Virus record (IMG/VR): IMGVR_UViG_2934748790_000001
Coordinates: 44,058 to 108,057 of that record
Length of the DNA: 64,000 bases
DNA from: a virus
Lineage: Duplodnaviria > Caudoviricetes
Reading direction: 5' to 3' (one strand)
The position numbers and the translations under genes are program-made. Under the pieces are notes generated by a model. That model was given only the letters and a program-made list of their open reading frames with translations, did not search any database and was not told the origin of the DNA. Shown here piece after piece: positions 1-64,000 of the stretch (the first letter of the stretch is position 1; the number at the start of each line of letters is the position of its first letter).

Positions 1-1309
1 GCAGTCCGGAAAATCCGAGACCGTCGCCGACACTGTGGCCGGCGCGGCAATCATGCTCCCCCGGCTCGCCAAGGTGTTTCCCACACTTCTGGGGAAGTTC
101 AAAGAGGGTCTGTGGGTCGGTGTTTTCGCCCCGACCGACGAGATGTCCGAGACTCTCTTTTCCCGCATCGTTGGCCGGCTCACATCCGAGCGCGCCCAGG
201 ACATCATGGCGGACCCGGAGATCGACGAGAAGTTGGTGGCCCGGGGAAAGGTTCTCCACCTCAAGCGCTGCGGGAGCCTCATTCGAAAGCAGACGGCACA
301 TCCGAAGGCCATGATCGAGGGGCAGACCTACCACCTGGTCGTGATCGACGAGGCGCAGGCTGCCGACGACAAGGTACTCAACAAGAGCATCACGCCGATG
401 CTGGCTTCCACCGCTGGGACGATCTGTCTGACAGGCACCCCCACGTACACGAAGTCGGGTTTCTACGAACAGATACAGAAGAATAAGAGAGAATCCACTC
501 GCAAGGGCAGAAAGAGCAACCACTTCCAGGTCGACTGGAAGGAAGTCTCCAAAAGTGTTCCGCGCTACAAGAAGTTCGTGCAGAGCGAGATGGACCGCCT
601 CGGCGAGGACAGCGACGAATTCAAACTGTCTTACCGGCTGATTTGGCTGCTCGACAAGGGCATGCTCTGCACCTCCGACCGTTTCGATTCGCTCGGCGAC
701 GTCTCCATGCGTGCAGTGCAGGAGTGGCACCGCTCCCCCGTGATCGTCGGAATCGACCCCGCCCGGAAAACGGACTCCACGATCGTCACTGTCTGCTGGG
801 TGAACTGGGATTACCCCGACGAGTACGGAAACTACGAGCACCGCGTGCTCAACTGGTTGGATCTCCAGGGCCTGGACTGGGAGACGCAGTATTACCGCAT
901 CGTCGAATTCCTCTCCCATTACAACGTTTTCGCTATCGGCATCGACGCCGGCGGCCTCGGCGACGTGGTGGCCAGCAGGCTGCGAGTGCTCATGCCCTAC
1001 TCCCAGATGATCGACCTGAAAAGCGACCGCACGAATCAGACCAAGCGTTGGGCCCACATGATGGACCTCATGTCCAAGGGCCTCGTGATCTGGCCGGCGC
1101 ACGCCAAGACGCGGTCCACAAAGACCTGGCGGAGATTCAGGCAGCAGATGGAAGACGCTGAGCTGACCTACCAGGGCCCCCACATCATCGTCGCGGCGCC
1201 CGAGGTGGATGCCGCGCACGACGACTACGTGGACTCCCTGGCCAACGCCCTCTTTCTCACCGCAGAAATGAGCATGCCCGAGGTCGAGATGCAGAATGCA
1301 CCCTGGTAG
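1..1309 (+). CDS. Terminase large subunit (5'-truncated by window edge)
   Basis: Frame is open from base 2 and reads QSGKSET (Walker A); also VVIDEAQ (Walker B), TGTP coupling motif, nuclease motifs VGIDPA and HDDYVDS. Confidence 0.93.
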   Translation, partial: QSGKSETVADTVAGAAIMLPRLAKVFPTLLGKFKEGLWVGVFAPTDEMSETLFSRIVGRLTSERAQDIMADPEIDEKLVARGKVLHLKRCGSLIRKQTAHPKAMIEGQTYHLVVIDEAQAADDKVLNKSITPMLASTAGTICLTGTPTYTKSGFYEQIQKNKRESTRKGRKSNHFQVDWKEVSKSVPRYKKFVQSEMDRLGEDSDEFKLSYRLIWLLDKGMLCTSDRFDSLGDVSMRAVQEWHRSPVIVGIDPARKTDSTIVTVCWVNWDYPDEYGNYEHRVLNWLDLQGLDWETQYYRIVEFLSHYNVFAIGIDAGGLGDVVASRLRVLMPYSQMIDLKSDRTNQTKRWAHMMDLMSKGLVIWPAHAKTRSTKTWRRFRQQMEDAELTYQGPHIIVAAPEVDAAHDDYVDSLANALFLTAEMSMPEVEMQNAPW

Positions 1310-1378
1310 CCATTACCGGTAGCAAAAAGCCCCGACCTAGCGTCCTGGTGAGACGTCTCAAAAAATGGGAGGCACACC

Positions 1379-1774
1379 ATGGCGCAGAGCCCCCTCGCCC
1401 CTGACCCGAATTTCCACGAGTCCGCTGACCGCCACTACGAGCGGAAGACCGCCAGCAACCCTGCTCGGCGCGGCCCCCTGCGTTTCCAGGAAGGCATCGC
1501 CTCCGACAGTGACGTGCCCGCCGAGTTCAGCGAGGGCGTCATGCAGGGCTACCGCACGCCGCCTGGCCGCTCGAACCACAACGTCAACGTGTTCACGAAG
1601 TCCGCCGAGGAAACCACGCGGGAGCGGGCGCACGTGGGGAGCGCAAGCTGGCCGGAGGCCCCCACCTTCATCTCGGCCATGGCCGAGGGGGCGAGCGAGC
1701 GTGAGCTGAGCTACTCCAGCGTCGACCGGGGCGAGCGCCCCCACATCCGCCGGAACTACGCCCGGGTGGACTGA
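1379..1774 (+). CDS. Hypothetical phage protein
   Basis: GGAGG RBS, GC3-rich codons, lies between terminase and portal. Confidence 0.75.
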   Translation: MAQSPLAPDPNFHESADRHYERKTASNPARRGPLRFQEGIASDSDVPAEFSEGVMQGYRTPPGRSNHNVNVFTKSAEETTRERAHVGSASWPEAPTFISAMAEGASERELSYSSVDRGERPHIRRNYARVD

Positions 1775-1775
1775 C

Positions 1776-2486
1776 GTGACCCAGCCCGGACAGTCGACCC
1801 CGTGGGCGAAGTTCCCCATCCCCTCGTCAGGGAAGGTGCCGGACGTCCCGGTCGACCTGGCGGCGGTCGTCGACCCGATCGACACGCTCCTCAAGAACGT
1901 GATCGGCGGGGCGACGGCCCCTACGGGCCCGCTCAGTCCCACCATCACCGAGGCGTCCGCCAGTATCGGGTCTCTCAATGCCACTCAGAGCAGCCAGCAG
2001 ACGGACATCGCCCAGATCAAGGACCAGATCGCCAGGCTTTCGGCGGTGCCGTGGGCGTCGGCGACAGCTCGCACCACGACGCTGAGTATCACCGGCACCA
2101 CCCGTACGCCCACCCAGGTCCACTCGATGACCATTCCGTCCGCCCCGCAGCGGCGCCTGCTCATGGTGCACACGACGATGAGTGTGGGGTGGACGGATAA
2201 CGCCACCACCACTCAGGCGCGAGCCCGTCTCCAGCTCCGGGCGGACGGCTCGGCCACCTACGTCGACCGCAACATCAGCATCACCAGCGGGGTGGACCAG
2301 ACGGCGACCTTGAGCTTCGTCGAGACCGTCGAAGCGGGAAAGAGCCCCTCGGTGCGCCTGACCTTGGAGGTCTATGGCCAGTCCGCCTCTTCGTCTCGCA
2401 TCCTCGCGACGCAGCCGCCGGACCCTCGCATCTATGCCGTTGCGCTCCCCTGGAGTGGCCTGACCGTGCCGTACCTGCCCGTGTAG
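1776..2486 (+). CDS. Hypothetical protein, possibly a virion fibre (short coiled coil plus beta-rich C-terminus)
   Basis: 236-aa ORF abutting the previous gene. Confidence 0.65.
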   Translation: MTQPGQSTPWAKFPIPSSGKVPDVPVDLAAVVDPIDTLLKNVIGGATAPTGPLSPTITEASASIGSLNATQSSQQTDIAQIKDQIARLSAVPWASATARTTTLSITGTTRTPTQVHSMTIPSAPQRRLLMVHTTMSVGWTDNATTTQARARLQLRADGSATYVDRNISITSGVDQTATLSFVETVEAGKSPSVRLTLEVYGQSASSSRILATQPPDPRIYAVALPWSGLTVPYLPV

Positions 2487-2567
2487 CGGCGGAGCTTACG
2501 TCAAGTACAGACCAGCATTCGTTTCATATTCATCATCGCTGGCGGAGTTGAAAGGAGGTGATGTCCT

Positions 2568-4281
2568 ATGTCCGTTGCTTTTGTCTCACCGTCCATGCGC
2601 GCAGCCGCCAGCGACCTGACCATCTCTGTCAGTCCGCTCGGATTGGTCGAGTTGGCGGACGAGTTAAGAGGAATTTGAGGTACATGGCCCGCGTCTTACC
2701 CGGTACGCGAATCACTGGGCCTGGTATCTGGGGCATCACTGGGGGTACAAACGGGAGGCCGGCGAACCGAGCCTCACCATCAATTACGTCGGCGCCTTGA
2801 GCCGGTACATCACGAATTTCACATTCGGTCGTGGCGTGCACTTCCAGTCTGACAAGAAGTACGAGCACGTGGTGCCCGCGCTGCTGGAACGCGCCTGGGC
2901 GATCGACAACGACCGGAAGACCGTCCTGTGGCAGATGGGCGAAAACGGTTCAGTCAGTGGCGACTGTTTCGTGAAGGTCGCGTATGAACCGGCGTGGGCC
3001 GATGCTGCGGGAAACGCACACCCCGGTCGTGTTCGCATTCTTCCGCTCAACGGGGCGCAGTGCTTCCCCGAGTATCACCCCCACGATCGTGACCGCCTTC
3101 TCAGAATGAAGATCAAATACAAGTTCTGGGGCACTTCTCTCGAAGGCACTCGCGCGGTGTACACGTACACCGAGATCATCACGGACCACACCATCGAGGA
3201 GTACGTCAACGACGAGCTGCTCGACGCCCGGGAGAACCCACTCGGCACGATCCCCATCGTCCACATCCGGAACATCGCCGTATCCGGCTCCCCCTGGGGC
3301 CTCGCCGACATCGTTGACGTCATCCCCCTCAACCGGGAGTACAACGAAAAGGCGACAGAAGTCTCGGACATCATCAACTACCACTCGGCCCCGGTCACCA
3401 TCATCACCGGCGCCAAGGCCAGCAACCTGGAAAAGGGGCCGCGAAAAATCTGGGGCGGCCTTCCGAAGGACGCGCAGGTTTTCAACCTGGAGAACGGCGT
3501 CGACCTGAGCGGGCCGCTGGCCTACATGGACCTGATCAAGCGGTCCATGCACGAACTGACCGGCGTACCGGAGACAGCCCTCGGGCAAGCCCAGGCGATC
3601 TCCAACACCAGCGGGGTCGCGCTCAGCATTCAGTTCCTCCCCCTTATGCAGCGGTACGCGCTCAAGCAGACGAACTACACCCTCGGCCTCAAGCAGATCA
3701 ACGAACTGGTCCTCCGGACCCTGTTCTTGTACGAGCCCGACACCCTCGTCTACAACCCCGACACTCAGGGAATCCGCACTGCGGACGCCCAGCCCTTGAT
3801 CATCGACCCCCGTGACCCCCAGGTCTACGACACGAAATGCGAGTGGCCGCCCCCCCTTCCGGTCGACGTTCTGGTGAAACTCAACGAGGTGCAGGCGAAG
3901 CTGGCTCTCGGGTTGGAGTCCAAGCGGGGAGCCCTGCGCGACCTCGGCGAGACCTTCGTCGACGAGAAGATGCAGGAAATCTTCGACGAGCAGCTCCGGG
4001 AATCCCGTGAGGAAGGTGCGCTCGAACTTATTAAGGCTCAAATAGCTAGCGCTATCTTGCGTTCAACGGGATTGCCGCCCACGGGCGTGGAAAGCCCGCC
4101 CCCTGCTCCGGCAAGCGGCTCCTCTACCTCGGCAGCCAAATCCGGGGCGACAAGTGCCGGCCCCTTGCCGGGACTCCCCGGAACGGGCAGTGGCAAGGAC
4201 ATCGAATCGGTTCTCAGTGAACTCGTGACGCTCTCCAAGGGCACAAAGCTCGCCCAGCGGAGAAACCCGGAAAACGACTAG
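2568..4281 (+). CDS. Portal protein, interrupted by a 7-nt insert; predicted join 2568..2663 + 2671..4281 (568 aa)
   Basis: Strong RBS AAAGGAGG (2551-2558) before ATG 2568. MSVAFVSPSMRAAASDLTISVSPLGLVELADE continues as EFEVHGPRLTRYANHWAWYLGHHWG in another frame, which runs into the SPP1-gp6-like portal body (NPLGTIPIVHIRN, SNTSGVAL). Confidence 0.88.
2661..2670 (+). other. Candidate translational bypass (ribosomal hop) site GAG-TTAA-GAG
   Basis: Matched GAG codons 7 nt apart; in-frame TTA at 2664-2666; unshifted frame stops at TGA 2676-2678; downstream frame is closed by TAA 2665-2667. Confidence 0.75.
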
Positions 4282-4286
4282 ACCGC

Positions 4287-4316
4287 CCGCCTTTCATTCC
4301 TACTCATTCCGGCGGC
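4287..4316 (+). promoter_or_regulatory. Repeated upstream motif, copy before scaffold gene (CCGCCTTTCATTCCTACTCATTCCGGCGGC)
   Basis: 29/30 identical to 5176-5205; intergenic. Confidence 0.7.
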
Positions 4317-4337
4317 TACCCAGCCTGGAGTGTAGAA

Positions 4338-5159
4338 GTGCCCGAAAACCCGAACCCCGCTGATTCCCCGGCCCCGCCGGCATCCCACCCTGGCAGCGGC
4401 GCCCCCACGAATCCGGACGGCACCATCACCGTCCGCCCCGCCGCTCAGCCGGCAGCACCCGCCGCCGAAGGTCGCAGCTTCACGCAGGCCGATGTGGAGC
4501 GTGCGCGCCAGGAGGAGAAGGACAAGCTGTACAGCCGTCTCCAGAAGGGCGACGAGAGGCTCCAGGGCCTCGAAGCCGAACTCGCCCGACTCCGTGAGGA
4601 GCGGGAGGCTCGCGAGAAGGCCGAGGCGGAGCGCCAGGCCGCCGAGGAGAAGGCCGCCAAGGAACAGGCGGAGGCGGACATGTCCGCCCGGAAGTTGGTC
4701 GACGAGCGCTCCACCGAGTGGGAGCGGCGGTTCGAGGAGCTACAGCAGGAGCGGGAGCAGGAGCGGGCGACTCTCGCGAAGGAAGCTGAATTCAATCGGC
4801 TGCGTGCGTACATTCAGGAGCGAATCAATGCAGAGAGCAGCAGCATTGCTCCCGAGCTGCGTGACCTCGTGGCGGGTAACACCCCGGAAGAGGTGGACCA
4901 GTCCATCGAGATGCTGAAGGCCAAGACGGACGCCATTTTCACCTCGTTGCAGTCCGCACAGCAGGCAGCGCGGTCGCAGATGCGTGGAGTGGCGTCGACC
5001 GGTTACACCGGAAACGGCCCCACGGACGGTGACGCGGGCAACCGCCAGCTTTCCGTCGAAGACATCAAGAACATGCCGATGAGCGAGTTCGCGAAGTACC
5101 GCAACCAGCTCCTCGGGGCGGCAGCCAACAACACCAGCCAGCGCGGACTCTTCGACTAG
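4338..5159 (+). CDS. Capsid scaffolding protein
   Basis: Coiled-coil, E/R/A-rich ORF between portal and major capsid. Confidence 0.8.
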   Translation: MPENPNPADSPAPPASHPGSGAPTNPDGTITVRPAAQPAAPAAEGRSFTQADVERARQEEKDKLYSRLQKGDERLQGLEAELARLREEREAREKAEAERQAAEEKAAKEQAEADMSARKLVDERSTEWERRFEELQQEREQERATLAKEAEFNRLRAYIQERINAESSSIAPELRDLVAGNTPEEVDQSIEMLKAKTDAIFTSLQSAQQAARSQMRGVASTGYTGNGPTDGDAGNRQLSVEDIKNMPMSEFAKYRNQLLGAAANNTSQRGLFD

Positions 5160-5175
5160 TCCGGCGCCTGCCCAT

Positions 5176-5205
5176 CCGCCTCTCATTCCTACTCATTCCG
5201 GCGGC
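5176..5205 (+). promoter_or_regulatory. Repeated upstream motif, copy before major capsid gene
   Basis: Near-perfect repeat of 4287-4316. Confidence 0.7.
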
Positions 5206-5229
5206 CCCTTCACGGAATGAGAGGTTCCC

Positions 5230-6372
5230 GTGGCAAGCGGAATCACCGGGACTCCGGTCCTGTCCCCCACACCGACCGCCTATACGGCGGCCAACTCCAC
5301 GATGCTCACCCCGGCCATCCAGACCATCTGGTCGAAGGAAATTCTTTTCCAGGCGATGCCCGTGCTCAGGTTCGAGCAATTCATGGTCAAGAAGACCGAG
5401 CTGGGTACCGCTCCCGGTCTGACTGTGAATTTCATGCGGTACCGGAGTCTCGACGGAGCCCAGCAGCTCGTCGAGGGCGTCCGCATGGAGACCCACGCAC
5501 TCTCGGCCGAGCAGATCACCATCACTGTGGCGGAGCACGGTTTCGCCATCGCCGTCACGGAACTCCTGCTCAACGCGTCTTTCGATGACGTTATGGCAAG
5601 CGGTGCCCGGCTTCTCGGCCGAAACATGGCGACCTATCTGGACGCGCTCTGCCGGGACACCCTCCTTGGCGCTCCGTCGGTCCTTTACGGATACGACAAG
5701 CTGGCCTCCTGGTCGGCGGGTGCCGCGCGTACTCCGCTTTCGCCGTACGACCGGGGCATGTTCGCCGACTCCGAGGCGACCATGGCCGCGAACGGGGGCT
5801 TCTACTTCACGTCTGCCCTGGTGAAGGACGCGGTCGAGACCCTCGCGACGAAGAACGTGCCTCGCCTCGGCGAGACGTATGTCGCTTTTGTCCACCCGCA
5901 TCAGAGCCGTCGGCTTCGCGACGATCCGGAATTCATCGAGGTGACGAAGTATGCCGCCCCGGGGAACTTCATGCTCGGGGAAATCGGCAGGCTGAATGAC
6001 GTGGTATTCATCGAGACCACGCAGGTCTTCCAGGGCAACACGACTCAGCCGCCCACCCGGCAGATCGGGACCAACATTCCCACCAACACTGCCCAGAAGT
6101 GGGGCGGCCAGCCCTCCCGCAGCGCCTCGGGAGCAACGCCGGCGATCCCGGCCGTCACGTCGACTCCGTCCAACCCGAATGCGCCGACGAACCCGATCTA
6201 CCGCGCGCTGGTAATCGGTGACAATGCCGCCGGTCACGCCATCTCCCTGCCCGTCGAACTGAGGGACGGGGGCGTGCTCGACTTCGGAAGGGAGCACGCC
6301 TTGGCCTGGTATTCGGTGTTCGGTCTCGGGCTCATCACGGATTATGCCGTGGTGCAGTGCGCAACGAACTGA
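5230..6372 (+). CDS. Major capsid protein (N4-gp56-like)
   Basis: LVEGVRM, YVAFVHPHQSRRLRDD, GEIGRLNDVVFIET and DFGRE motifs; follows scaffold. Confidence 0.9.
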   Translation: MASGITGTPVLSPTPTAYTAANSTMLTPAIQTIWSKEILFQAMPVLRFEQFMVKKTELGTAPGLTVNFMRYRSLDGAQQLVEGVRMETHALSAEQITITVAEHGFAIAVTELLLNASFDDVMASGARLLGRNMATYLDALCRDTLLGAPSVLYGYDKLASWSAGAARTPLSPYDRGMFADSEATMAANGGFYFTSALVKDAVETLATKNVPRLGETYVAFVHPHQSRRLRDDPEFIEVTKYAAPGNFMLGEIGRLNDVVFIETTQVFQGNTTQPPTRQIGTNIPTNTAQKWGGQPSRSASGATPAIPAVTSTPSNPNAPTNPIYRALVIGDNAAGHAISLPVELRDGGVLDFGREHALAWYSVFGLGLITDYAVVQCATN

Positions 6373-6472
6373 CCGGCTCACCCAGCGGGGCCTAGGGCCC
6401 CTTATTCCGGGGCGGTGGTAACCGACTCTCGCCGCCCCGGAACTCCTCACCCGATTCGATAGGAGACCACCC

Positions 6473-6859
6473 GTGCCTGCGAACCCGCGCACCAAGCCGA
6501 ACCCCAAGGATTTCACCGGTAACAAGAAGCGTCAGCTCGCCGAGGAGCACGCCGAGGAACTCACTCGACGCAAGGGCGAGCTGGCTATGCACCACGCCGA
6601 GCAGGCTGCGAATCTCGACAAGCCCATCGAGCTTGACGAGAAGGGCCGCACGCTCGAATCCGTGGGCGAGGAAGCCACGCCGGACGGGCCGGTCGAGCTT
6701 CCCCCCGAGACGGTGGATATCCGCATTGCGTGCGACCTGGAGAAGGTGACGATCGGCCAGGGTACGGAATTCGATTTCAAGGAGGGACAGGTCTACACCG
6801 TCCCCCTCAACGTCGCTCTGCACCTGGACCGGCTCGGATACGTCTGGCAGTGGCTCTGA
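6473..6859 (+). CDS. Hypothetical head-associated protein
   Basis: AGGAG RBS, coding bias. Confidence 0.7.
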   Translation: MPANPRTKPNPKDFTGNKKRQLAEEHAEELTRRKGELAMHHAEQAANLDKPIELDEKGRTLESVGEEATPDGPVELPPETVDIRIACDLEKVTIGQGTEFDFKEGQVYTVPLNVALHLDRLGYVWQWL

Positions 6860-6878
6860 CCGGAGGGAACGGCGCGTA

Positions 6879-7259
6879 ATGGCTGCGATCAAGCCTCTCA
6901 AGTCGACCGGAGCAACACCCTCGAAGGGGAAGTGGTACACGCTGCTCACCGATTTCGGTGAGGGCGTCGGCATGCTCGCCCGGAAGCGCCGCTACCGGGC
7001 CGGCGATCAGCAGACGGCCGAAGAAGAGGACCGACAGCTCCTGGTGCTGGACATCCTGGAGCCGGCCACGTACGGCGTCGGCTACAGCTCGGAGAAGACC
7101 GTGCTGTGCATGTGGCTCGAAGCGAGCGCGCCGGGCCGCCTCTCCCAGCACCACATCAGCTTCCCCCTCACTCAGTTCATCGAGCTGGTCGGCCAGGGCA
7201 AGGAGCCGCCCGAGTGGGCGGACTGGCAGGCACAGCAGAGTCCCGTCGGTGATGCCTGA
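6879..7259 (+). CDS. Hypothetical protein
   Basis: GGAGG RBS; TGATG overlap with next gene. Confidence 0.65.
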   Translation: MAAIKPLKSTGATPSKGKWYTLLTDFGEGVGMLARKRRYRAGDQQTAEEEDRQLLVLDILEPATYGVGYSSEKTVLCMWLEASAPGRLSQHHISFPLTQFIELVGQGKEPPEWADWQAQQSPVGDA

Positions 7260-7744
7260 TGCCCGGGTTCATCGCGGTACAGGGGGCCGTGTCGGCGCTG
7301 GACTACCTCACCGGCCGCTCCACGGGACTGGAGGCCGAATGGCAGGCCAAGATCGCCGGGGGGAATCCGCAGCCGAAGACGACGTACCTGATGCTGCTGA
7401 CCCAGACCGTCACCGACGCCCAGACCGACATGGCGACGCTGCTGGGCATCGAGGCCGCCGGGACCGGCTACGCCCGCCAGCCGGTCCCATGGGGCGCGGC
7501 CTCCACGGACACCCGGCGGTCCGCCAACGTCGACCTCGTCCAGTTCGGGCCCTTCAGCGACCCCACCGGTCTCGCGGCGCCCGTGGCCGGCGCGGCGCTG
7601 GTGACGCGCATGACGTCCTCGGCCGGCCAGCCCACCGGCCTGTGCCTGATGGCCTGGAACTTGGACTCGGCCATCACGACCCAGCAGAACCAGGCGCTCC
7701 AGCTCGCGGTCGGCGCGCTGTCGATGACGCTGGCGGTGACCTGA
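7259..7744 (+). CDS. Virion structural protein
   Basis: GTGYARQPVPW motif common in small actinophage virion proteins. Confidence 0.65.
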   Translation: MPGFIAVQGAVSALDYLTGRSTGLEAEWQAKIAGGNPQPKTTYLMLLTQTVTDAQTDMATLLGIEAAGTGYARQPVPWGAASTDTRRSANVDLVQFGPFSDPTGLAAPVAGAALVTRMTSSAGQPTGLCLMAWNLDSAITTQQNQALQLAVGALSMTLAVT

Positions 7745-7745
7745 G

Positions 7746-8576
7746 ATGGCGACGCTCGCGGGCGTTCTCCGGCGCGTGCGTTCGGAGATCGGTGACCTTC
7801 CGGCCCCCTTCGTCGACACCTTCATCGGTGGCGATGAGCTTTCGAGCTACGACCTGTCCGAGGTCAACGTCACCAGCGTGGTGGCAAAGGTGGTCACTAC
7901 CGAACCCGCGAGCTCCATCGAGCTGGAGCCCGACGCCGACTACGTCCTCAATCCGGCCGAGGGCTCGATTCTGCTGATCAACACGGACTACTCGCCCCTG
8001 CGGCATGGCCAGACGCTGATCGTGCGGGGCAGGTCGGAGGGCATGTTCGCCGACGCGGAGCTGGAGACTTACGTCAGCGACGCGATGACCCAGCAGACGT
8101 ACGGCCGCACGATCAAGACCCGATACCGCGACGGCCACGGCCATATCCGGTACGACCTGGAACCCATCGGCCTGGAGAACCTGCCGGCGGTGGAGGAACC
8201 CCTGGTCGCCTACCTGGCCACGATCAACGCGCTGTGGACGCTCGCGACGGACGCAGCCACGGACATCGACGTGAATACAGCGGAGGGGACCTTCGTTCCG
8301 CGCAGCCAGCGCTACCGGCAGCTCATGGAACACCTCGCCGAACTTCAAGCCAGGTACAACGCGCTGGCGCAGCAGCTCAACGTCGGCCTCGCGCGTATCG
8401 AGCAGTTCCAACTCCGTCGGGTCTCGCGGTCCACCAACCGCCTCGTCCCGATTTTCCAGCCGCGTGAGTACGACGACACCGGGAAGCCCGAGCGGCTGCT
8501 GCCTCCGATCGATGGCGATGCCTATGACGACGAGTCGGGCGTGACCTCGCCGCTCTACCCGGGCACGTGGGGGTGA
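7746..8576 (+). CDS. Head-to-tail adaptor-like protein
   Basis: VRSEIGD and FADAELE..V motifs; position after capsid genes. Confidence 0.6.
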   Translation: MATLAGVLRRVRSEIGDLPAPFVDTFIGGDELSSYDLSEVNVTSVVAKVVTTEPASSIELEPDADYVLNPAEGSILLINTDYSPLRHGQTLIVRGRSEGMFADAELETYVSDAMTQQTYGRTIKTRYRDGHGHIRYDLEPIGLENLPAVEEPLVAYLATINALWTLATDAATDIDVNTAEGTFVPRSQRYRQLMEHLAELQARYNALAQQLNVGLARIEQFQLRRVSRSTNRLVPIFQPREYDDTGKPERLLPPIDGDAYDDESGVTSPLYPGTWG

Positions 8577-8582
8577 TTCACG

Positions 8583-9188
8583 GTGTGGTCGCGGCTGGAC
8601 TGGAAGCGGGGTCGTTTTGGTGTGAATACCGAGACGACTCTGATTCACCGTGCTTTGCGCGGCTGGCAGAACCGGACCGGTGACAGTGTCACCTACTGGC
8701 GCTTCCGGCGCGATGAGTCGGACATGCACGACGTCTACGACGAAGCCACAGGCGTCGGCCGGGTGTTCTACGGGAAGTGGCAGATCCCCGCGCTGCACGT
8801 CACTCACGTGGAGTCCGCGAACGAAATCCCCGGTGACGCGGGTCTGTACATCACCGACACTCTGCGGGTCGTCCTCGAATTCGATCAGCTCACGAAATTC
8901 GGCCTCACCGAGATGGACGTCAAGCACGGCTCGTTCCAGCGCGACCGGATCGCCTACGACAACGCCCTCTACGCGGTGCAACGCGTGATCGTCCTCGGCC
9001 AGATCCGCCGACGGGACGTGGTCGTCGTGATCGAGGCGCAGCAGATCAAATCCGACGAGCTGGTCAACGACCCGGTATTCGCGGATTACCTCGTCGACCC
9101 CTCGCAGCACCCCGTACCTGCCGAGCTGATGGCCCGGACGGTGATCCACCCCCCGGAGGAAGGCGCAGGCGATGACCCTGACTTCTGA
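8583..9188 (+). CDS. Head-closure/stopper-like protein
   Basis: Synteny; DRIAYDNALY motif. Confidence 0.55.
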   Translation: MWSRLDWKRGRFGVNTETTLIHRALRGWQNRTGDSVTYWRFRRDESDMHDVYDEATGVGRVFYGKWQIPALHVTHVESANEIPGDAGLYITDTLRVVLEFDQLTKFGLTEMDVKHGSFQRDRIAYDNALYAVQRVIVLGQIRRRDVVVVIEAQQIKSDELVNDPVFADYLVDPSQHPVPAELMARTVIHPPEEGAGDDPDF

Positions 9189-9843
9189 CCTGTCCGCTTC
9201 CGAGATGCCCGCCGGGATTCCTTCGACCAGGCTGACCGGCCGCTACATAGCCCCCAACGGCACCCCGTTGGTCGGGAGCGTGTCCTTTGCCCCGCCGTCG
9301 GTTCTGACGCTGCCGGGGTCAGACGTCATCGCTGCCACGCCCGCGCAGGTGACCCTCGACGCGCAGGGCTCATTCGAGGTGACGCTGATCGCCACGGACG
9401 CGCCGGGCATGTCCCCCTCCCACTGGGCCTATCAGGTCACGGAGAAGCTCAAGGGGTTGCCCCGGCGCGTCTTCCACATCGCGCTGCCGGCGTCGGCGAC
9501 GACGGTCGACCTGGCGGACATCGCACCCATCAACCCGTACACAGGCAACTACCTGCCCGTCACCGGCCCGCGTGGCGCCAAAGGCGAGAAGGGCGAGCCC
9601 GGTGACGTCAGCCTCGCGCAGCTCCATGCGCTGGAGGCCCGGACCGCCCCCCGTCCCCAGGAGTGGACCCAGTCGGCCGGCAGCAACGAGTGGACCATCA
9701 CCCACTCGCTGCCATACCGGCCCCTGGTGACGGTCTACGACACCTCCGGCCGTGAGATCGGCGGCTCGGTCGACTACCCAAACCCCACCACCGTCCGGGT
9801 GCGCTTCGCCGTGGCGGAGACCGGCTCGGCCGTACTTCACTAG
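9172..9843 (+). CDS. Virion protein with short collagen-like stretch
   Basis: GPRGAKGEKGEPGD; C-terminal WTITHSL..RP.VTVYD motif. Confidence 0.7.
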   Translation: MTLTSDLSASEMPAGIPSTRLTGRYIAPNGTPLVGSVSFAPPSVLTLPGSDVIAATPAQVTLDAQGSFEVTLIATDAPGMSPSHWAYQVTEKLKGLPRRVFHIALPASATTVDLADIAPINPYTGNYLPVTGPRGAKGEKGEPGDVSLAQLHALEARTAPRPQEWTQSAGSNEWTITHSLPYRPLVTVYDTSGREIGGSVDYPNPTTVRVRFAVAETGSAVLH

Positions 9844-9852
9844 GAGCGCCCG

Positions 9853-10962
9853 ATGGCTGTGACGGACTTCCGCTTTCCGGTCAAGCTGAACAAATTGCCT
9901 GTCCAGGGCCTGGTGCCCGAGTCCTCAAGTTCCGCACCTTCGTCCCCCGTTGAGGGACAGCTTTGGACTGACACCGTCAGCCACACGCTCAAGGTCTGGA
10001 CCGGCAGTGTGTGGAAGGACGTGCTGGCCCGAGGGGACCAGACCGGCACCCAGAACGCGAATACCATCAGTGACCTCGCGACGGTCGTGAAGGGGTACCG
10101 GCTCGACGAATTCGCGACCCCGAGTGCGCCGGTGAACTTCGCCGGACAGAGGGCAACGAACGGGGCCGACCCGACCGCCGCGACGGATCTGGCCACGAAG
10201 CAGTACGTGGACAATGCCCGCGCGGGCATCGCCGTCAAGGACCCGGTGCGCGTGATCGCGAGCGCCGCCATCGACCTCTCGACGCTTCCGGCGGCGATCG
10301 ACGGCATCACCATGGCCGCCGGCAACTCATTCCTGGCAGTGGCGCAGACCACCGCTACCCAGAACGGGATCTACGTCTACACCGGCGCCGGGCAGGCGGC
10401 CACCCGCCGGTCGGACGCGGACACCGCCGGCGAAGTCCTCGACGGGACACTGGTGGCAGTGGCCGAAGGCACCAGGGCCGGTACCCAGTACATGCAGACG
10501 GCCACCCCCTCCGGGGCGCCCGGGTCCTGGACGCAGGTCTGGACGCAGTTCAGCAGCGGAGGGCAGACGTACACCGCAGACGGTCTCGGCATCGAGCTGT
10601 CCGGCACCACCATCAGTCTGGAGCTGGCAGACGCCACCCTCACGAAGTCGGGCTCGGGCCTGACGGTCGGGCTGGTCACCGTCGCCAAGGGCGGCACCGG
10701 CGCGACCTCCGTGGCGGGCGCCCGCGCAGCTCTGGGGGCAGTCGGCAAGTACACCGCGAACGTCGGAGCGCTCACGGGCGGGGTGCCGCTGACCATCACC
10801 CACAACCTCAACAGCGTCGACATCCTGGAACCGTCGCTGCGAGAGATCAGCAGCGGCGAGCTGGTCGGCGCGAAGTGGGTCGTGGTGGATGCGAATTCGG
10901 TGAGCCTCACCACGGCTACGAGCTACGCCGCCGACAGTTTCCGCGTGACGGTGGTGGGCTGA
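9853..10962 (+). CDS. Fibre-like virion protein
   Basis: DLATKQYVD, QNGIYVY, VAKGGTGA and ITHNL fibre motifs. Confidence 0.75.
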   Translation: MAVTDFRFPVKLNKLPVQGLVPESSSSAPSSPVEGQLWTDTVSHTLKVWTGSVWKDVLARGDQTGTQNANTISDLATVVKGYRLDEFATPSAPVNFAGQRATNGADPTAATDLATKQYVDNARAGIAVKDPVRVIASAAIDLSTLPAAIDGITMAAGNSFLAVAQTTATQNGIYVYTGAGQAATRRSDADTAGEVLDGTLVAVAEGTRAGTQYMQTATPSGAPGSWTQVWTQFSSGGQTYTADGLGIELSGTTISLELADATLTKSGSGLTVGLVTVAKGGTGATSVAGARAALGAVGKYTANVGALTGGVPLTITHNLNSVDILEPSLREISSGELVGAKWVVVDANSVSLTTATSYAADSFRVTVVG

Positions 10963-11174
10963 TGGCCGGTCGGCAGCTCGCACCGCAGACAGTGCCTGTG
11001 AGCGCATCGAGCAACGTGGTCACTTCCAGTGCCGTCGGCGCTGCCAACGGTGTTGCGGGGCTGGGTGCGGACGCCAAGGTGGTGCAGGCGCAGCTTCCCA
11101 CCCCGAAGATCACCGTCGGGATCACAGCTCCCGCGAGCCCCGCTCTCGGGGACGTCTGGATCGATACGAACTGA
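10962..11174 (+). CDS. Small fibre-associated protein
   Basis: GAANGVAGL and GDVWIDT motifs; TGATG overlaps at both ends. Confidence 0.65.
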   Translation: MAGRQLAPQTVPVSASSNVVTSSAVGAANGVAGLGADAKVVQAQLPTPKITVGITAPASPALGDVWIDTN

Positions 11175-12463
11175 TGGCGACCCGCTTCTGGCTGACATCA
11201 TCGGCGGCCCCGTACACCCCTGCCGCAGCGCGCGGCACCTGGACCGACGCTACGTCGAGTACGGCTGCGCTGCTGGGACGGCAGCCCGCAGGAACTGCGT
11301 CGAGCGTGAGCGTGGCTGAGACCTCGGCCGTGACCACCAACGTGCTCCTGGGCAGGTGGATTAGCCCACCGGCGCGCAAGGCCGGCACGTTGTCGGGGAC
11401 CGTAGCCTGGATCTACGGCAGGGCCCAGTCGTCATCGTCTTCGGCCATGGTGGTCCGTGCCCACATATACGTCACGGTCGGCAGCACCGACGCTGTGCGC
11501 GGCGTCCTGCTGAACAACTACACGGGAGGTACCACTTTCCCGGTCACTGCGGCAGGAGGGGGAACGGCCGGTATCCCGCTGTCCGGCTCCGTCGACCTCC
11601 AGGTGGGCGATCGGCTCGTATGTGAGTTCGGGTATCAGTCCCAGAACGCGAGCACCACCACCGAGTCGGCCATCCTGCACTACGGCGGTACGGGGAGCAC
11701 CGACCTGGTTACTGGGAACACGGCCGTAACGACGAATCCGGGGTGGATCGAGTTCTCGGGCGCGGATGCGCTGTTCACGACGCCCACGAGCGAGATCGCC
11801 GATAAGTTCACCACGGGCATCGGTTCCAGATTCGTGTACTACTCGGGCACTTTCTGGAATGCCGCCTGGAAACGTGTTGCCGTTCCGGCGACCAGTTCCT
11901 ACCCGGGTCTCATGTCCACAGATACGGGTTACGAAATCACCGGGTCCGCGCATTTTGCGGAGATCGTCAAGATGCCGGCGGGTGGGGCCAACACGACGTT
12001 CTCAGCGATGGTTCTTGGCCCAGCCGATAACGGCACCTACATGGCCATCAGGTACGCGGTATCTACGGGCCTGCTTTCCTTCGTGAACGCCGTTTCCTAC
12101 TCCGACGCAACCCCGACGACCGTGGCTTACAGTCCTGCTGCTCACCGTTGGCTCCGGTTTCGTGAAACCGCCGGAACCTTCTACTGGGAGACCAGCCCCG
12201 ACGCTGCTACGTGGACGGTTCGCCGGAGCATGACCACTCCGCAGTGGCTGAAGTTCGGGACGCTGCGGATCAGCTTTCAGGGGTACGCGGACGCTGGCAG
12301 TACCGCGACTGTCGGGGAGGTCGACAACGTCAACAGCCCCCCCACGACGGTGGTCAAGGTGTGGGACGGCGCCGCGTGGGTTCCGAAGCCGCTGAAGGTG
12401 TGGAATGGCGGCTCCTGGGTCACCCGGGTACCTAAGTCGTGGTCTGAAACTGCCTGGTTCTGA
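11174..12463 (+). CDS. Fibre or receptor-binding-like protein with lectin-like beta domain
   Basis: WLRFRETAGTFYWETSPD; repeated VKVW.G..W at C-terminus. Confidence 0.7.
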   Translation: MATRFWLTSSAAPYTPAAARGTWTDATSSTAALLGRQPAGTASSVSVAETSAVTTNVLLGRWISPPARKAGTLSGTVAWIYGRAQSSSSSAMVVRAHIYVTVGSTDAVRGVLLNNYTGGTTFPVTAAGGGTAGIPLSGSVDLQVGDRLVCEFGYQSQNASTTTESAILHYGGTGSTDLVTGNTAVTTNPGWIEFSGADALFTTPTSEIADKFTTGIGSRFVYYSGTFWNAAWKRVAVPATSSYPGLMSTDTGYEITGSAHFAEIVKMPAGGANTTFSAMVLGPADNGTYMAIRYAVSTGLLSFVNAVSYSDATPTTVAYSPAAHRWLRFRETAGTFYWETSPDAATWTVRRSMTTPQWLKFGTLRISFQGYADAGSTATVGEVDNVNSPPTTVVKVWDGAAWVPKPLKVWNGGSWVTRVPKSWSETAWF

Positions 12464-12560
12464 CGCGTATCCGTTAGCACCGTGGATTACCTCGCGGATA
12501 TCCCTGCGTGCGATTCTCTGCCGAGAACCGCCCTGGCCATATCTCACACAGGAGCAGTAC

Positions 12561-12836
12561 ATGCGATTTGTCACCGTCAGCACCGAGGACTTCGACAAGA
12601 CGATCAAGTTCGGTCCGCTGGAGCTGGACGATCCGTCTGACCACGTTCCGGCCGAGGGCACGCGTCTGATGCCCGAAGAGGAGGCTCTCGCGGCCGGTTA
12701 CCGCTACGCCGAGGGCGGTGCCGCTTTCGCGCCGGAGGACGAGTCCCACGGCAATCGCGCGGCGCACGGGCAGGACGCGGACGAGGTCCACGAGAACCGC
12801 GACCATCGCGACCACCGCGCGCACGACGAGCAGTAG
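12561..12836 (+). CDS. Hypothetical protein
   Basis: AGGAG RBS before ATG 12561. Confidence 0.65.
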   Translation: MRFVTVSTEDFDKTIKFGPLELDDPSDHVPAEGTRLMPEEEALAAGYRYAEGGAAFAPEDESHGNRAAHGQDADEVHENRDHRDHRAHDEQ

Positions 12837-12876
12837 AACCCGGGGCAGTAGCCGCCTGTCAAGAACGGAGTCCGTC

Positions 12877-12957
12877 ATGACCATCGCGCAGATCGTCGGC
12901 CTGGTCCTCATTGTCCTCCTCGTGCTGGTCGTCCTGAAGATCACCGGCATCTTCTGA
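12877..12957 (+). CDS. Small hydrophobic peptide (26 aa)
   Basis: GGAG RBS; MTIAQIVGLVLIVLLVLVVLKITGIF. Confidence 0.55.
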   Translation: MTIAQIVGLVLIVLLVLVVLKITGIF

Positions 12958-13037
12958 CCGGCTTTCATTAACCTGCGCCAAATAGGCGCACGCATTCTGG
13001 TGGGGCGATCCACAACCGCCCATACCGGAGTGCCCCC

Positions 13038-13988
13038 GTGCCGTTTCTTCTGAACGAGGACAAGGCGCTGAAGTCGAAACTTCAGGGCCTGACGGTGCAT
13101 GACGCCACTTCCGGTGCCGGCCGCAGTGTGACCGTTCGCTACAAGAACCCGGAATACGAGCTGGCGGACGCCACTTACCCGCTCGCCCTCATCACCCACT
13201 CGCGAATCTCTCGCGACGAGGAACGGGAACACAGGGGCGTAGTGAATCTGCACTACGCCCCCGAGGGATACGAGCCGTGGGCAGACATGGCAGACCCCGC
13301 ATTGTCTCCGTACACGGCGGAGATGCCCATCCCGCTGAACGTCGACTATCAGATCGACGCGTACGCCCGTAAAGAGACGCATCTCATCGAGATTACCGGC
13401 GCGCTGATGGGCTTCGACTATTTCCCGCACCGATTCGGTTACCTCTCGGTGCCCGAGGACGGAACAGTCCGCCGGCTCGACCTGATGGGCGGCCCGGAAT
13501 ATTCGGAGACCAAGGACGACAAGGGTAAGCGCCTTTTCATCGCATCCTGGGCGATCCGCGTCTCCAGCGAAATCTTCCTCAGCGAGATCCGCACGCTGAC
13601 GCCTGCGCAGCGCGTCCTTATCGGTTGGCTCGACAAGGCCGCCTGGGACGAAGGCCACTCGGTGCCCGTCAGCACGCCCCAGGTGGTTACCAAGGACCGG
13701 CTCGCCGTGGTCTCCGCGCCGTTGGCCATCGCCCTGGTCGGACAGCCGTACCGGCAGCACCTGGAGGCCCTCGGGGGGTCAGGCCAGGTGACCTGGTCGC
13801 TCTCCGAGGGCTCGCGTCTGCCGGAGGGCCTTCACCTGACGGCTACCGGGGTTCTGCACGGGCTGCCGGTAGCCGCCACGACCTCACCGGCTCAGTTCCA
13901 GGTCTCCGCCCGGGACTCGGACGTCACTCCGCAGGTGGCGCAGGCCGCTTTCTCGCTCACCGTACTGCCCTCACCTCCCGGAGGCTGA
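13038..13988 (+). CDS. Tail terminator-like protein with C-terminal putative Ig domain
   Basis: Directly upstream of sheath; C-terminal VGQPY..LEA.GG...WSL..G.LPEGL.L...G.L.G. Confidence 0.7.
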   Translation: MPFLLNEDKALKSKLQGLTVHDATSGAGRSVTVRYKNPEYELADATYPLALITHSRISRDEEREHRGVVNLHYAPEGYEPWADMADPALSPYTAEMPIPLNVDYQIDAYARKETHLIEITGALMGFDYFPHRFGYLSVPEDGTVRRLDLMGGPEYSETKDDKGKRLFIASWAIRVSSEIFLSEIRTLTPAQRVLIGWLDKAAWDEGHSVPVSTPQVVTKDRLAVVSAPLAIALVGQPYRQHLEALGGSGQVTWSLSEGSRLPEGLHLTATGVLHGLPVAATTSPAQFQVSARDSDVTPQVAQAAFSLTVLPSPPGG

Positions 13989-13994
13989 TTCCTG

Positions 13995-15995
13995 ATGACG
14001 ACGCCCACGACATTCCCTTACAAGAGGCCCGGGGTGTACATCTCGGAAAGCCTGAAGCCGCTTCCGCAGCAGGTATCGCCGCCCGGTGTTTCGATCGCGA
14101 CGTTCGTCGGCACTCACGACGCGGGGCCCTCGACCCCGGTCAAGGTGACGTCCTGGGAGCAGTTCATGTCCCTTTACGGGGGCTTCGGAAACGGCATGAA
14201 CTACTTGCCGTTCCAGGTCTACTCGTTCTTCGCGAACGGTGGCCGGACCGCATGGATTCTTCGCGCGACCCCGTCGGATTCGGTATCGGCCCGGCTCATG
14301 GTGCGCAACCGGCCGCTGCCGCCGACCGAGACGATTACCGGGAGCCCTGATGGTGTTCCGCCCACAGGCAGTGGCACCAAGCCCACCGCGAAGGTGACAG
14401 GGGTCTCGCTGGTAAGTCCGTCAGGACCGGTAACAGCCAACCCCGAGCAGACCGCGTTCGCGATCGAGTGGACCGCCATCACACCGCTGGCGAATGTGGA
14501 CGCCTACCTGGTGGAGGTCACGCAGCCGGACGAGGGATCTTTCAGCAAGGTGGTCTGGGTCAGCCAGCCGTCCGAGGGCAAGCCCACAGCGGCGTTCACG
14601 AACCTTGCGCCCGGCACCACCTATGAGGTGCAGATCACGCCCTACAAGGGCGAGACGGCCGGAGACCCCATGGACTCCCCTGCGGTCTTCGACACAACGG
14701 CCGGACACACCCCGGTCGATGCCCTCCAGGTCACTGCCCGGGGGCGGGGGGCATACGGAAACCGCCTCTTCGTCACCACCACCCCCTCCTGGAACTCGGG
14801 GCGCTTCCACCTGTACGTCAAATACGGGGGCACCAACCAGGGCGCCCTGGTCGAGACCTGGCAGGATCTCTCGCTCAACCCCGGCGACCCGCGCTACGCC
14901 GTCAGCCTCATCAACAGCGCCACTTCGGGGTCCAGCTACATCGAGATCGCGAATCTCCTGCCCCCGGACTCGGCCACCCCGGGCACCGGCGCCGCCCCTG
15001 ACGGCTCCTGGCAGCCCGAGTACGTTGCCGACGCCCCTCTGGAGTCGGGGGTGGACGGCGTCCAGGCCGTCAACCTCTCTCAACAGCTCAGCGACCACTT
15101 CGCCTCCATCGAAGACGTCCTACTGGTGAACCTGTGCGGCAACACCCAGCTCACCGACCACGTACCGCCGGCCACCCAGATCAACTCCGCGCTGGTATGG
15201 GCAGAGGCCCGGCGCAGCGCGTTCGTCGTCCTCGACGCACCCCGACAGCCAGCGCCGATCGCGGCGGACGCCGCTGCGACGAAGTACATCGAATCCGCCT
15301 CCAGCTATGCCCCCGCGACGTCGTACGCGGCGCTGTACGGGCCGTGGGTCCAGGTCGCAGACCCGGCCGGCGCCTCGGTGTCCTCGACGCGGATGCTGCC
15401 GCCGAGCGGGGCGGTCATGGGCCAGTTCTCTCAAGCGGATGCGGCAGTCGGTCCCAACCGAAGCCCTGCCGGCATCGCGTACAGCCTGGTCGGCGCCGTA
15501 GGTGTCGAGCACCTCTTCACCCTCGACCAGCTCGACGCGCTCAACGAGAGGGGGGTCAACGTCATTCGGCCCGTACCCCAGAGCGGCTATTGCGTGATGG
15601 GGGCGCGCACCCTCAAGGCCGGAATGCCGGACCGCTACATCAGCGTGCGGCGCATGCTGATGTACATCGAGAACCTGCTGGAGAACGTCACACGGTTCGC
15701 GATTTTCGAGCCGAACGGACCGGAGTTGTGGCAGACCCTCTCGGCGCTGGTGAGCCAACAGCTCATGACGCTCACCCAGTCCGGACAACTTCAGTCCGGA
15801 GTCCCCGACGAAGCGTTCTTCGTGGTGTGTGACGACACCAACAACACGCCTCGAACGGTATCGCTGGGAGAGATCCACATCACGATCGGCGTGGCACTTT
15901 CCAGCCCGGCCGAGTTCATCGTGATCGAGATCAGCCAGTACCAGGGCGGAGTCTCTTCGGCGACAGACTCCATGGAGCAGACAGCCATCGGCTGA
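13995..15995 (+). CDS. Contractile tail sheath protein with FN3 insertion
   Basis: YKRPGVYISE, LPPSGAVMG, MGARTL, RYISVRR, FEPN and PAEFIVI motifs. Confidence 0.95.
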   Translation: MTTPTTFPYKRPGVYISESLKPLPQQVSPPGVSIATFVGTHDAGPSTPVKVTSWEQFMSLYGGFGNGMNYLPFQVYSFFANGGRTAWILRATPSDSVSARLMVRNRPLPPTETITGSPDGVPPTGSGTKPTAKVTGVSLVSPSGPVTANPEQTAFAIEWTAITPLANVDAYLVEVTQPDEGSFSKVVWVSQPSEGKPTAAFTNLAPGTTYEVQITPYKGETAGDPMDSPAVFDTTAGHTPVDALQVTARGRGAYGNRLFVTTTPSWNSGRFHLYVKYGGTNQGALVETWQDLSLNPGDPRYAVSLINSATSGSSYIEIANLLPPDSATPGTGAAPDGSWQPEYVADAPLESGVDGVQAVNLSQQLSDHFASIEDVLLVNLCGNTQLTDHVPPATQINSALVWAEARRSAFVVLDAPRQPAPIAADAAATKYIESASSYAPATSYAALYGPWVQVADPAGASVSSTRMLPPSGAVMGQFSQADAAVGPNRSPAGIAYSLVGAVGVEHLFTLDQLDALNERGVNVIRPVPQSGYCVMGARTLKAGMPDRYISVRRMLMYIENLLENVTRFAIFEPNGPELWQTLSALVSQQLMTLTQSGQLQSGVPDEAFFVVCDDTNNTPRTVSLGEIHITIGVALSSPAEFIVIEISQYQGGVSSATDSMEQTAIG

Positions 15996-16008
15996 CAAGC
16001 AGTGTCCA

Positions 16009-16039
16009 ACCGCCTCTCGTCTCTGATCATTTCGGCGGT
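16009..16039 (+). promoter_or_regulatory. Repeated upstream motif, diverged copy before tail tube gene
   Basis: CCGCC-N19-GGCGG with the same spacing as the 4287 and 5176 copies, and TCATT before GGCGG. Confidence 0.55.
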
Positions 16040-16068
16040 CCCCGAGATCGGGAATTGAGAGGTGAAGC

Positions 16069-16653
16069 ATGGCGACCGTAAGCACGACGCAGAAGCCGAG
16101 TCTGGCGCAGCTCCAGACCGACCCGCTGCGGAACTTCAAGTTTCAGGTGCAGATCCACCTGGCAAACTCCACGCTGGACTCCAGCAAGCGCTCGAATCAG
16201 CTCGGATTCATGTCCGTCAGCGGGCTGAGCATCACCACCGACGTCGTGGTCTACCGCCAGGGCGGCATGAACACCACGACGCAGAAGATGCCTGGTCAGA
16301 GCGACTTTGCGCCCATCACGCTGTCCCGGGGACTCATCTGCGGCGACTCGGACATCTATAAGTGGCTGAAGCAGCTTTTCATGGTCATGCAGGGAAGCGG
16401 CGGCAACGACGGCGCCTACAACTTCCGGGCCACGATGGACATTTACCTGCTGGACCACCCCGTGACCACGAAGACCGTCTACTACAAGGCTGGCTGGCGC
16501 ATCTATAACTGCTGGCCCACCAGCATCGCCTTCGGCGACCTGGACAGCGGGGCGAACGGTGTGGAACTCCAGCAGATCACCCTCGCGCACGAAGGCTGGG
16601 ACTTCAAGATCGCCAGCAAGTACGGGCCCGGCGTCGGCGTCTCGATGCCGTAA
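16069..16653 (+). CDS. Tail tube protein (T4 gp19-like)
   Basis: DPLRNFKFQV, KMPG, ITLSRG, WPT and LAHEG motifs. Confidence 0.93.
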   Translation: MATVSTTQKPSLAQLQTDPLRNFKFQVQIHLANSTLDSSKRSNQLGFMSVSGLSITTDVVVYRQGGMNTTTQKMPGQSDFAPITLSRGLICGDSDIYKWLKQLFMVMQGSGGNDGAYNFRATMDIYLLDHPVTTKTVYYKAGWRIYNCWPTSIAFGDLDSGANGVELQQITLAHEGWDFKIASKYGPGVGVSMP

Positions 16654-16679
16654 ATCGAAGAAAACTCGAAGGACGACAC

Positions 16680-17540
16680 ATGACAGAGCCCATTGTGCTC
16701 CCCGAATTCGACAACTTCGGCGACCAGACCATCAGCGGTCTGGAGGCACCGGAGGAAGCTACCGCCGCCAGCCAGTCCGTCCTCCGAGAGGCCCGGAACT
16801 CCGGCAGGCCGCGCATTGACGACCCCGGGGACAATCAGCTCACCCTCGAACGCGGGATCTGCCGAGAAGGCACGTGGTACCGCAATGCGGAGGTACGCGA
16901 ACTCACTGGCGCCGATGAGGAGGCCATCGCCGCCGCCGGCGTCGGCACGAGCGCATACAGGGTCTTCGAGACTCTCCTGCTGCGCGCCACGGTCCATGTC
17001 GGCGGCGAGCCGATGTCCCCCAAGGTTGCCGCCGAGCTGCTCATCGGCGACCGGGAGGCCCTCGTCGTGGCGATCCGGCGGGCGAGCTTCGGCGAGAACC
17101 TCGAATTCGAGAGGCTGCCCTGCCCCCGGTGCGGTGAGCTTGTCGACATCACCGTGCCGCTCGCGGCTCTGCCGAGCGTCACTCTCGACGAACCCGAACG
17201 CGTCAACTTCGAGGTACCGCTTCGTCACGGGGCCACGGCCACCGTGCGCCTACCCACCGGCGAGGACCAGGAAGCCGTCTTCGCCATCAAGAACAACAAG
17301 GCGCGGCAGGACAGCGAGATCCTCGGTCGTTGTGTTCTGAGTGTCGCCCAGCCGGACGGCACCGAGATCCGCAAGCCGCCTGCCCAGACACTAAGAATGG
17401 CTGACCGCCAGGCCATTCTGGGATTCCTCGGGGAGACCCAGCCGGGCCCCCGCCTCGCCGACTTCTCCTTCACGCACGAAACGTGCGGAGAGGAGGTAGC
17501 CCTGCCGATCAGCCTGGCCATGCTCTTTCGCGGACTGTGA
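16680..17540 (+). CDS. Tail assembly chaperone (short form)
   Basis: Between tube and tape measure; VRELTGADEE, LLIGDR, CPRC. Confidence 0.8.
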   Translation: MTEPIVLPEFDNFGDQTISGLEAPEEATAASQSVLREARNSGRPRIDDPGDNQLTLERGICREGTWYRNAEVRELTGADEEAIAAAGVGTSAYRVFETLLLRATVHVGGEPMSPKVAAELLIGDREALVVAIRRASFGENLEFERLPCPRCGELVDITVPLAALPSVTLDEPERVNFEVPLRHGATATVRLPTGEDQEAVFAIKNNKARQDSEILGRCVLSVAQPDGTEIRKPPAQTLRMADRQAILGFLGETQPGPRLADFSFTHETCGEEVALPISLAMLFRGL

Positions 17541-17682
17541 CTACCAGCGCGCCTTCTCGGAATTCGAAATTCTCGCGCAGTTTCACCCTGGGTGGTCCTT
17601 GCGAGACATCAGGTCCCTCTCCATCCGTGAGCGCCATCACTGGATTCGCCACGCTGCCTGGGAAGTAGAAAGGAGGCAGTAG
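17527..17682 (+). CDS. Tail assembly chaperone C-terminal extension reached by frameshift (+1 frame)
   Basis: Frame without an N-terminal start reads FADCDYQRAFSEFEILAQFHPGWSLRDIRSLSIRERHHWIR and ends TAG directly before the tape measure ATG. Confidence 0.75.
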   Translation, partial: FADCDYQRAFSEFEILAQFHPGWSLRDIRSLSIRERHHWIRHAAWEVERRQ

Positions 17683-20601
17683 ATGACCACTCCCCCGCCC
17701 CCGACCGGCCCTCCGAACCCGGGGCAGGGCGGGCTGTTCGGCTCGAACCAGCTCGGCGGACAGATGGACGCCTTGACGCGGGCCTTCACGGCGTTCACCA
17801 ACAGGTTCGCCAGTACCTCCGGCATGTCGAACATGGGGCTGTCCGCCTCCAACTTCGGCCAGGGGCAGCGACTGGGAGAGCAGTCGGCCCGTCTTCAGCA
17901 GCGGTACCAGCAGAACTACGACGCGCACAACGCTGCCCGGCTGCGCCAGCAGGAGGAACTGGAGCGCCAGCAGCTTCAGTGGGACCGTCAGCAGCGCGTG
18001 GGCACTCGCACGATGAACAACGGCAGGTTGCCGCAGTGGCGTCGGCAGGAGGCCAGCGACCGGCTCGACGAGCAGGGCATCCTGTTCGCCAACGCGCAGG
18101 CCCGTACGCGCCGTGACTGGGGTGTGCAGGACAATCAGCACACCGCCGCGATGTCCCAGATGTACTCCGACATGGACCGGCTCCGGCGTCAGCAGTCCAC
18201 GCAGATGACGATGAACCGCCTGGCGCTCGGCGGGCAGGCTGTCGGGGCAGTGGTCGGCGCGGCCCGTGCTCACTATGCGGGCAACGAGGAGGAGAGTCTC
18301 GGGCAGTTCGAGCGTCGGTTCTCTCTCATGCGTCCGACCTGGGGGGGCACGGCCGGCAGACGGGCCCGCTCCTATGGGCGCGAGATGCAGAGGTACGGCT
18401 CCATCATGTGGGGCACCTCGAACGAGGACGTCTTCGGAGGTGCCGGTTCGATCCTCCAGCAGTCGCCGCTCAACCAGTACGGCGCACAGATGCGGCGGGC
18501 CAGCTCCGCCGCGTTCGTCACTCCCGGGCTCGGAATCCAGGGCGCGGCGCAGATGCAGCAGGAGCTGGGAACCGCCCAGGCATTTTACGCCTCCCAGATG
18601 TTCGGGCTCTCCCCCACCCGATTCGCCGGAGGGGAGCAGAACTCCTCTGCGGCAATGGCTCTTTCGCTCGCGCAGCGTGTGAACAACGAGGGGTTCGGCC
18701 GTCTTTCCGGGACTCAGCTCCAGGCGCAGCTAGCGCAAGGCGGGTCGTTGTCCATGTCGATGGCCAATTACGGCCGCACGGCGGGCCTTTCCGGGCAGTC
18801 GATGGAGGCCATGCGGAACCAGACGGAACTCCTGCGGGATTTGATGAACCCCAGCAAGGAGGGATTGGAGAAGCTCTCCTCGGACCAGGCGCTTCAGACG
18901 ATCGAGGCTGCCGGCCGCCGTGACGGTGCAGGAGACAAGGCACGCGACAAGATCAAGAAGTACGCGCCGAGCGTCGGGGATTCCTACCAGGATTCCCAGC
19001 GCTATCTTCAGGGCCTGGACCGTGAGGGCCATCTCCCGGCAAGTGCCTCCTACTTGGATGCGGCGAAGGCGTCGGCCAACTCGCTGGCGGACATTCACTC
19101 ACTTCTCCAGAAGACACTGGAGCCCATGGCCGACGCCATCGGCACGGTTGCGGGTAGTGCTAAGGGTGGTGGTTTCTGGGGCTCTCTCAAGGCTGGTCTC
19201 GAAGGCGGGTGGAACTCCGGCCCCAACGTCCTGTTCGGGGATTCGGGGGAAGGTACCGACCAGTCGTCGTGGGCGAAGGGTGCGTGGAAGGGCATCAGCG
19301 GCTTCCTCGGCGGGGATTCCGGTACGCCCGAGTCCAAGCAGGGCAAGTCGAAGAAGAAGAAGGCGGATTCGGCCGGCGTCACGGGGGGCGGCATCCAAGG
19401 CGCGATCGGCTTCGCGCGTAAACAGCTCGGTGACCGGTACATCCTGGGTGCCGAGGGCCCGGACGCATGGGATTGCTCCAGCCTCATGAGGGCCGCCTTC
19501 GAGAAGGCCGGCGTGTCGCTACCGCGCGTCACCTATGACCAGATCAAGAAGGGTGTGGAAGTACCTATCGACGAGGTCAAGACGGGCGACCTTGTTTTCT
19601 ACAAGGACCTTTCACACGTCGGTCTGTACACAGGGAACGGGCGGGTTCTCGAAGCTGCGAATCCAGGCAAGGGCGTCATCGAGGGCCCGATGTACTCCAA
19701 GTTCACCCGTGCCCGCCGCGTGCTGTCCGGAAGTGTGGCTGCGACGGAGAGCCTGTCCGGAAAGAACGAGGACCCCACTGCGAGCCAGAGCGGAAGTGGC
19801 GGCGGATTCACGGTTGCCGGGGCGTACGGCTCCACCGAAGAAGTCGACGCGCTCGCCGCTGCGCTGGCCGGAGGAGGTGGCGGAGGCAGTGCCCAGAGCG
19901 TGAGCCGCACCCCGAGCGCCACCCAGAACGAAGAAGCTGACACTGAGGACAGTGACGCCGGGGCGGAGGCGCCCCGAAACGTCAAGGCGAACGTCGCGCT
20001 GGGAAAGAAGATGGCCGCCTCGTACGGATGGCACGGCAGCCAGTGGACATCCCTCTACAAATTGTGGATGGGAGAGTCCGGTTGGAGGCATTGGGCGGAC
20101 AACCCGACCAGTGATGCGTACGGAATTCCCCAGGCCATGAGCAACCTCCATACGGAGACCGCGACTTCGGCGTGGCGGAACTCTCCGGAGAAGCAAATTG
20201 CTTGGGGGCTGAAGTACATCAAGGGGCGCTACGGCACCCCCTCCAAGGCGTGGAGTTTCTGGAACTCGAAGAACCCCCACTGGTACAAGGATGGCGCTTG
20301 GGAGGTGCCGGGCCAGCAGGGGCAGGGAGTTGACGCGCGACTGCACGGCGGAGAGATGGTCCTGGAGGCCAACGCGGCGCACACCGTGCGCCAGGCCCTG
20401 CTCAACCAGGGCCTGAATGCCTCATCCGACCAGGGGTCCAATGCCACCAGCAGCGGGGCGGTCTCCCTCCAGTTCAGCCCCGGCTCCGTGGTCATCCAGA
20501 TGCCCGCCGCATCCGCCGAAGGCGCCCGGACGGCAGCCCAAGCCTTCGTCACGCATATTGCGGCTGACGATCGCATCAGGTCGCTGATGGGGGGCTGGTG
20601 A
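17683..20601 (+). CDS. Tape measure protein with NlpC/P60 and lytic transglycosylase domains
   Basis: Long helical ORF; GPDAWDCSSL..GDLVF..HVGLY (NlpC/P60); ESGW..NPTSDAYGIPQ..YIKGRYG (SLT). Confidence 0.9.
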   Translation: MTTPPPPTGPPNPGQGGLFGSNQLGGQMDALTRAFTAFTNRFASTSGMSNMGLSASNFGQGQRLGEQSARLQQRYQQNYDAHNAARLRQQEELERQQLQWDRQQRVGTRTMNNGRLPQWRRQEASDRLDEQGILFANAQARTRRDWGVQDNQHTAAMSQMYSDMDRLRRQQSTQMTMNRLALGGQAVGAVVGAARAHYAGNEEESLGQFERRFSLMRPTWGGTAGRRARSYGREMQRYGSIMWGTSNEDVFGGAGSILQQSPLNQYGAQMRRASSAAFVTPGLGIQGAAQMQQELGTAQAFYASQMFGLSPTRFAGGEQNSSAAMALSLAQRVNNEGFGRLSGTQLQAQLAQGGSLSMSMANYGRTAGLSGQSMEAMRNQTELLRDLMNPSKEGLEKLSSDQALQTIEAAGRRDGAGDKARDKIKKYAPSVGDSYQDSQRYLQGLDREGHLPASASYLDAAKASANSLADIHSLLQKTLEPMADAIGTVAGSAKGGGFWGSLKAGLEGGWNSGPNVLFGDSGEGTDQSSWAKGAWKGISGFLGGDSGTPESKQGKSKKKKADSAGVTGGGIQGAIGFARKQLGDRYILGAEGPDAWDCSSLMRAAFEKAGVSLPRVTYDQIKKGVEVPIDEVKTGDLVFYKDLSHVGLYTGNGRVLEAANPGKGVIEGPMYSKFTRARRVLSGSVAATESLSGKNEDPTASQSGSGGGFTVAGAYGSTEEVDALAAALAGGGGGGSAQSVSRTPSATQNEEADTEDSDAGAEAPRNVKANVALGKKMAASYGWHGSQWTSLYKLWMGESGWRHWADNPTSDAYGIPQAMSNLHTETATSAWRNSPEKQIAWGLKYIKGRYGTPSKAWSFWNSKNPHWYKDGAWEVPGQQGQGVDARLHGGEMVLEANAAHTVRQALLNQGLNASSDQGSNATSSGAVSLQFSPGSVVIQMPAASAEGARTAAQAFVTHIAADDRIRSLMGGW

Positions 20602-21329
20602 TGACGGAGAAGAAGAAGTCCGACGGAGCTGTCAACATGCCCGGCAAGGGCATCTGGGAGAACAACTTCGACCCCCGCATCCGGGCGATTCCGTCGTACT
20701 TGCCGGGTGAGTCCTCCGGATCGTCCTACGGGCTGAAGCACGGATACATGGTGACGGCGTACCCCAAGGGCAAGTCCGGCCAAATCTACATGCTGAATTT
20801 CTTGTACAACCCGTCCACGGTGACGCTCAGCCATTCCATCGACGCAGCAAACCAGGTCATGCCCGCGTACACCAGGAGCGACCAGGACTCAGGCACCCCT
20901 CTCGTTGCGGCCGGTGGCACGCTGTCTTTCAACCTTCTTTTCGACCGCAGCTACGAGATGAGCGACAAGACTAAATTCAGCACTATCGAGGGCACGTACG
21001 GCGTCATGGCAGACATCCACGTGCTGTACAACCTGATCGGCATCAACTCGCCCCAGGTGGTGTGGAATCAAGGAGATGGAGACTCTGCCGATGCCTCGGT
21101 TGATGCGAACAACGTGATCGGGATTATGCAGATGAATCCCGTGTGGGTGCGGTTCGGGCAGGCGCGGCATTCATTTCGCGACAAGCTGCCCGGTCTCAGC
21201 CGGATGGAGTATTTCGGCTACGTCGCCAACGTGGAAATTACTTACACCCATTTCTCGCAGCGTATGACTCCAGTGCGCTGTGCGGTCGGCATCAGCATGC
21301 AGCTCATGTCGACGGCCGGCTGGGTTTAA
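20598..21329 (+). CDS. Baseplate/tube initiator protein
   Basis: FLYNPSTV, LSFNLLFDR, YTHFS..MTP.R; synteny. Confidence 0.7.
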   Translation: MMTEKKKSDGAVNMPGKGIWENNFDPRIRAIPSYLPGESSGSSYGLKHGYMVTAYPKGKSGQIYMLNFLYNPSTVTLSHSIDAANQVMPAYTRSDQDSGTPLVAAGGTLSFNLLFDRSYEMSDKTKFSTIEGTYGVMADIHVLYNLIGINSPQVVWNQGDGDSADASVDANNVIGIMQMNPVWVRFGQARHSFRDKLPGLSRMEYFGYVANVEITYTHFSQRMTPVRCAVGISMQLMSTAGWV

Positions 21330-21338
21330 GGAGCTATC

Positions 21339-21623
21339 GTGTCTATTTCTCTCACCTCGCGATACCAGCGCCACGCAACTGCTCTGGTCAAGGACCGCCA
21401 CGGCCGTCTTCAGCTCGCGATCATGCATCGCGGCCCGGAGAGCCGGTCCCTGCGCGTGTCCGACTTCCGCTGGCGCGGCGATGAGCGGGTCGACGACGTG
21501 TCCACCCGGTACTACGGCAGCGAGTCGAGCTGGTGGATGGTCGCCGAGGCCAACCCGCAGATCCTGGACTGGACGCAGGTACCGGCCGGCATGCAGATCA
21601 TGGTGCCCCGTGGCCTGGCGTAG
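21339..21623 (+). CDS. LysM-like / tail X baseplate protein
   Basis: RYYGSESSWWMVAEANP...G..I.VP. Confidence 0.8.
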   Translation: MSISLTSRYQRHATALVKDRHGRLQLAIMHRGPESRSLRVSDFRWRGDERVDDVSTRYYGSESSWWMVAEANPQILDWTQVPAGMQIMVPRGLA

Positions 21624-22809
21624 GGCATTTCGGCCGCATCTGTACGCGAAGCGCCCGGTGCTGGAGAAGGGGGCGTGGCTGTCGGGTTGCGAGGTTTTCC
21701 AGGCCGAGGGCGCGCACCAAGTTGTCGAGCTGACGGTCATGCACACGTACAACCCGGCGCTACCCGTGCAGCAGTGGCGTACGCCTGCCGGGGCGGTGTG
21801 GCAGGAGAACAGCCCTGCGCACCTGCGCTGGGGTTGGTACGCGGACGATTCCGTCGACTGGTACGGCTACGTCGCCAGCTCCCGGGTCCTGGCCAACGAG
21901 TCCGACCCCCGCTACGGGCACGCGGTGCAGGTGCCCGTCGTCTACACCCTCGTCGGCGCCTCGATGCTCATGCAGACGCACCGCGCCCGCACGTGGCGGG
22001 GCACCACCGCCTCCGCCACAGCGCGCCAGATCGCCCAAGAATACGCCCTCCAGCCCCGAGTCGACCCGACCGCCGTGGTGAGTGAGCAGAGCACCCAGGC
22101 AGGCAGCGACTGGCAGTACCTGTGCGACCTGGCCGACCGCAGTGGGTACCGGCTCTACTGCGACAACACCAGCGTGTGGTTCGTGAACCGGCGCACCGTC
22201 ATGCCGGCCCCGGACGGAAGCACCCCGACCTTCTGGCAGCAGAAGTCTCCCGGGGTGATCGACTCGTTGCGCGAGTTCAGTGCTGTCGTCGGCGACACCG
22301 ACCCGGCCGGGGGCCTGAGAGCCCGGTACGAGGCTGTGGCGTTCAACCGCAGCTCCAACGTCCTGACCCAGGCCACCTATACCCAGAAGCGCACGACGGT
22401 CCAGGGAGCACCTGTTCCTGCGCTGCTGAGCAGCCAGTACGCTGCCCTGCCTGCTGACAGCTATGCGCAGGCCGGACGTCTCCTGGACGCCGAGGCCGAC
22501 GTGTTGTGGGTGGAAGCTCGTGCCGTCGTGAACGGCGACCCCCGATTGAAACCGGGCGCACTCGTCGAGCTGCGTGGGGCAGGCATCGGCGATGCGAATG
22601 AAGGACTTTGGATGGTGCGCAGCGCCATCCACAAGCTGGGGATAAACCACCTCTACCCGCAGAAGAGTTCCTACACGACGACCCTCGTAGTGGGCCGGAA
22701 TGGTGCGCGCTCCCTCAATCTCGGGGTGCAGGGCCGGCCGGTGAAACCTGCTCCGACTGTGCTGGTCTCCGGCAGGTGGAGGGCCGCGTACACCGGGGGG
22801 ACGTCATGA
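21610..22809 (+). CDS. Baseplate hub (gpD-like late control) protein
   Basis: SDWQYLCDLADRSGY, GDPRLKPG, GLWMVRSAIH; GTG start inferred. Confidence 0.8.
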   Translation: MAWRRAFRPHLYAKRPVLEKGAWLSGCEVFQAEGAHQVVELTVMHTYNPALPVQQWRTPAGAVWQENSPAHLRWGWYADDSVDWYGYVASSRVLANESDPRYGHAVQVPVVYTLVGASMLMQTHRARTWRGTTASATARQIAQEYALQPRVDPTAVVSEQSTQAGSDWQYLCDLADRSGYRLYCDNTSVWFVNRRTVMPAPDGSTPTFWQQKSPGVIDSLREFSAVVGDTDPAGGLRARYEAVAFNRSSNVLTQATYTQKRTTVQGAPVPALLSSQYAALPADSYAQAGRLLDAEADVLWVEARAVVNGDPRLKPGALVELRGAGIGDANEGLWMVRSAIHKLGINHLYPQKSSYTTTLVVGRNGARSLNLGVQGRPVKPAPTVLVSGRWRAAYTGGTS

Positions 22810-23774
22810 ACCCGCTGTACGGAACCTACAGTGCCGTCGTGGTGTCCACACAGGACCCGCAGCAGCGCGGGCGTGCACGGCTGCGCATCCCCCAGCTCAT
22901 GGGCATGGCTGTCAGCGGCTGGGCCGATCCCGTGGCGCTGGGGGCGACGCTTCCCGGGGACCAGGTCTACGCCGCCTTCGACGGTGGTGACCGTAACCGC
23001 CCCGTGTACTGGCCCAAGGTGCGCGACGGTGTGCAGTCCTGGGTGCCTCTGACGCTCGACTCCGGCTGGTCGGCCGGCACGAAGGGAGTCCCGGCGGTAC
23101 GGCTCGGAGCGGACGGGATGCTGGAGCTGGACGGCTCTGTTTCCAGCTCGGCCGTCGGGGTGGGTAGTGCGGTGAAGTTCAGCCGACTGCCATCGGGGCT
23201 GTTTCCTCTGCACCGGGTGATGCAGCCGGTGGCGACGGACTACAGGGCTGCTTTCAGCTCGCGGGTGTCCTACGCCGAGTACCGGGCGACAAGCACCACC
23301 GCCTCGGTTGCTTACGTGACCGATCCCAACGGGCCCGTCGTTACGTTCATCGCGCCCGGGAGCGGGGCAGTGGTCATCACCTTCGGTGCACTGGCGCAGA
23401 ATTCGACCGCGTCCGGTCGAGCGCTGATGGGCATCCAGATCAAGGACGGCTCGACGGTGGTCACCGGGCCCGACGACAATCGGAGTTCCGAGAATCAGAG
23501 CCAGAACAACTCGTCGGCCTCTAATTCGCTCACCTACGCGTCACTGACCGCAGGCCGGACGTACACCGCGACGGCAATGTACCGGAGCGAGGGGGCCAGC
23601 AATACTGCATCCTTCGACAATAAATGGGTCTGTGTCACCCCGACTGTTATCGACACCTCTCCCCTGGCCCGTGTTTCCATCGAGGTGAACGGGGATCTGA
23701 ACCTCCTATTTCCCCTGGGGCATTACACCCCGTACGAAGCATCACTCACCGGAGTACGAGCACGAGTCGTGTAA
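22806..23774 (+). CDS. Baseplate spike (gp5/gpV OB-fold) with C-terminal extension
   Basis: DPQQRGRARLRIP..WA..PGDQV..FDGGD..RPVY. Confidence 0.85.
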   Translation: MNPLYGTYSAVVVSTQDPQQRGRARLRIPQLMGMAVSGWADPVALGATLPGDQVYAAFDGGDRNRPVYWPKVRDGVQSWVPLTLDSGWSAGTKGVPAVRLGADGMLELDGSVSSSAVGVGSAVKFSRLPSGLFPLHRVMQPVATDYRAAFSSRVSYAEYRATSTTASVAYVTDPNGPVVTFIAPGSGAVVITFGALAQNSTASGRALMGIQIKDGSTVVTGPDDNRSSENQSQNNSSASNSLTYASLTAGRTYTATAMYRSEGASNTASFDNKWVCVTPTVIDTSPLARVSIEVNGDLNLLFPLGHYTPYEASLTGVRARVV

Positions 23775-23783
23775 GGAGAGGCA

Positions 23784-24872
23784 GTGGCCTACCCGAATTA
23801 TCGCTACCTGGCCGTGGACAACACACTCGGCATCGACTACGACATCAAGAATCGGTACGGGTCCGGCGAGTACCTCGTCCACGTCGCCGTCCACGGTGGC
23901 GCCATCGAGCCGCCCACATCCCAGCTTGCGGCGTACTGCGCCGGCACGGGGGCGTACTACGTCTTCGAGGCCCTCAGCGATCTCACCGCCGCCAACTTGT
24001 CCCTGCCGCCGGAGACGTTCGACGAGCCGTTCGCCGTCGTCAACGTCGGCAACAGCTCGCGCACCGTGTCCTGGCGCGGTGTCGAGGACCAGCGGGAGGC
24101 CGAAGCGGTGGCGTACATCAGCGGGCTGGACGAGGTCCTGGTCTCGCTGATCACTCAGGAACTGACCGCTGCCGGCTTCGTCACGGACACTCCTCCGCTG
24201 CGGTTCGGCGGCAGCGATGCGTCGAACATAGCCAACAAGAACCGCATCCATGCTGGAGTCCAGCTCGACCTCACCCGGTCCCTGCGTCAGAGCTTCTATG
24301 CCGACGGCGACCTGACCTCGGCGGCCGTGACGAATCCCGCTGCCCGGCTGCCCCGGTTCTTCGCCTTCGGCGACGCAGTAGCGCGAGCCTGCGCACTCGT
24401 GCCCCTGGAGGCCGAGGTCGCCGACTCGCAGCCCGTTGTCCGGGCCGCCGGAATCGTTGACACCAGCGTGTCGACGGCGATGCGCACCCCGTTCAGCATT
24501 GACCACACCGGAGCAGTGGCCGCGACCACCGATCCCCGCGAGCAGCTCCTGGACCGCGTTCACGCCCTGGTGGGCACACTGCCGGGGGAGCGCGTCATGC
24601 GCAGCACGTACGGGGTGCCCACGAGCGCAGCGCTTTTCGATGTGAGCGCGGACGCGGCGAACGATCAGCTCCAGCGTGCCGTCCTCGACGCGGTGCAGAC
24701 GTGGGAGCCGTCCGCCACGGTGTCGGCCATCGTCGCCACGGTGAACCGGGATCTGGGAATGGTCGACATCAACGTGCAGGTCAGCCGGTCGGACGTGCCC
24801 GGGGCAGAGCAGGACGTCACGCGCACCGTGGGTGTTCTCGTCGGAGGCACCGTGGTGTCCACCCCTGAGTAG
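23784..24872 (+). CDS. Poly-gamma-glutamate hydrolase-like domain fused to gp25-like baseplate wedge
   Basis: N-terminal AVHGGAIE..TS, FDEP, NIANK..GVQL; C-terminal TLPGERVMR..YG..L....WEP. Confidence 0.8.
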   Translation: MAYPNYRYLAVDNTLGIDYDIKNRYGSGEYLVHVAVHGGAIEPPTSQLAAYCAGTGAYYVFEALSDLTAANLSLPPETFDEPFAVVNVGNSSRTVSWRGVEDQREAEAVAYISGLDEVLVSLITQELTAAGFVTDTPPLRFGGSDASNIANKNRIHAGVQLDLTRSLRQSFYADGDLTSAAVTNPAARLPRFFAFGDAVARACALVPLEAEVADSQPVVRAAGIVDTSVSTAMRTPFSIDHTGAVAATTDPREQLLDRVHALVGTLPGERVMRSTYGVPTSAALFDVSADAANDQLQRAVLDAVQTWEPSATVSAIVATVNRDLGMVDINVQVSRSDVPGAEQDVTRTVGVLVGGTVVSTPE

Positions 24873-24973
24873 TAATTAACGGCGGCCCGCCCGGAACCGT
24901 AGAATCCCATTATCAGGCCGGCTCACATTTCTCACTCGATCCCGCTGGCGGGAACCGAGAGGAAGTGTGCGCA

Positions 24974-26494
24974 GTGGCAGGTACCGCGTCGGCGGCACAG
25001 ATCGACTACACGTCGCGCGATTTCACTGGCTACCGCGACGCCCTTCTGGCCTACGCCGGCGAGGTTCTCCCGGAGTGGACTTCGCGGAGCCCTGCGGATT
25101 TCGGCGTCGTCATGGTCGAGCTTTTCTCGTACCTCGGCGACATCGTCAGTTTCTACCAGGATCGAATTCAGGATGAGGCGTATCTGACGACCGCCACCCA
25201 GCGGTCCAGCGTCATCGCCATCGCCCAGCAGCTCGGATACCAGCCGCACACCGCGATCCCGGCCACGGGCCAGGTCGCGTTCTCTCCCGCCCCCGGTCTG
25301 ACCTCCCCCGTCGTACTGCCCGCCGGGACACAGGTCATCACCACGTACATTGCTGCACTGGACCGTGCCATCACGTACGAGACGACCGCCGACGTTGTCG
25401 TCCCGGCCTACACGACGCCTGTTCCGCAGGTAGTCGGCCTGGTCGCGGAGGGCGCCACCCAGGGCAACCGAACGCTGGCCCTGTACGCCTCCACGGCGGG
25501 CCAGCCGGCCTCCACCATCCGTGTCGAGGATGTGGGTACTTCGGACGGGACCCAGGCGCAGGCTTTCACCCTGGCCCAGGCCCCCGTCCTCCTGGACACG
25601 GTCCGCGTCTTCGTGGACGACGGCCTCGGCGGCACCGAGTGGACGCGGGTTTCGGACTTCCTTCTTTCCAGGCCCTCCGACCTGATTGTCACGGCACACA
25701 CCGACGACCAAGGCATTACGCGCCTGATCTTCGGCGATGGCACCAACGGATCGATTCCGTCCACGGGTCTCAAGATCGCGGTTGCCTACCGTACGGGGGG
25801 CGGTTCCTACGGGAACATCCCGCAGGGCAGCATCGTCGATTTGGCGGAGGGACTCCCCGGCGTCGTCGTCGCCGGTTCCTCCCCCATGGCCGGTGGTGCG
25901 GACGAGGAGTCCATCGATCAGATTCGCGTCAACGCGCCCAGAGTCTTCCGCACCCAGGGCCGCGCGGTAAGCGGCCAGGACTACGCCGATCTGGCGCTCT
26001 CCGTCGCGGGCGTCGCCGGCGCGAGCGCCGTGGTGCGGTCCGCCTCGGCAGTGACCATCTTCATCGTGGGGCCCGCCAACATCCTGCCGTCCGAGGGCCA
26101 GCGGGATGCGGTCGCACAGTACGTGCAGGACCGGGCTTTGACAGGCGTCATCGTCAACGTGGTCAACGGGACGTTGATCCCGACGAACGTCGGCTCCAGC
26201 ACACTGCCCGTCCTGATCTCCGTGCAGGCCCGCTACCGCAGGGACACGGTCAAGCTGGCGGTACAGCAGGCCATTCAGCGGGTTTTCACCCCGCCGCAGA
26301 CCACATTCGGATCGCGCATTTCCATTTCCCAGGTCTACCGCGCCATCCAGGAAGTGCCGGGCGTGGAATGGGCCGTGATTCAAATGATGGCCCGCTCCGA
26401 TCTCCCGCAGAGCGGTACCGCAGACATCATCTGCCGCGACAACGAGATTCCCATCGTCGGCAACATCGTCGTCACCGCCAGCGGCGGAGTGTAG
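24974..26494 (+). CDS. Baseplate J-like wedge protein
   Basis: IDYTSRDF, DFGVVMVELFSY, FGDG, GGADEES, RAVS..DY. Confidence 0.9.
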   Translation: MAGTASAAQIDYTSRDFTGYRDALLAYAGEVLPEWTSRSPADFGVVMVELFSYLGDIVSFYQDRIQDEAYLTTATQRSSVIAIAQQLGYQPHTAIPATGQVAFSPAPGLTSPVVLPAGTQVITTYIAALDRAITYETTADVVVPAYTTPVPQVVGLVAEGATQGNRTLALYASTAGQPASTIRVEDVGTSDGTQAQAFTLAQAPVLLDTVRVFVDDGLGGTEWTRVSDFLLSRPSDLIVTAHTDDQGITRLIFGDGTNGSIPSTGLKIAVAYRTGGGSYGNIPQGSIVDLAEGLPGVVVAGSSPMAGGADEESIDQIRVNAPRVFRTQGRAVSGQDYADLALSVAGVAGASAVVRSASAVTIFIVGPANILPSEGQRDAVAQYVQDRALTGVIVNVVNGTLIPTNVGSSTLPVLISVQARYRRDTVKLAVQQAIQRVFTPPQTTFGSRISISQVYRAIQEVPGVEWAVIQMMARSDLPQSGTADIICRDNEIPIVGNIVVTASGGV

Positions 26495-26503
26495 GAGCCC
26501 AGC

Positions 26504-27313
26504 ATGCCTGCCGTGTATCCCGTGTCGGTCCGCAGTTTCACGCCGAGGACAGACAATGTCGACGTCATCTGGGCTGCCCACGTCAACGACCTTCAGCACG
26601 AGGTGAGTGCTGTCGAGCGCACCGTCGGGACCAGCCCTCATGTGTGGTCCGGGTGGTCGCCTTCCGGCATGAATCCCCTTGTATGGCCGCCACGTCCGGG
26701 CGCGATGACGATCAAGACCCCTGCGCCAGTGTCGAACTTCGGAGCCGCAAAGACGTACGCGTCAGTGGCCGACCGGCTCAAGGCGATTCAGCAGCAGGAG
26801 GCGTGGCTGACGCTCATGGTGCAACTACTCGTCGGCCAGTCCGGTACGAACCAGCCCGCGCCTACGCCTGCGAAGCCGCTCAAGCCGGCCGCTGCGGTGA
26901 TCCGGGCACCCGGCATGAAAGTACCTTCCGGTGAGGGAAAATGGGTTCCCTTCAAGTGGGGTGCGGCGGATTACGACCCGAACAAGATGTACCAGGGTGG
27001 CAGCAACATCGTGGCACCTGTCACCGGATTCTGGGACATCAGCGTCAGCGTCTGGGCGGACTCAACCACTCGTCGCCCCAACGATTTGCACTTCGTGCAC
27101 GTGCGGCTGATGCGCGGGACCACGGAAATCGCCGGACAGGATTCGCTTATCGAGACGCAGACCTGGATCAGGCACCGCATCAACGTGTCATGGCAGGGAC
27201 GATGGAATGCGGGTGTACCCGTCCAGGTCCAGGTGAGCCAGCACGGAGCGAGCGACAACACCGTGGACGCCAACGCCACCATCTCCATGTCGTTCGTTCG
27301 CGACCTTACGTGA
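26504..27313 (+). CDS. Tail/baseplate-associated protein
   Basis: AAHVNDLQ.EV.AVE motif; AGGAG RBS. Confidence 0.7.
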   Translation: MPAVYPVSVRSFTPRTDNVDVIWAAHVNDLQHEVSAVERTVGTSPHVWSGWSPSGMNPLVWPPRPGAMTIKTPAPVSNFGAAKTYASVADRLKAIQQQEAWLTLMVQLLVGQSGTNQPAPTPAKPLKPAAAVIRAPGMKVPSGEGKWVPFKWGAADYDPNKMYQGGSNIVAPVTGFWDISVSVWADSTTRRPNDLHFVHVRLMRGTTEIAGQDSLIETQTWIRHRINVSWQGRWNAGVPVQVQVSQHGASDNTVDANATISMSFVRDLT

Positions 27314-27320
27314 GGCTGTA

Positions 27321-30233
27321 ATGGGCGTCTACGAACTCGACATCTACGCCAAAACCCGCTACGGCGCACCCCTTTTCGTCTCTTTCGAATCCACCATGCA
27401 TGCCGAGCAGCGGGGCTACGGCGCGCTGGAGGTGTCCTGGGAAACACCCGCCCAGGCGGGCTCCTCCCAGATCCTTGCCGGCGTCAAAGCGTGGACGCGA
27501 CTACGGCTGGTACGCAACCGCTACGGCATCCCCGAAACGGAGAGCGACGGTTGGGTCATCCTTGAGGCCACCGCCGCCAGCGGAGACACAGCCAACCGCT
27601 ATCTGGACAGCACCGTCGCGGAAGGCCAGGTCTACTACTACGCGGTGTTCGTCTCCACGTCACCCAACGCCTACGACCCGACGAACACCTACTACCCCGG
27701 CGACCTGGCCACTTACGGCACCACCGTGTACGCAGCCACACAGACGACTACCGGCCTCCAGCCCGACACGAACCCCGCCGCCTGGGGCGCCACCGGCATC
27801 GTCGATGAGTGGTACCGCTGCGGCGGATGTGTGGGCCTGGGCGTGCGCGACTTCCGGCACTCCGAGCTGCTGTACGACCACATCCCCCGCCCATACAAGG
27901 TGGAGGTCGTCGAAAGCACTGCATCCGCAATACCCGTCAACGAGCAACTCAGCCGATTCTGCTCACTGTTCGGCTACTTCTTCGACGTAATGAAGTGCGA
28001 GCACGCACAACTGCTGCGCATGAACGACGTACTGAAGTGCACCGACCAGCAAATCACGCTGCTGGCCCAGAGTATGGGGATCGCGCACGAGCTGCCCGCG
28101 TTGCCAGAGCTGCGCCGCTCATACGTGAAGGACGCAGCACTCATCCAACGCGACCGAGGCACGGTCGAATCCACAGCACGCCTCATCAAGGCGGTCACCG
28201 GCTGGGACGCGGATGTCCTGACCGGGTACAACGCTCTGCACGACCTGGACGAGGCCGCGTTCGCTTCCCCCGACTATCCGGAGTGGCGGCGTGACACGGT
28301 CTACTACACCACGGCGGGAAGCCCGCTCCACTCGGACATCGTGCGGTACGACGGGGTGCTGTACGCGGCGGTCGGCGTGCCCCACCGGAATTCCCTCTAT
28401 CTCTCCTACACCGGCTCGAACCCCGTGCGCACCGGCAGCGGAACGATCGTGCGAGACCCTGACCGTGTCGCCGATCCGTACCCGGGCTATGTCCGGCTCA
28501 ACAATGCCTCCCCCGGCGACACACTGACCTTCACGTTCAACGCCCCTATGGGCGGGGCGGGCACTTTCAACGTGATGCTCGTGGGCATCTCCGATCCTGC
28601 CGGCGGCATCGTCACTGCCAAGGTGAACGGTGTGGACGGGGTCCTGCCCGCCTTGGATCTGTACAGCTCCTCTCGGCAGCAGATCCCGATCGCCATGGTG
28701 GGCAGTTTCAACCTCACCACCGCGAACAACACCCTGACGCTGACCGTAACCGGAAAGAACGCACTGTCGAGCGGCTATGCCATCGCCGCTTCCTACATCC
28801 TGATCCAGGGCTACGAACTCAACCTCAATGTCCGGCCTTTCGGCGATCCCCAGTCGATCGCCAACTGGGCTTCCATCACGCCGAATTCACTCAAGGACAC
28901 ATCCGCCGAGTGGAACCCGTTGACGGGGGGCTACGGCTCGTGGAACCTCGCCATACCCAGCGGAACCGTCAACCCTGACGTCACATCCACGTCCAACCCC
29001 GACTGGTGGGTCTCCCCCCAGGGTGCATCCGTGGGCTCCGCCAGCCCTGGAACCGGCAACTCACTGAACTACGCCGCACTCACGGCCGGTACGCGCGAGG
29101 TGTTCCTCGCCGGCCTGGTCCGCGCGGCGACGTGGGACTCGGCGAATACGTACGCCCCAGGGCAGGCAGTCACCTGGAATCCGCTCGGCTGGGCAACCGC
29201 ACCCGTGTACGTCGCCAAGACACAGAGCGTAGGACGCCAGCCCAATCTCAATCCTGACAAGTGGGAACTCCGCCCCTACCGAGCGAATTACGTGCCCGAG
29301 CCGAGCCGTATCCTCACCGATACAATCCACACTCCGAGAGTCAGCTCCTGGTCCGCGACGCGGGGGTACCGGAAGGGCGCAAGAATCGCGTGGCGCGGTC
29401 ACCTCTACGAAGCCGCGCGTGCATCTCTCGGGGTCTACCCGACCGGGTACAGCACAGATAATCTCTGGTGGCGCTGGTGCGGCCTGAACACACAGCGTTG
29501 GACATTCTCGGTCTACCACGCCCGCTCCGCGACCGCGACGGGCGCCGACGTACGGCCGTTCGTGAACTGGTATAACGCCAACGGCACTTACGGAGGCAAC
29601 GCCTCACTCGCCAGCGACGCGCAGGTTCTGTTCGACCGCTTCGAGACCACGCCGATCTACCCGGCCTCCACGGGCAGCGCCCCGGCCGACTACACAATGC
29701 CGGCAGCGGGCCAGCAGGGTGTGCCCCTCCCCTGGAATTTCTCATGGGGATCGTGGGCCACTACGCGAGGAGTTGTCCGGCCTACCGCCTGGAACTCCGC
29801 CAGTGCGCTGGAGCGGCGAGCCGGCCGGGTTCTGTTCTTCATGCGGAATTGGGTCTACGCCGCTGTCCCCACGGGCCAGACCGGAGAACAGGTCTACGCC
29901 ACCTTCATGTCACCGCCGGACACGTCGGAGGCGGCTATGGAGCACGGCATCGTCGTGCGGTACAGCCCCGCCGCCTACTGGCTGGCCTCTCGCGACCGCC
30001 TGACCTACACCACGGTCACCGTCTCCGGCGGAACGATCACCGCCGTCAACGTGGCTGTCGTCGCCACATGGACGCCCATCGCCTACGGCGAACGCGTCCG
30101 AGTGCGGACCAGGGCGGCGGACATCCTCGTCGAGGCACGAGGCTGGTCGGGCTGGCGAACCCTGGCCACCGTGAGCGACACCCGGAATAACTCCGCCGTG
30201 GGAACTGGCCTGCTCGAAAGGGTCCGCACATGA
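27321..30233 (+). CDS. Baseplate wedge/tail protein with CBM5/12-like repeats
   Basis: gpI-like core (LYDHIP..Y, RGT...LI..VTGW) plus W/Y....Y..G..V.Y/W repeats. Confidence 0.75.
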   Translation: MGVYELDIYAKTRYGAPLFVSFESTMHAEQRGYGALEVSWETPAQAGSSQILAGVKAWTRLRLVRNRYGIPETESDGWVILEATAASGDTANRYLDSTVAEGQVYYYAVFVSTSPNAYDPTNTYYPGDLATYGTTVYAATQTTTGLQPDTNPAAWGATGIVDEWYRCGGCVGLGVRDFRHSELLYDHIPRPYKVEVVESTASAIPVNEQLSRFCSLFGYFFDVMKCEHAQLLRMNDVLKCTDQQITLLAQSMGIAHELPALPELRRSYVKDAALIQRDRGTVESTARLIKAVTGWDADVLTGYNALHDLDEAAFASPDYPEWRRDTVYYTTAGSPLHSDIVRYDGVLYAAVGVPHRNSLYLSYTGSNPVRTGSGTIVRDPDRVADPYPGYVRLNNASPGDTLTFTFNAPMGGAGTFNVMLVGISDPAGGIVTAKVNGVDGVLPALDLYSSSRQQIPIAMVGSFNLTTANNTLTLTVTGKNALSSGYAIAASYILIQGYELNLNVRPFGDPQSIANWASITPNSLKDTSAEWNPLTGGYGSWNLAIPSGTVNPDVTSTSNPDWWVSPQGASVGSASPGTGNSLNYAALTAGTREVFLAGLVRAATWDSANTYAPGQAVTWNPLGWATAPVYVAKTQSVGRQPNLNPDKWELRPYRANYVPEPSRILTDTIHTPRVSSWSATRGYRKGARIAWRGHLYEAARASLGVYPTGYSTDNLWWRWCGLNTQRWTFSVYHARSATATGADVRPFVNWYNANGTYGGNASLASDAQVLFDRFETTPIYPASTGSAPADYTMPAAGQQGVPLPWNFSWGSWATTRGVVRPTAWNSASALERRAGRVLFFMRNWVYAAVPTGQTGEQVYATFMSPPDTSEAAMEHGIVVRYSPAAYWLASRDRLTYTTVTVSGGTITAVNVAVVATWTPIAYGERVRVRTRAADILVEARGWSGWRTLATVSDTRNNSAVGTGLLERVRT

Positions 30234-32311
30234 CTACGCCCATCCCCTTTGCTTTGCCCGGCATTTCGGGAAGCACCGGCGTCTTCAATCCCGCGCTCCG
30301 GCTCATCACTCAGCTCTCCGGAGTGGCCGGGAGCAGCAAAGGCGCCGGAGCTATTGAGCTGCTGCAATCCAATGTGCCCGGTTCGTTCACTGATTTCGCG
30401 CTGGTGCCCTACGGGCCGGCTGTCTACTCCGACCCCGCTTTCAGCTACGTCACGTCGGGCACGATTCGTCTGGGCGGAACTGACCCCGTTAATACCTGGA
30501 GGCGCCTCTCTCTCACCGCCCAAGCTCCGGACCATACCTACAGCCCTGGTCCTATCGGATCGATCTACGGCGTATTCGACTACGCACGCCTCGGCGTCAC
30601 CTCGTCGGCGATGGCACTCAACGAGACACACCGGATTGCTTACGCCCAGTTCGAGCGCACTCCGCCGGGACTGGACGCGGACAGCAGCCAGTTCGGCTCC
30701 AACCTGTTCGATCTGGAGCAGTCGTCCTACGAGGGGCGCCTGATGTACTCGCCCGTCGGAGGCGGCGGCGAGAGCGCGCACATGACCTTCGCGCGCACCA
30801 ACGAGCACGTCTCGTGCGGCGAGTTCAGCGGGAAGTTCGTCTACCAATCCCCGCCAGCAGAGAACAGCTACGCGTCGGTCCAGCAGTTCGGGACATACCC
30901 GAATCTGCTTACCCACCGACAGACGTACGCCGACGTGAAATACCGGGCTTTCCTCCCCGGGGAAGGCCCCCCGGAGAACCCGGACGGCACCGGAACAGTC
31001 GGCGGTACCCCGATCGCCGCTCCTGCGGTGCTGACGCTCAGCCCTCTCCAGACCGCATTGGTACGTGTCGAGCCCGGTGTCACGTACCAGGCGCAGGTGT
31101 CGGTTGCCACCGAGGTTCCCGGCCAGCAGGTCTCCTGCGCGGTCCTGCGCTACGACAGTGCCTTCAACTTGATCGGCACCTACCAGGCCGGCCCCGCGTC
31201 CACAACGTTGGGCAGCAATCGCTGGCAGCAGGTCGGCGTCGCCTGCACCATGGACTCCAATGCTGCTTATGCGGCGGTCGTCCCCCGTCTCACCTCCGGT
31301 GGCGCTTCACGCGTCGTGTGGTACGTGGACGAGCACCGGATCTGGGTTCCCTCCACGCTCGCGACGAAGGCCGGCGGCGTCTCGCCCGCCCGGCCCTGGC
31401 AGCCGCCCCGGCAGCTCATCATCAAGTTGCGTGCGTCCCGGGTGAACTACGCCAAGAACCCCAGCTTCCAGAACTCCCTGTGGGGTTGGGCGCCGGAGAA
31501 GGACGCTTCCCTGCCCACGTCGCTCACGCTCGTTCCCGGAGGCGGGATCGTAGGCAACGCGGCTCAGTACAGCATCTCCACCGCCCCCACCACGACGCTG
31601 ATCAACGGGACGTCACCGCGCACCGGTGTGGCCTCGGTGACCGCGCAGCCGGCCCTTGTGGACCGGCTCAGGCCGAGCACCGTCTACACGGCGTCCCTGT
31701 ACGTGCAGCCTCTCGCCTCCCCCGTCCCCGTGACGCTGTGGGCACACGACGGCACGAGCCTGGTCCGGGGCACGAGCACAGCCATCGCGGACCCCACGGG
31801 CAACACCACCTGGACGCGGCTCGCGGTGACCTTCACGACCTCCAGCACCTTCGGGGGGTCCCTGCGGATGAGCCTCGGCTACGCGGCCGACGACGTCGCC
31901 AGCGTCTACGCCTCGGTCACCCCCGGCACAAGCGACGCGGTGTGGGAGCAGCTCGGCGACCCCCCGGGGGGAGTCCCTGACTGGAGCCAGACAGCCACCT
32001 ACTCCCTCGGCGATCAGGTCGTGCACGCCGACGCCCTGTGGCAGGCCCGCGTACCCAACGGCCCCTACGTCAACGTCGGGCCTCTCACCTTCCGCTACGA
32101 CCACGTCCTGGTCGAGCAGGCCGACCGGCTGGACGACTTCTTCGATGGCAACCAGCCGTCCGCCGACTACCTGTGGGAGGGATCGGCCGGGGATTCTCGC
32201 TCGCACTATTACCGGGGGAAAAGGGTGAGCCAATACCGTCTGGACCAGCTCATTCAGCGGCAGATCGGTGTGGGCGCCTCGTACCGGCTCGTGTACGCCA
32301 GCGCTCCGTGA
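30230..32311 (+). CDS. Tail protein with carbohydrate-binding-like domains
   Basis: NYAKNPSF..W, YTASLYV, CBM5/12-like WSQTATYSLGDQV, FFDG...W.G....S.S. Confidence 0.75.
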   Translation: MTTPIPFALPGISGSTGVFNPALRLITQLSGVAGSSKGAGAIELLQSNVPGSFTDFALVPYGPAVYSDPAFSYVTSGTIRLGGTDPVNTWRRLSLTAQAPDHTYSPGPIGSIYGVFDYARLGVTSSAMALNETHRIAYAQFERTPPGLDADSSQFGSNLFDLEQSSYEGRLMYSPVGGGGESAHMTFARTNEHVSCGEFSGKFVYQSPPAENSYASVQQFGTYPNLLTHRQTYADVKYRAFLPGEGPPENPDGTGTVGGTPIAAPAVLTLSPLQTALVRVEPGVTYQAQVSVATEVPGQQVSCAVLRYDSAFNLIGTYQAGPASTTLGSNRWQQVGVACTMDSNAAYAAVVPRLTSGGASRVVWYVDEHRIWVPSTLATKAGGVSPARPWQPPRQLIIKLRASRVNYAKNPSFQNSLWGWAPEKDASLPTSLTLVPGGGIVGNAAQYSISTAPTTTLINGTSPRTGVASVTAQPALVDRLRPSTVYTASLYVQPLASPVPVTLWAHDGTSLVRGTSTAIADPTGNTTWTRLAVTFTTSSTFGGSLRMSLGYAADDVASVYASVTPGTSDAVWEQLGDPPGGVPDWSQTATYSLGDQVVHADALWQARVPNGPYVNVGPLTFRYDHVLVEQADRLDDFFDGNQPSADYLWEGSAGDSRSHYYRGKRVSQYRLDQLIQRQIGVGASYRLVYASAP

Positions 32312-32324
32312 CCCGGGATTCGCC

Positions 32325-32630
32325 ATGTACCTACTCGTCCTCGCGCTCGCCACTTTCCTCGTCTGGGAGGCGTTCCTGCGTCCTCTCGTCGCGCTCCTGG
32401 TGTCCGCGCTCCGCGCCCCCGACTTGCTCGCCGGCTACGCCAAGGCCGTTACGGCTGTAGGCACCGCAATGGCACTAGACCATTGGGTGGACGAGCATTT
32501 CCTTATCCCTCTCGCGGCTGCTTCCGCCGCCGGGGCACTCAGCCTTCTGAGCCGTACGAGTGAGACACCGCAAATTGCCGTAGCGACTCGAAACAGGGCC
32601 AGACGAGGGATGCCCATGCCCGGTCCGTAG
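32325..32630 (+). CDS. Small membrane protein
   Basis: Hydrophobic ORF at the end of the tail operon. Confidence 0.6.
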   Translation: MYLLVLALATFLVWEAFLRPLVALLVSALRAPDLLAGYAKAVTAVGTAMALDHWVDEHFLIPLAAASAAGALSLLSRTSETPQIAVATRNRARRGMPMPGP

Positions 32631-32774
32631 AGGTCAGGGCACTGTCTCACCCCTGCGGGCTACATTGCGCCGGGTGAGTGGATCTAAAACAAAAGGCCCT
32701 GTCGCCCCTATTTCTGCGCTGCCGCTGAGGGCACTATCGCTGACACCCAGCCGATCAACCCATGTGAGGAAAAT

Positions 32775-33659
32775 ATGGCCACCGGGAAGCGAACAGTATC
32801 TCTGGGAATTCTGGGGGCCGCTGAGGTCCCCACCTCCCTGGTAGTCGACGCACTGAACGACCACCTGGCCATGGGCCCCGAGGATGCCGAGGGGTATTTC
32901 GGCCCGTCGGACCGCTACGAGCTGAGCCTGCTGATCCCGGCCGGCGAACACGCCACGTCTCAGGGCGTGCACCGCGTCTGGGAGTGGGGCATCCGCTGCG
33001 AGTTGCCCTACCGAGCGCTGTGGGACGAGACCGGAAACGACTACACGGACGACGTCCTGGCGAACGTCGACAACCCCGAGCAGGACATCGTGATCGCCGG
33101 TGACCTCGGCAAGGCCATGGTCGAGCACCTGGGCCAGGCCGAGAACCCGCTGCTCCTTCTCCTGTCCACGGACGGGCAGTTCGACGACGCCACCGCATCG
33201 GCCGCCGCTGCTGCACTCCGCGAGAACATTCCGTGCCACGACCTGTCGCGGGCGCTGCTGGAGGTGGGGTGGCAGCACCTGCCCGGACACGAGCCGCCGC
33301 AGGAGTCCGCCCTGGAGGTCGAGGCCGACGGGCAGACCGCCCTGTCGATCGTCTCCGATGCCCCCGACGTCACTCTCACCGCCACGGAGGCCGCCGCCGT
33401 CAGTCAGTCCCTCGCGGAAGCAGAGCAGTTCGTCGGAGACCTGACCACCGACCTGGTGAGCCGCGCGGAAAGCCTGCGTCAGACCCTCATCCACGGCCGC
33501 TCGCTGCTGGCGCCCAGCAAGCCGCAGGACGCGGAGCCGGACGACGAGAGGCCGAAGAAGACACGGCTCGAAATCTTCAACAGCGAGACGGGCGAGTGGG
33601 AGCCGGCCGGCCGTGGCCGCCCGCCGGCCGGGGTGCAGAAGCGCCGCGTTCCCGCCTGA
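32775..33659 (+). CDS. Hypothetical protein with C-terminal GRGRP (AT-hook-like) motif
   Basis: GAGG RBS, strong coding bias. Confidence 0.75.
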   Translation: MATGKRTVSLGILGAAEVPTSLVVDALNDHLAMGPEDAEGYFGPSDRYELSLLIPAGEHATSQGVHRVWEWGIRCELPYRALWDETGNDYTDDVLANVDNPEQDIVIAGDLGKAMVEHLGQAENPLLLLLSTDGQFDDATASAAAAALRENIPCHDLSRALLEVGWQHLPGHEPPQESALEVEADGQTALSIVSDAPDVTLTATEAAAVSQSLAEAEQFVGDLTTDLVSRAESLRQTLIHGRSLLAPSKPQDAEPDDERPKKTRLEIFNSETGEWEPAGRGRPPAGVQKRRVPA

Positions 33660-33666
33660 CGCGAAG

Positions 33667-33693
33667 GACCCCCGGCGGATTCCGCCGGGGGTC
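33667..33693 (+). terminator. Perfect 12-bp hairpin, probable terminator
   Basis: GACCCCCGGCGG-ATT-CCGCCGGGGGTC just after a stop codon. Confidence 0.65.
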
Positions 33694-33739
33694 ACATTCA
33701 GGCTGCCACGCCATTCGACACATTCCTCGGGAGAATAGC

Positions 33740-34150
33740 ATGGGTCTCGATATTGCAGTTGAAGAGATTCTCGCGAGAGTTCCCGCAAGGGCTCGCACGG
33801 CGTACACGAATCTCATCACGCACAAGGACACCCGGTACGACGCGGACACCGGCTGGTCCTGCGCCTACGTCACGCAGCAGGGTCTCGCGGACGACATGAA
33901 AGTGTCGCTGCGAACTGCCACCAGGGCTGTGAATGACCTGCGCCGCATCGGAGTTCTCCGTGTGCATGTCTGGCCCGGAGCGGTCACCGAGACCCAAGTC
34001 CGCGTCAGTGACGTCCCGGTGGCCAGCATCTTCGGCCCGGTCCGAATGGCTCAGCACCAGATGCCCCATCAGCAGCTCGTGGACTGGGCAATCAGGCTCC
34101 TCGTGCAACAGAACTGCGAGTTCGAGGACGCACTGCCCGAAGGCGAGTAA
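33740..34150 (+). CDS. Winged-HTH DNA-binding protein (initiator-like)
   Basis: VTQQGLADDMKVSLRTATRAVNDLRRIGVL. Confidence 0.75.
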   Translation: MGLDIAVEEILARVPARARTAYTNLITHKDTRYDADTGWSCAYVTQQGLADDMKVSLRTATRAVNDLRRIGVLRVHVWPGAVTETQVRVSDVPVASIFGPVRMAQHQMPHQQLVDWAIRLLVQQNCEFEDALPEGE

Positions 34151-34194
34151 CTCCCCTGACGCATCAACTGACACATCGAGCGCGCACATACGCA

Positions 34195-34284
34195 CTCAAG
34201 CAAAAGCCCTAGCTCAAGCAAACAGCTAGGCAAATAGAACCCTTCGGGTTCTATTAGCTGCCCGCGAACATTCGTTCGGGGCAG
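34195..34284. other. AT-richer intergenic cluster of three hairpins plus a direct repeat (candidate origin or structured RNA)
   Basis: CCTAGCT/AGCTAGG, AATAGAACCC/GGGTTCTATT, CTGCCC..GGGCAG; CTCAAGCAAA twice. Confidence 0.5.
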
Positions 34285-34314
34285 TTCTGGCCCGCCACAC
34301 CGCCAGGAGACACG

Positions 34315-34845
34315 ATGGCTCGACGCCCGATTGACCCCGACGCCGAACTCGACGCCACGGCCTACGTCCAGAACCTCCTCCAGGACACCTCAGCGCCCGC
34401 CTCACCCCCTCCCTCCGCCTGGACCCCGCCCGAGCCCGCCCCCCGTCGCGTCCGGCGCTCCCAGGGCCGCTCCTACGGTCCCGACAGCCTCCCCGGCCTC
34501 GCCGATTACTTCGCCCGTGCCTGCCCGCCGCTGAGCTGGGCCGGGGGTCTGGAGGTCGGCAATCGGCAGGCGCTCATCTCGGTCTTCAGCGAGCTGCGAC
34601 GTGACGCCGGGCTGACCCCGGACGACTGCCGGGCCCTGACCGACCTGTACGTCCGCCGCCTGGGCAGCCGGAGGCCCACGAAGCCGTACGTGTGGGATTT
34701 CAAGTGGCAGCGCTACCAGCTCCTGGCCACCCTGCGGGACACCGGCATCACCACGACCGCCGAGGACTTCGAGAGCTGGCAGGACGCAGCACCCACCGAC
34801 ACCGCCGCCGACGACGCCTTCACCGCCTCCTGGGGGACCGCATGA
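34315..34845 (+). CDS. Hypothetical replication-region protein
   Basis: AGGAG RBS; ATGA overlap with the DnaC-like gene. Confidence 0.7.
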   Translation: MARRPIDPDAELDATAYVQNLLQDTSAPASPPPSAWTPPEPAPRRVRRSQGRSYGPDSLPGLADYFARACPPLSWAGGLEVGNRQALISVFSELRRDAGLTPDDCRALTDLYVRRLGSRRPTKPYVWDFKWQRYQLLATLRDTGITTTAEDFESWQDAAPTDTAADDAFTASWGTA

Positions 34846-35504
34846 TCACCAGCCCCATGGACCCCGAGCGCGCCCGCTGGATCGGCACAGGCATCCCTCC
34901 CCGGCTGCGCGGGATCACCCTGAGCGACGTGGAAGAGATGGGCGCTCAGCCCGACGCACTGGCCAAGGCCCGCTTCTACGTCGATGGCTACCGCGCCCAG
35001 CAGTCGAAGAACTGGCGCGGGCTGCCGGTCAACCCGAACATCTACGGCCTCGGGCTGCTGTTCGCCGGCCAGCCCGGAACCGGGAAGACAACGCTCGCCG
35101 CCGCGATCCTGAGCGAGCTGCGGCGCCGGTACGGCACCACCGTCTACTACTCCCGCGTGAGCGACCACATCGACCGGGAGCGACGACTGATCCGTGCGGA
35201 TCAATCCGTAGCGGCCGAGGAGCTGTCACGTATCCAGTACGCAGTCGAGCGCGTCCAGTGGGCCGACGTCGTGCTCCTGGACGACGCGGGCCATGAGCAC
35301 TCCACGGGCTCGAAGTTCGCCGAGGACGTCCTGGAGCAACTGCTGCGGCAGCGCTACGACGAAGGCCGGCCCACCCTGATCACGACGAATCTCTCCGGTG
35401 ATGACTGGGCCGCCCGCTACTCGAAGGCCCTGCGCAGCTTCATGGACCAGTGCACGCGGCGAAGCATTTTCGTCGGGGAGTCCCTGCGCAAGGCCGACAG
35501 GTGA
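34842..35504 (+). CDS. DnaC/IstB-like AAA+ helicase loader
   Basis: GQPGTGKT, LLDDAG.E, PTLITTN. Confidence 0.88.
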   Translation: MITSPMDPERARWIGTGIPPRLRGITLSDVEEMGAQPDALAKARFYVDGYRAQQSKNWRGLPVNPNIYGLGLLFAGQPGTGKTTLAAAILSELRRRYGTTVYYSRVSDHIDRERRLIRADQSVAAEELSRIQYAVERVQWADVVLLDDAGHEHSTGSKFAEDVLEQLLRQRYDEGRPTLITTNLSGDDWAARYSKALRSFMDQCTRRSIFVGESLRKADR

Positions 35505-35953
35505 CGGCCCGCGCGGACGAGGACGCTGCGCCTCGACCCGAGGTCTATGTCGTCTGGGAGCACCTGGTCGGGCTCCCCGGCCCTCGGTACACAGAAAGAC
35601 GATTCCGCAGGCGTCTTCAGTGGCATCGGCCCGCCCGCGCCCTGGACCTGTTCGAAGAGAGCAACGGAGCCGTCGTCGCGGAGCTGTGGCACCTGTGGGA
35701 AAGGGATCAGCCCGTCGCCATCACAACTTTCCTCCCCCCAGCCGTGGCCAGCACCCTCGCGTCCCGGATCGACGCGGAGTCCATCCCCTGCACACGGCTG
35801 GTGGTCACCACACCCACCGACATGGCGCGGCTCATCGGGCTGCTCGACCCGACGCACATCGTGCACGCGCTTCCCGAGCACGTCCTGCGGTACGGGCCGC
35901 GAGGTCTCTACGTCCACCCGCGTCATCCCGAGATCATGCGGAAGGTGATCTGA
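35501..35953 (+). CDS. Hypothetical protein
   Basis: GTGA and TGATG overlaps with neighbours. Confidence 0.65.
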   Translation: MTARADEDAAPRPEVYVVWEHLVGLPGPRYTERRFRRRLQWHRPARALDLFEESNGAVVAELWHLWERDQPVAITTFLPPAVASTLASRIDAESIPCTRLVVTTPTDMARLIGLLDPTHIVHALPEHVLRYGPRGLYVHPRHPEIMRKVI

Positions 35954-36228
35954 TGCCCGGCTACCGGCCCCAGGGCGCGTGCCGCCGCGAGACGGTCCAG
36001 CTCATCCCCGACACCGTCGGCAAGACAGCTCATTTCCGTTCGGAAATGAAGCTGGAGGGGTACGAGTCGATGCCGCTCATCGGCTGGGCCGTCGTCGCCA
36101 CCTTCGAAGAAGACACGCTGCCCCGCATCACGGTCGAGCCGGTGGTGGAGGACGACTGCCACGGCTCCATCGCCCTGGGGGACCTCGAAGAGGAAGTCGG
36201 TCCGCTGACGCTGCTGGAGATCCTGTGA
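35953..36228 (+). CDS. Hypothetical protein
   Basis: Overlapping start/stop with both neighbours. Confidence 0.65.
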   Translation: MPGYRPQGACRRETVQLIPDTVGKTAHFRSEMKLEGYESMPLIGWAVVATFEEDTLPRITVEPVVEDDCHGSIALGDLEEEVGPLTLLEIL

Positions 36229-37457
36229 GCAGCATCGAAGAGGACGTGATCAGCTACATCGCGCTGACGGGCGACCTGGATACGGTCGTCAACGGACGCA
36301 TCACCGCAGAGCACTTTCTCGACCCGAAGAACCGGCAGGTTTTCGCGGAAATCCTCGAATTCCGGGCCGACTTCGGGGAGCCACCCACTCCGGAAGTCAT
36401 CCAGCGCGACCACCCCGCTTTCCAGCTCACCGAGGCCGGCTCCGGCCCCGTCGACTACCTCATCCGCGAGCTGCACGAGGCCCGGCGCAGGACGATCATC
36501 GACCTCGGCCTGGACGCGGTCGCCGAAGCGCTCGACAAGGGGGGCTCGGACTCCGCGCTGCCGCTCCTGCGGATGATGCTCGCGCACGCCACAACGGCGA
36601 CCGCGACCTCGCGGGAAATCGACTACGCAGCCACCGGCGATCAGCGCCTGGAGGTCTACCGCCAGGCCCGTGACAACCCCGGCCAACTCCTGGGCATTCC
36701 CACGGGTTTCGCGTTCCTCGACAAGCTGACGCTCGGCATTCAGCCGCAGCAGATGATCGTGCTCACCGGGCTCGCCAAATCCTGCAAGACGACGGTCATG
36801 CTGGGAATGACCCGCTCCGCGTACGACTACGGTGCGAAGCCCCTGCTGATCTCCTTCGAGATGCCCTACCTGGAAATCGCCCGCCGCCTCGACGGCTTCC
36901 TGGCCAAGGTGAACCCGAAGAAGCTCCAGACGGGGGAGCTGTCACCGAAGGAGTGGCGAGCCCTCGAAGAGGCGCTTGCCCGCCCGCTGGGTGATCAGCC
37001 GTACGTGGTGACGGAAGACCGCGCCGGCGCGATGACACTCACCGGCATCCAATCGAAGATCGACCAACTGGACCCCTCCGTCGTTTTCATCGACGGAGCA
37101 TATTTTCTCTACGACGAGATCAGCCGCGAGTCGCAGACGCCCCTCGCCCTGACAAACATCAGCCGGGGCATCAAGAAACTGGCGCTCAACAACGACATTC
37201 CGCTCGTCGTCACCACCCAGTCGCTGTCCCACAAGGTAGGCGCCAAAGGGCTCACCGCGTCATCCCTCGGCTACACCTCCGCGTGGGTCCAGGACGCCGA
37301 CCTCGTGGTGGGGATGGAGGCCACCGACGAGGACTTCTTCTACCGGATGAAAGTGCTCGCCAGCAGAAACGCGCCCCCGCAGGAACACCTCATCTCCATC
37401 TCGTGGGACCCACCCGAATTCGAGGAGGCGGAGGTCGAAGATGAACTCCCCTACTGA
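36225..37457 (+). CDS. DnaB-like replicative helicase
   Basis: GIPTGF..LD..T.G, ISFEM, VFIDG.Y, QDAD; Walker A variant GLAKSCKT. Confidence 0.9.
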   Translation: MSSIEEDVISYIALTGDLDTVVNGRITAEHFLDPKNRQVFAEILEFRADFGEPPTPEVIQRDHPAFQLTEAGSGPVDYLIRELHEARRRTIIDLGLDAVAEALDKGGSDSALPLLRMMLAHATTATATSREIDYAATGDQRLEVYRQARDNPGQLLGIPTGFAFLDKLTLGIQPQQMIVLTGLAKSCKTTVMLGMTRSAYDYGAKPLLISFEMPYLEIARRLDGFLAKVNPKKLQTGELSPKEWRALEEALARPLGDQPYVVTEDRAGAMTLTGIQSKIDQLDPSVVFIDGAYFLYDEISRESQTPLALTNISRGIKKLALNNDIPLVVTTQSLSHKVGAKGLTASSLGYTSAWVQDADLVVGMEATDEDFFYRMKVLASRNAPPQEHLISISWDPPEFEEAEVEDELPY

Positions 37458-38409
37458 ATTCTGGGAGAACCTGGCCGCGTTCTCCAACCCCGTCCCGCAA
37501 GATGTCGCCGGCGCCCTGCACCGACTGGGAATCGACGTCCTGCGCGAGGTGAACGGGGAAGAGTCAACGGAACTTCTTGCCCGCTGCCCCGCCCACCTTG
37601 CTCTCACCGGGCGCGCGGACCGCAGGCCCTCCTTCTCGGTGAACTCGGCCACCGGGCTCTTTCACTGCTTTTCGTGCGGCTACTCCGGGCCCTTCGTGCA
37701 ACTCGTGGAGGACGGGCTTGGGCACTCGCGGATCGACGCGTTCCGCTGGGTGGCACGCCACGGGGTATACCGCACTCAGGACGATCAGCAGCACACCCCC
37801 CGCAAAGAGCCAGAAGACCGGATCACAGAAGCCGCCCTTGCACTTTTCGAGCCGCCGCCGACCAGGGCCCTGGAATCTCGCGGTCTGACCGCCGAGTCGT
37901 GCGCCGCGCTCGGCGTTCTGTGGTGTCCGGTCAAAAAGCACTGGATTCTTCCGATCCGCGACCCCCAGACGGGGGAGCTGTGGGGCTGGCAGGAGAAGGG
38001 GAAACACTTCTTCCGAAACTACCCGCCTGGAATTTTCAAGTCGCGCACCCTTTTCGGTGACCTCTCCTGGCAGGGCCATAAGGCGCTCTTGCTGGAATCC
38101 CCCCTGGACACGGTGCGCGCCCATTCCCTCGGCATACCCGGCGCGTTCGCGGCGTTCGGCGCCCACGTCTCGGAGGCCCAGATGCGGTTGCTCAAATCGC
38201 GCTGCACCATCCTCGTCCTCGGCCTGGACAACGACGAGGCCGGCAACACCTCGCGTGACCGGATCTACACGCGCTGGCGTCCGCGCGGCCTCCCCATGCG
38301 GTTCCTCGACTACACCCACACCCGAGCGAAGGATCTGGGCGACATGGACGACGAGGCCGCCCAGGCGGCCTACGCCTCCGCCTGTCACCCGTGGCGCAGG
38401 AGGCGATGA
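37441..38409 (+). CDS. DNA primase (CHC2 zinc finger plus TOPRIM)
   Basis: CPAH..PSFSVN..FHCFSC; LLESPLD; LDNDEAG; KDLGD. Confidence 0.9.
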   Translation: MNSPTEFWENLAAFSNPVPQDVAGALHRLGIDVLREVNGEESTELLARCPAHLALTGRADRRPSFSVNSATGLFHCFSCGYSGPFVQLVEDGLGHSRIDAFRWVARHGVYRTQDDQQHTPRKEPEDRITEAALALFEPPPTRALESRGLTAESCAALGVLWCPVKKHWILPIRDPQTGELWGWQEKGKHFFRNYPPGIFKSRTLFGDLSWQGHKALLLESPLDTVRAHSLGIPGAFAAFGAHVSEAQMRLLKSRCTILVLGLDNDEAGNTSRDRIYTRWRPRGLPMRFLDYTHTRAKDLGDMDDEAAQAAYASACHPWRRRR

Positions 38410-39990
38410 ATGTTCACCGGCAAGCTATTTCCCTACCAGCACGAGGGCGTTGCCCGCATCCTGTCCGACCGCCGCCTTCTGGTGGCCTACTCGATGGGCA
38501 CCGGAAAGACCGTGCTCACCATCGCCGCCATGGAGGAGATGTTCGGGGAAGGCGACGTGCGCCGCTGCGTCATCCTGGTCCCGTCCTCCCTCAAATGGCA
38601 GTGGGCGCAGGCCATCGCACAGTTCACCGACACCCCCACCCGCACCGTGAAGCTGCGTGGCATGAAGCTGGTCGTCCCGGCCGAGGAAGTCTGCGTGGTC
38701 ATCAACGGCTCGAAGGCCCAACGCCAGAAGCAATGGCAGACGGCACAGCACGCGGAGTACATCGTCGCCTCCTACGGCTCCGTTCTGCACGACTGGAGTC
38801 AGCTCTGCGCCGTGCCGGCGGACGCTCTCGTGCTCGACGAAGCAACAGCCATCAAGAATTTCGCCGCCATGACGACGAAACGCATCAAAAAGCTCAGGCC
38901 CCCGGTGCGAATTGCCCTGACAGGAACGCCGGTTGAGAACCTGCCCGAGGAAGTCTTTTCCATCATGGAGTGGGTCAACTCCAAGATCCTCGGCCGCTGG
39001 GATCTGTTCGACAAGTCATTCATCCAGCGGAACTGGTTCGGTGCGGTCATCGGCTACAAGAACTTGGACCTGCTGAACCGCAACCTCCGGCGATCCATGA
39101 TCCGGAAATCGCGGATGGACCCCGAGGTGGCCAAGTACCTGCCCGAGGTTTCGGAGACCACGCGCCTGGTCCAACTCGACAAGACGACCCGCGCCATCTA
39201 CAAGGCCATCCTGGTCGACCTTCAGGACGCCATGCGCGAGCTGGCCGAGGGCGGCGACGACTTCGACGTAGCCGCGTACTACGCCGGCGTGAAGTCGGAG
39301 GGCAAAGGGGCACAAGGCAAGGTCATGGCGCGCATCCAGGCCGCCCGGATGCTGCTGGACCACCCACAGCTCCTGATGGACAGCGCTGTTGCCTATCACG
39401 AGGGCAAGGGGGGATCTAGGTACGCGGCCGACTTCGCCGCCTCCCGCACCGACCTGCCGGACCTCCACAGCTCCCCCAAGCTCACTGCTCTGGACGAGCT
39501 GGTGGCCACGATGGTCGCCGAAGGCGCGAAGGTCGCCGTCTTCACCGACTACCGGCGCATGCTGCCGTACCTCGTCGAGCGCCTGGAGAAGCACGGCGAC
39601 CTCGTGCAGTTCCACGGCCAGCTCAACGCAGACCAGAAAGCCGGCGCCGTCGCCAAGTTCAAGACGGACCCCGACTGCAAGCTATTTATCTCAACAAATG
39701 CCGGAGGGTACGGACTGGATCTGCCCGAAGCTCAGTACCTGATCAACTACGACCTCCCGTATTCGAACGGGGTACTGGCTCAGCGCAACACACGGCATGT
39801 CCGCGCCTCGTCGCAATTCGACCGGGTCCACGTCACCAACCTCGTGGTCGAGTCCACTATCGAGGAGCGTGTACAAGCCACCCTGAAGCTCCGCCAGTCT
39901 CTTTCCCTGGCAGTGATCGACGGCGCAGGGGCCGGAGAACTCGACATGGACGTGGAGTCCCTGTCAGAAAACATTTCCAGAACATTTTGA
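38410..39990 (+). CDS. SNF2-family helicase
   Basis: MGTGKT, LDEATAIKN, LTGTPVEN, AGGYGLDL. Confidence 0.9.
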   Translation: MFTGKLFPYQHEGVARILSDRRLLVAYSMGTGKTVLTIAAMEEMFGEGDVRRCVILVPSSLKWQWAQAIAQFTDTPTRTVKLRGMKLVVPAEEVCVVINGSKAQRQKQWQTAQHAEYIVASYGSVLHDWSQLCAVPADALVLDEATAIKNFAAMTTKRIKKLRPPVRIALTGTPVENLPEEVFSIMEWVNSKILGRWDLFDKSFIQRNWFGAVIGYKNLDLLNRNLRRSMIRKSRMDPEVAKYLPEVSETTRLVQLDKTTRAIYKAILVDLQDAMRELAEGGDDFDVAAYYAGVKSEGKGAQGKVMARIQAARMLLDHPQLLMDSAVAYHEGKGGSRYAADFAASRTDLPDLHSSPKLTALDELVATMVAEGAKVAVFTDYRRMLPYLVERLEKHGDLVQFHGQLNADQKAGAVAKFKTDPDCKLFISTNAGGYGLDLPEAQYLINYDLPYSNGVLAQRNTRHVRASSQFDRVHVTNLVVESTIEERVQATLKLRQSLSLAVIDGAGAGELDMDVESLSENISRTF

Positions 39991-40090
39991 GGCACTCGTC
40001 TGGCCGATTGGCGGTAATTTTATCGGCTCGTAGGGTTTCGGGCATGGAGCTTTCCGAGTAGCTCCTTCGCACCACCTACGGGAGCACTGC

Positions 40091-40561
40091 GTGCCTGACG
40101 AACCACACACCACGGCCGCCCCGGAACCCCAGCGCATTCCGTTCGACCCAATCATTCCCGTGTTCCGGGAATGGGCGACCCTCAAAGCCGAAGTAACCGA
40201 GCGCACCACTCGTCTGAACAAACTGCGCGACCGGGTGTCGGCTGCTGTCGAGCAGCGCGGCTATACCGACCACAAGGGGAGCCAGTACCTGGACCTGCCC
40301 TTCCCGGTCCCGGCCGGCGACACCGAGTACACCCGCATCAAGCGGGAACGCCGCGTGTCCATCATGGCCGACCCCGGGGCCGCCGAGCGCATCACCCGGG
40401 CCAAGGGCGATGCCATCTACCGGCGAGCATTCCCCCCGGTCCCCACCCTGGACGCGGACGAGCTTTTCGTACTCCTCCAGGAAGGGGTGCTCACCGAGGC
40501 CGAGATGGACGAAATCCTCGTCCAGCGGGAGACCTTCGCTTTCCGGGGACTGGCCACATGA
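40091..40561 (+). CDS. Hypothetical protein
   Basis: GGAG RBS; coding bias. Confidence 0.7.
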   Translation: MPDEPHTTAAPEPQRIPFDPIIPVFREWATLKAEVTERTTRLNKLRDRVSAAVEQRGYTDHKGSQYLDLPFPVPAGDTEYTRIKRERRVSIMADPGAAERITRAKGDAIYRRAFPPVPTLDADELFVLLQEGVLTEAEMDEILVQRETFAFRGLAT

Positions 40562-41025
40562 GCCCGATCCACCCCCCACGCCAGCCCTTGGACGTCTACC
40601 CCGGGACCTCCCGCCCCATCGGCGTCCCACACCCGGTGCAGGCACACGTCGGCTCTGCCGACACCGCCCGGTGGGACGACAACCCGGTGTACAAGAAGAT
40701 CAGCGGCTTCTACCGCGAATTCTTCGCCATCTCGCATCTGGCCAACGCCCTCGGCCGATCCACGAAAACGCTCTACAAGTGGGAAGCAGCTACCCCGCCG
40801 CTTTTCCCCCGGGCGACATGGATCTACAACGGCGAATCCAAGAACGGCCGCCGCCGCCTGTACACACGGCGTCAGATCGAAGGCGTTCTGGTCATCGCCT
40901 ACGAAGAGGGCGTCCTGTCCGGGACGAAGCGATTCGTCTCCCACACAGAGTTTCCGGCCCGCTGCGCCGAACTGTTCCAGCAGACGCGCGCCGTCATGCC
41001 CGACCCCATCCATGACTGGAGCTGA
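40558..41025 (+). CDS. MerR/Xis-like HTH DNA-binding protein
   Basis: ISHLANALGRSTKTLYKWE...GRRRLYT..QI. Confidence 0.7.
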   Translation: MSPIHPPRQPLDVYPGTSRPIGVPHPVQAHVGSADTARWDDNPVYKKISGFYREFFAISHLANALGRSTKTLYKWEAATPPLFPRATWIYNGESKNGRRRLYTRRQIEGVLVIAYEEGVLSGTKRFVSHTEFPARCAELFQQTRAVMPDPIHDWS

Positions 41026-41028
41026 ATC

Positions 41029-41784
41029 ATGCCCGAACCCCGCACGTACGGCCGACGCCGATCGCTCCCCGCACGCCCTGCCGAAGAGAGCGGTTCTAAG
41101 CAGGGACGGGGCGATGCCGCCCCCGCCTCACGCGACGCAGCCCCGCGTGAGGCGATCTCCGGGCGCGTGGTCGCAACGGGCGCTGGCCAGACCGCGATGG
41201 CGGGCTGGGACGACGTCGACAAGATCGCGTCGGCCGCCAGCGGTGACTTCTACCTCAAGGTCACCGAAAACCGCACCGTCATCAAGATCCTGTCCGACGG
41301 GCCCTTCGACGTGTACGCATCGCACTGGATCGACGAGATCGAGGACGGCTCCAAGTCGGTGCGCTGCTGGGCCAATTCGGAATGCCCGCTGTGCGGTATC
41401 GGGGACAAGGCCAAGCGCTTCAGCGCCTGCTTCGACGTCGTGTCCATGGAGGACCCGGACGCCCCAGCCATCAAGGTCTGGGAAGCAGGCATCAAGATCG
41501 CCCGCCAGCTCAAGGACATCGCGACCGATTCCAAGAGGGGCCCGCTGGACCGCGCCGACCTCTACTTCACCATCCGGAAGGAAACCAAGAAGAAAAGCGT
41601 GGAGTACACGCTGGAGCGTGTGAAGGAGAGGGACCTGGAGGAGGAGTACAACGTCCCGCCGCTCACCCACGAGGAGCTGGTGGAGTTCCTCTCCCAGCGC
41701 CACGAGTACGGAACCGTGGTCAAGGAGCCCCTGGACCAGGAGGCGATGGACGAAGTCGTCCACCTGCTGATGGAAGACGCCTGA
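41029..41784 (+). CDS. Single-stranded DNA-binding protein (gp32-like)
   Basis: HW...C....CPLC zinc motif, acidic C-terminus, upstream of polymerase. Confidence 0.7.
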   Translation: MPEPRTYGRRRSLPARPAEESGSKQGRGDAAPASRDAAPREAISGRVVATGAGQTAMAGWDDVDKIASAASGDFYLKVTENRTVIKILSDGPFDVYASHWIDEIEDGSKSVRCWANSECPLCGIGDKAKRFSACFDVVSMEDPDAPAIKVWEAGIKIARQLKDIATDSKRGPLDRADLYFTIRKETKKKSVEYTLERVKERDLEEEYNVPPLTHEELVEFLSQRHEYGTVVKEPLDQEAMDEVVHLLMEDA

Positions 41785-41806
41785 CAGGCGCTGCACCGCG
41801 AGGTAA

Positions 41807-41849
41807 GGCCCGCGCCGGCTCAACGAGTCCAGAACCGCCGGCGCGGGCC
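41807..41849 (+). terminator. 13-bp inverted repeat between SSB and polymerase genes
   Basis: GGCCCGCGCCGGC-N17-GCCGGCGCGGGCC. Confidence 0.5.
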
Positions 41850-41882
41850 CTTGTCATTTCCTACCACGGCGAGGGGTCTTCC

Positions 41883-43763
41883 GTGCAGCTCATCACCGAA
41901 ACGCGTCAGCTCGAACAAGCTGTCGCCAGTCTCCGTGGCCACGACGAATTCGCTTTCGACGTCGAAACCTTGGGTGATTACCGAGGGGTACCGGCGGTCA
42001 ACGAGACCGCTTGGATCTCCCTCGCCACACAGGGCGAGTGCTTTGTCATCCCCATGGGGCACCCCAACGGAAATCACCGGCTGCGAAAGGCGTCCCGGCG
42101 GAAGAACAAGTCCACGGGTGAGTGGGAGCAGATCACCGAACAGTGGGAGCCACCACCGAAGCAACTGCGCCCCAGCACAGTGTTCGATGCACTCGAAGAA
42201 CTCCTCTTCTCCGACCGGCGAAAGATTGCGCACAACGCTCCTTTCGACCTGCTGAGCGTCGCGAAATATTACGGCGGAAAGTTCCCTCCCCCGCCGTACG
42301 GGGACACAATCGTCGCGGCATGGATGCTCAACGAAAACCGGCCCCTTGGCCTCAAGTCGCTGGATAAAGAGCGCTGGGGCCTCGTCTACGACACCGAGGA
42401 GGTCGGCAAGTGCATTGAACGGCATCCCTTCGGCGCCGTCGCCGACTACTCCTACATGGATGCCAAAACCACCTGGCTCCATTGGCGCGACATGCGCCCG
42501 CGCATCACCATCGAGGGCCTGGAGGACATGTGGGCCCTCGAAATGGACGTCCTGCACTGCCTGCTGCACATGGGCGCCGGCGTGCCCATCGACATCGAAG
42601 CCCTTCAGCGGCTCCGCAGGGATCTTCGTCTGCGCTTGACCGGATGCGAGGCCGACGTCTACAAAGCCGCCGGCAGGGTCTTCAACATCGGCAGCACCCC
42701 GCAGAAGCAGAAAGTGCTCTACGAGGAGCAAGGGCTGCGCCCGCGCAAGCGCACCCCCAAGGGTGCTCCCAGTACGGACGCAGAGGCACTCGCCCCGTAC
42801 CAGGGGCGCAACGCGGTGGTCGACGCCATTCTGGCCTACCAGGAAACCGCTAAAATCCTGGGCACCTACGTGGAGGGCTATCTCGGGAACCCCGAAGAGG
42901 GAAAGCCGACCCAAATCTTCAACGGCCGCATCCACCCCATGCTCAAGCAGTACGGGACGGTCACGGGGCGTTTTAGCTGTTCGGCCCCCAACATCCAGAA
43001 CTGGCCCCGCGCGGAGACGGAGTGGGGCAAAGCCATCCGCGATCTCGTCGACCCCATCCTTGGTTTCGTCCTCCTTGTCGCCGACTACGCGCAGATCGAG
43101 CAGCGAATCCTCGCCCATTTCGCTGGAAAAGGCGCCCTCTGGCAGGGTTTCTGGGACGGGGTGGACGCACATACCGCGACCGCCGCAGCCGTATTCGGGG
43201 TCGCGCCCGAGGACGTCACCAAGCAGATGAGGCAGGTGGCCAAGGCCATCGCTTTCGCCATCGCCTACGGCGCCGGCCCCCAGAAAGTGGCCGACATGTC
43301 GCACACCACTCTGCGCCGGGCCAAGCAGATTCTCTCCACGCACGAACGAGAGTTCCCCGAGGTTTACCGGTACAAGACAAAACTGCTGCGCACAGTCCGC
43401 TCGCGCCGTCCGGAGCCGTACCTGCGCACGCTCCTCGGCCGCAAGCGCCGACTGCCGGACTTGCTGTCCCACGACAACTCGCGCCGCGCGAAGGCCGAAC
43501 GTCAGGTGGTCAACTCACACATGCAGGGTTCCAACGCGGATATCACCAAGCTCGCGATGGTGCGGCTGCACAAGAACCTGCTGCCGGGAATGCAGATCCT
43601 CCTCACGGTACACGACGAGATCGCGGTCATGTGCCCGGCGGACATCGCCGAGGAAGGGGCCAAGGTGCTGCACGACGCGATGGCAGGACCAGAAATGCAG
43701 CTCCTTTCCGTCCCGGTCACCACAGACGTAAAAATCTGCCGTCGCTGGAGTGAGGCGAAATAA
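41883..43763 (+). CDS. polA: Family A DNA polymerase with 3'-5' exonuclease
   Basis: FDVET, HNAPFD, TGRFS, ADYAQIE, RQVAKAIAFAIAYG, VHDE; GTG start inferred. Confidence 0.95.
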   Translation: MQLITETRQLEQAVASLRGHDEFAFDVETLGDYRGVPAVNETAWISLATQGECFVIPMGHPNGNHRLRKASRRKNKSTGEWEQITEQWEPPPKQLRPSTVFDALEELLFSDRRKIAHNAPFDLLSVAKYYGGKFPPPPYGDTIVAAWMLNENRPLGLKSLDKERWGLVYDTEEVGKCIERHPFGAVADYSYMDAKTTWLHWRDMRPRITIEGLEDMWALEMDVLHCLLHMGAGVPIDIEALQRLRRDLRLRLTGCEADVYKAAGRVFNIGSTPQKQKVLYEEQGLRPRKRTPKGAPSTDAEALAPYQGRNAVVDAILAYQETAKILGTYVEGYLGNPEEGKPTQIFNGRIHPMLKQYGTVTGRFSCSAPNIQNWPRAETEWGKAIRDLVDPILGFVLLVADYAQIEQRILAHFAGKGALWQGFWDGVDAHTATAAAVFGVAPEDVTKQMRQVAKAIAFAIAYGAGPQKVADMSHTTLRRAKQILSTHEREFPEVYRYKTKLLRTVRSRRPEPYLRTLLGRKRRLPDLLSHDNSRRAKAERQVVNSHMQGSNADITKLAMVRLHKNLLPGMQILLTVHDEIAVMCPADIAEEGAKVLHDAMAGPEMQLLSVPVTTDVKICRRWSEAK

Positions 43764-43785
43764 TGTTTACCTCTACCCTTGGGGC

Positions 43786-44160
43786 ATGCCCGACATTGAA
43801 CTCGAAGAAGCACCGGCCCTCTTCCGTGGAATGCTGCGCGACATTGTCGCGTGCAGCGACTACCAAGAGGTGTGCCGAAAGTTGGGCCTCGTGCCCGCCA
43901 GCCCTGACGTGGACCGCATCGAGCACTTGCTGTCGCACACCCGCATCGAAGAGTTCAACCGGGTCGCCACCGATGCGTTCAGGCACGCCGATGTCGCGGC
44001 GCTGGTGCTCTACCGGCTGTCACGCATTCACGACGAAGGCGAAGACGAGGCCGACTCCGAAGTGGAGCGGCAGATGTTCCAGGCGATCAGCCGCACAGCC
44101 GTGGCTACCGTCGTGGCGCATCTCCTCGAAAAGGGACGACTGGGAGTCTGTGATGTCTGA
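43786..44160 (+). CDS. Hypothetical protein (possibly leaderless)
   Basis: TACCCT -10-like hexamer 6 nt before ATG. Confidence 0.65.
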   Translation: MPDIELEEAPALFRGMLRDIVACSDYQEVCRKLGLVPASPDVDRIEHLLSHTRIEEFNRVATDAFRHADVAALVLYRLSRIHDEGEDEADSEVERQMFQAISRTAVATVVAHLLEKGRLGVCDV

Positions 44161-44575
44161 TTCCTTTTGGCTGGACAAGCTCCGGCAGTCCGGCGGTGCC
44201 CCGCCGCCGCCCCCGCCGGCAGCCCCCCGGGGCGGACTGACCCCCACGGGGGCCCCGTGGTGGGCTCATCCGACCTACACCCAGCCGCAGCAGCCTGCGC
44301 AGCCGCAGCAGCCCCCGGAGGCGCTCCAGCGGGCCTACCAGACCGAGAAGGCGCAGTCGGCCAGGCAGACCGATCTCTGCCCGAGCTGCCGCAGTGAGCA
44401 CTACTGGAGGCCGACCCCCAACACGGCCGCCACGTGCTTCGACTGCGGGTGGCCCGTTCAAAATTCGACGCAGGGTGTCGCGATCTCCAACAACTCCTCC
44501 GCGCCGACGCGGCAGTCCGTGCACCAGGCCAAGGGTTCGGGATACCAGCCGAACGTGATCGTGGGGCGGCTGTGA
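44153..44575 (+). CDS. Hypothetical Pro/Gln-rich zinc-ribbon protein
   Basis: CPSC...CFDC; GGAG RBS. Confidence 0.7.
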   Translation: MSDSFWLDKLRQSGGAPPPPPPAAPRGGLTPTGAPWWAHPTYTQPQQPAQPQQPPEALQRAYQTEKAQSARQTDLCPSCRSEHYWRPTPNTAATCFDCGWPVQNSTQGVAISNNSSAPTRQSVHQAKGSGYQPNVIVGRL

Positions 44576-44745
44576 CACGTCTGGTCACCCTGCTCACGGC
44601 CTTTTCTGTCGGCGCTGTCGCGGTCTTCATCGCCGTGGTGCCGCAGAGCAACGCCCTTGGCACGACGGACTCACCATCCCCAGGGGAGCCGGCCTGGACG
44701 CACGTCTGCCTAGGAATGGTGAGCGACCCCGAATGGTGTCAATAA
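44572..44745 (+). CDS. Small secreted or membrane peptide
   Basis: GTGA overlap; hydrophobic N-terminus. Confidence 0.45.
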   Translation: MTRLVTLLTAFSVGAVAVFIAVVPQSNALGTTDSPSPGEPAWTHVCLGMVSDPEWCQ

Positions 44746-44809
44746 GAATTTAAAATGCGTCACTCGTTTGGCGCTGTGCGGTATTTTTCGCCTTCCCTAC
44801 GGTCGGGAC

Positions 44810-45853
44810 ATGCCGCTCGATGATGAGGCCCGCGCGATCATGGCGCGGATCAACAAACAGCACCCAGGTTCAGTAATCGTCGCCTCGACAATGCCCGTCG
44901 TTCCCCGCTTCACCACGGGATCTCTGTCCCTGGACGTGATGCTCGCCGGGGGATGGCCGGGAAATCAGTGGAACGAGATTGTCGGTGCGGAGAGCAGCGG
45001 CAAATCGACCATCGTGCACAAGACCATCGCAGCGAACCAGGCACGTGACCCGGAGTTCCAGACCTTCTGGGTGGCGGCCGAGCACTACGACGCGGAGTGG
45101 GCCGCTGCCCTCGGAGTCGATGTCGACCGAGTCGCTGTCTATTCCACGAACGCGATGGAAGACGCCTACACAGCCATGCTGAAGGCTGCGGAATCCCGAG
45201 CTTTCGACGCGGTGGTGCTCGACTCCTACCCGGCCCTGGTCGCGGCCGACGAGGACGCCAAGGAGATGGACCAGGCGACCATCTCCGCCGGCGCCCGGGT
45301 CACCGGAAAGTTCTTCCGGAAGGTGGGCAGTGTGACCCGCCGCTCCCTGATCGACGCGGAGCGCCCACTGCTGGCGCTCATCATCAATCAGTGGCGCGAC
45401 CAGATCGGCGGTTGGTCCCCGTCCGGAATGACGCCGAAAACCTCGCCCGGCGGCAAGGCGAAGAACTACGCCTACTACACACGGATCGAAGCCTCCCGTA
45501 CCGAGTGGATCGATGAGAAGCGTCCGGGCGGGGGCGCGATGCGGGTCGGCCAGGTCATCAAGCTGAAGACCATCAAGTCGAAGTCAGCCGCACCGCAGCA
45601 GGTCGCGACCATCAAGTTCTACTTCGCGGATAGCGCCACGGGAATCCTCAAGGGCGAGTACGACACGACCGCCGAGATGGTCACCATGGGGATTTTTCAC
45701 GGTGTCATCGACCTCTCGGGCGGGTGGTACCGCTACCGCGAGAACCAGTGGCACGGCAAGGACAAGATGAACGCCGCGATCCGTCACGACCTCACCCTCC
45801 AGGAGCAACTCAGCGAAGACGTGCTGGACCGCGTTCGCCCCGGAGCGGCGTGA
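44810..45853 (+). CDS. recA: RecA-like recombinase
   Basis: TGSLSLD..L.GG.P, GAESSGKS, VLDS, INQ.R..IG, PGGKA. Confidence 0.93.
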   Translation: MPLDDEARAIMARINKQHPGSVIVASTMPVVPRFTTGSLSLDVMLAGGWPGNQWNEIVGAESSGKSTIVHKTIAANQARDPEFQTFWVAAEHYDAEWAAALGVDVDRVAVYSTNAMEDAYTAMLKAAESRAFDAVVLDSYPALVAADEDAKEMDQATISAGARVTGKFFRKVGSVTRRSLIDAERPLLALIINQWRDQIGGWSPSGMTPKTSPGGKAKNYAYYTRIEASRTEWIDEKRPGGGAMRVGQVIKLKTIKSKSAAPQQVATIKFYFADSATGILKGEYDTTAEMVTMGIFHGVIDLSGGWYRYRENQWHGKDKMNAAIRHDLTLQEQLSEDVLDRVRPGAA

Positions 45854-46167
45854 TGGACCGGCGGATCAAGACGTCACGCGACCAGGAGAAGCGTCTTGCC
45901 CAGAAACTCGGCGGCACCACGACAGCCGGGTCCGGAAACGGGTGGGCGGTGAAGAACGACGTCCGGAACGCGGACTGGTCGATCGAGTGCAAGACGACCG
46001 GAAGCTCACGCTTCACCTTGACCCACAGAGACCTGATCAACGCCGAGAAGAACGCGATTCTCGACCTGCGGGACATGGCCTTCGCGATCGAGATGTGCGG
46101 GCGCAGGTGGGTGGTCGTCTCGGAAGAATCCTTTCTGCGCCTCATTGAGAACGAGGAGGACGCCTAG
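45853..46167 (+). CDS. PD-(D/E)XK Holliday junction resolvase-like nuclease
   Basis: QEKRLA..GSG..KNDV..IECKTT. Confidence 0.75.
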   Translation: MDRRIKTSRDQEKRLAQKLGGTTTAGSGNGWAVKNDVRNADWSIECKTTGSSRFTLTHRDLINAEKNAILDLRDMAFAIEMCGRRWVVVSEESFLRLIENEEDA

Positions 46168-46532
46168 TGGGAATCCGTGCCGTAATCAACGCCCCGGACT
46201 GGTCCCCCGCTCACCACCGGGGAGAAGCGAAATGCCGCGACCACCGGCTCACACCCACCCGCGACAACGACGTCTTTTTCAACGACGAAGCCCTCGCGAT
46301 GGACATCTGCAACGGCATCTACGACGGCGTCGTATGCCCCCGCCGGGCTGACTGCCTGCACGTCGCCATGGTCAACCGGGAGGGCTACGGCATCTGGGGC
46401 GGGATGACGGCACGTGACCGCCTCGCCCTGCGCATGCGCAACCCCGGGGCGCCCGAGCGCTGGACCTGGCAACCGCCGAGCGAAGCGATCACCACCAACC
46501 TCCAGGAGTCGCAGTGGCCAGCCGCGTCGTAA
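46167..46532 (+). CDS. whiB: WhiB-family Fe-S transcription factor
   Basis: Four Cys and the GIWGG turn motif. Confidence 0.85.
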   Translation: MGIRAVINAPDWSPAHHRGEAKCRDHRLTPTRDNDVFFNDEALAMDICNGIYDGVVCPRRADCLHVAMVNREGYGIWGGMTARDRLALRMRNPGAPERWTWQPPSEAITTNLQESQWPAAS

Positions 46533-47419
46533 AGGGCGGTCCCCGCCTGACGGAGTACCTCAACGCCTCGAAGGCCGCCGAGCCCATCTGGGGCGACGTG
46601 CAGAAGCACGTCCTGGACCGGGCGGCCCAGCCCTCCGGCCGCGCCCAGGACGTCATGCACCCCTCCGAGATGGTGAAGCCGGACTGGTGTCACCTCGCGG
46701 CCTGGTACCGGTTGAAGCTGGAGGCCGAGCCGCCGGACCGCAAGAGGACCACCTTCGTCCGCGAAAACATCTTCCAGGAGGGCCACCAGACGCACGACAA
46801 GTGGCAGAGCTGGCTCGTCCAGATGGGCCGTCTTGCCGGTGACTGGCACTGCCTGTACTGCGACGCCTTTTTCTGGCTCGACACCACCCCCGGTTGCTGC
46901 CATGAATGCGGTGCCCCACCATCCTGCCTGAAATATGCCGAGGTTCCCCTGAATTCCACCGCCCTGAGAATCGGCGGCAAGGCTGACGGGTACGACCCGG
47001 AAGAGTGCGCTCTCATCGAAATCAAAACTCTCGGCCTGGGAAGCCTGCGTTTCGAGCGCCCGGACTTCCTCGCCCGGTACGAGGTGGAAACGGACCACGG
47101 GAAGGTACACGACATCAACCGGCTGTGGCGCGATTTCCGCCGCCCGCTGCCCAGCGCCATCCGGCAGACCCAGTTGTACATGTACCTCGCGACACATTTC
47201 GAGGACCTGCCGTGCGACCGGTGCGTGTTTTTTTATGATTTCAAGAGCACGCAGGAAACAAAGTGTTTCACCGTCCAGTACGACGAGCGCTTCTCGGAAC
47301 CCCTGATCGAAGCCGCCGCAGCCATCGTGGACTGTGTGGCCGCAGACACTCCCCCGCACTGCAATCTGAACGGCCGCGCCGGCTGCGCGAGCTGCATCGA
47401 ATTCAAGGAGACGACGTGA
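46514..47419 (+). CDS. Cas4-like exonuclease
   Basis: PSE..C, G..H, GKADG, IEIKT, Q.QLY, C-terminal Cys cluster. Confidence 0.8.
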   Translation: MASRVVKGGPRLTEYLNASKAAEPIWGDVQKHVLDRAAQPSGRAQDVMHPSEMVKPDWCHLAAWYRLKLEAEPPDRKRTTFVRENIFQEGHQTHDKWQSWLVQMGRLAGDWHCLYCDAFFWLDTTPGCCHECGAPPSCLKYAEVPLNSTALRIGGKADGYDPEECALIEIKTLGLGSLRFERPDFLARYEVETDHGKVHDINRLWRDFRRPLPSAIRQTQLYMYLATHFEDLPCDRCVFFYDFKSTQETKCFTVQYDERFSEPLIEAAAAIVDCVAADTPPHCNLNGRAGCASCIEFKETT

Positions 47420-47883
47420 GCGCTGCCGACGCCATGTGGGACCACCTGGACAGCATCGGCTTCGACAAGGAAGAGAAGCCCGACGGTTTCCTCCCTCAAC
47501 TCCCCGCAGACATCACCGGCTTGGACGACCGGCAGCTCATGGCGCTCTACGGCGAGTACGTCTCGTGGACCGCGTACGCGGCCATGCGCCTGGTGGAGGC
47601 CCGCGCCAACGTGCGCGCGGCTAAGCAGTGCCTGGACGTCTCCTCAGCCCGCGCCGCTCTCGCTGCGTCGACCGAGAAGACGGTGGCCGGCCGCAAGGCC
47701 GCCGCCGCCGCCGACCACCAGGTCCAGGAGGACGAGATGCGGTACCTCACCGCGCAGTCGCTGGCCGAGGCCCTCGACATGGTGCACAAGAACTCGGAGG
47801 CACGAGCCCAGTTCTGTAGCCGTGACCTCTCCCGCAGACAGAACTCCCCCGCCGACAACCGCTACAGCAAGTGGGGGGTCTGA
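47416..47883 (+). CDS. Hypothetical coiled-coil protein
   Basis: AAGGAG RBS; GTGA overlap. Confidence 0.7.
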   Translation: MSAADAMWDHLDSIGFDKEEKPDGFLPQLPADITGLDDRQLMALYGEYVSWTAYAAMRLVEARANVRAAKQCLDVSSARAALAASTEKTVAGRKAAAAADHQVQEDEMRYLTAQSLAEALDMVHKNSEARAQFCSRDLSRRQNSPADNRYSKWGV

Positions 47884-48461
47884 TGCCTCGCATCGCCATC
47901 GGTATCGACCAGTCCTACAGCGGCTGTGCCGTCGTCCACTACAACGCGAGCACCGGCGCAGCGGAGGAGACCGTTTTCGACTTCTCCCCCAAGGCCGTCG
48001 GCTCCGGCATGCAGCGCATCCAGCACGTTCACCAGACACTCTTCGTGCATTTCGAGCGGCACAGCGTTCTCGGACAGACCACGCACATCTGCTACGAGGG
48101 CTACGCCTACGGCGCCCGCTACCGACGGGAGGAGCTGGGCGAGCTGGGCGCCGCGATGAAAATGGCCTTGGCCGAGGTGTTCCCCGAGCACGTCGAGCGC
48201 CGCATCCACGCGGTCGCCCCGGCCACGGTCAAGAAGTTCGTCACCGGCTCGGGACAGGCCGACAAGGACAAGATGATGCTGGCGGTCTACATGCGCTGGA
48301 AGTACGAGGCCAGCAGCCACGACGCGGCGGATGCCTACGCCCTCGCCCGCATCGCCGACGCCCTGGCCACCCCGGAGCCACCTGAGCTGAGATACCAGCA
48401 GGAAGTGCTCGCCACGATCCGCAACCCGCCGAAGAAGACCCGCACGAAAGCGGCGGCATAA
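47883..48461 (+). CDS. RuvC-like resolvase
   Basis: IGIDQS, YEGYAY, P.TVKKFVTG.G.A.K, ADAY. Confidence 0.85.
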   Translation: MPRIAIGIDQSYSGCAVVHYNASTGAAEETVFDFSPKAVGSGMQRIQHVHQTLFVHFERHSVLGQTTHICYEGYAYGARYRREELGELGAAMKMALAEVFPEHVERRIHAVAPATVKKFVTGSGQADKDKMMLAVYMRWKYEASSHDAADAYALARIADALATPEPPELRYQQEVLATIRNPPKKTRTKAAA

Positions 48462-48523
48462 CAGCCGATAATTGTCCGGCCATACGCTCCCTGCATCAGT
48501 TCAAATGCAGGGAGCTAATTGTC

Positions 48524-48811
48524 GTGCAGACTCAGACCACAGACGTGCCCGAGAAGGAGTTCCGCGTCAAGAGTGTGACGCCACCTCCCGAACTGGGATC
48601 TGCTATCGCCCATGCCGTGAAGTCCGGCCACCAGGTAGTCCTCAAGGCAGTGGGTGCCGGCGCCATCAATCAAGCGGTGAAAGCAATCCCGATCGCCCAG
48701 TCCTTCGTGAGCAGCTTCGGAACCCGGCTCACCGAGGAGATCACCTTCTTCCGCAGCAAGACCCCGGAAGGAGAGATCCTCGGCATTGCAATCCGCGTCA
48801 TGGGCTCGTGA
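48524..48811 (+). CDS. spoVS: SpoVS-like protein
   Basis: AVGAGAINQAVKAIPIAQSFV matches the SpoVS signature as recalled (AIGAGALNQAVKAVAIARGFV). Confidence 0.85.
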   Translation: MQTQTTDVPEKEFRVKSVTPPPELGSAIAHAVKSGHQVVLKAVGAGAINQAVKAIPIAQSFVSSFGTRLTEEITFFRSKTPEGEILGIAIRVMGS

Positions 48812-48930
48812 AATATCGGAAGAAAACCGGGGAGCCCTAAACTCCCCCCAGCAGGCCCACCCGTTTCCTGACTCGTACATGGATCACGTTCTGACTCCCG
48901 AGGGCCGACCAGCGCCGCGCGGAGGAAGAC

Positions 48931-49308
48931 ATGAGCACCCACTGGACGCCCCCGAACCGGGGCAAGACCTCGACGTCGACCGGCTCCCTGAGCGCCGGTC
49001 AGTTCCCCGTCATGGGCGATGAGCTGCACAACGTGCGCTGGATTCGCCCCCAGACCGGGCAGACCGCCAGCCGCTCGGGAATGTCGAAGTCCGGCGGCAA
49101 CGAGACCGGCTCCGCCGCCGCCCACCGCTCCCAGCGCCTGGCCTCGACCGCCGACACCTATGGGCCCACCGGCGTCACCCGCATCAAGCGGGCGCTTCAC
49201 GGCCCCGGCTGCCCCGACTGCGCCACCACCAGCCGCTACCGCATGCCGTCCGCGTTCGGCGACCAGGACAACTTCCGCGCCGGCGCCGACACAGGCAAGA
49301 AGGGCTGA
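48931..49308 (+). CDS. Hypothetical protein
   Basis: GGAGG RBS. Confidence 0.65.
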   Translation: MSTHWTPPNRGKTSTSTGSLSAGQFPVMGDELHNVRWIRPQTGQTASRSGMSKSGGNETGSAAAHRSQRLASTADTYGPTGVTRIKRALHGPGCPDCATTSRYRMPSAFGDQDNFRAGADTGKKG

Positions 49309-49310
49309 CC

Positions 49311-49595
49311 ATGCTGCCCGCCATCGCCGGCCTCGCCGCCCGAGCGGGACTGTCGACCCTCGGCAGGGGCGCGGCCACCACCTCGGCACGCACCTCCGTA
49401 CAGGCTGCCGCCAGCAGCGGAAGCATCAGCGCGGGGACGACCACCGCCGCCACCGGCAGTCGCATGCTGTCGGCCGCACAGTTCGGCACGTCCGCGTACA
49501 ACTCCGTGCGAGGCGACCGCAGCGTCACCCAGACCGCGCCTCCGGCAGGCACGGCGCCCGCCGCAGGAGACGGACTGGGGTGGGCTCGCGCATGA
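49311..49595 (+). CDS. Hypothetical Ala-rich protein
   Basis: Packed in operon. Confidence 0.55.
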   Translation: MLPAIAGLAARAGLSTLGRGAATTSARTSVQAAASSGSISAGTTTAATGSRMLSAAQFGTSAYNSVRGDRSVTQTAPPAGTAPAAGDGLGWARA

Positions 49596-49783
49596 GCACC
49601 GCCGTCACCTCACCCAGCCCGCCCGCGCCCAGCTCGCTGCGCACCACAGGCTCCGCCGGCCGGGGCTCCCTCGCCCCGGCCCCGGCCGCCACGATGCCCG
49701 GCCAGGCGCCTGCCGTGGACACCGGCAGCGCACGCGAGGGCGCACGCAACGAATTCCGACACGGACTCTCCAGCGGGAGGTGA
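49592..49783 (+). CDS. Hypothetical protein
   Basis: ATGA overlap. Confidence 0.5.
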   Translation: MSTAVTSPSPPAPSSLRTTGSAGRGSLAPAPAATMPGQAPAVDTGSAREGARNEFRHGLSSGR

Positions 49784-49789
49784 ACCACG

Positions 49790-50545
49790 ATGGACTTCAA
49801 CACCGACCAGTTTCGTCAGCCCGCCTTCCGGGGGTTCGGCGACCAGGCCATGCGCCGCCACCGGGTCACCCCGGCTGCCCCGCAGCCCGCACCGGTCACC
49901 CCGCAGGCACCCTCCACAGGCCATCAGGAGTCGCTGTTCCAGGCGGCCGAAGTCCGGGGCCAGACTCCGCCTCCCACTTTCAACCCCGCCCAGTTCCGCC
50001 GTGCGCAGTACGCGCTGCCCGGCATGAGCAACGCCGCCGTGCGCAGTCAGCGCACCACTCCCGCACCTGCTGCCCCGGCCGCGCCGTCGGCGACGTCCGG
50101 ACCTGGCTGGTCGCAGCCCCAGATCAGCAGGCTCGGCCCCTCCCCCAGCTCACCGAGTGCTCCCGGCGCCGCTGGCCCCGCCCCTACGCGCTGGCCCTCG
50201 CCGACACCTGCACCCTCCACTCCCGCCCCGGCAGGTCCCGGCCGGACGGTAACGATCAACGCAGCCGCCTACCGCAACGCCGGTCCCTCCCGGCCGGCTG
50301 CGCCCGCCGCAGGCCCCGCACCGACCCGCGCGCCCGCCACACCGCCGAGGCCCTCGACGGCGCCCGCCGCAGGCCCCGGCCCGGCCGCCCGCCCGCCCGG
50401 CCGTGGCAGCCGTGCCCTGCCCCTCGTCGGCACGGCCGTCACGCTCGCCGGCCGATCGCTGCAAGGCATCACCAAGATCGCGACCGATCCGAAGCGGTCC
50501 GGTAATCCCCTCTACAAGACGAGCCGGGGGTGGAACAAGGCATGA
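49790..50545 (+). CDS. Hypothetical Pro/Ala-rich protein
   Basis: GGAGG RBS. Confidence 0.65.
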   Translation: MDFNTDQFRQPAFRGFGDQAMRRHRVTPAAPQPAPVTPQAPSTGHQESLFQAAEVRGQTPPPTFNPAQFRRAQYALPGMSNAAVRSQRTTPAPAAPAAPSATSGPGWSQPQISRLGPSPSSPSAPGAAGPAPTRWPSPTPAPSTPAPAGPGRTVTINAAAYRNAGPSRPAAPAAGPAPTRAPATPPRPSTAPAAGPGPAARPPGRGSRALPLVGTAVTLAGRSLQGITKIATDPKRSGNPLYKTSRGWNKA

Positions 50546-51111
50546 GCTATCCCAACCGTGCGGGTGCGAACAGCAACGTGATGTACAACCCGCCCTATCA
50601 GGCGCCTGTTGGCGGGGCGATGACGTACACCGGCGGCTCCGGCGGCACCCTCATGTCCGGAGCCCGCGACATCCTCGACGCTCGCCGCCTCATGGACACC
50701 GGGCATGTCCCCAGCGCCCAGTATCCCGACGGCTACCTGGGCACCATCGGCGCCGGCACCCGCCGCCAGGACCGCCTCCTCAACCACATCGGGAACCGCG
50801 CCACCCAGCGGTCCTACGAGCGCGGCGTCCACAAGGGCGAGCGGATCGACCCCGCCGACTACTACTGGACCGACGACGTCCACCCGTTCGCCGGCCTCCA
50901 GGCCCAGGCACGCGGCGAACGGTGGACCCAGCGCGGCTCCATGATCGGCAGCCCCCTCGTCAACGACGGCAAGAGCGAAACGCTGGTGTCCACCCAGGCG
51001 CGCTTTGCCACTGCCCAGCGGATCTACACCCAGGAGGTCACGCCGGCCTTCACCGCCGTCAACGAGCAGCGAAGGCAGCAGCTCCAGCGCCTGCGGCCTG
51101 CGTGGAGGTGA
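50542..51111 (+). CDS. Hypothetical phage protein
   Basis: YPDGYLGT and RGVHKGERID motifs; ATGA overlap. Confidence 0.75.
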   Translation: MSYPNRAGANSNVMYNPPYQAPVGGAMTYTGGSGGTLMSGARDILDARRLMDTGHVPSAQYPDGYLGTIGAGTRRQDRLLNHIGNRATQRSYERGVHKGERIDPADYYWTDDVHPFAGLQAQARGERWTQRGSMIGSPLVNDGKSETLVSTQARFATAQRIYTQEVTPAFTAVNEQRRQQLQRLRPAWR

Positions 51112-51116
51112 GCAGC

Positions 51117-51410
51117 ATGTTGCACCAGGACTCCATATACGTCCGACGCCCGTGGGCCTCGCTCCAGGAACAGCAGGTCACCAACTACCTGCGCGAGTGG
51201 ACCGACATCCCGGCGGACACGGCACGCCAGATGAAACCGCCCATTCCGAATATCGGCCGGACTCCCCCGCGTTTCGGATACCGGCAGCACATTCCCGGGA
51301 TCGATGACATCGCCCGCCTGGACGACGTGTATCCCGGCAGCCGTGTCGATTACAGCCAGCGCCAGTCCGGCTTTTCCGCCACCTCGTACCCCGCTCTGGG
51401 AGTGATGTAA
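51117..51410 (+). CDS. Hypothetical protein
   Basis: GGAGG RBS. Confidence 0.65.
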   Translation: MLHQDSIYVRRPWASLQEQQVTNYLREWTDIPADTARQMKPPIPNIGRTPPRFGYRQHIPGIDDIARLDDVYPGSRVDYSQRQSGFSATSYPALGVM

Positions 51411-51662
51411 ATGCCCAAGGCCACCCGCACCACCGACCGCCGCCGCACCGGCCGAGGCGACAACGTCACCGGAGTCAGCCAGGGAAAGTCGAACCTTCAG
51501 GACCAGCGCACCAAGGGCGCGTACGGGCCGAAGGCTCCGTCGGCGAACTCGGAATTCTCGACGGGTATTTCTGTGGGCCGGACCATGGGCGCCGGTGTGT
51601 CGTCGGGCTCCTCGAAGAAGCGCGCCGCACCGGCCGTGAAGAAGATCGGAGAGAAGAAGTGA
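51411..51662 (+). CDS. Hypothetical basic protein
   Basis: Abuts previous gene. Confidence 0.6.
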   Translation: MPKATRTTDRRRTGRGDNVTGVSQGKSNLQDQRTKGAYGPKAPSANSEFSTGISVGRTMGAGVSSGSSKKRAAPAVKKIGEKK

Positions 51663-51762
51663 CCCTGCTCCTCTCCCGGTTGATGGACGCCCTTCGCCGA
51701 CTCCGGGGAAAGGCTGCCCGCATTCGCGTCGACCGGCACGCACGCCGCACGAAGGAGTCCCC

Positions 51763-52011
51763 ATGAGCTACGCGACCAGCCGCCCGCTCGGTGGCGAGAT
51801 GACCGAGGGCCTGACCGACGGGGGCTACAAGAAGATCAACCGCGACCGGGGCGGCTCCGTCGACCCGGCCACCTACGCCGCCCGCGCCCAGCTCAACGAC
51901 ATCACCTACGGCCTGCACGAAGCGAACACCAAGGCTCGGCCCGACGGACCGGTAGTCCGCACTCCGGGCTATGTGCCCAACCCGCCCGCTCACCTCTACC
52001 TCGGGATGTGA
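51763..52011 (+). CDS. Hypothetical protein
   Basis: AAGGAG RBS. Confidence 0.65.
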   Translation: MSYATSRPLGGEMTEGLTDGGYKKINRDRGGSVDPATYAARAQLNDITYGLHEANTKARPDGPVVRTPGYVPNPPAHLYLGM

Positions 52012-52012
52012 C

Positions 52013-52417
52013 GTGAGGACCGACTACGACGGACTCATCTATCCGCCGGCATTCACGAAGAAGATTCTCGGCATCGGACTGGGTGTGTTCACCGCCGCTG
52101 CCTCGCTGCAAAAGGCTCTCGGCAGCACACCCTTCTCCGTGGTCGACGCATCGGGTGACACCCCGGCGTACTACATCGCACTGGTGTATACCACGCTCGG
52201 AGTTGTGCTGGGTGTCACCGCTGCGCTCTATTCCATCAGGACGTCCAGCCTCCGCCTGATGGGGTACCTCGCGGCGTATCTGCTGGCATTTGCCGCGATC
52301 TCACTGTTCAACTCTCCGGCCACCGTGTGGATGCAACTCGCCAACGTCATTAGCTTTATGGGCGTTTCCCTGGCTGCGTTCTCCGCATGGCTGCGGTACC
52401 TGCGGGAGGGCACATGA
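52013..52417 (+). CDS. Multi-pass (about 4 TM) membrane protein, paralog A
   Basis: Hydrophobic segments; similar to 52550..52975. Confidence 0.7.
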   Translation: MRTDYDGLIYPPAFTKKILGIGLGVFTAAASLQKALGSTPFSVVDASGDTPAYYIALVYTTLGVVLGVTAALYSIRTSSLRLMGYLAAYLLAFAAISLFNSPATVWMQLANVISFMGVSLAAFSAWLRYLREGT

Positions 52418-52587
52418 CGATGTCCGACGTCGCCGCGCAGATCGTCAGCATTTTCGTCAGCGCACTCGGCCTCGTCATCTTCCGGCTCATCGCGAAATAC
52501 CTCCCGGAGGACCCCGACCCGGTCCCCCGCACTCGCAGAAGGCACCCCCATGACGACACCAGCAGCGAAGACGATCGCACTCTCTGA
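52414..52587 (+). CDS. Single-TM peptide, paralog A
   Basis: SDVAAQIVSIFVSALGLVI; GGAGG RBS. Confidence 0.65.
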   Translation: MTMSDVAAQIVSIFVSALGLVIFRLIAKYLPEDPDPVPRTRRRHPHDDTSSEDDRTL

Positions 52588-52975
52588 CCGCAGCCACTGG
52601 GAACCGACCCACATCCTGGGCATCGGCCTTTCGGTCTACATCATCTCCCTGGCCCTGTACCGGGGCATGGGCCGCGAAGGAGCCCTCTCGATCACCGCCA
52701 CCCACGGCGCCGCACAGTTCATCGCCATCGGACTCGCGGTGACAGGCGTATGCCTCGGCCTCACCGCCATGGCCTACGTCGTCATCCGCGACAGCCTGCG
52801 GCCCATGGTCTACATCGCCGCCTACATCCTGATCTTCGCCACCATGGCGCTCCTGCGGGTCGAGACCTCTTTCGCCGCCAACTTCTCCAACGCCCTGCGC
52901 TATCTGGCGGTCGCCGCCGTGGCCGCCGGCGCGTGGCTCTACGAGGTGAGGGAGGCCAGCCGTGCACACCAGTGA
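52550..52975 (+). CDS. Multi-pass (about 4 TM) membrane protein, paralog B
   Basis: ILGIGL and SLR.M.Y.AAY shared with paralog A. Confidence 0.7.
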   Translation: MTTPAAKTIALSDRSHWEPTHILGIGLSVYIISLALYRGMGREGALSITATHGAAQFIAIGLAVTGVCLGLTAMAYVVIRDSLRPMVYIAAYILIFATMALLRVETSFAANFSNALRYLAVAAVAAGAWLYEVREASRAHQ

Positions 52976-53108
52976 CCTCGTCGCGCAGGTGGCCTCCATC
53001 GTCGTCGCCGCCATCGGCATGGTCATCGCATGGCTCAGCACCCGGCACCACCCATGCCCCTGCGACCCCCCTCCCTCCCCGCCCCCAGACGCAGAAAGGC
53101 CCTCTTGA
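52962..53108 (+). CDS. Single-TM peptide, paralog B (48 aa, absent from ORF track)
   Basis: GGAGG RBS, GTG start; MHTSDLVAQVASIVVAAIGMVIAWLS; TGATG overlap with FN3 gene. Confidence 0.65.
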   Translation: MHTSDLVAQVASIVVAAIGMVIAWLSTRHHPCPCDPPPSPPPDAERPS

Positions 53109-54613
53109 TGGCGAACGAGCGATGGAACCTCAACACCACCAGCGACCTCACAGCCGAGCCCGGCACTCCGGTCGGTCTCGTCAACCAGCCCCGGAACGCA
53201 GCCCAGCGCCTCACCGACCGGCCCTCCGACTACGGCGAGCAGGTCGTCCCGCCCAAGCCTCTGTGGTACCTCGACAAGGCTGGCCAGCCCCACTCCCTCG
53301 GCGTCACCGAGCCGCACCAGTTCCTGCTGTTCTGGCGCTCCAACGTGGGCGACATGGCCGCCGACCTCGACGACAGCTACTACATGGGCGTCACCGGCCT
53401 CCAGGGCGTCGGCGTGGCCGGGCACCGAGTCACCATCAACGCCACCGGTGAAGTGCTCCAGCCCGGCGGGGAGTCCTCGGCCACCATCAGCGGGTTCTGG
53501 GACAAGAGCGACCCCGAAGACCCGGTATGGACCCCTATCGAGCCGGAGACCGAGTACACCGTCACCGTCGCCGCGCACAACCAGTCGGGCGAGTTCGGAC
53601 CGGAGAGCGACGCACTGACCCTCACCACGCCCGCCGTCGGCTACGACAACCAGCAGCTCACGCTGCCGCCCCGCCCGCCCAACGACGTCGACTTCGCCGC
53701 CCCCCTTCCGGTCATCACCACCTCGGGCGGCGGCGGAATCCAGCTTCGTTGGACGACCGTCCCCAACGTCACCAAGTACGAGATTTTCGACAACCCCACC
53801 CCAGGGACCACCGACGGCATGGACGCCTCCCGGCCCGGCCTCAACAGCCGAGACGTCAAGCTCGGCGAGGTCAACCAGCCCTCGGCCGGCACGCCCACCG
53901 TCACCTTCACCACCCCCGCCTACACGACACCCCGACGACGGTTCGCGCTGAAGGTCCGCGCCGTACGCACCAACTCCTACGGCACCGCGTACAGCGAGTT
54001 CTCCACCTCGCTGCGCGGCGCTCTGCCGGCCTCCACCGTCGCCCCCGGTACACCCGGCACCCCGACCCTGACCGTGTCCCCGGTCGTCGGCGGCCAGGTG
54101 AAGCTCACCATCAGCCCCCCGACGATCAACGCGTCCAACGGGGCGCCGGAGTATTACGCGGTCTACGACGGCACCCGCCAAGTCGCCGTGGTCAACTCCC
54201 CCCTTGGCGCGGCCCCTCACGTCACGCTCCAGTACGCCGCCGCGCAGACCTACTCCTTCACCGTGGCCGCAGGCAACAGCGTCGGCGTCAGCAACCCCTC
54301 CAGCGCGCTCACGGGCACCGTGCCCACCCCGGCCGCCCCGGGCGCACCCACCGCAGTCGCCGTCACGAACGTCACCACCACCGGCCTGACCGTCAACTGG
54401 ACCGCGCCCGCCAGCGCGAATCCGCCGGTGACCTCCTACCGGGTCTACGACGGCTCGACCGTCAAGGCGACGGTCGCCGCACCCGCCACCACCACCAACC
54501 TGACCGGCTACAGCCCGCAGACCGCGTACTCCATCCAGGTCGCCGCCGTGAACAGCACCGGTGAAGGCTCGAAGTCCTCCCCGGCCGTCACCGGCACCAC
54601 CCCCGCCACGTAA
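53108..54613 (+). CDS. Multi-fibronectin type III domain protein (probable virion decoration)
   Basis: Repeated W/Y..Y.V.V.A.N..G.S/G FN3 motifs; no obvious signal peptide. Confidence 0.85.
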   Translation: MANERWNLNTTSDLTAEPGTPVGLVNQPRNAAQRLTDRPSDYGEQVVPPKPLWYLDKAGQPHSLGVTEPHQFLLFWRSNVGDMAADLDDSYYMGVTGLQGVGVAGHRVTINATGEVLQPGGESSATISGFWDKSDPEDPVWTPIEPETEYTVTVAAHNQSGEFGPESDALTLTTPAVGYDNQQLTLPPRPPNDVDFAAPLPVITTSGGGGIQLRWTTVPNVTKYEIFDNPTPGTTDGMDASRPGLNSRDVKLGEVNQPSAGTPTVTFTTPAYTTPRRRFALKVRAVRTNSYGTAYSEFSTSLRGALPASTVAPGTPGTPTLTVSPVVGGQVKLTISPPTINASNGAPEYYAVYDGTRQVAVVNSPLGAAPHVTLQYAAAQTYSFTVAAGNSVGVSNPSSALTGTVPTPAAPGAPTAVAVTNVTTTGLTVNWTAPASANPPVTSYRVYDGSTVKATVAAPATTTNLTGYSPQTAYSIQVAAVNSTGEGSKSSPAVTGTTPAT

Positions 54614-54627
54614 GGAGGTAGCAGACA

Positions 54628-54930
54628 GTGCCCTCGCCCACCCCTGGCCGCACCGTCCTTTACCGGCTCAGCAACCACGACGCCCAGGTCATCAACCAGC
54701 GCCGAGCCGACTACGCCACCAGCACCAAGTCGACGCGCACCGGGTTCATCGGCCACGTCGGCAACGAAGCCGTCGAAGGCGCCATCTATCCGGCTGTCAT
54801 CGTCCGCGTCTGGGACCACGAACCCGCCGTCAATCTGGCCGTCCATCTGGACGGCAACGACACCTACTGGGCCACCTCCCGCCGCGAAGGCGACGACGTC
54901 GGCCAGTGGGCATGGCCGGAGGTGAAGTAG
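54628..54930 (+). CDS. Hypothetical phage protein
   Basis: AAGGAGG RBS; PAVIVRVW..VNL.V.LDG motif. Confidence 0.75.
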   Translation: MPSPTPGRTVLYRLSNHDAQVINQRRADYATSTKSTRTGFIGHVGNEAVEGAIYPAVIVRVWDHEPAVNLAVHLDGNDTYWATSRREGDDVGQWAWPEVK

Positions 54931-55670
54931 TGGCAACTCCACTCACTGCTAACCCCCTTGTAGCGGCACTTCGTGCCGAGGGAATCACCGTCGTCGAAGT
55001 CGGCTCCTGGCGCACGCACAACCGCAACTCGGCCGGAAAGTGGGGGCCGGTCAACGGCATCCTCATCCACCACACCGTCACCAAGGGCACGCAGAACACG
55101 GTCAACATCTGCCGCACCGGCTATTCGGGACTGCCCGGCCCGCTGTGCCACGGAGTCATCGGCAAGGACGGCGTGGTCTACCTCGTCGGCCTGGGCCGAG
55201 CCAACCACGCCGGCGGTGGCGACCCCGTCGTCCTCAACCAGGTCATCGCGGAAAACTACGGGACTGCGCCGACGAAGCCCACCAAAGGCAACAAGACCGG
55301 TGTGGACGGCAATTCGAGGTTCTACGGTTTCGAGTGCGAAAACCTCGGCGACGGAAAAGACCCCTGGCCCACGAAGCAGATCGAGACCATCGTCCGCGCC
55401 TCCGCAGCCCTCTGCCGTAAACACGGATGGAGCGCCAAGTCGGTCATTGGCCACGCCGAATGGTCCAGCGACAAGGTCGACCCCAGGGGTTTCACCATGC
55501 CCTCCATCCGCGACCGCGTCGCCGAGCGGCTCAAGCACTCGGCAGGCTGGAATCCCACGACGCCCACGCCACCCCCCGTGTCCACCATCGAGACGAGGGT
55601 GACCGCCCTTGAAAAGCTCGTCAAAGCGCAGGGTGCACGCATCGTCGCCCTGGAGAAGAAAGCAGGGTAG
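54930..55670 (+). CDS. Endolysin, N-acetylmuramoyl-L-alanine amidase (Amidase_2)
   Basis: ILIHHT, GRANHAG, GFECEN, VIGH.EW..K.DP. Confidence 0.92.
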   Translation: MATPLTANPLVAALRAEGITVVEVGSWRTHNRNSAGKWGPVNGILIHHTVTKGTQNTVNICRTGYSGLPGPLCHGVIGKDGVVYLVGLGRANHAGGGDPVVLNQVIAENYGTAPTKPTKGNKTGVDGNSRFYGFECENLGDGKDPWPTKQIETIVRASAALCRKHGWSAKSVIGHAEWSSDKVDPRGFTMPSIRDRVAERLKHSAGWNPTTPTPPPVSTIETRVTALEKLVKAQGARIVALEKKAG

Positions 55671-55672
55671 GC

Positions 55673-55945
55673 ATGACCGTCTACGACGTACTGGTCTCAC
55701 TGTGGCGAACCGCCGTTCCCATCGTCGTCGGGTGGGTCGCGGCGCTCCTCGCACACATCTATGTCGACGTCGATGAAGTGGCGCTCTCCCAGGCCCTCGT
55801 CGGCATCTTCGGCGTGCTCTATTACGGCCTCTTCCGCCTCCTGGAAGCCAAGGTGAGCCCCGCCTTCGGCTGGTTCCTCGGCCTGGCCAAGCCGCCCGCC
55901 TACCCCACCCGACCCACCACCCCGATCGGACAGCCCCCCGTTTAG
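55673..55945 (+). CDS. Holin (2 TM)
   Basis: RTAVPIVVGW..YY..RLLE..P..GWFLG; follows endolysin. Confidence 0.75.
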   Translation: MTVYDVLVSLWRTAVPIVVGWVAALLAHIYVDVDEVALSQALVGIFGVLYYGLFRLLEAKVSPAFGWFLGLAKPPAYPTRPTTPIGQPPV

Positions 55946-56038
55946 CGGCTACCCGACACGATTCTGCGGCCCCTAGGGTGACCGACGCCGGACTGCCTGC
56001 GGGAGAGCCGGGGTCACATCCCCTGTGAAAGGCCCTCC

Positions 56039-56746
56039 GTGTCCCGCCCCAAGATCCCCCACGTCTCCTGGCGCACCTGCCGCATCACCGCAGCAGCCGC
56101 CCTCGTGGCGCTCCTGACCGCAGCCCTGCTGACCTACCCCGCCGACGCGAAGCCCGACAAGTCGGCCCGGACGTCAGCCCTCCTGCTGCCCGCACTTCAC
56201 ATCGACCGCGCCCTGGACGACGGCCACAACGCCACCGTCGGCGCGCTCCAGGCCCAAGCCGCCGCGCAGGCCGCCGCCCACCGCAAGGCAGAGGCAACAG
56301 CAGCCGCGAAGCGCAAGGCCGAGGCCGAAGCGCGACGACAAGCCGAGGCAGCAGCAACTCGTCGCGCGGCCCGCGCCGAGCGCCAGGCCCAGGCCGAACG
56401 CGAACGCACCCAGCAGCGAGCCGCCCGCTCCGCCACCCGCACCATGGAGACTCCCAGCGTCTCCGGCGCCCGCTCCTACGCCCGCTCCCGCCTGTCCGGC
56501 TCCCAGTATTCGTGCCTGGACAGCCTCATTCACCGCGAGAGCGGATGGAACCACCGCGCGACCAACCCGTCCTCCGGCGCGTACGGACTGATGCAGGCCC
56601 TCCCCGGCTCCAAGATGTCCTCGGCCGGCGCGGACTGGCGGACCAACCCCGTCACCCAGATCCGCTGGGGTCTGAGCTACATCTCCAGCCGCTACGGAAG
56701 CCCGTGCGGAGCCTGGAATTTCTGGCAGAAAAATCGGTGGTATTAG
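56039..56746 (+). CDS. Secreted lytic transglycosylase (SLT-like)
   Basis: Signal peptide, coiled coil, RESGWN..ATNPSSGAYGLMQALP..YI..RYG. Confidence 0.88.
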   Translation: MSRPKIPHVSWRTCRITAAAALVALLTAALLTYPADAKPDKSARTSALLLPALHIDRALDDGHNATVGALQAQAAAQAAAHRKAEATAAAKRKAEAEARRQAEAAATRRAARAERQAQAERERTQQRAARSATRTMETPSVSGARSYARSRLSGSQYSCLDSLIHRESGWNHRATNPSSGAYGLMQALPGSKMSSAGADWRTNPVTQIRWGLSYISSRYGSPCGAWNFWQKNRWY

Positions 56747-56755
56747 CGTCCACAC

Positions 56756-57271
56756 ATGACCCAGATTCGCCTTCTTCTCTGCAAGGACTGCAAGTCCACT
56801 GAAGTCCTCCCTGCCTATCAGGGAGATCCCCGCAGAGACACGGTCCTCGAATACGCGGCAGCCAAGCACCAGTACCCGAATGGCGAACGGCACTTCGGCC
56901 GGCTCTACCCGGTGGAAGGCGTAGACGAGGACCGCTGGCATTCCGACAGCAACGCCCGTGAAGAAATTCTCCGCCGCGTCTGGCAGGAGGAGGGCGCGAC
57001 CGGAATGGAGCCCTGGGTCTACCAGGCGGTCGACACACTCAAGGACGACGCCATGCAGTGCTGGCGCAGCCGGAACCGACCCGAGACCTGCGCCGACTTC
57101 CACTCGGAGAAGAAGCGGCTCGCACCTCCTACCGCTGCCGACCGCAAGGCCGAGGGCCTGCCTAAGTGGGACAAGCACAACCCCGCCGGCCAGCGCTACC
57201 TCTGCGACTACTGCCCTATCCGCTCCGTCAACGAGCAGAAGGTGCGGCACAAGCTCGGGCTCTACAAGTGA
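56756..57271 (+). CDS. Hypothetical Cys-rich protein
   Basis: CKDC and LCDYCP. Confidence 0.7.
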   Translation: MTQIRLLLCKDCKSTEVLPAYQGDPRRDTVLEYAAAKHQYPNGERHFGRLYPVEGVDEDRWHSDSNAREEILRRVWQEEGATGMEPWVYQAVDTLKDDAMQCWRSRNRPETCADFHSEKKRLAPPTAADRKAEGLPKWDKHNPAGQRYLCDYCPIRSVNEQKVRHKLGLYK

Positions 57272-57750
57272 GCAAGAAGCAGCGCCGCCGCGACCCTGAT
57301 GACTGGACCAAGCGGTTCTTCGACAAGGTCGACAAGGGAACAGAATTCGACGACTGCCACATCTGGCTCGGCGCCAAGGACGACTACGGCTACGGGAAAT
57401 TCCGCCTCCCCAACGGCCGCACCAAGGGTACGCACATCATCGCCTGGGAACTGGCAAACCAGAAGACGGTGCCCCCGGGTTGGCACGTCGACCACCTCTG
57501 CCGAATCCGGTCCTGCTGCAACGCGGATCACCTTGAACCCGTACCCGCCGCCGAGAACGTCGAGCGTGGCGAATCATTCTCCGCACGGAACGCCCGCAAA
57601 ACGCACTGCCCCAAAGGTCACGAGTACACCGACGACAACATTCGGTGGCACTCAGGCCGACGCGAATGCGTTACCTGCGTCCGCGCTCGCGACCGCGAAC
57701 GGCGAGTAGCGAAACGCGCGGAAAAAGAAGACGGCTACGAAATCGACTAG
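57268..57750 (+). CDS. HNH endonuclease
   Basis: CHIW.G..GYG..H..DHLC..CCN.DHL..EN; THCPKGH. Confidence 0.88.
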   Translation: MSKKQRRRDPDDWTKRFFDKVDKGTEFDDCHIWLGAKDDYGYGKFRLPNGRTKGTHIIAWELANQKTVPPGWHVDHLCRIRSCCNADHLEPVPAAENVERGESFSARNARKTHCPKGHEYTDDNIRWHSGRRECVTCVRARDRERRVAKRAEKEDGYEID

Positions 57751-57760
57751 GAGTCCCGCA

Positions 57761-58039
57761 ATGCCTCTCGAAACCCCCGCCCCCCTCCAGGTCCGTACGG
57801 CATTCATGGTCGTCCAGCACACCAACGGCGAGTGGGAGGCCCTCACCGACATCAGCAAGCCCGTCGAGGCCGAGCACCCGGCCACGGTCATCGAGATGAA
57901 GTTCGGCGCGAGCGAGGTGGTCTCCGACATCGAGGCCAGCAAGCAATCCGCCATCACAGCCCACCAGCTCATGGCGATGACGACCCAGATGCAGCAGGCC
58001 GCCGCCCATCAGAGTCTGGCCGACCAGCTCAAGCTGTGA
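57761..58039 (+). CDS. Hypothetical protein
   Basis: AGGAG RBS. Confidence 0.7.
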   Translation: MPLETPAPLQVRTAFMVVQHTNGEWEALTDISKPVEAEHPATVIEMKFGASEVVSDIEASKQSAITAHQLMAMTTQMQQAAAHQSLADQLKL

Positions 58040-58532
58040 GCGCCCCCGGGAGCCGGCCCACGTCCACCAGGACGTCGGCCGGCAGACCGTGCTCCAACAG
58101 TGGGTAGAGCAGCTCCATCTCTTCGATCAGCCCCGGCCCCAGGCTCGGGGCCCCCGCCCACGGGCCGAGGGGCAGCCCCAGGTATGCGAGCCCCGGCGTC
58201 GGCCACGTCGGGTCTACCACGGCCCCGCGCGAGTCCACACACCATGCGTGGTGAAGGTGGAGCTGCCACCCGTCCCCACTGTCCCAGACCGCGTAGCCCT
58301 CGGCGTAGACCATGTCGCTCCGAGTGGCCGCCAGGGCGAAGGCGTTCGAGTAGCACGCCCGCGCCGGAAGCCTCGGCACGGAGGCGGGCAGTCGCGCCGG
58401 AGTGAAGAACCGGCCCCGCTCCACCAGCAGTTCGGGCAGCGACCCGTGGGCCCACCCTGCCCTGCGGCCGACCTTCGGATGCCTGGCGATCACGCCACGC
58501 AGCTCCTGAAGAAGCGCCTCCTCAACCGCCAC
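58029..58532 (-). CDS. Hypothetical protein with putative Cys-His-Asp triad
   Basis: CYSNA..YAEGYA..HHAW..VDPTW; GTG start inferred from a purine-rich RBS. Confidence 0.65.
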   Translation of the reverse strand: MAVEEALLQELRGVIARHPKVGRRAGWAHGSLPELLVERGRFFTPARLPASVPRLPARACYSNAFALAATRSDMVYAEGYAVWDSGDGWQLHLHHAWCVDSRGAVVDPTWPTPGLAYLGLPLGPWAGAPSLGPGLIEEMELLYPLLEHGLPADVLVDVGRLPGALTA

Positions 58533-58654
58533 GAGCCCGTTCCTCTCTCCCGCCCGCACCCTATCGCCAGGGTCACGGGCCACCACTATTACCATCACAA
58601 AATCCCGCATCCATACGCTTCTCGGACTTACTGGGCATATGGGAGCTGATCGTT

Positions 58655-59125
58655 GTGCTTTCAGCAGTCATGGTCGTGGAAGGCGTCCTACGCGCTCCCG
58701 ACGGCGAAGGCCACTTCGACATCGGCTGGGGCCTCTACCAAGCCCTCGCCAAGAACTCCCGCCTGTACCTGCTCTCCCACACATGGACCGAGCAGGACAG
58801 CGCCCTATGGCTGGCCAAGCGCAGCCTCACCGGCCACCTCGGCTACCTCCATCAGCCCGAGCCCGGACCCGCCGGCCGCCTCGAAGTTCTGGAACGCGTC
58901 CGAAGCTGGCGCATCGGCCTGGTCCTCGAACCGGACCCCTCCTCCGCCGCCGCAGAGCTGGCCGCCGGATGGAACACCGCACTCATCACACACGCGGCCT
59001 ACACCCAGCCCCGCTGGCGCCCCGACTACACCGGCGCCCCCCGCCCCTGGGACCAGCTCGCCGACGCCATCGAGCACCAGGCCGCGCTCCGCATGACAGA
59101 CCCCCGCACCCAGGAGCAGCCGTGA
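58655..59125 (+). CDS. Hypothetical protein (degenerate HAD-like)
   Basis: VMVVEGVLR N-terminal motif. Confidence 0.6.
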   Translation: MLSAVMVVEGVLRAPDGEGHFDIGWGLYQALAKNSRLYLLSHTWTEQDSALWLAKRSLTGHLGYLHQPEPGPAGRLEVLERVRSWRIGLVLEPDPSSAAAELAAGWNTALITHAAYTQPRWRPDYTGAPRPWDQLADAIEHQAALRMTDPRTQEQP

Positions 59126-59388
59126 CCCTGACCCCGTTCACCAGATTCACGCTCGCCGAAGGCCCCGAGCCCGTCGCCCACGGAGTCGTCTGGGGCGACC
59201 GGACCGCAGCAATCAGGCGCATCGGCGACGACCCGGGCGACACCACGTGGGACGACATCGACTACGCCCTCGACACCCACTGCCCGCCAGGCACGGACAT
59301 CCACTTCCACGCCCTCGGCGACCCGGAACCCGCCCTCGGCGAAGACCCCCTGAGCACCACGGCCTACACGGCGGAGGTAACGGCATGA
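59122..59388 (+). CDS. Hypothetical protein
   Basis: AGGAG RBS; resembles next gene. Confidence 0.6.
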   Translation: MTLTPFTRFTLAEGPEPVAHGVVWGDRTAAIRRIGDDPGDTTWDDIDYALDTHCPPGTDIHFHALGDPEPALGEDPLSTTAYTAEVTA

Positions 59389-59633
59389 ACGAGAACCTCG
59401 TCCTCAGCGACACCCCCCTGCGTCGGTTTCACCTCGACCGCCATGAAGACGCCACCGGCGTCTCAGGCACCGGCACCGTCGCGGCTGGTGTCATTTTCCA
59501 CGACGGGACCGTGGCCATGCGCTGGATGACCGGCCTCTCGTCCACAGCCGTCTACGGCTCCATCGACGACGTTCTGACGATCCACGGGCACAACGGCGCC
59601 ACGGTGGTCACGCTGATCGACGACGTCGCATGA
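59385..59633 (+). CDS. Hypothetical phage protein
   Basis: GGAGG RBS; GVSGTG.VA.GV.F.DG. Confidence 0.75.
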   Translation: MNENLVLSDTPLRRFHLDRHEDATGVSGTGTVAAGVIFHDGTVAMRWMTGLSSTAVYGSIDDVLTIHGHNGATVVTLIDDVA

Positions 59634-59827
59634 CCATGTCCAGGAAGCACTACCGCGAGGCAGCCGCCGTTCTGCGGTCCGCTCTGCCCCCCGAGGGCAA
59701 GCGACAGCCCACCCGCACCGAAACGGTCCGCGAAATCGCCGACGGTCTCGCCGGCCTCTTCGCCCGAGACAATCCCCGCTTCCGGCGAGCCACCTTCATC
59801 GACGCGGTCTTCGAGGACACCAGGTGA
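59630..59827 (+). CDS. Hypothetical phage protein
   Basis: MSRKHY...DNPRF...F motif. Confidence 0.7.
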   Translation: MTMSRKHYREAAAVLRSALPPEGKRQPTRTETVREIADGLAGLFARDNPRFRRATFIDAVFEDTR

Positions 59828-61323
59828 TCTTCTATTACGCCGGGACCGAGATCCCCTCCCACCGCACCCTGTGCGCCGAGCAGCACGTGTCCCACGTCGG
59901 CTTGTCCTACATGGGGCTCCGCCGGCGCGTGAAGTTCTCCAAGCCCTGGACAGTAGAAGCCCATTACCCCCCGGAGCAGTCCGTGTTTCTGGACAGTGGC
60001 TGCCACACGTTGAACCGTCCCGGGGTTGAGGTAACTACCGAGGAAATCCAGGCCATCGCCGACCACTACGACCAGTTCGTAGAGGGAAACGTCGACCGTA
60101 TCCAGGCATACGTCGAGTTCGACGCCCTCCCCATGGGGCGCGACTGGATCGAGGCCCGCCGGCAGCACCTAGACCCGGAAAAGGCCATCGTCGTCTGGCA
60201 CGAGGAATGGGGTGTGGACACCCTCAAGCGGATGGCCGACCAGTACCCCTACATCGCTGTCGGCCAAGGCACCTGCGGAGACCGGGACATCATCCCCCTG
60301 CTCCGCACACTCGGCCGCGAGGTCCGGCTCCACGGCATGGGCTTCTCGTCCCCGCCACTCATGCTGAGCGCCGACTGGTACTCCGTCTCCTCCACCACGT
60401 GGCTGTCGGCCGCCCAGCACGGAGAGACGTTCATCTGGGCTGGCACCGAAATGAAGCGATACCCTGCCCGCTACAAAGGGCAGGCACGCAAGCGGCACCG
60501 CACCCTCATCGCCGGTGCCGGATTCGATACCGATCTCATCGACGCGGACGACGCCTCCGAAAACCTGCGCCTCTCCCTGTGGTCGTGGCGCCACCAGATC
60601 GACCACATTACACAGCGCCATGGAAAGGGAGTAACTGGCACGGCGGAAACGGGTGAACCCGCAAACGCGGAAAACCCGGCGGGGGCAGTTGCGGTGAAGG
60701 CCGAAAACTCCGGGAACGAGGGGGCAACTCGACCCCCCTCCGAAAGAGTGAAGAAACTCCTGCCAGGCATCGAGACCGAGGAGTTCACCCACCGCTACAA
60801 CGACCCCGAGACCGGGGAAAGGAAACAGCGCACCGAGCGCCGCATCAACGTCGTGGACGCCAATGTGCGCACCTGCGACGGATGCTTCCTCGCCAAAAAA
60901 TGCCCCGAATATCAGCCCGGGGAATCCTGCGCCTACGAAATGCCCATCAGGGTGAAGACCAAGGAGCAGTACATCGCACTGCTCGACTCAATGATCACCA
61001 TGCAAGCGATGCGAGTCTTCTCCATGCGCATGTCCGAGGAGGTAGAAGGCGGATACGCCGACCCGAACCTGTCCGCAGAGATGGACCGCCTCGCAAAGTA
61101 CGTCAAAATCAAGGCCGAGATCGAAGAGGCCGGCTTCACCTTCTCGATGAAGATGCAGAGCAAGGACAACGCGGAGGTCGGCCTGATCAGCCGCCTCTTC
61201 GGACCAACGTCCGAGGGGCCCCCCGCCCTCTCCTCCGCCGGGACAGTGTCAGCCGAAACCGCCTTCGATCAGATGGGCATCATGGACGCGGAAGTCGTCG
61301 AGGAGCCAATCCGGAAGGAGTAG
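59824..61323 (+). CDS. tRNA-guanine transglycosylase (TGT/DpdA)-like protein with C-terminal Cys-rich domain
   Basis: FLDSG, VWH, LHGMG, SVSSTTW; CDGC..C..C. Confidence 0.6.
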   Translation: MIFYYAGTEIPSHRTLCAEQHVSHVGLSYMGLRRRVKFSKPWTVEAHYPPEQSVFLDSGCHTLNRPGVEVTTEEIQAIADHYDQFVEGNVDRIQAYVEFDALPMGRDWIEARRQHLDPEKAIVVWHEEWGVDTLKRMADQYPYIAVGQGTCGDRDIIPLLRTLGREVRLHGMGFSSPPLMLSADWYSVSSTTWLSAAQHGETFIWAGTEMKRYPARYKGQARKRHRTLIAGAGFDTDLIDADDASENLRLSLWSWRHQIDHITQRHGKGVTGTAETGEPANAENPAGAVAVKAENSGNEGATRPPSERVKKLLPGIETEEFTHRYNDPETGERKQRTERRINVVDANVRTCDGCFLAKKCPEYQPGESCAYEMPIRVKTKEQYIALLDSMITMQAMRVFSMRMSEEVEGGYADPNLSAEMDRLAKYVKIKAEIEEAGFTFSMKMQSKDNAEVGLISRLFGPTSEGPPALSSAGTVSAETAFDQMGIMDAEVVEEPIRKE

Positions 61324-61806
61324 CTCCCTCCCAGCCCTCCCCGGGAGGAACTGCGCCCTCCATCGACTCGGCCGCCGCCGCGAGCACACCCCCCAGCCCG
61401 CCAGGGGCGCACACCGCCTCCACGAACGCCCGCTCCGCCTCAGACAGTTCCGCCCAGGGGCACGGCAGCATCGCAAGCACCTCCACCGACGGCTCCCACT
61501 TCGCCACAATCGGCCTCCCTCCGCCTTCACAGACTGGCACGATGCGGTCGCAGGTGCGACCGCATCGAACACATTCGAAGAGAACCTGTCACCTCGGCCG
61601 GCCACGCCGATGCTGCCCTCGCGGCGGTCGAGGCTCCCGCCCCAGCCAGGCCACCATGGCGAACCCCGCGACCGTAAGCGCACTCGTGACACCGAGAGAA
61701 CGCAGCCGCGTCTCAAAAAGCCACGCCATCAACTCCATCACGTACCTCCAGACATGACGAGGCCCCCACCCGGGGGCCGGATGGGGGCAGAACAGGCAGG
61801 GCCAGA

Positions 61807-62199
61807 TCAGCCGTCGGCGTTCTTCGGGCAGCCCGGATGGGCCCAGAAGCAGGCGTGAACGCCGAACTTCGTGATCCCCTCGTCAGGGCTGTTCAACGCC
61901 AGCACGGCGTAGGCCGTGAAGAGGGCGCTGAGCACTCCCGACGGCTGCCACCTCTTCTGGTTCTTCTGGAACTGGAAGACGTCGCCCTTCTCCGCGATGG
62001 TCCGCATGGCCTCGTCCGCCAACTGCGCCATCTCCGCCGGACCGGTGCCGGACAGCTCGGACATGCGGAGCGGGACCATGCCGACCAAGGCGTACCCCAC
62101 GTTCTGCACGAACTCGTCCTCGTCCCACCGGGCATCCGGCACGCACGTCACGTAGCCGAATCGTCCGTGCGCGACCTTCTTCGCCACCTCTGCGGCCAT
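61807..62199 (-). CDS. Hypothetical protein
   Basis: GGAGG RBS on minus strand. Confidence 0.7.
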   Translation of the reverse strand: MAAEVAKKVAHGRFGYVTCVPDARWDEDEFVQNVGYALVGMVPLRMSELSGTGPAEMAQLADEAMRTIAEKGDVFQFQKNQKRWQPSGVLSALFTAYAVLALNSPDEGITKFGVHACFWAHPGCPKNADG

Positions 62200-62234
62200 G
62201 CCGCCCTCCCCTTCGTAAAGCCCATTCGGGCATG

Positions 62235-62268
62235 AAAAGGCCCCCCGCTCCCGAAGGAGACGAGGGGC
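62235..62268 (-). terminator. Intrinsic terminator (UUCG-loop hairpin plus U tail)
   Basis: Minus strand GCCCCTCGTCTCC-TTCG-GGAGCGGGGGGCCTTTT. Confidence 0.7.
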
Positions 62269-62292
62269 AGTGAAACTGTCCGCTGAGACGCG

Positions 62293-62931
62293 TCAGAGCG
62301 TCAGCAGCAGGTGTGTCGGCGACACAGGGTCTTTCGCTCGGCACAGGTAGCCGCCGTATTGATCCGTCAGACAGCGGCCAGACTCGTCATACATCAGACC
62401 CTGGCCACACTGACGGCACATGCCGGCCGTGACGCCGGACTCCCCGGCGGGCACGAGGGGCACCGGGTAGAGCCCCGCCGAGTCGGCTTCCCCCAAAGAG
62501 CGCCAGCCGTTCGCGTACAGCTCCAGTAGCAGCGTCGTCGGTTCATCCGCCGCCGGATCGGCCATCTCGATCCGAACGCCCCCGGGCTCAACCTCGACCA
62601 CGACGAAGCCCTCCGAGTAGCCGGCGGCCTCCAGATCGCGGACACACGCCAGCTCCAGCTTGGTACCCGCAGCAGTCAGCCTCGGCGGCTGTTCAGCCCC
62701 CACAGCTTCCCTGCCGGCCGGGGTGACGAAGCTACTGAAGGGCGAATGCCGGTGCCCTTCCCCGATGCGATGGCCGCAGCGGTCCCGCCCGACCGCCAAC
62801 CCGGCATCCCGCAACGAATTCGTCGTCGCCACCGGCGTACTCGCTGGGAACCGCCCCAGCCGATCCGAGACAGCGGCGCGCAGGCCACGCTGCTTCGCGT
62901 CCGAAAGCCCTCTCACGCCAACCTCCGCCAT
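62293..62931 (-). CDS. Hypothetical protein
   Basis: Minus-strand operon; C-terminal CRQC. Confidence 0.55.
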   Translation of the reverse strand: MAEVGVRGLSDAKQRGLRAAVSDRLGRFPASTPVATTNSLRDAGLAVGRDRCGHRIGEGHRHSPFSSFVTPAGREAVGAEQPPRLTAAGTKLELACVRDLEAAGYSEGFVVVEVEPGGVRIEMADPAADEPTTLLLELYANGWRSLGEADSAGLYPVPLVPAGESGVTAGMCRQCGQGLMYDESGRCLTDQYGGYLCRAKDPVSPTHLLLTL

Positions 62932-63161
62932 GCTCGGATTTCCTTCTGAATCTTCCGCAGCGCTGGCGCTGCCAGGTCATCACCCATGTCGATACCGCGC
63001 CCGTCGCCCAGGACTGACTTGTCCATCCGGTCCCAGACGTCCTCCCAGTCGATGCGACCCTCGTTGTACCAGCCCTCGACAATGCCTTGGACGAGTTCGA
63101 TGATTTCCGGGGTAACGTCCTCCGTCGTCCGGACCTCGAAGTCCGGCAGCTTTTCAGCCAC
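62913..63161 (-). CDS. Hypothetical protein
   Basis: AAGGAGG RBS. Confidence 0.7.
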   Translation of the reverse strand: MAEKLPDFEVRTTEDVTPEIIELVQGIVEGWYNEGRIDWEDVWDRMDKSVLGDGRGIDMGDDLAAPALRKIQKEIRAWRRLA

Positions 63162-63489
63162 GGCTGACCTCCTTCGCGGCGGCCGACGGCTGCTTCGGCT
63201 TGACAGGCTCCATGTGCTTTTTCAGGGCACGGTAGAACTCGCGCAGCACTTCCTCTGCGAGCGCCTTTCCGTCCTCGACGGAATCCACCGCGTGGCCGAA
63301 CGGTCCCACTCTGAAGTTGCCAGGCAGGCTGGTCTTGAGACGCAGCCCTCCATCGCGCTCGCTCACGCTGATGTAGAAGAGGGCGGGAACCTTCCCGTCC
63401 TTCTCGAATTCCCCGTTGAGCTGGCCCCCGTCGCTCACTGAGCGTCGGCCCGCTAGGCGCCACTGCAACTTTGACTGTGTCCTTGCCAT
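63154..63489 (-). CDS. Hypothetical protein
   Basis: GAGG RBS before ATG 63489. Confidence 0.65.
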   Translation of the reverse strand: MARTQSKLQWRLAGRRSVSDGGQLNGEFEKDGKVPALFYISVSERDGGLRLKTSLPGNFRVGPFGHAVDSVEDGKALAEEVLREFYRALKKHMEPVKPKQPSAAAKEVSRG

Positions 63490-63556
63490 GTCCTCATCCC
63501 ACCTTGTCCCGAGCACTCAACTTCGCCACCTCGACGCCTCACGACTGAATCGGAGT

Positions 63557-64000
63557 TCAGCCACGGCAGTCCCCTCGCGTGTCGCCGACGTGCATGTCGT
63601 CCAGCAGCCACAGTCGGCCACCAGCGTAGACATGCACCTGCTGCGGCAGCGTCCCCTGCGTCAGCACTTCGACCGACTCCTTGGAGGGCTCGGCGTCCCC
63701 GGCCGCCCACACCGCGAACATCTCACTCGGCTTCGGGTCCAACTTGTTCACCGCGTCGGCCGCCGAGTTGAACGCCACCGCTGCCTCATGGGTAACCCCC
63801 AGCTCGGCCCCGTCGATCACCAAGCGGGCGGCAGCGAGGTACTCCGGGGGCCGCGCGTTCTGCACCATGTTGGTGGTGAACTCACACTTCACGCCGCTGC
63901 TGTCCACGGCCAGGAAGCGGCCCTCGTCGTCGGGCTCAGTAACTACTCGACACCCTTTTTCCGCCACGGTGTCGAAGGTCCAGTTCTTTCCGAGAAGCAC
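63557..64000 (-). CDS. Hypothetical protein (probably truncated by window end)
   Basis: Open frame to window edge, GC3 bias. Confidence 0.6.
   Translation of the reverse strand: MLLGKNWTFDTVAEKGCRVVTEPDDEGRFLAVDSSGVKCEFTTNMVQNARPPEYLAAARLVIDGAELGVTHEAAVAFNSAADAVNKLDPKPSEMFAVWAAGDAEPSKESVEVLTQGTLPQQVHVYAGGRLWLLDDMHVGDTRGDCRG

Follow-up and report, generated by a model that had tools for sequence, protein, structure and literature searches.

We analyzed a stretch of 64,000 nucleotides, hereafter the window, from a virus record of about 108 kb that IMG/VR classed as a provirus and rated 100% complete. All features described here lie on the plus strand. The window opens with the 3' part of a large terminase gene (1-1309), which is uninterrupted and belongs to a 519-codon stop-to-stop frame in the record. 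It is followed by orfB (1776-2486), which is located directly upstream of the portal gene. The AlphaFold model of the orfB product (pLDDT 78.7) combines a coiled coil with a TNF/C1q-like beta-sandwich, and its best Foldseek matches were phage fibre and TNF-like domains. The orfB sequence had no match in Pfam, PHROG or PDB, and the Atlas gave unnamed viral clusters only. A homing endonuclease was considered for orfB and rejected, given the lack of Pfam, PHROG or PDB matches and the fibre-like predicted fold. In terms of this model, orfB is fibre-like and not a nuclease.

The portal gene is preceded by a Shine-Dalgarno (SD) sequence (GAAAGGAGG, 2550-2558) and starts at ATG 2568, the codon to which the N-termini of homologues (MSIAFVSPS...) correspond. 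From this start, 32 codons (2568-2663) lead to L-A-D-E and end with GAG 2661-2663, and they are equivalent to residues 1-32 of the uninterrupted homologue P0003. The next codon is TTA (2664-2666). When the frame is read straight on with TTA decoded as Leu, a product of 36 aa ends at TGA 2676-2678. The portal body lies in the +1 frame, which is open from GAG 2668 to the stop codon at 4279-4281, and a scan of this frame found no canonical start upstream of TTG 2797. The body is an SPP1-type portal (PF05133; E 1.3e-21; 77.6 bits against a curated cut-off of 25.5), and the match spans residues 9-445 of the body frame. The two coding parts are separated by 7 nt (2664-2670), consisting of TTAA and a second GAG (2668-2670), and the TAA within this block (2665-2667) closes the +1 frame.

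When these 7 nt are skipped, the 32 codons of the first part are joined to the 536 codons of the second part, which resumes at GAA 2671 (2671-4281). The resulting 568-aa protein has the same length as the uninterrupted homologues P0003-P0006, in which the 7 nt are absent and which read ...LADEEFEVHGPR... across the site. P0003 shows 90% identity to the portal body, and the joined product is collinear with P0003-P0006, P0011, P0015 and P0016, all 568 aa long and uninterrupted. A DP alignment to P0003 placed a 7-nt jump after residue 31/32, and a jump from the take-off GAG to the landing GAG is an equivalent placement. The block is likewise absent from the related loci L003, L004 and L035. The first-pass annotation of this DNA had described the ribosome-binding site and the 32 codons ending in GAG before TTA, the second frame running unbroken into the portal body, the 36-aa peptide from decoded TTA, and the 568-aa product of a GAG-to-GAG hop that matches related portals, and this description was borne out throughout.

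The simplest objection is that a sequencing or assembly error added seven spurious bases. Nothing beyond the frame break itself speaks for such an error, and we regard it as virtually impossible. The 7 nt are present without indels in four Logan contig assemblies from three studies, at contig level. Two of these assemblies belong to a different study and show 11 substitutions in 500 nt; the remaining two may be the source of the window DNA. Locus L040, a prophage in genome G154 that is 98% identical over the portal body, carries the same gap, and other relatives show different gaps of the same design. Assembly error was therefore rejected on the basis of the four assemblies and L040. A further objection is that the portal gene is broken in a decaying prophage, or that portal synthesis begins further downstream, for example at TTG 2797, with the 36-codon ORF as a separate leader peptide. 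On the one hand, the element is integrated, and gene calls in relatives are truncated (P0007, 481 aa; P0008, 516 aa; P0009, 528 aa; P0017, 523 aa; P0024, 527 aa), as this explanation would have it. On the other hand, codons 1-28 in 12 gapped genes showed a pS of 0.455 and a pN of 0.074 (pN/pS 0.16), which indicates purifying selection, and residues 33-76 are conserved among homologues and contain no start codon. Considering this selection and these conserved residues, both a pseudogene and a downstream start were rejected, and we hold them to be very unlikely. Among the loci listed, 14 of the 17 close Streptomyces-clade clusters (>= ~75% identity) are gapped, unlike the expectation for independent decay; one design is common to all gaps; and the terminase, scaffold and capsid genes of this complete record are intact.

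Related loci were collected in pattern scans from which the best 80 were kept per scan, a non-random sampling to which all of the following counts refer. Among the loci listed, the 311 that cover the N-terminus fall into 213 clusters, and 24 of these are gapped. Sorted by GC content of the gene, gapped clusters among these loci amount to 17 of 77 at >= 0.60, 6 of 42 at 0.55-0.60 and 1 of 94 at < 0.55. The relatives hold at least 36 gaps in at least 23 lineages and at a minimum of 10 sites, with at least 25 alleles in a count that does not include the sequences encoding the truncated calls P0007-P0024. The gaps measure 4, 5, 6, 7, 8, 14, 22 or 27 nt and are concentrated in codons 29-55, and a single portal gene has up to three of them. 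Of the 36 gaps listed, 29 open with TTA, five with TAG, one with AGA and one with ATA. Take-off codons across the family encode Glu, Arg, His, Tyr, Leu or Asn. In the same 36 gaps, take-off and landing codons are identical in 13, as in the cognate GAG/GAG pair of the window, and differ by a synonymous third-base change in 15, so that 28 land on the same amino acid. In the other eight, the landing codon matches at two of three positions only (GAA/GAC, GAG/GAC, CGA/AGC, AAT/TAC, AAT/AGC). Given these eight imperfect landings, the matched-codon rule is not absolute.

At the very site of the window's gap, sister alleles read GAG-TTAT-GAG (L036), GAG-TTACC-GAG (L033, L041, L042) and GAA-TTA+16 nt-GAA (L063), and gap lengths at this site in relatives include 8, 14 and 22 nt. 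Accordingly, the alignment of related portals that had been proposed as a check returned gaps at the same position with TTA and matching flanking codons. In a tree of portal bodies, close bodies bear different gap combinations. High-GC relatives have nearly no other in-frame TTA in the portal gene. In low-GC relatives TTA is freely used for Leu, and the sole gapped low-GC locus listed (L313) has TAG instead.

We consider that this portal gene, which is essential to the phage, probably contains a programmed short translational bypass, also called a ribosome hop. Comparison of the alleles strongly supports take-off at GAG 2661-2663, landing on GAG 2668-2670 and resumption at GAA 2671, because gaps of 4-27 nt at ten sites are all accounted for only by skipping a block. 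In Streptomyces-type hosts no codon is rarer than UUA, and only one tRNA, bldA, reads it. The host of this phage is presumably of the Streptomyces type, as judged from its relatives. During translation of the portal mRNA, the ribosome would initiate at ATG 2568 and read 32 codons, and the peptidyl-tRNA-Glu would then sit on GAG 2661-2663 while UUA, a slow ('hungry') codon, occupies the A site. When the A site stays empty, the peptidyl-tRNA would release, the mRNA would move by 7 nt, and the tRNA would re-pair with the identical GAG 2668-2670; decoding would resume at GAA 2671 and yield the 568-aa portal. When UUA is decoded instead, the 36-aa peptide would end at UGA 2676, and ribosomes slipping by +1 would meet UAA 2665-2667. 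Portal yield would be low under this scheme and should fall with rising charged tRNA-Leu(UAA). A low yield could be tolerated because the virion needs only 12 portal subunits. The sequences show the anatomy of the site, the collinearity with uninterrupted homologues, selection on both coding parts and the gap series in relatives, from which we infer that a hop takes place; how efficient it is, and whether it depends on bldA tRNA levels, are likewise matters of inference. As for the hop interpretation put forward in the first-pass annotation, sequence comparison upheld its decoding part, with the same take-off, landing and resumption codons, and weakened bldA as the sole purpose, as discussed below.

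A prfB-like programmed +1 frameshift would be another way to join the two frames. In this case, TTA would be read as Leu, AGA, GGA and AUU would follow, and a +1 shift at AUU-UGA would give ...LADELRGI-EVHGPR.... The prfB layout consists of an SD sequence, a shift codon and a stop codon, and the window's order of AGAGGA (2667-2672), AUU (2673-2675) and UGA (2676-2678) resembles it. A slow stop codon with the SD-like AGAGGA just upstream would aid the shift. However, the product would have LRGI where homologues have EF and would thus differ from the conserved junction, the tRNA-Ile would re-pair with UUU at two positions only, and the SD-like run belongs to the codons for Glu-Glu, which are present in gap-free relatives as well. 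Also, the prfB-like motif is absent from the sister alleles, TGA follows directly after TTA in L036, and a +1 shift cannot repair the 8-, 14- and 22-nt alleles at the same site. Such a frameshift appears very unlikely to us; for the window taken by itself it could be a second route between the two frames.

In the 108-kb record, TTA occurs 316 times as a trinucleotide on both strands, and the portal TTA is alone among them in following a codon that recurs just downstream with coding-like frames on both sides. No other TTA-led gap with coding-like frames on both sides was found in the record. The plus-strand open frames of the window contain four other in-frame TTAs, all upstream of likely starts. 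The earlier observation that the portal TTA is the sole in-frame TTA in the plus-strand genes therefore holds under the crude GC3-based gene calls that were used for this check. No tRNA genes, including a phage-borne tRNA-Leu(UAA), were found in the window or the whole record. Folding predicts a hairpin immediately upstream of the take-off codon (z = +0.60 against shuffled sequences) and also in the gap-free L003, and folds of 94-101 nt gave no signal beyond shuffled sequences either for the window or for six relatives (z from -1.65 to +1.92). The SD-like AGAGGA overlaps the gap and extends beyond it rather than lying on its 5' side. A class-level search of 401 genomes had a single match, the query's own genome, and was thus uninformative.

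Programmed bypassing is among the rarest decoding modes, and its best-known natural cases are T4 gene 60 with its homologues, the yeast mitochondrial byps and the proposed case of the phiHau3 terminase. For the latter, UUA-led coding gaps in the terminase were reportedly proposed by Smith et al. in 2013. Antonov et al. (2023; PMC10732093) describe UUA-led blocks in the large terminase genes of phiHau3 (g6/g7/g8), prophage StrepC.1 and an S. catenulae prophage, with two 10-nt blocks in phiHau3 and a 7-nt block in S. catenulae. This agrees with the UUA-containing 10-nt gap in the phiHau3 terminase that the first-pass annotation mentions. According to the same paper (PMC10732093), gaps occur in 3 of 100 terminase genes, the full-length product was seen in S. 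coelicolor, and mass spectrometry detected the junction peptide in E. coli when UAA replaced UUA. It further states that a +1-frame stop put in the gap raised recoding about twofold, proposes a 5' stem-loop and SD stimulators for phiHau3, and notes that the case has 'largely escaped attention' in the authors' words.

The window's portal gene resembles the phiHau3 type in several respects. In both, an essential DNA-packaging gene contains a short non-coding block whose first codon, UUA, directly follows the last sense codon; nothing but skipping this block restores the frame, and the protein junction is conserved. The block length of 7 nt is that of the S. catenulae prophage, and a +1-frame stop in the gap is compatible with recoding; the TAA at 2665-2667 can be regarded as the natural counterpart of the stop introduced into the terminase gap. 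On the other hand, the gene here is a portal gene and not a terminase gene, and it belongs to an unrelated lineage of ~108 kb with an SPP1-type portal. The terminase series, at 3 of 100 genes, also differs from the 24 of 213 portal clusters that are gapped among those listed, with at least 25 alleles, 10 sites and up to three gaps per gene. Unlike in the phiHau3 type, some gaps of the portal family are led by TAG, AGA or ATA, and an HNH/EndoVII gene adjoins in some relatives; the 5' stem-loop and SD stimulators are without support in the folds of the window and six relatives.

Hops at hungry codons and stop codons in E. coli reporter constructs have reportedly been described by Weiss et al. 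in 1987 and by Gallant and Lindsley. The window's hop would share with them the short-range move of a peptidyl-tRNA to a nearby cognate codon at a slow A-site codon; those constructs were artificial and of low efficiency, whereas the case here is natural, conserved and in an essential gene. Lang et al. are said to have described byps in the mitochondria of Magnusiomyces capitatus in 2014. Like these byps, the portal family has several bypassed inserts per gene and many across the family; unlike it, the byps are mobile elements of 27-55 nt in a mitochondrial setting with a different decoding context. For T4 gene 60, a review (PMC5009743) gives a 50-nt gap with mobA as neighbour, and homing endonuclease protection or a scar is proposed. 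Gene 60 and the window share matching take-off and landing codons, an A site that holds a stop or a hungry codon when take-off occurs, and a gap early in the gene (codon 46 in gene 60, codon 32 here), and the link of gene 60/mobA to a homing endonuclease recurs in some relatives of the window's portal. The differences are that the gap here is 7 nt and not 50, that no take-off hairpin is supported, and that a PF01844 search found no mobA-like neighbour in the record. No bypass in a portal gene was found in the literature searched, and PMC10732093 uses the word 'portal' only in the phrase 'GEO portal'. The earlier claim that a 7-nt hop in a portal gene had not been described accordingly stands for the portal gene, but not for the size of 7 nt, for which the S. 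catenulae terminase is a precedent (PMC10732093). The CW39 paper lists in-frame TTA in nine genes, namely two HNH endonucleases and seven hypothetical proteins.

As to its role, the gap could be a host-state sensor, an anti-homing insertion, a homing scar or simply tolerated. In the sensing scheme of the first-pass annotation, the portal would be made when bldA tRNA is scarce and shut off at high levels of this tRNA, and head assembly would be gated on host development. This could be the purpose of the gap, as one option among those named. It is weakened as the sole explanation because 7 of the 36 gaps listed are led by TAG, AGA or ATA, because one gene can have up to three gaps, and because an HNH-type nuclease gene lies beside the gap in four of nine distant gapped lineages. 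With the same hop decoding, the gap may instead be an insertion by which a homing endonuclease loses its target site, or a scar left by homing, with TTA only making the insertion bypassable, and hence viable, in a high-GC host. We take this as a possible explanation that deserves serious attention, although we would not expect it to be the right one. In its favor, the nuclease genes of those four lineages abut the 5' end of the portal gene (L024, PF01844, 5.9e-12; L023, PF02945, 4.4e-23; L313, PF01844, 8e-10; L309, PF02945, 2.3e-23), and none of nine gap-free loci tested has an adjoining nuclease gene. The endonuclease ORF of L309 opens with a diverged copy of portal codons 1-33 and breaks off at the window's gap codon. 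The concentration of gaps in codons 29-55 lies next to the upstream nuclease position, and the different gap combinations on close portal bodies, the TAG-, AGA- and ATA-led gaps and the multiple gaps per gene point in the same direction. Parallels in the literature are the passage on gene 60 in the review cited above (PMC5009743) and Manning and Atkins 2022 (bioRxiv 10.1101/2022.08.31.505936).

However, the numbers behind this link are small (four of nine versus none of nine), a cleavage site is not known, and PF01844 has no match anywhere in the record. The search of the record with PF02945 was also empty, but this profile matched 0 of 14 control genomes as well, so that its silence does not speak for absence. 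In this record, the portal gene is preceded by the fibre-like orfB, which is found in gapped and gap-free relatives alike. The interval between terminase and portal genes is free of nucleases in all 14 gapped close-clade loci, and L045 and L063 are gapped yet have no upstream ORF. A broader and still more tentative idea, which we think rather doubtful at present, is that the first ~55 portal codons are a site of conflict with HNH and Endonuclease VII homing endonucleases. Very small insertions that abolish the nuclease target would survive only if they can be hopped over, and high-GC actinophages would open them with the slowest codon (UUA, less often UAG, AGA or AUA) and close them with a codon of the same tRNA. 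The tie of virion assembly to bldA in Streptomyces would then be a side effect.

If this idea is true, the 25 or more alleles would together spell out, as a natural series, the rules by which short-range hopping works, and if the endonuclease link holds, the logic of gene 60 and mobA would extend to actinophages. Whatever the purpose, the portal family supplies natural, independent variants by the dozen that differ in gap length (4-27 nt), slow codon, take-off codon and landing fidelity, which makes the hopping rules and the role of bldA directly testable with simple reporters. Gene callers shorten the gapped portals to 481-541 aa, so that intact prophages may score as defective in annotation.

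We found that the portal gene of this provirus (an IMG/VR record with a completeness rating of 100% and a length of 108,057 nt, of which the window covers 44058-108057) is split on the plus strand by 7 nt. A Shine-Dalgarno sequence, GAAAGGAGG (2550-2558), precedes an ATG at 2568 and 32 codons ending in GAC GAG (2658-2663). After GAG 2661-2663, the upstream frame reads TTA AGA GGA ATT TGA. In the +1 frame, TAA 2665-2667 is a stop, and from GAG 2668 no further one occurs until 4279-4281. This body frame encodes an SPP1-type portal (PF05133, 77.6 bits). Its earliest ATG, GTG or TTG is TTG 2797, and conservation among homologues covers the residues encoded by 2668-2797 despite the lack of a start codon before that TTG. 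Removal of TTAA and one GAG makes the gene collinear with its homologues, at 32 + 536 = 568 codons. All the elements described by the first-pass annotation (ribosome binding site, ATG 2568, 32 codons, TTA, new frame and TGA) are present in the window.

The best protein matches of that length, P0003-P0006 (568 aa, annotated in Streptomyces genomes), start MSIAFVSPS... and read GLVELADEEFEVHGPRLTRY unbroken across the site; accordingly, the window carries 7 extra nucleotides. Many further protein matches are called short, at 481-541 aa. Frame-jumping alignment of P0003 with the window DNA gave a single 7-nt jump, with GAG as take-off codon (the last one decoded before the gap) and GAG as landing codon (the last triplet of the gap) among the equivalent placements. 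The 7-nt block is genuine. At the contig level, four Logan assemblies contain 2450-2950 with no indel; two match the window exactly and may be the source of its DNA, and the other two, from a separate study, show 11 substitutions, none of them within 2661-2680. The related locus L040 (genome G154), with 98% identity over the portal body, has the same GAG TTAAGAG GAA and substitutions on either side.

Relatives were drawn from viral contigs, metagenomes and genomes and analysed with tblastn frames, MAFFT and jump alignment. The 311 loci spanning the N-terminus and body formed 213 clusters at <=3% difference, in a sample biased by taking the best 80 loci per pattern scan and with genome samples drawn evenly. 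Gaps were present in 24 of these 213 clusters: 17/77 at gene GC >= 0.60, 6/42 at GC 0.55-0.60 and 1/94 below 0.55. The close Streptomyces clade had 14 of 17 clusters gapped, the gap-free ones being L003, L004 and L035. In tallies curated by hand from script output, with the window and L040 counted as one lineage, 36 gaps in 23 lineages represent 25 alleles at 10 sites, which follow codons 29, 32, 33, 36, 40, 47, 51, 52, 55 and 174 (P0003 numbering). The opening codon is TTA in 29 gaps, TAG in 5, AGA in 1 and ATA in 1. Take-off and landing codons are the same in 13 gaps, differ synonymously at the third base in 15 and agree at only two positions in 8. Three gaps occur within one gene in L007, L034 and L037; jump alignment of the controls L003, L035 and L008 gave 0 jumps.

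Same-site gaps with TTA and matched codons, proposed earlier as a check, were found in several related portals. The alleles at the window site are GAG-TTAA-GAG (window), GAG-TTAT-GAG (L036), GAG-TTACC-GAG (L033, L041, L042), GAA-TTA+16 nt-GAA (L063, L065) and the 27-nt GAG-ATA...-GAC (L026). Those at other sites include CTT-TTAC-CTC, GAA-TTAT-GAA, GAA-TTACC-GAA, GAA-TAGC-GAA, CAC-TTAC-CAC, CAC-TTAG-CAC, CGA-TTAC-CGC, CGA-TTAT-CGA, TAT-TAGTT-TAC, CTA-TTACG-CTG, the 4-nt TAT-T-TAC, the 5-nt CGA-TT-AGC, the in-frame 6-nt CGA-TTA-CGC, the 14-nt GAG-TAG+8 nt-GAG and the AGA-led CGA-AGACC-CGC (L215:2580-2650). TTA is apparently replaceable by other rare codons of high-GC hosts, AGA in L215 and ATA in L026. 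An imperfect AGC landing recurs (CGA-TT-AGC, CGA-T-AGC, AAT-T-AGC) at about codon 175 in L036/L037, codon 42 in L145 and codon 49 in L309, and the matched-codon rule gives no account of this recurrence after differing take-off codons.

In the high-GC relatives, in-frame TTAs of the portal gene lie at gap starts, save one in the distant L029 and three at conserved Leu residues, namely Leu52 in L063 and L065 and Leu531 in the gap-free close relative L003. Since the last is a normal Leu codon in the conserved GPLPG motif, the portal gene does not exclude the use of TTA as a sense codon. In low-GC relatives TTA is an ordinary Leu codon, and the only gapped low-GC locus, L313 (GC 0.46-0.48), has a TAG-led gap. 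Among 316 TTA trinucleotides on the two strands of the record, the portal site alone has a recurring flanking codon and coding-like frames on both sides. It had been noted as the sole in-frame TTA of the plus-strand genes, and with crude gene calls this agrees with our result, the four other in-frame TTAs in the window's plus-strand open frames preceding likely starts. An ordinary in-frame TTA lies 5.5 kb left of the window (G000:C1:38544 of the record), as codon 69 of a 138-codon coding-like plus-strand frame (38340-38756), the record's clearest normal TTA-containing gene. The record contains no tRNA genes.

The gaps of the family are 4, 5, 6, 7, 8, 14, 22 and 27 nt long, and one process, whose hop and efficiency we infer from sequence, accounts for all of them. 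A slow A-site codon would keep the peptidyl-tRNA waiting on the take-off codon until it dissociates from that codon and pairs again a few nucleotides further on, with decoding resuming at the next codon. In the window, take-off would be at GAG 2661-2663 with UUA in the A site, landing at GAG 2668-2670 and resumption at GAA 2671; decoding of UUA would instead yield a 36-aa dead end, and a +1 slip would encounter UAA. Folding analysis did not support a stimulatory RNA structure at the gap. The portal gap, with its putative hop, matches the design proposed and in part demonstrated for the phiHau3 terminase, for which the published study describes a full-length product in S. coelicolor, a junction peptide in E. 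coli with UAA replacing UUA, and ~225% of wild-type recoding with a +1-frame stop within the gap (PMC10732093).

Short UUA-led bypassing in packaging genes of Streptomyces phages dates as a proposal from 2013 and gained support in 2023, for 3/100 terminase genes with one block 7 nt long (PMC10732093). For a UUA close to the Bxb1 primase overlap, bypassing has likewise been mentioned as a possibility (PMC12646305). Full-text literature searching found no published portal-gene case; therefore, the portal gene adds a new member to a kind known from terminases, and its comparative support is far richer than that of the terminase series. The first-pass annotation took a 7-nt hop in a portal gene to be a variant not known to be described, which stands for the portal gene but not for the block length.

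UUA is read by the bldA tRNA only. The functional form of this tRNA is lacking in early vegetative growth (PMC10732093). Building on this established knowledge, the gap may be a bldA sensor; it may also provide immunity against an endonuclease, or be merely a tolerated insertion. The three readings are compatible with one another. As for immunity, a nuclease ORF abuts the portal start in four of nine distant gapped lineages (HNH in L024 and L313, Endonuclease VII in L023 and L309) and in 0/9 gap-free loci tested. At this position the gapped L045 and L063 lack an ORF, and the ORFs of L145, L215 and L314 are of other kinds. Profile searches of the record gave no match to PF01844 and none to PF02945, but the latter also gave none in any of the 14 control genomes. 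At its 5' end, the Endonuclease VII-type ORF of L309 (2501-3160; 172 aa, PF02945, 2.3e-23) repeats portal codons 1-33 in diverged form, and its resemblance to the portal stops precisely at the Glu32/33 codon, where the window has its gap. After it comes an entire portal gene that has an RBS and an ATG (~3008) of its own and a 4-nt TAG-led gap (AAT-T-AGC). Directly upstream of the gapped portal of L145, a 70-aa ORF (2054-2266) gave a match to the Acb2/Tad1 hairpin domain (PF24729, 4e-23) of the anti-CBASS/Thoeris sponge family.

In the portal-body tree, gap combinations differ between close relatives, so gaps turn over fast. With sites lettered A (after codon 29), B (32), C (36), D (40), F (55) and H (174), gap-free L003 and L033 (B+F) are sisters, and L034 (A+D+F), L037 (D+F+H), L129 (C+H), L036 (B+H) and L041 (B) group in a single tight clade. 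Both portal parts are under selection: codons 1-28 across 12 gapped genes gave pS 0.455 and pN 0.074 (ratio 0.16). The genes flanking the portal (terminase, scaffold, major capsid) are intact. Between terminase and portal lies orfB (1776-2486, plus strand), predicted to be fibre-like, with an N-terminal coiled coil and a TNF/C1q-like beta-sandwich (pLDDT >90 at residues 90-230; top fold matches are phage fibre domains). It occurs in gapped and gap-free relatives alike, and its evolution is much more rapid than that of the adjacent genes (26-66% versus 76-90% identity).

The 22-nt gap at L063:1594-1615, also in L065, holds ATCACCTCC, which is identical in sense to the 16S anti-SD tail and forms the complement of the RBS of that gene, GGAGGTGAT, ~100 nt upstream, with which the gap might pair. 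L129 and L130 are identical gapped portal regions ~110 kb apart on one chromosome (G615, contig 1, ~4.577 and ~4.686 Mb), which may reflect a prophage that is duplicated or arranged in tandem. In L026, an in-frame insertion of ~330 aa at portal residue 270 (2154-3148) extends the ORF to 860 aa; its position is intein-like but it had no Pfam match, and the proteins P0102, P0112 and P0114 (880-903 aa) may be of the same kind.
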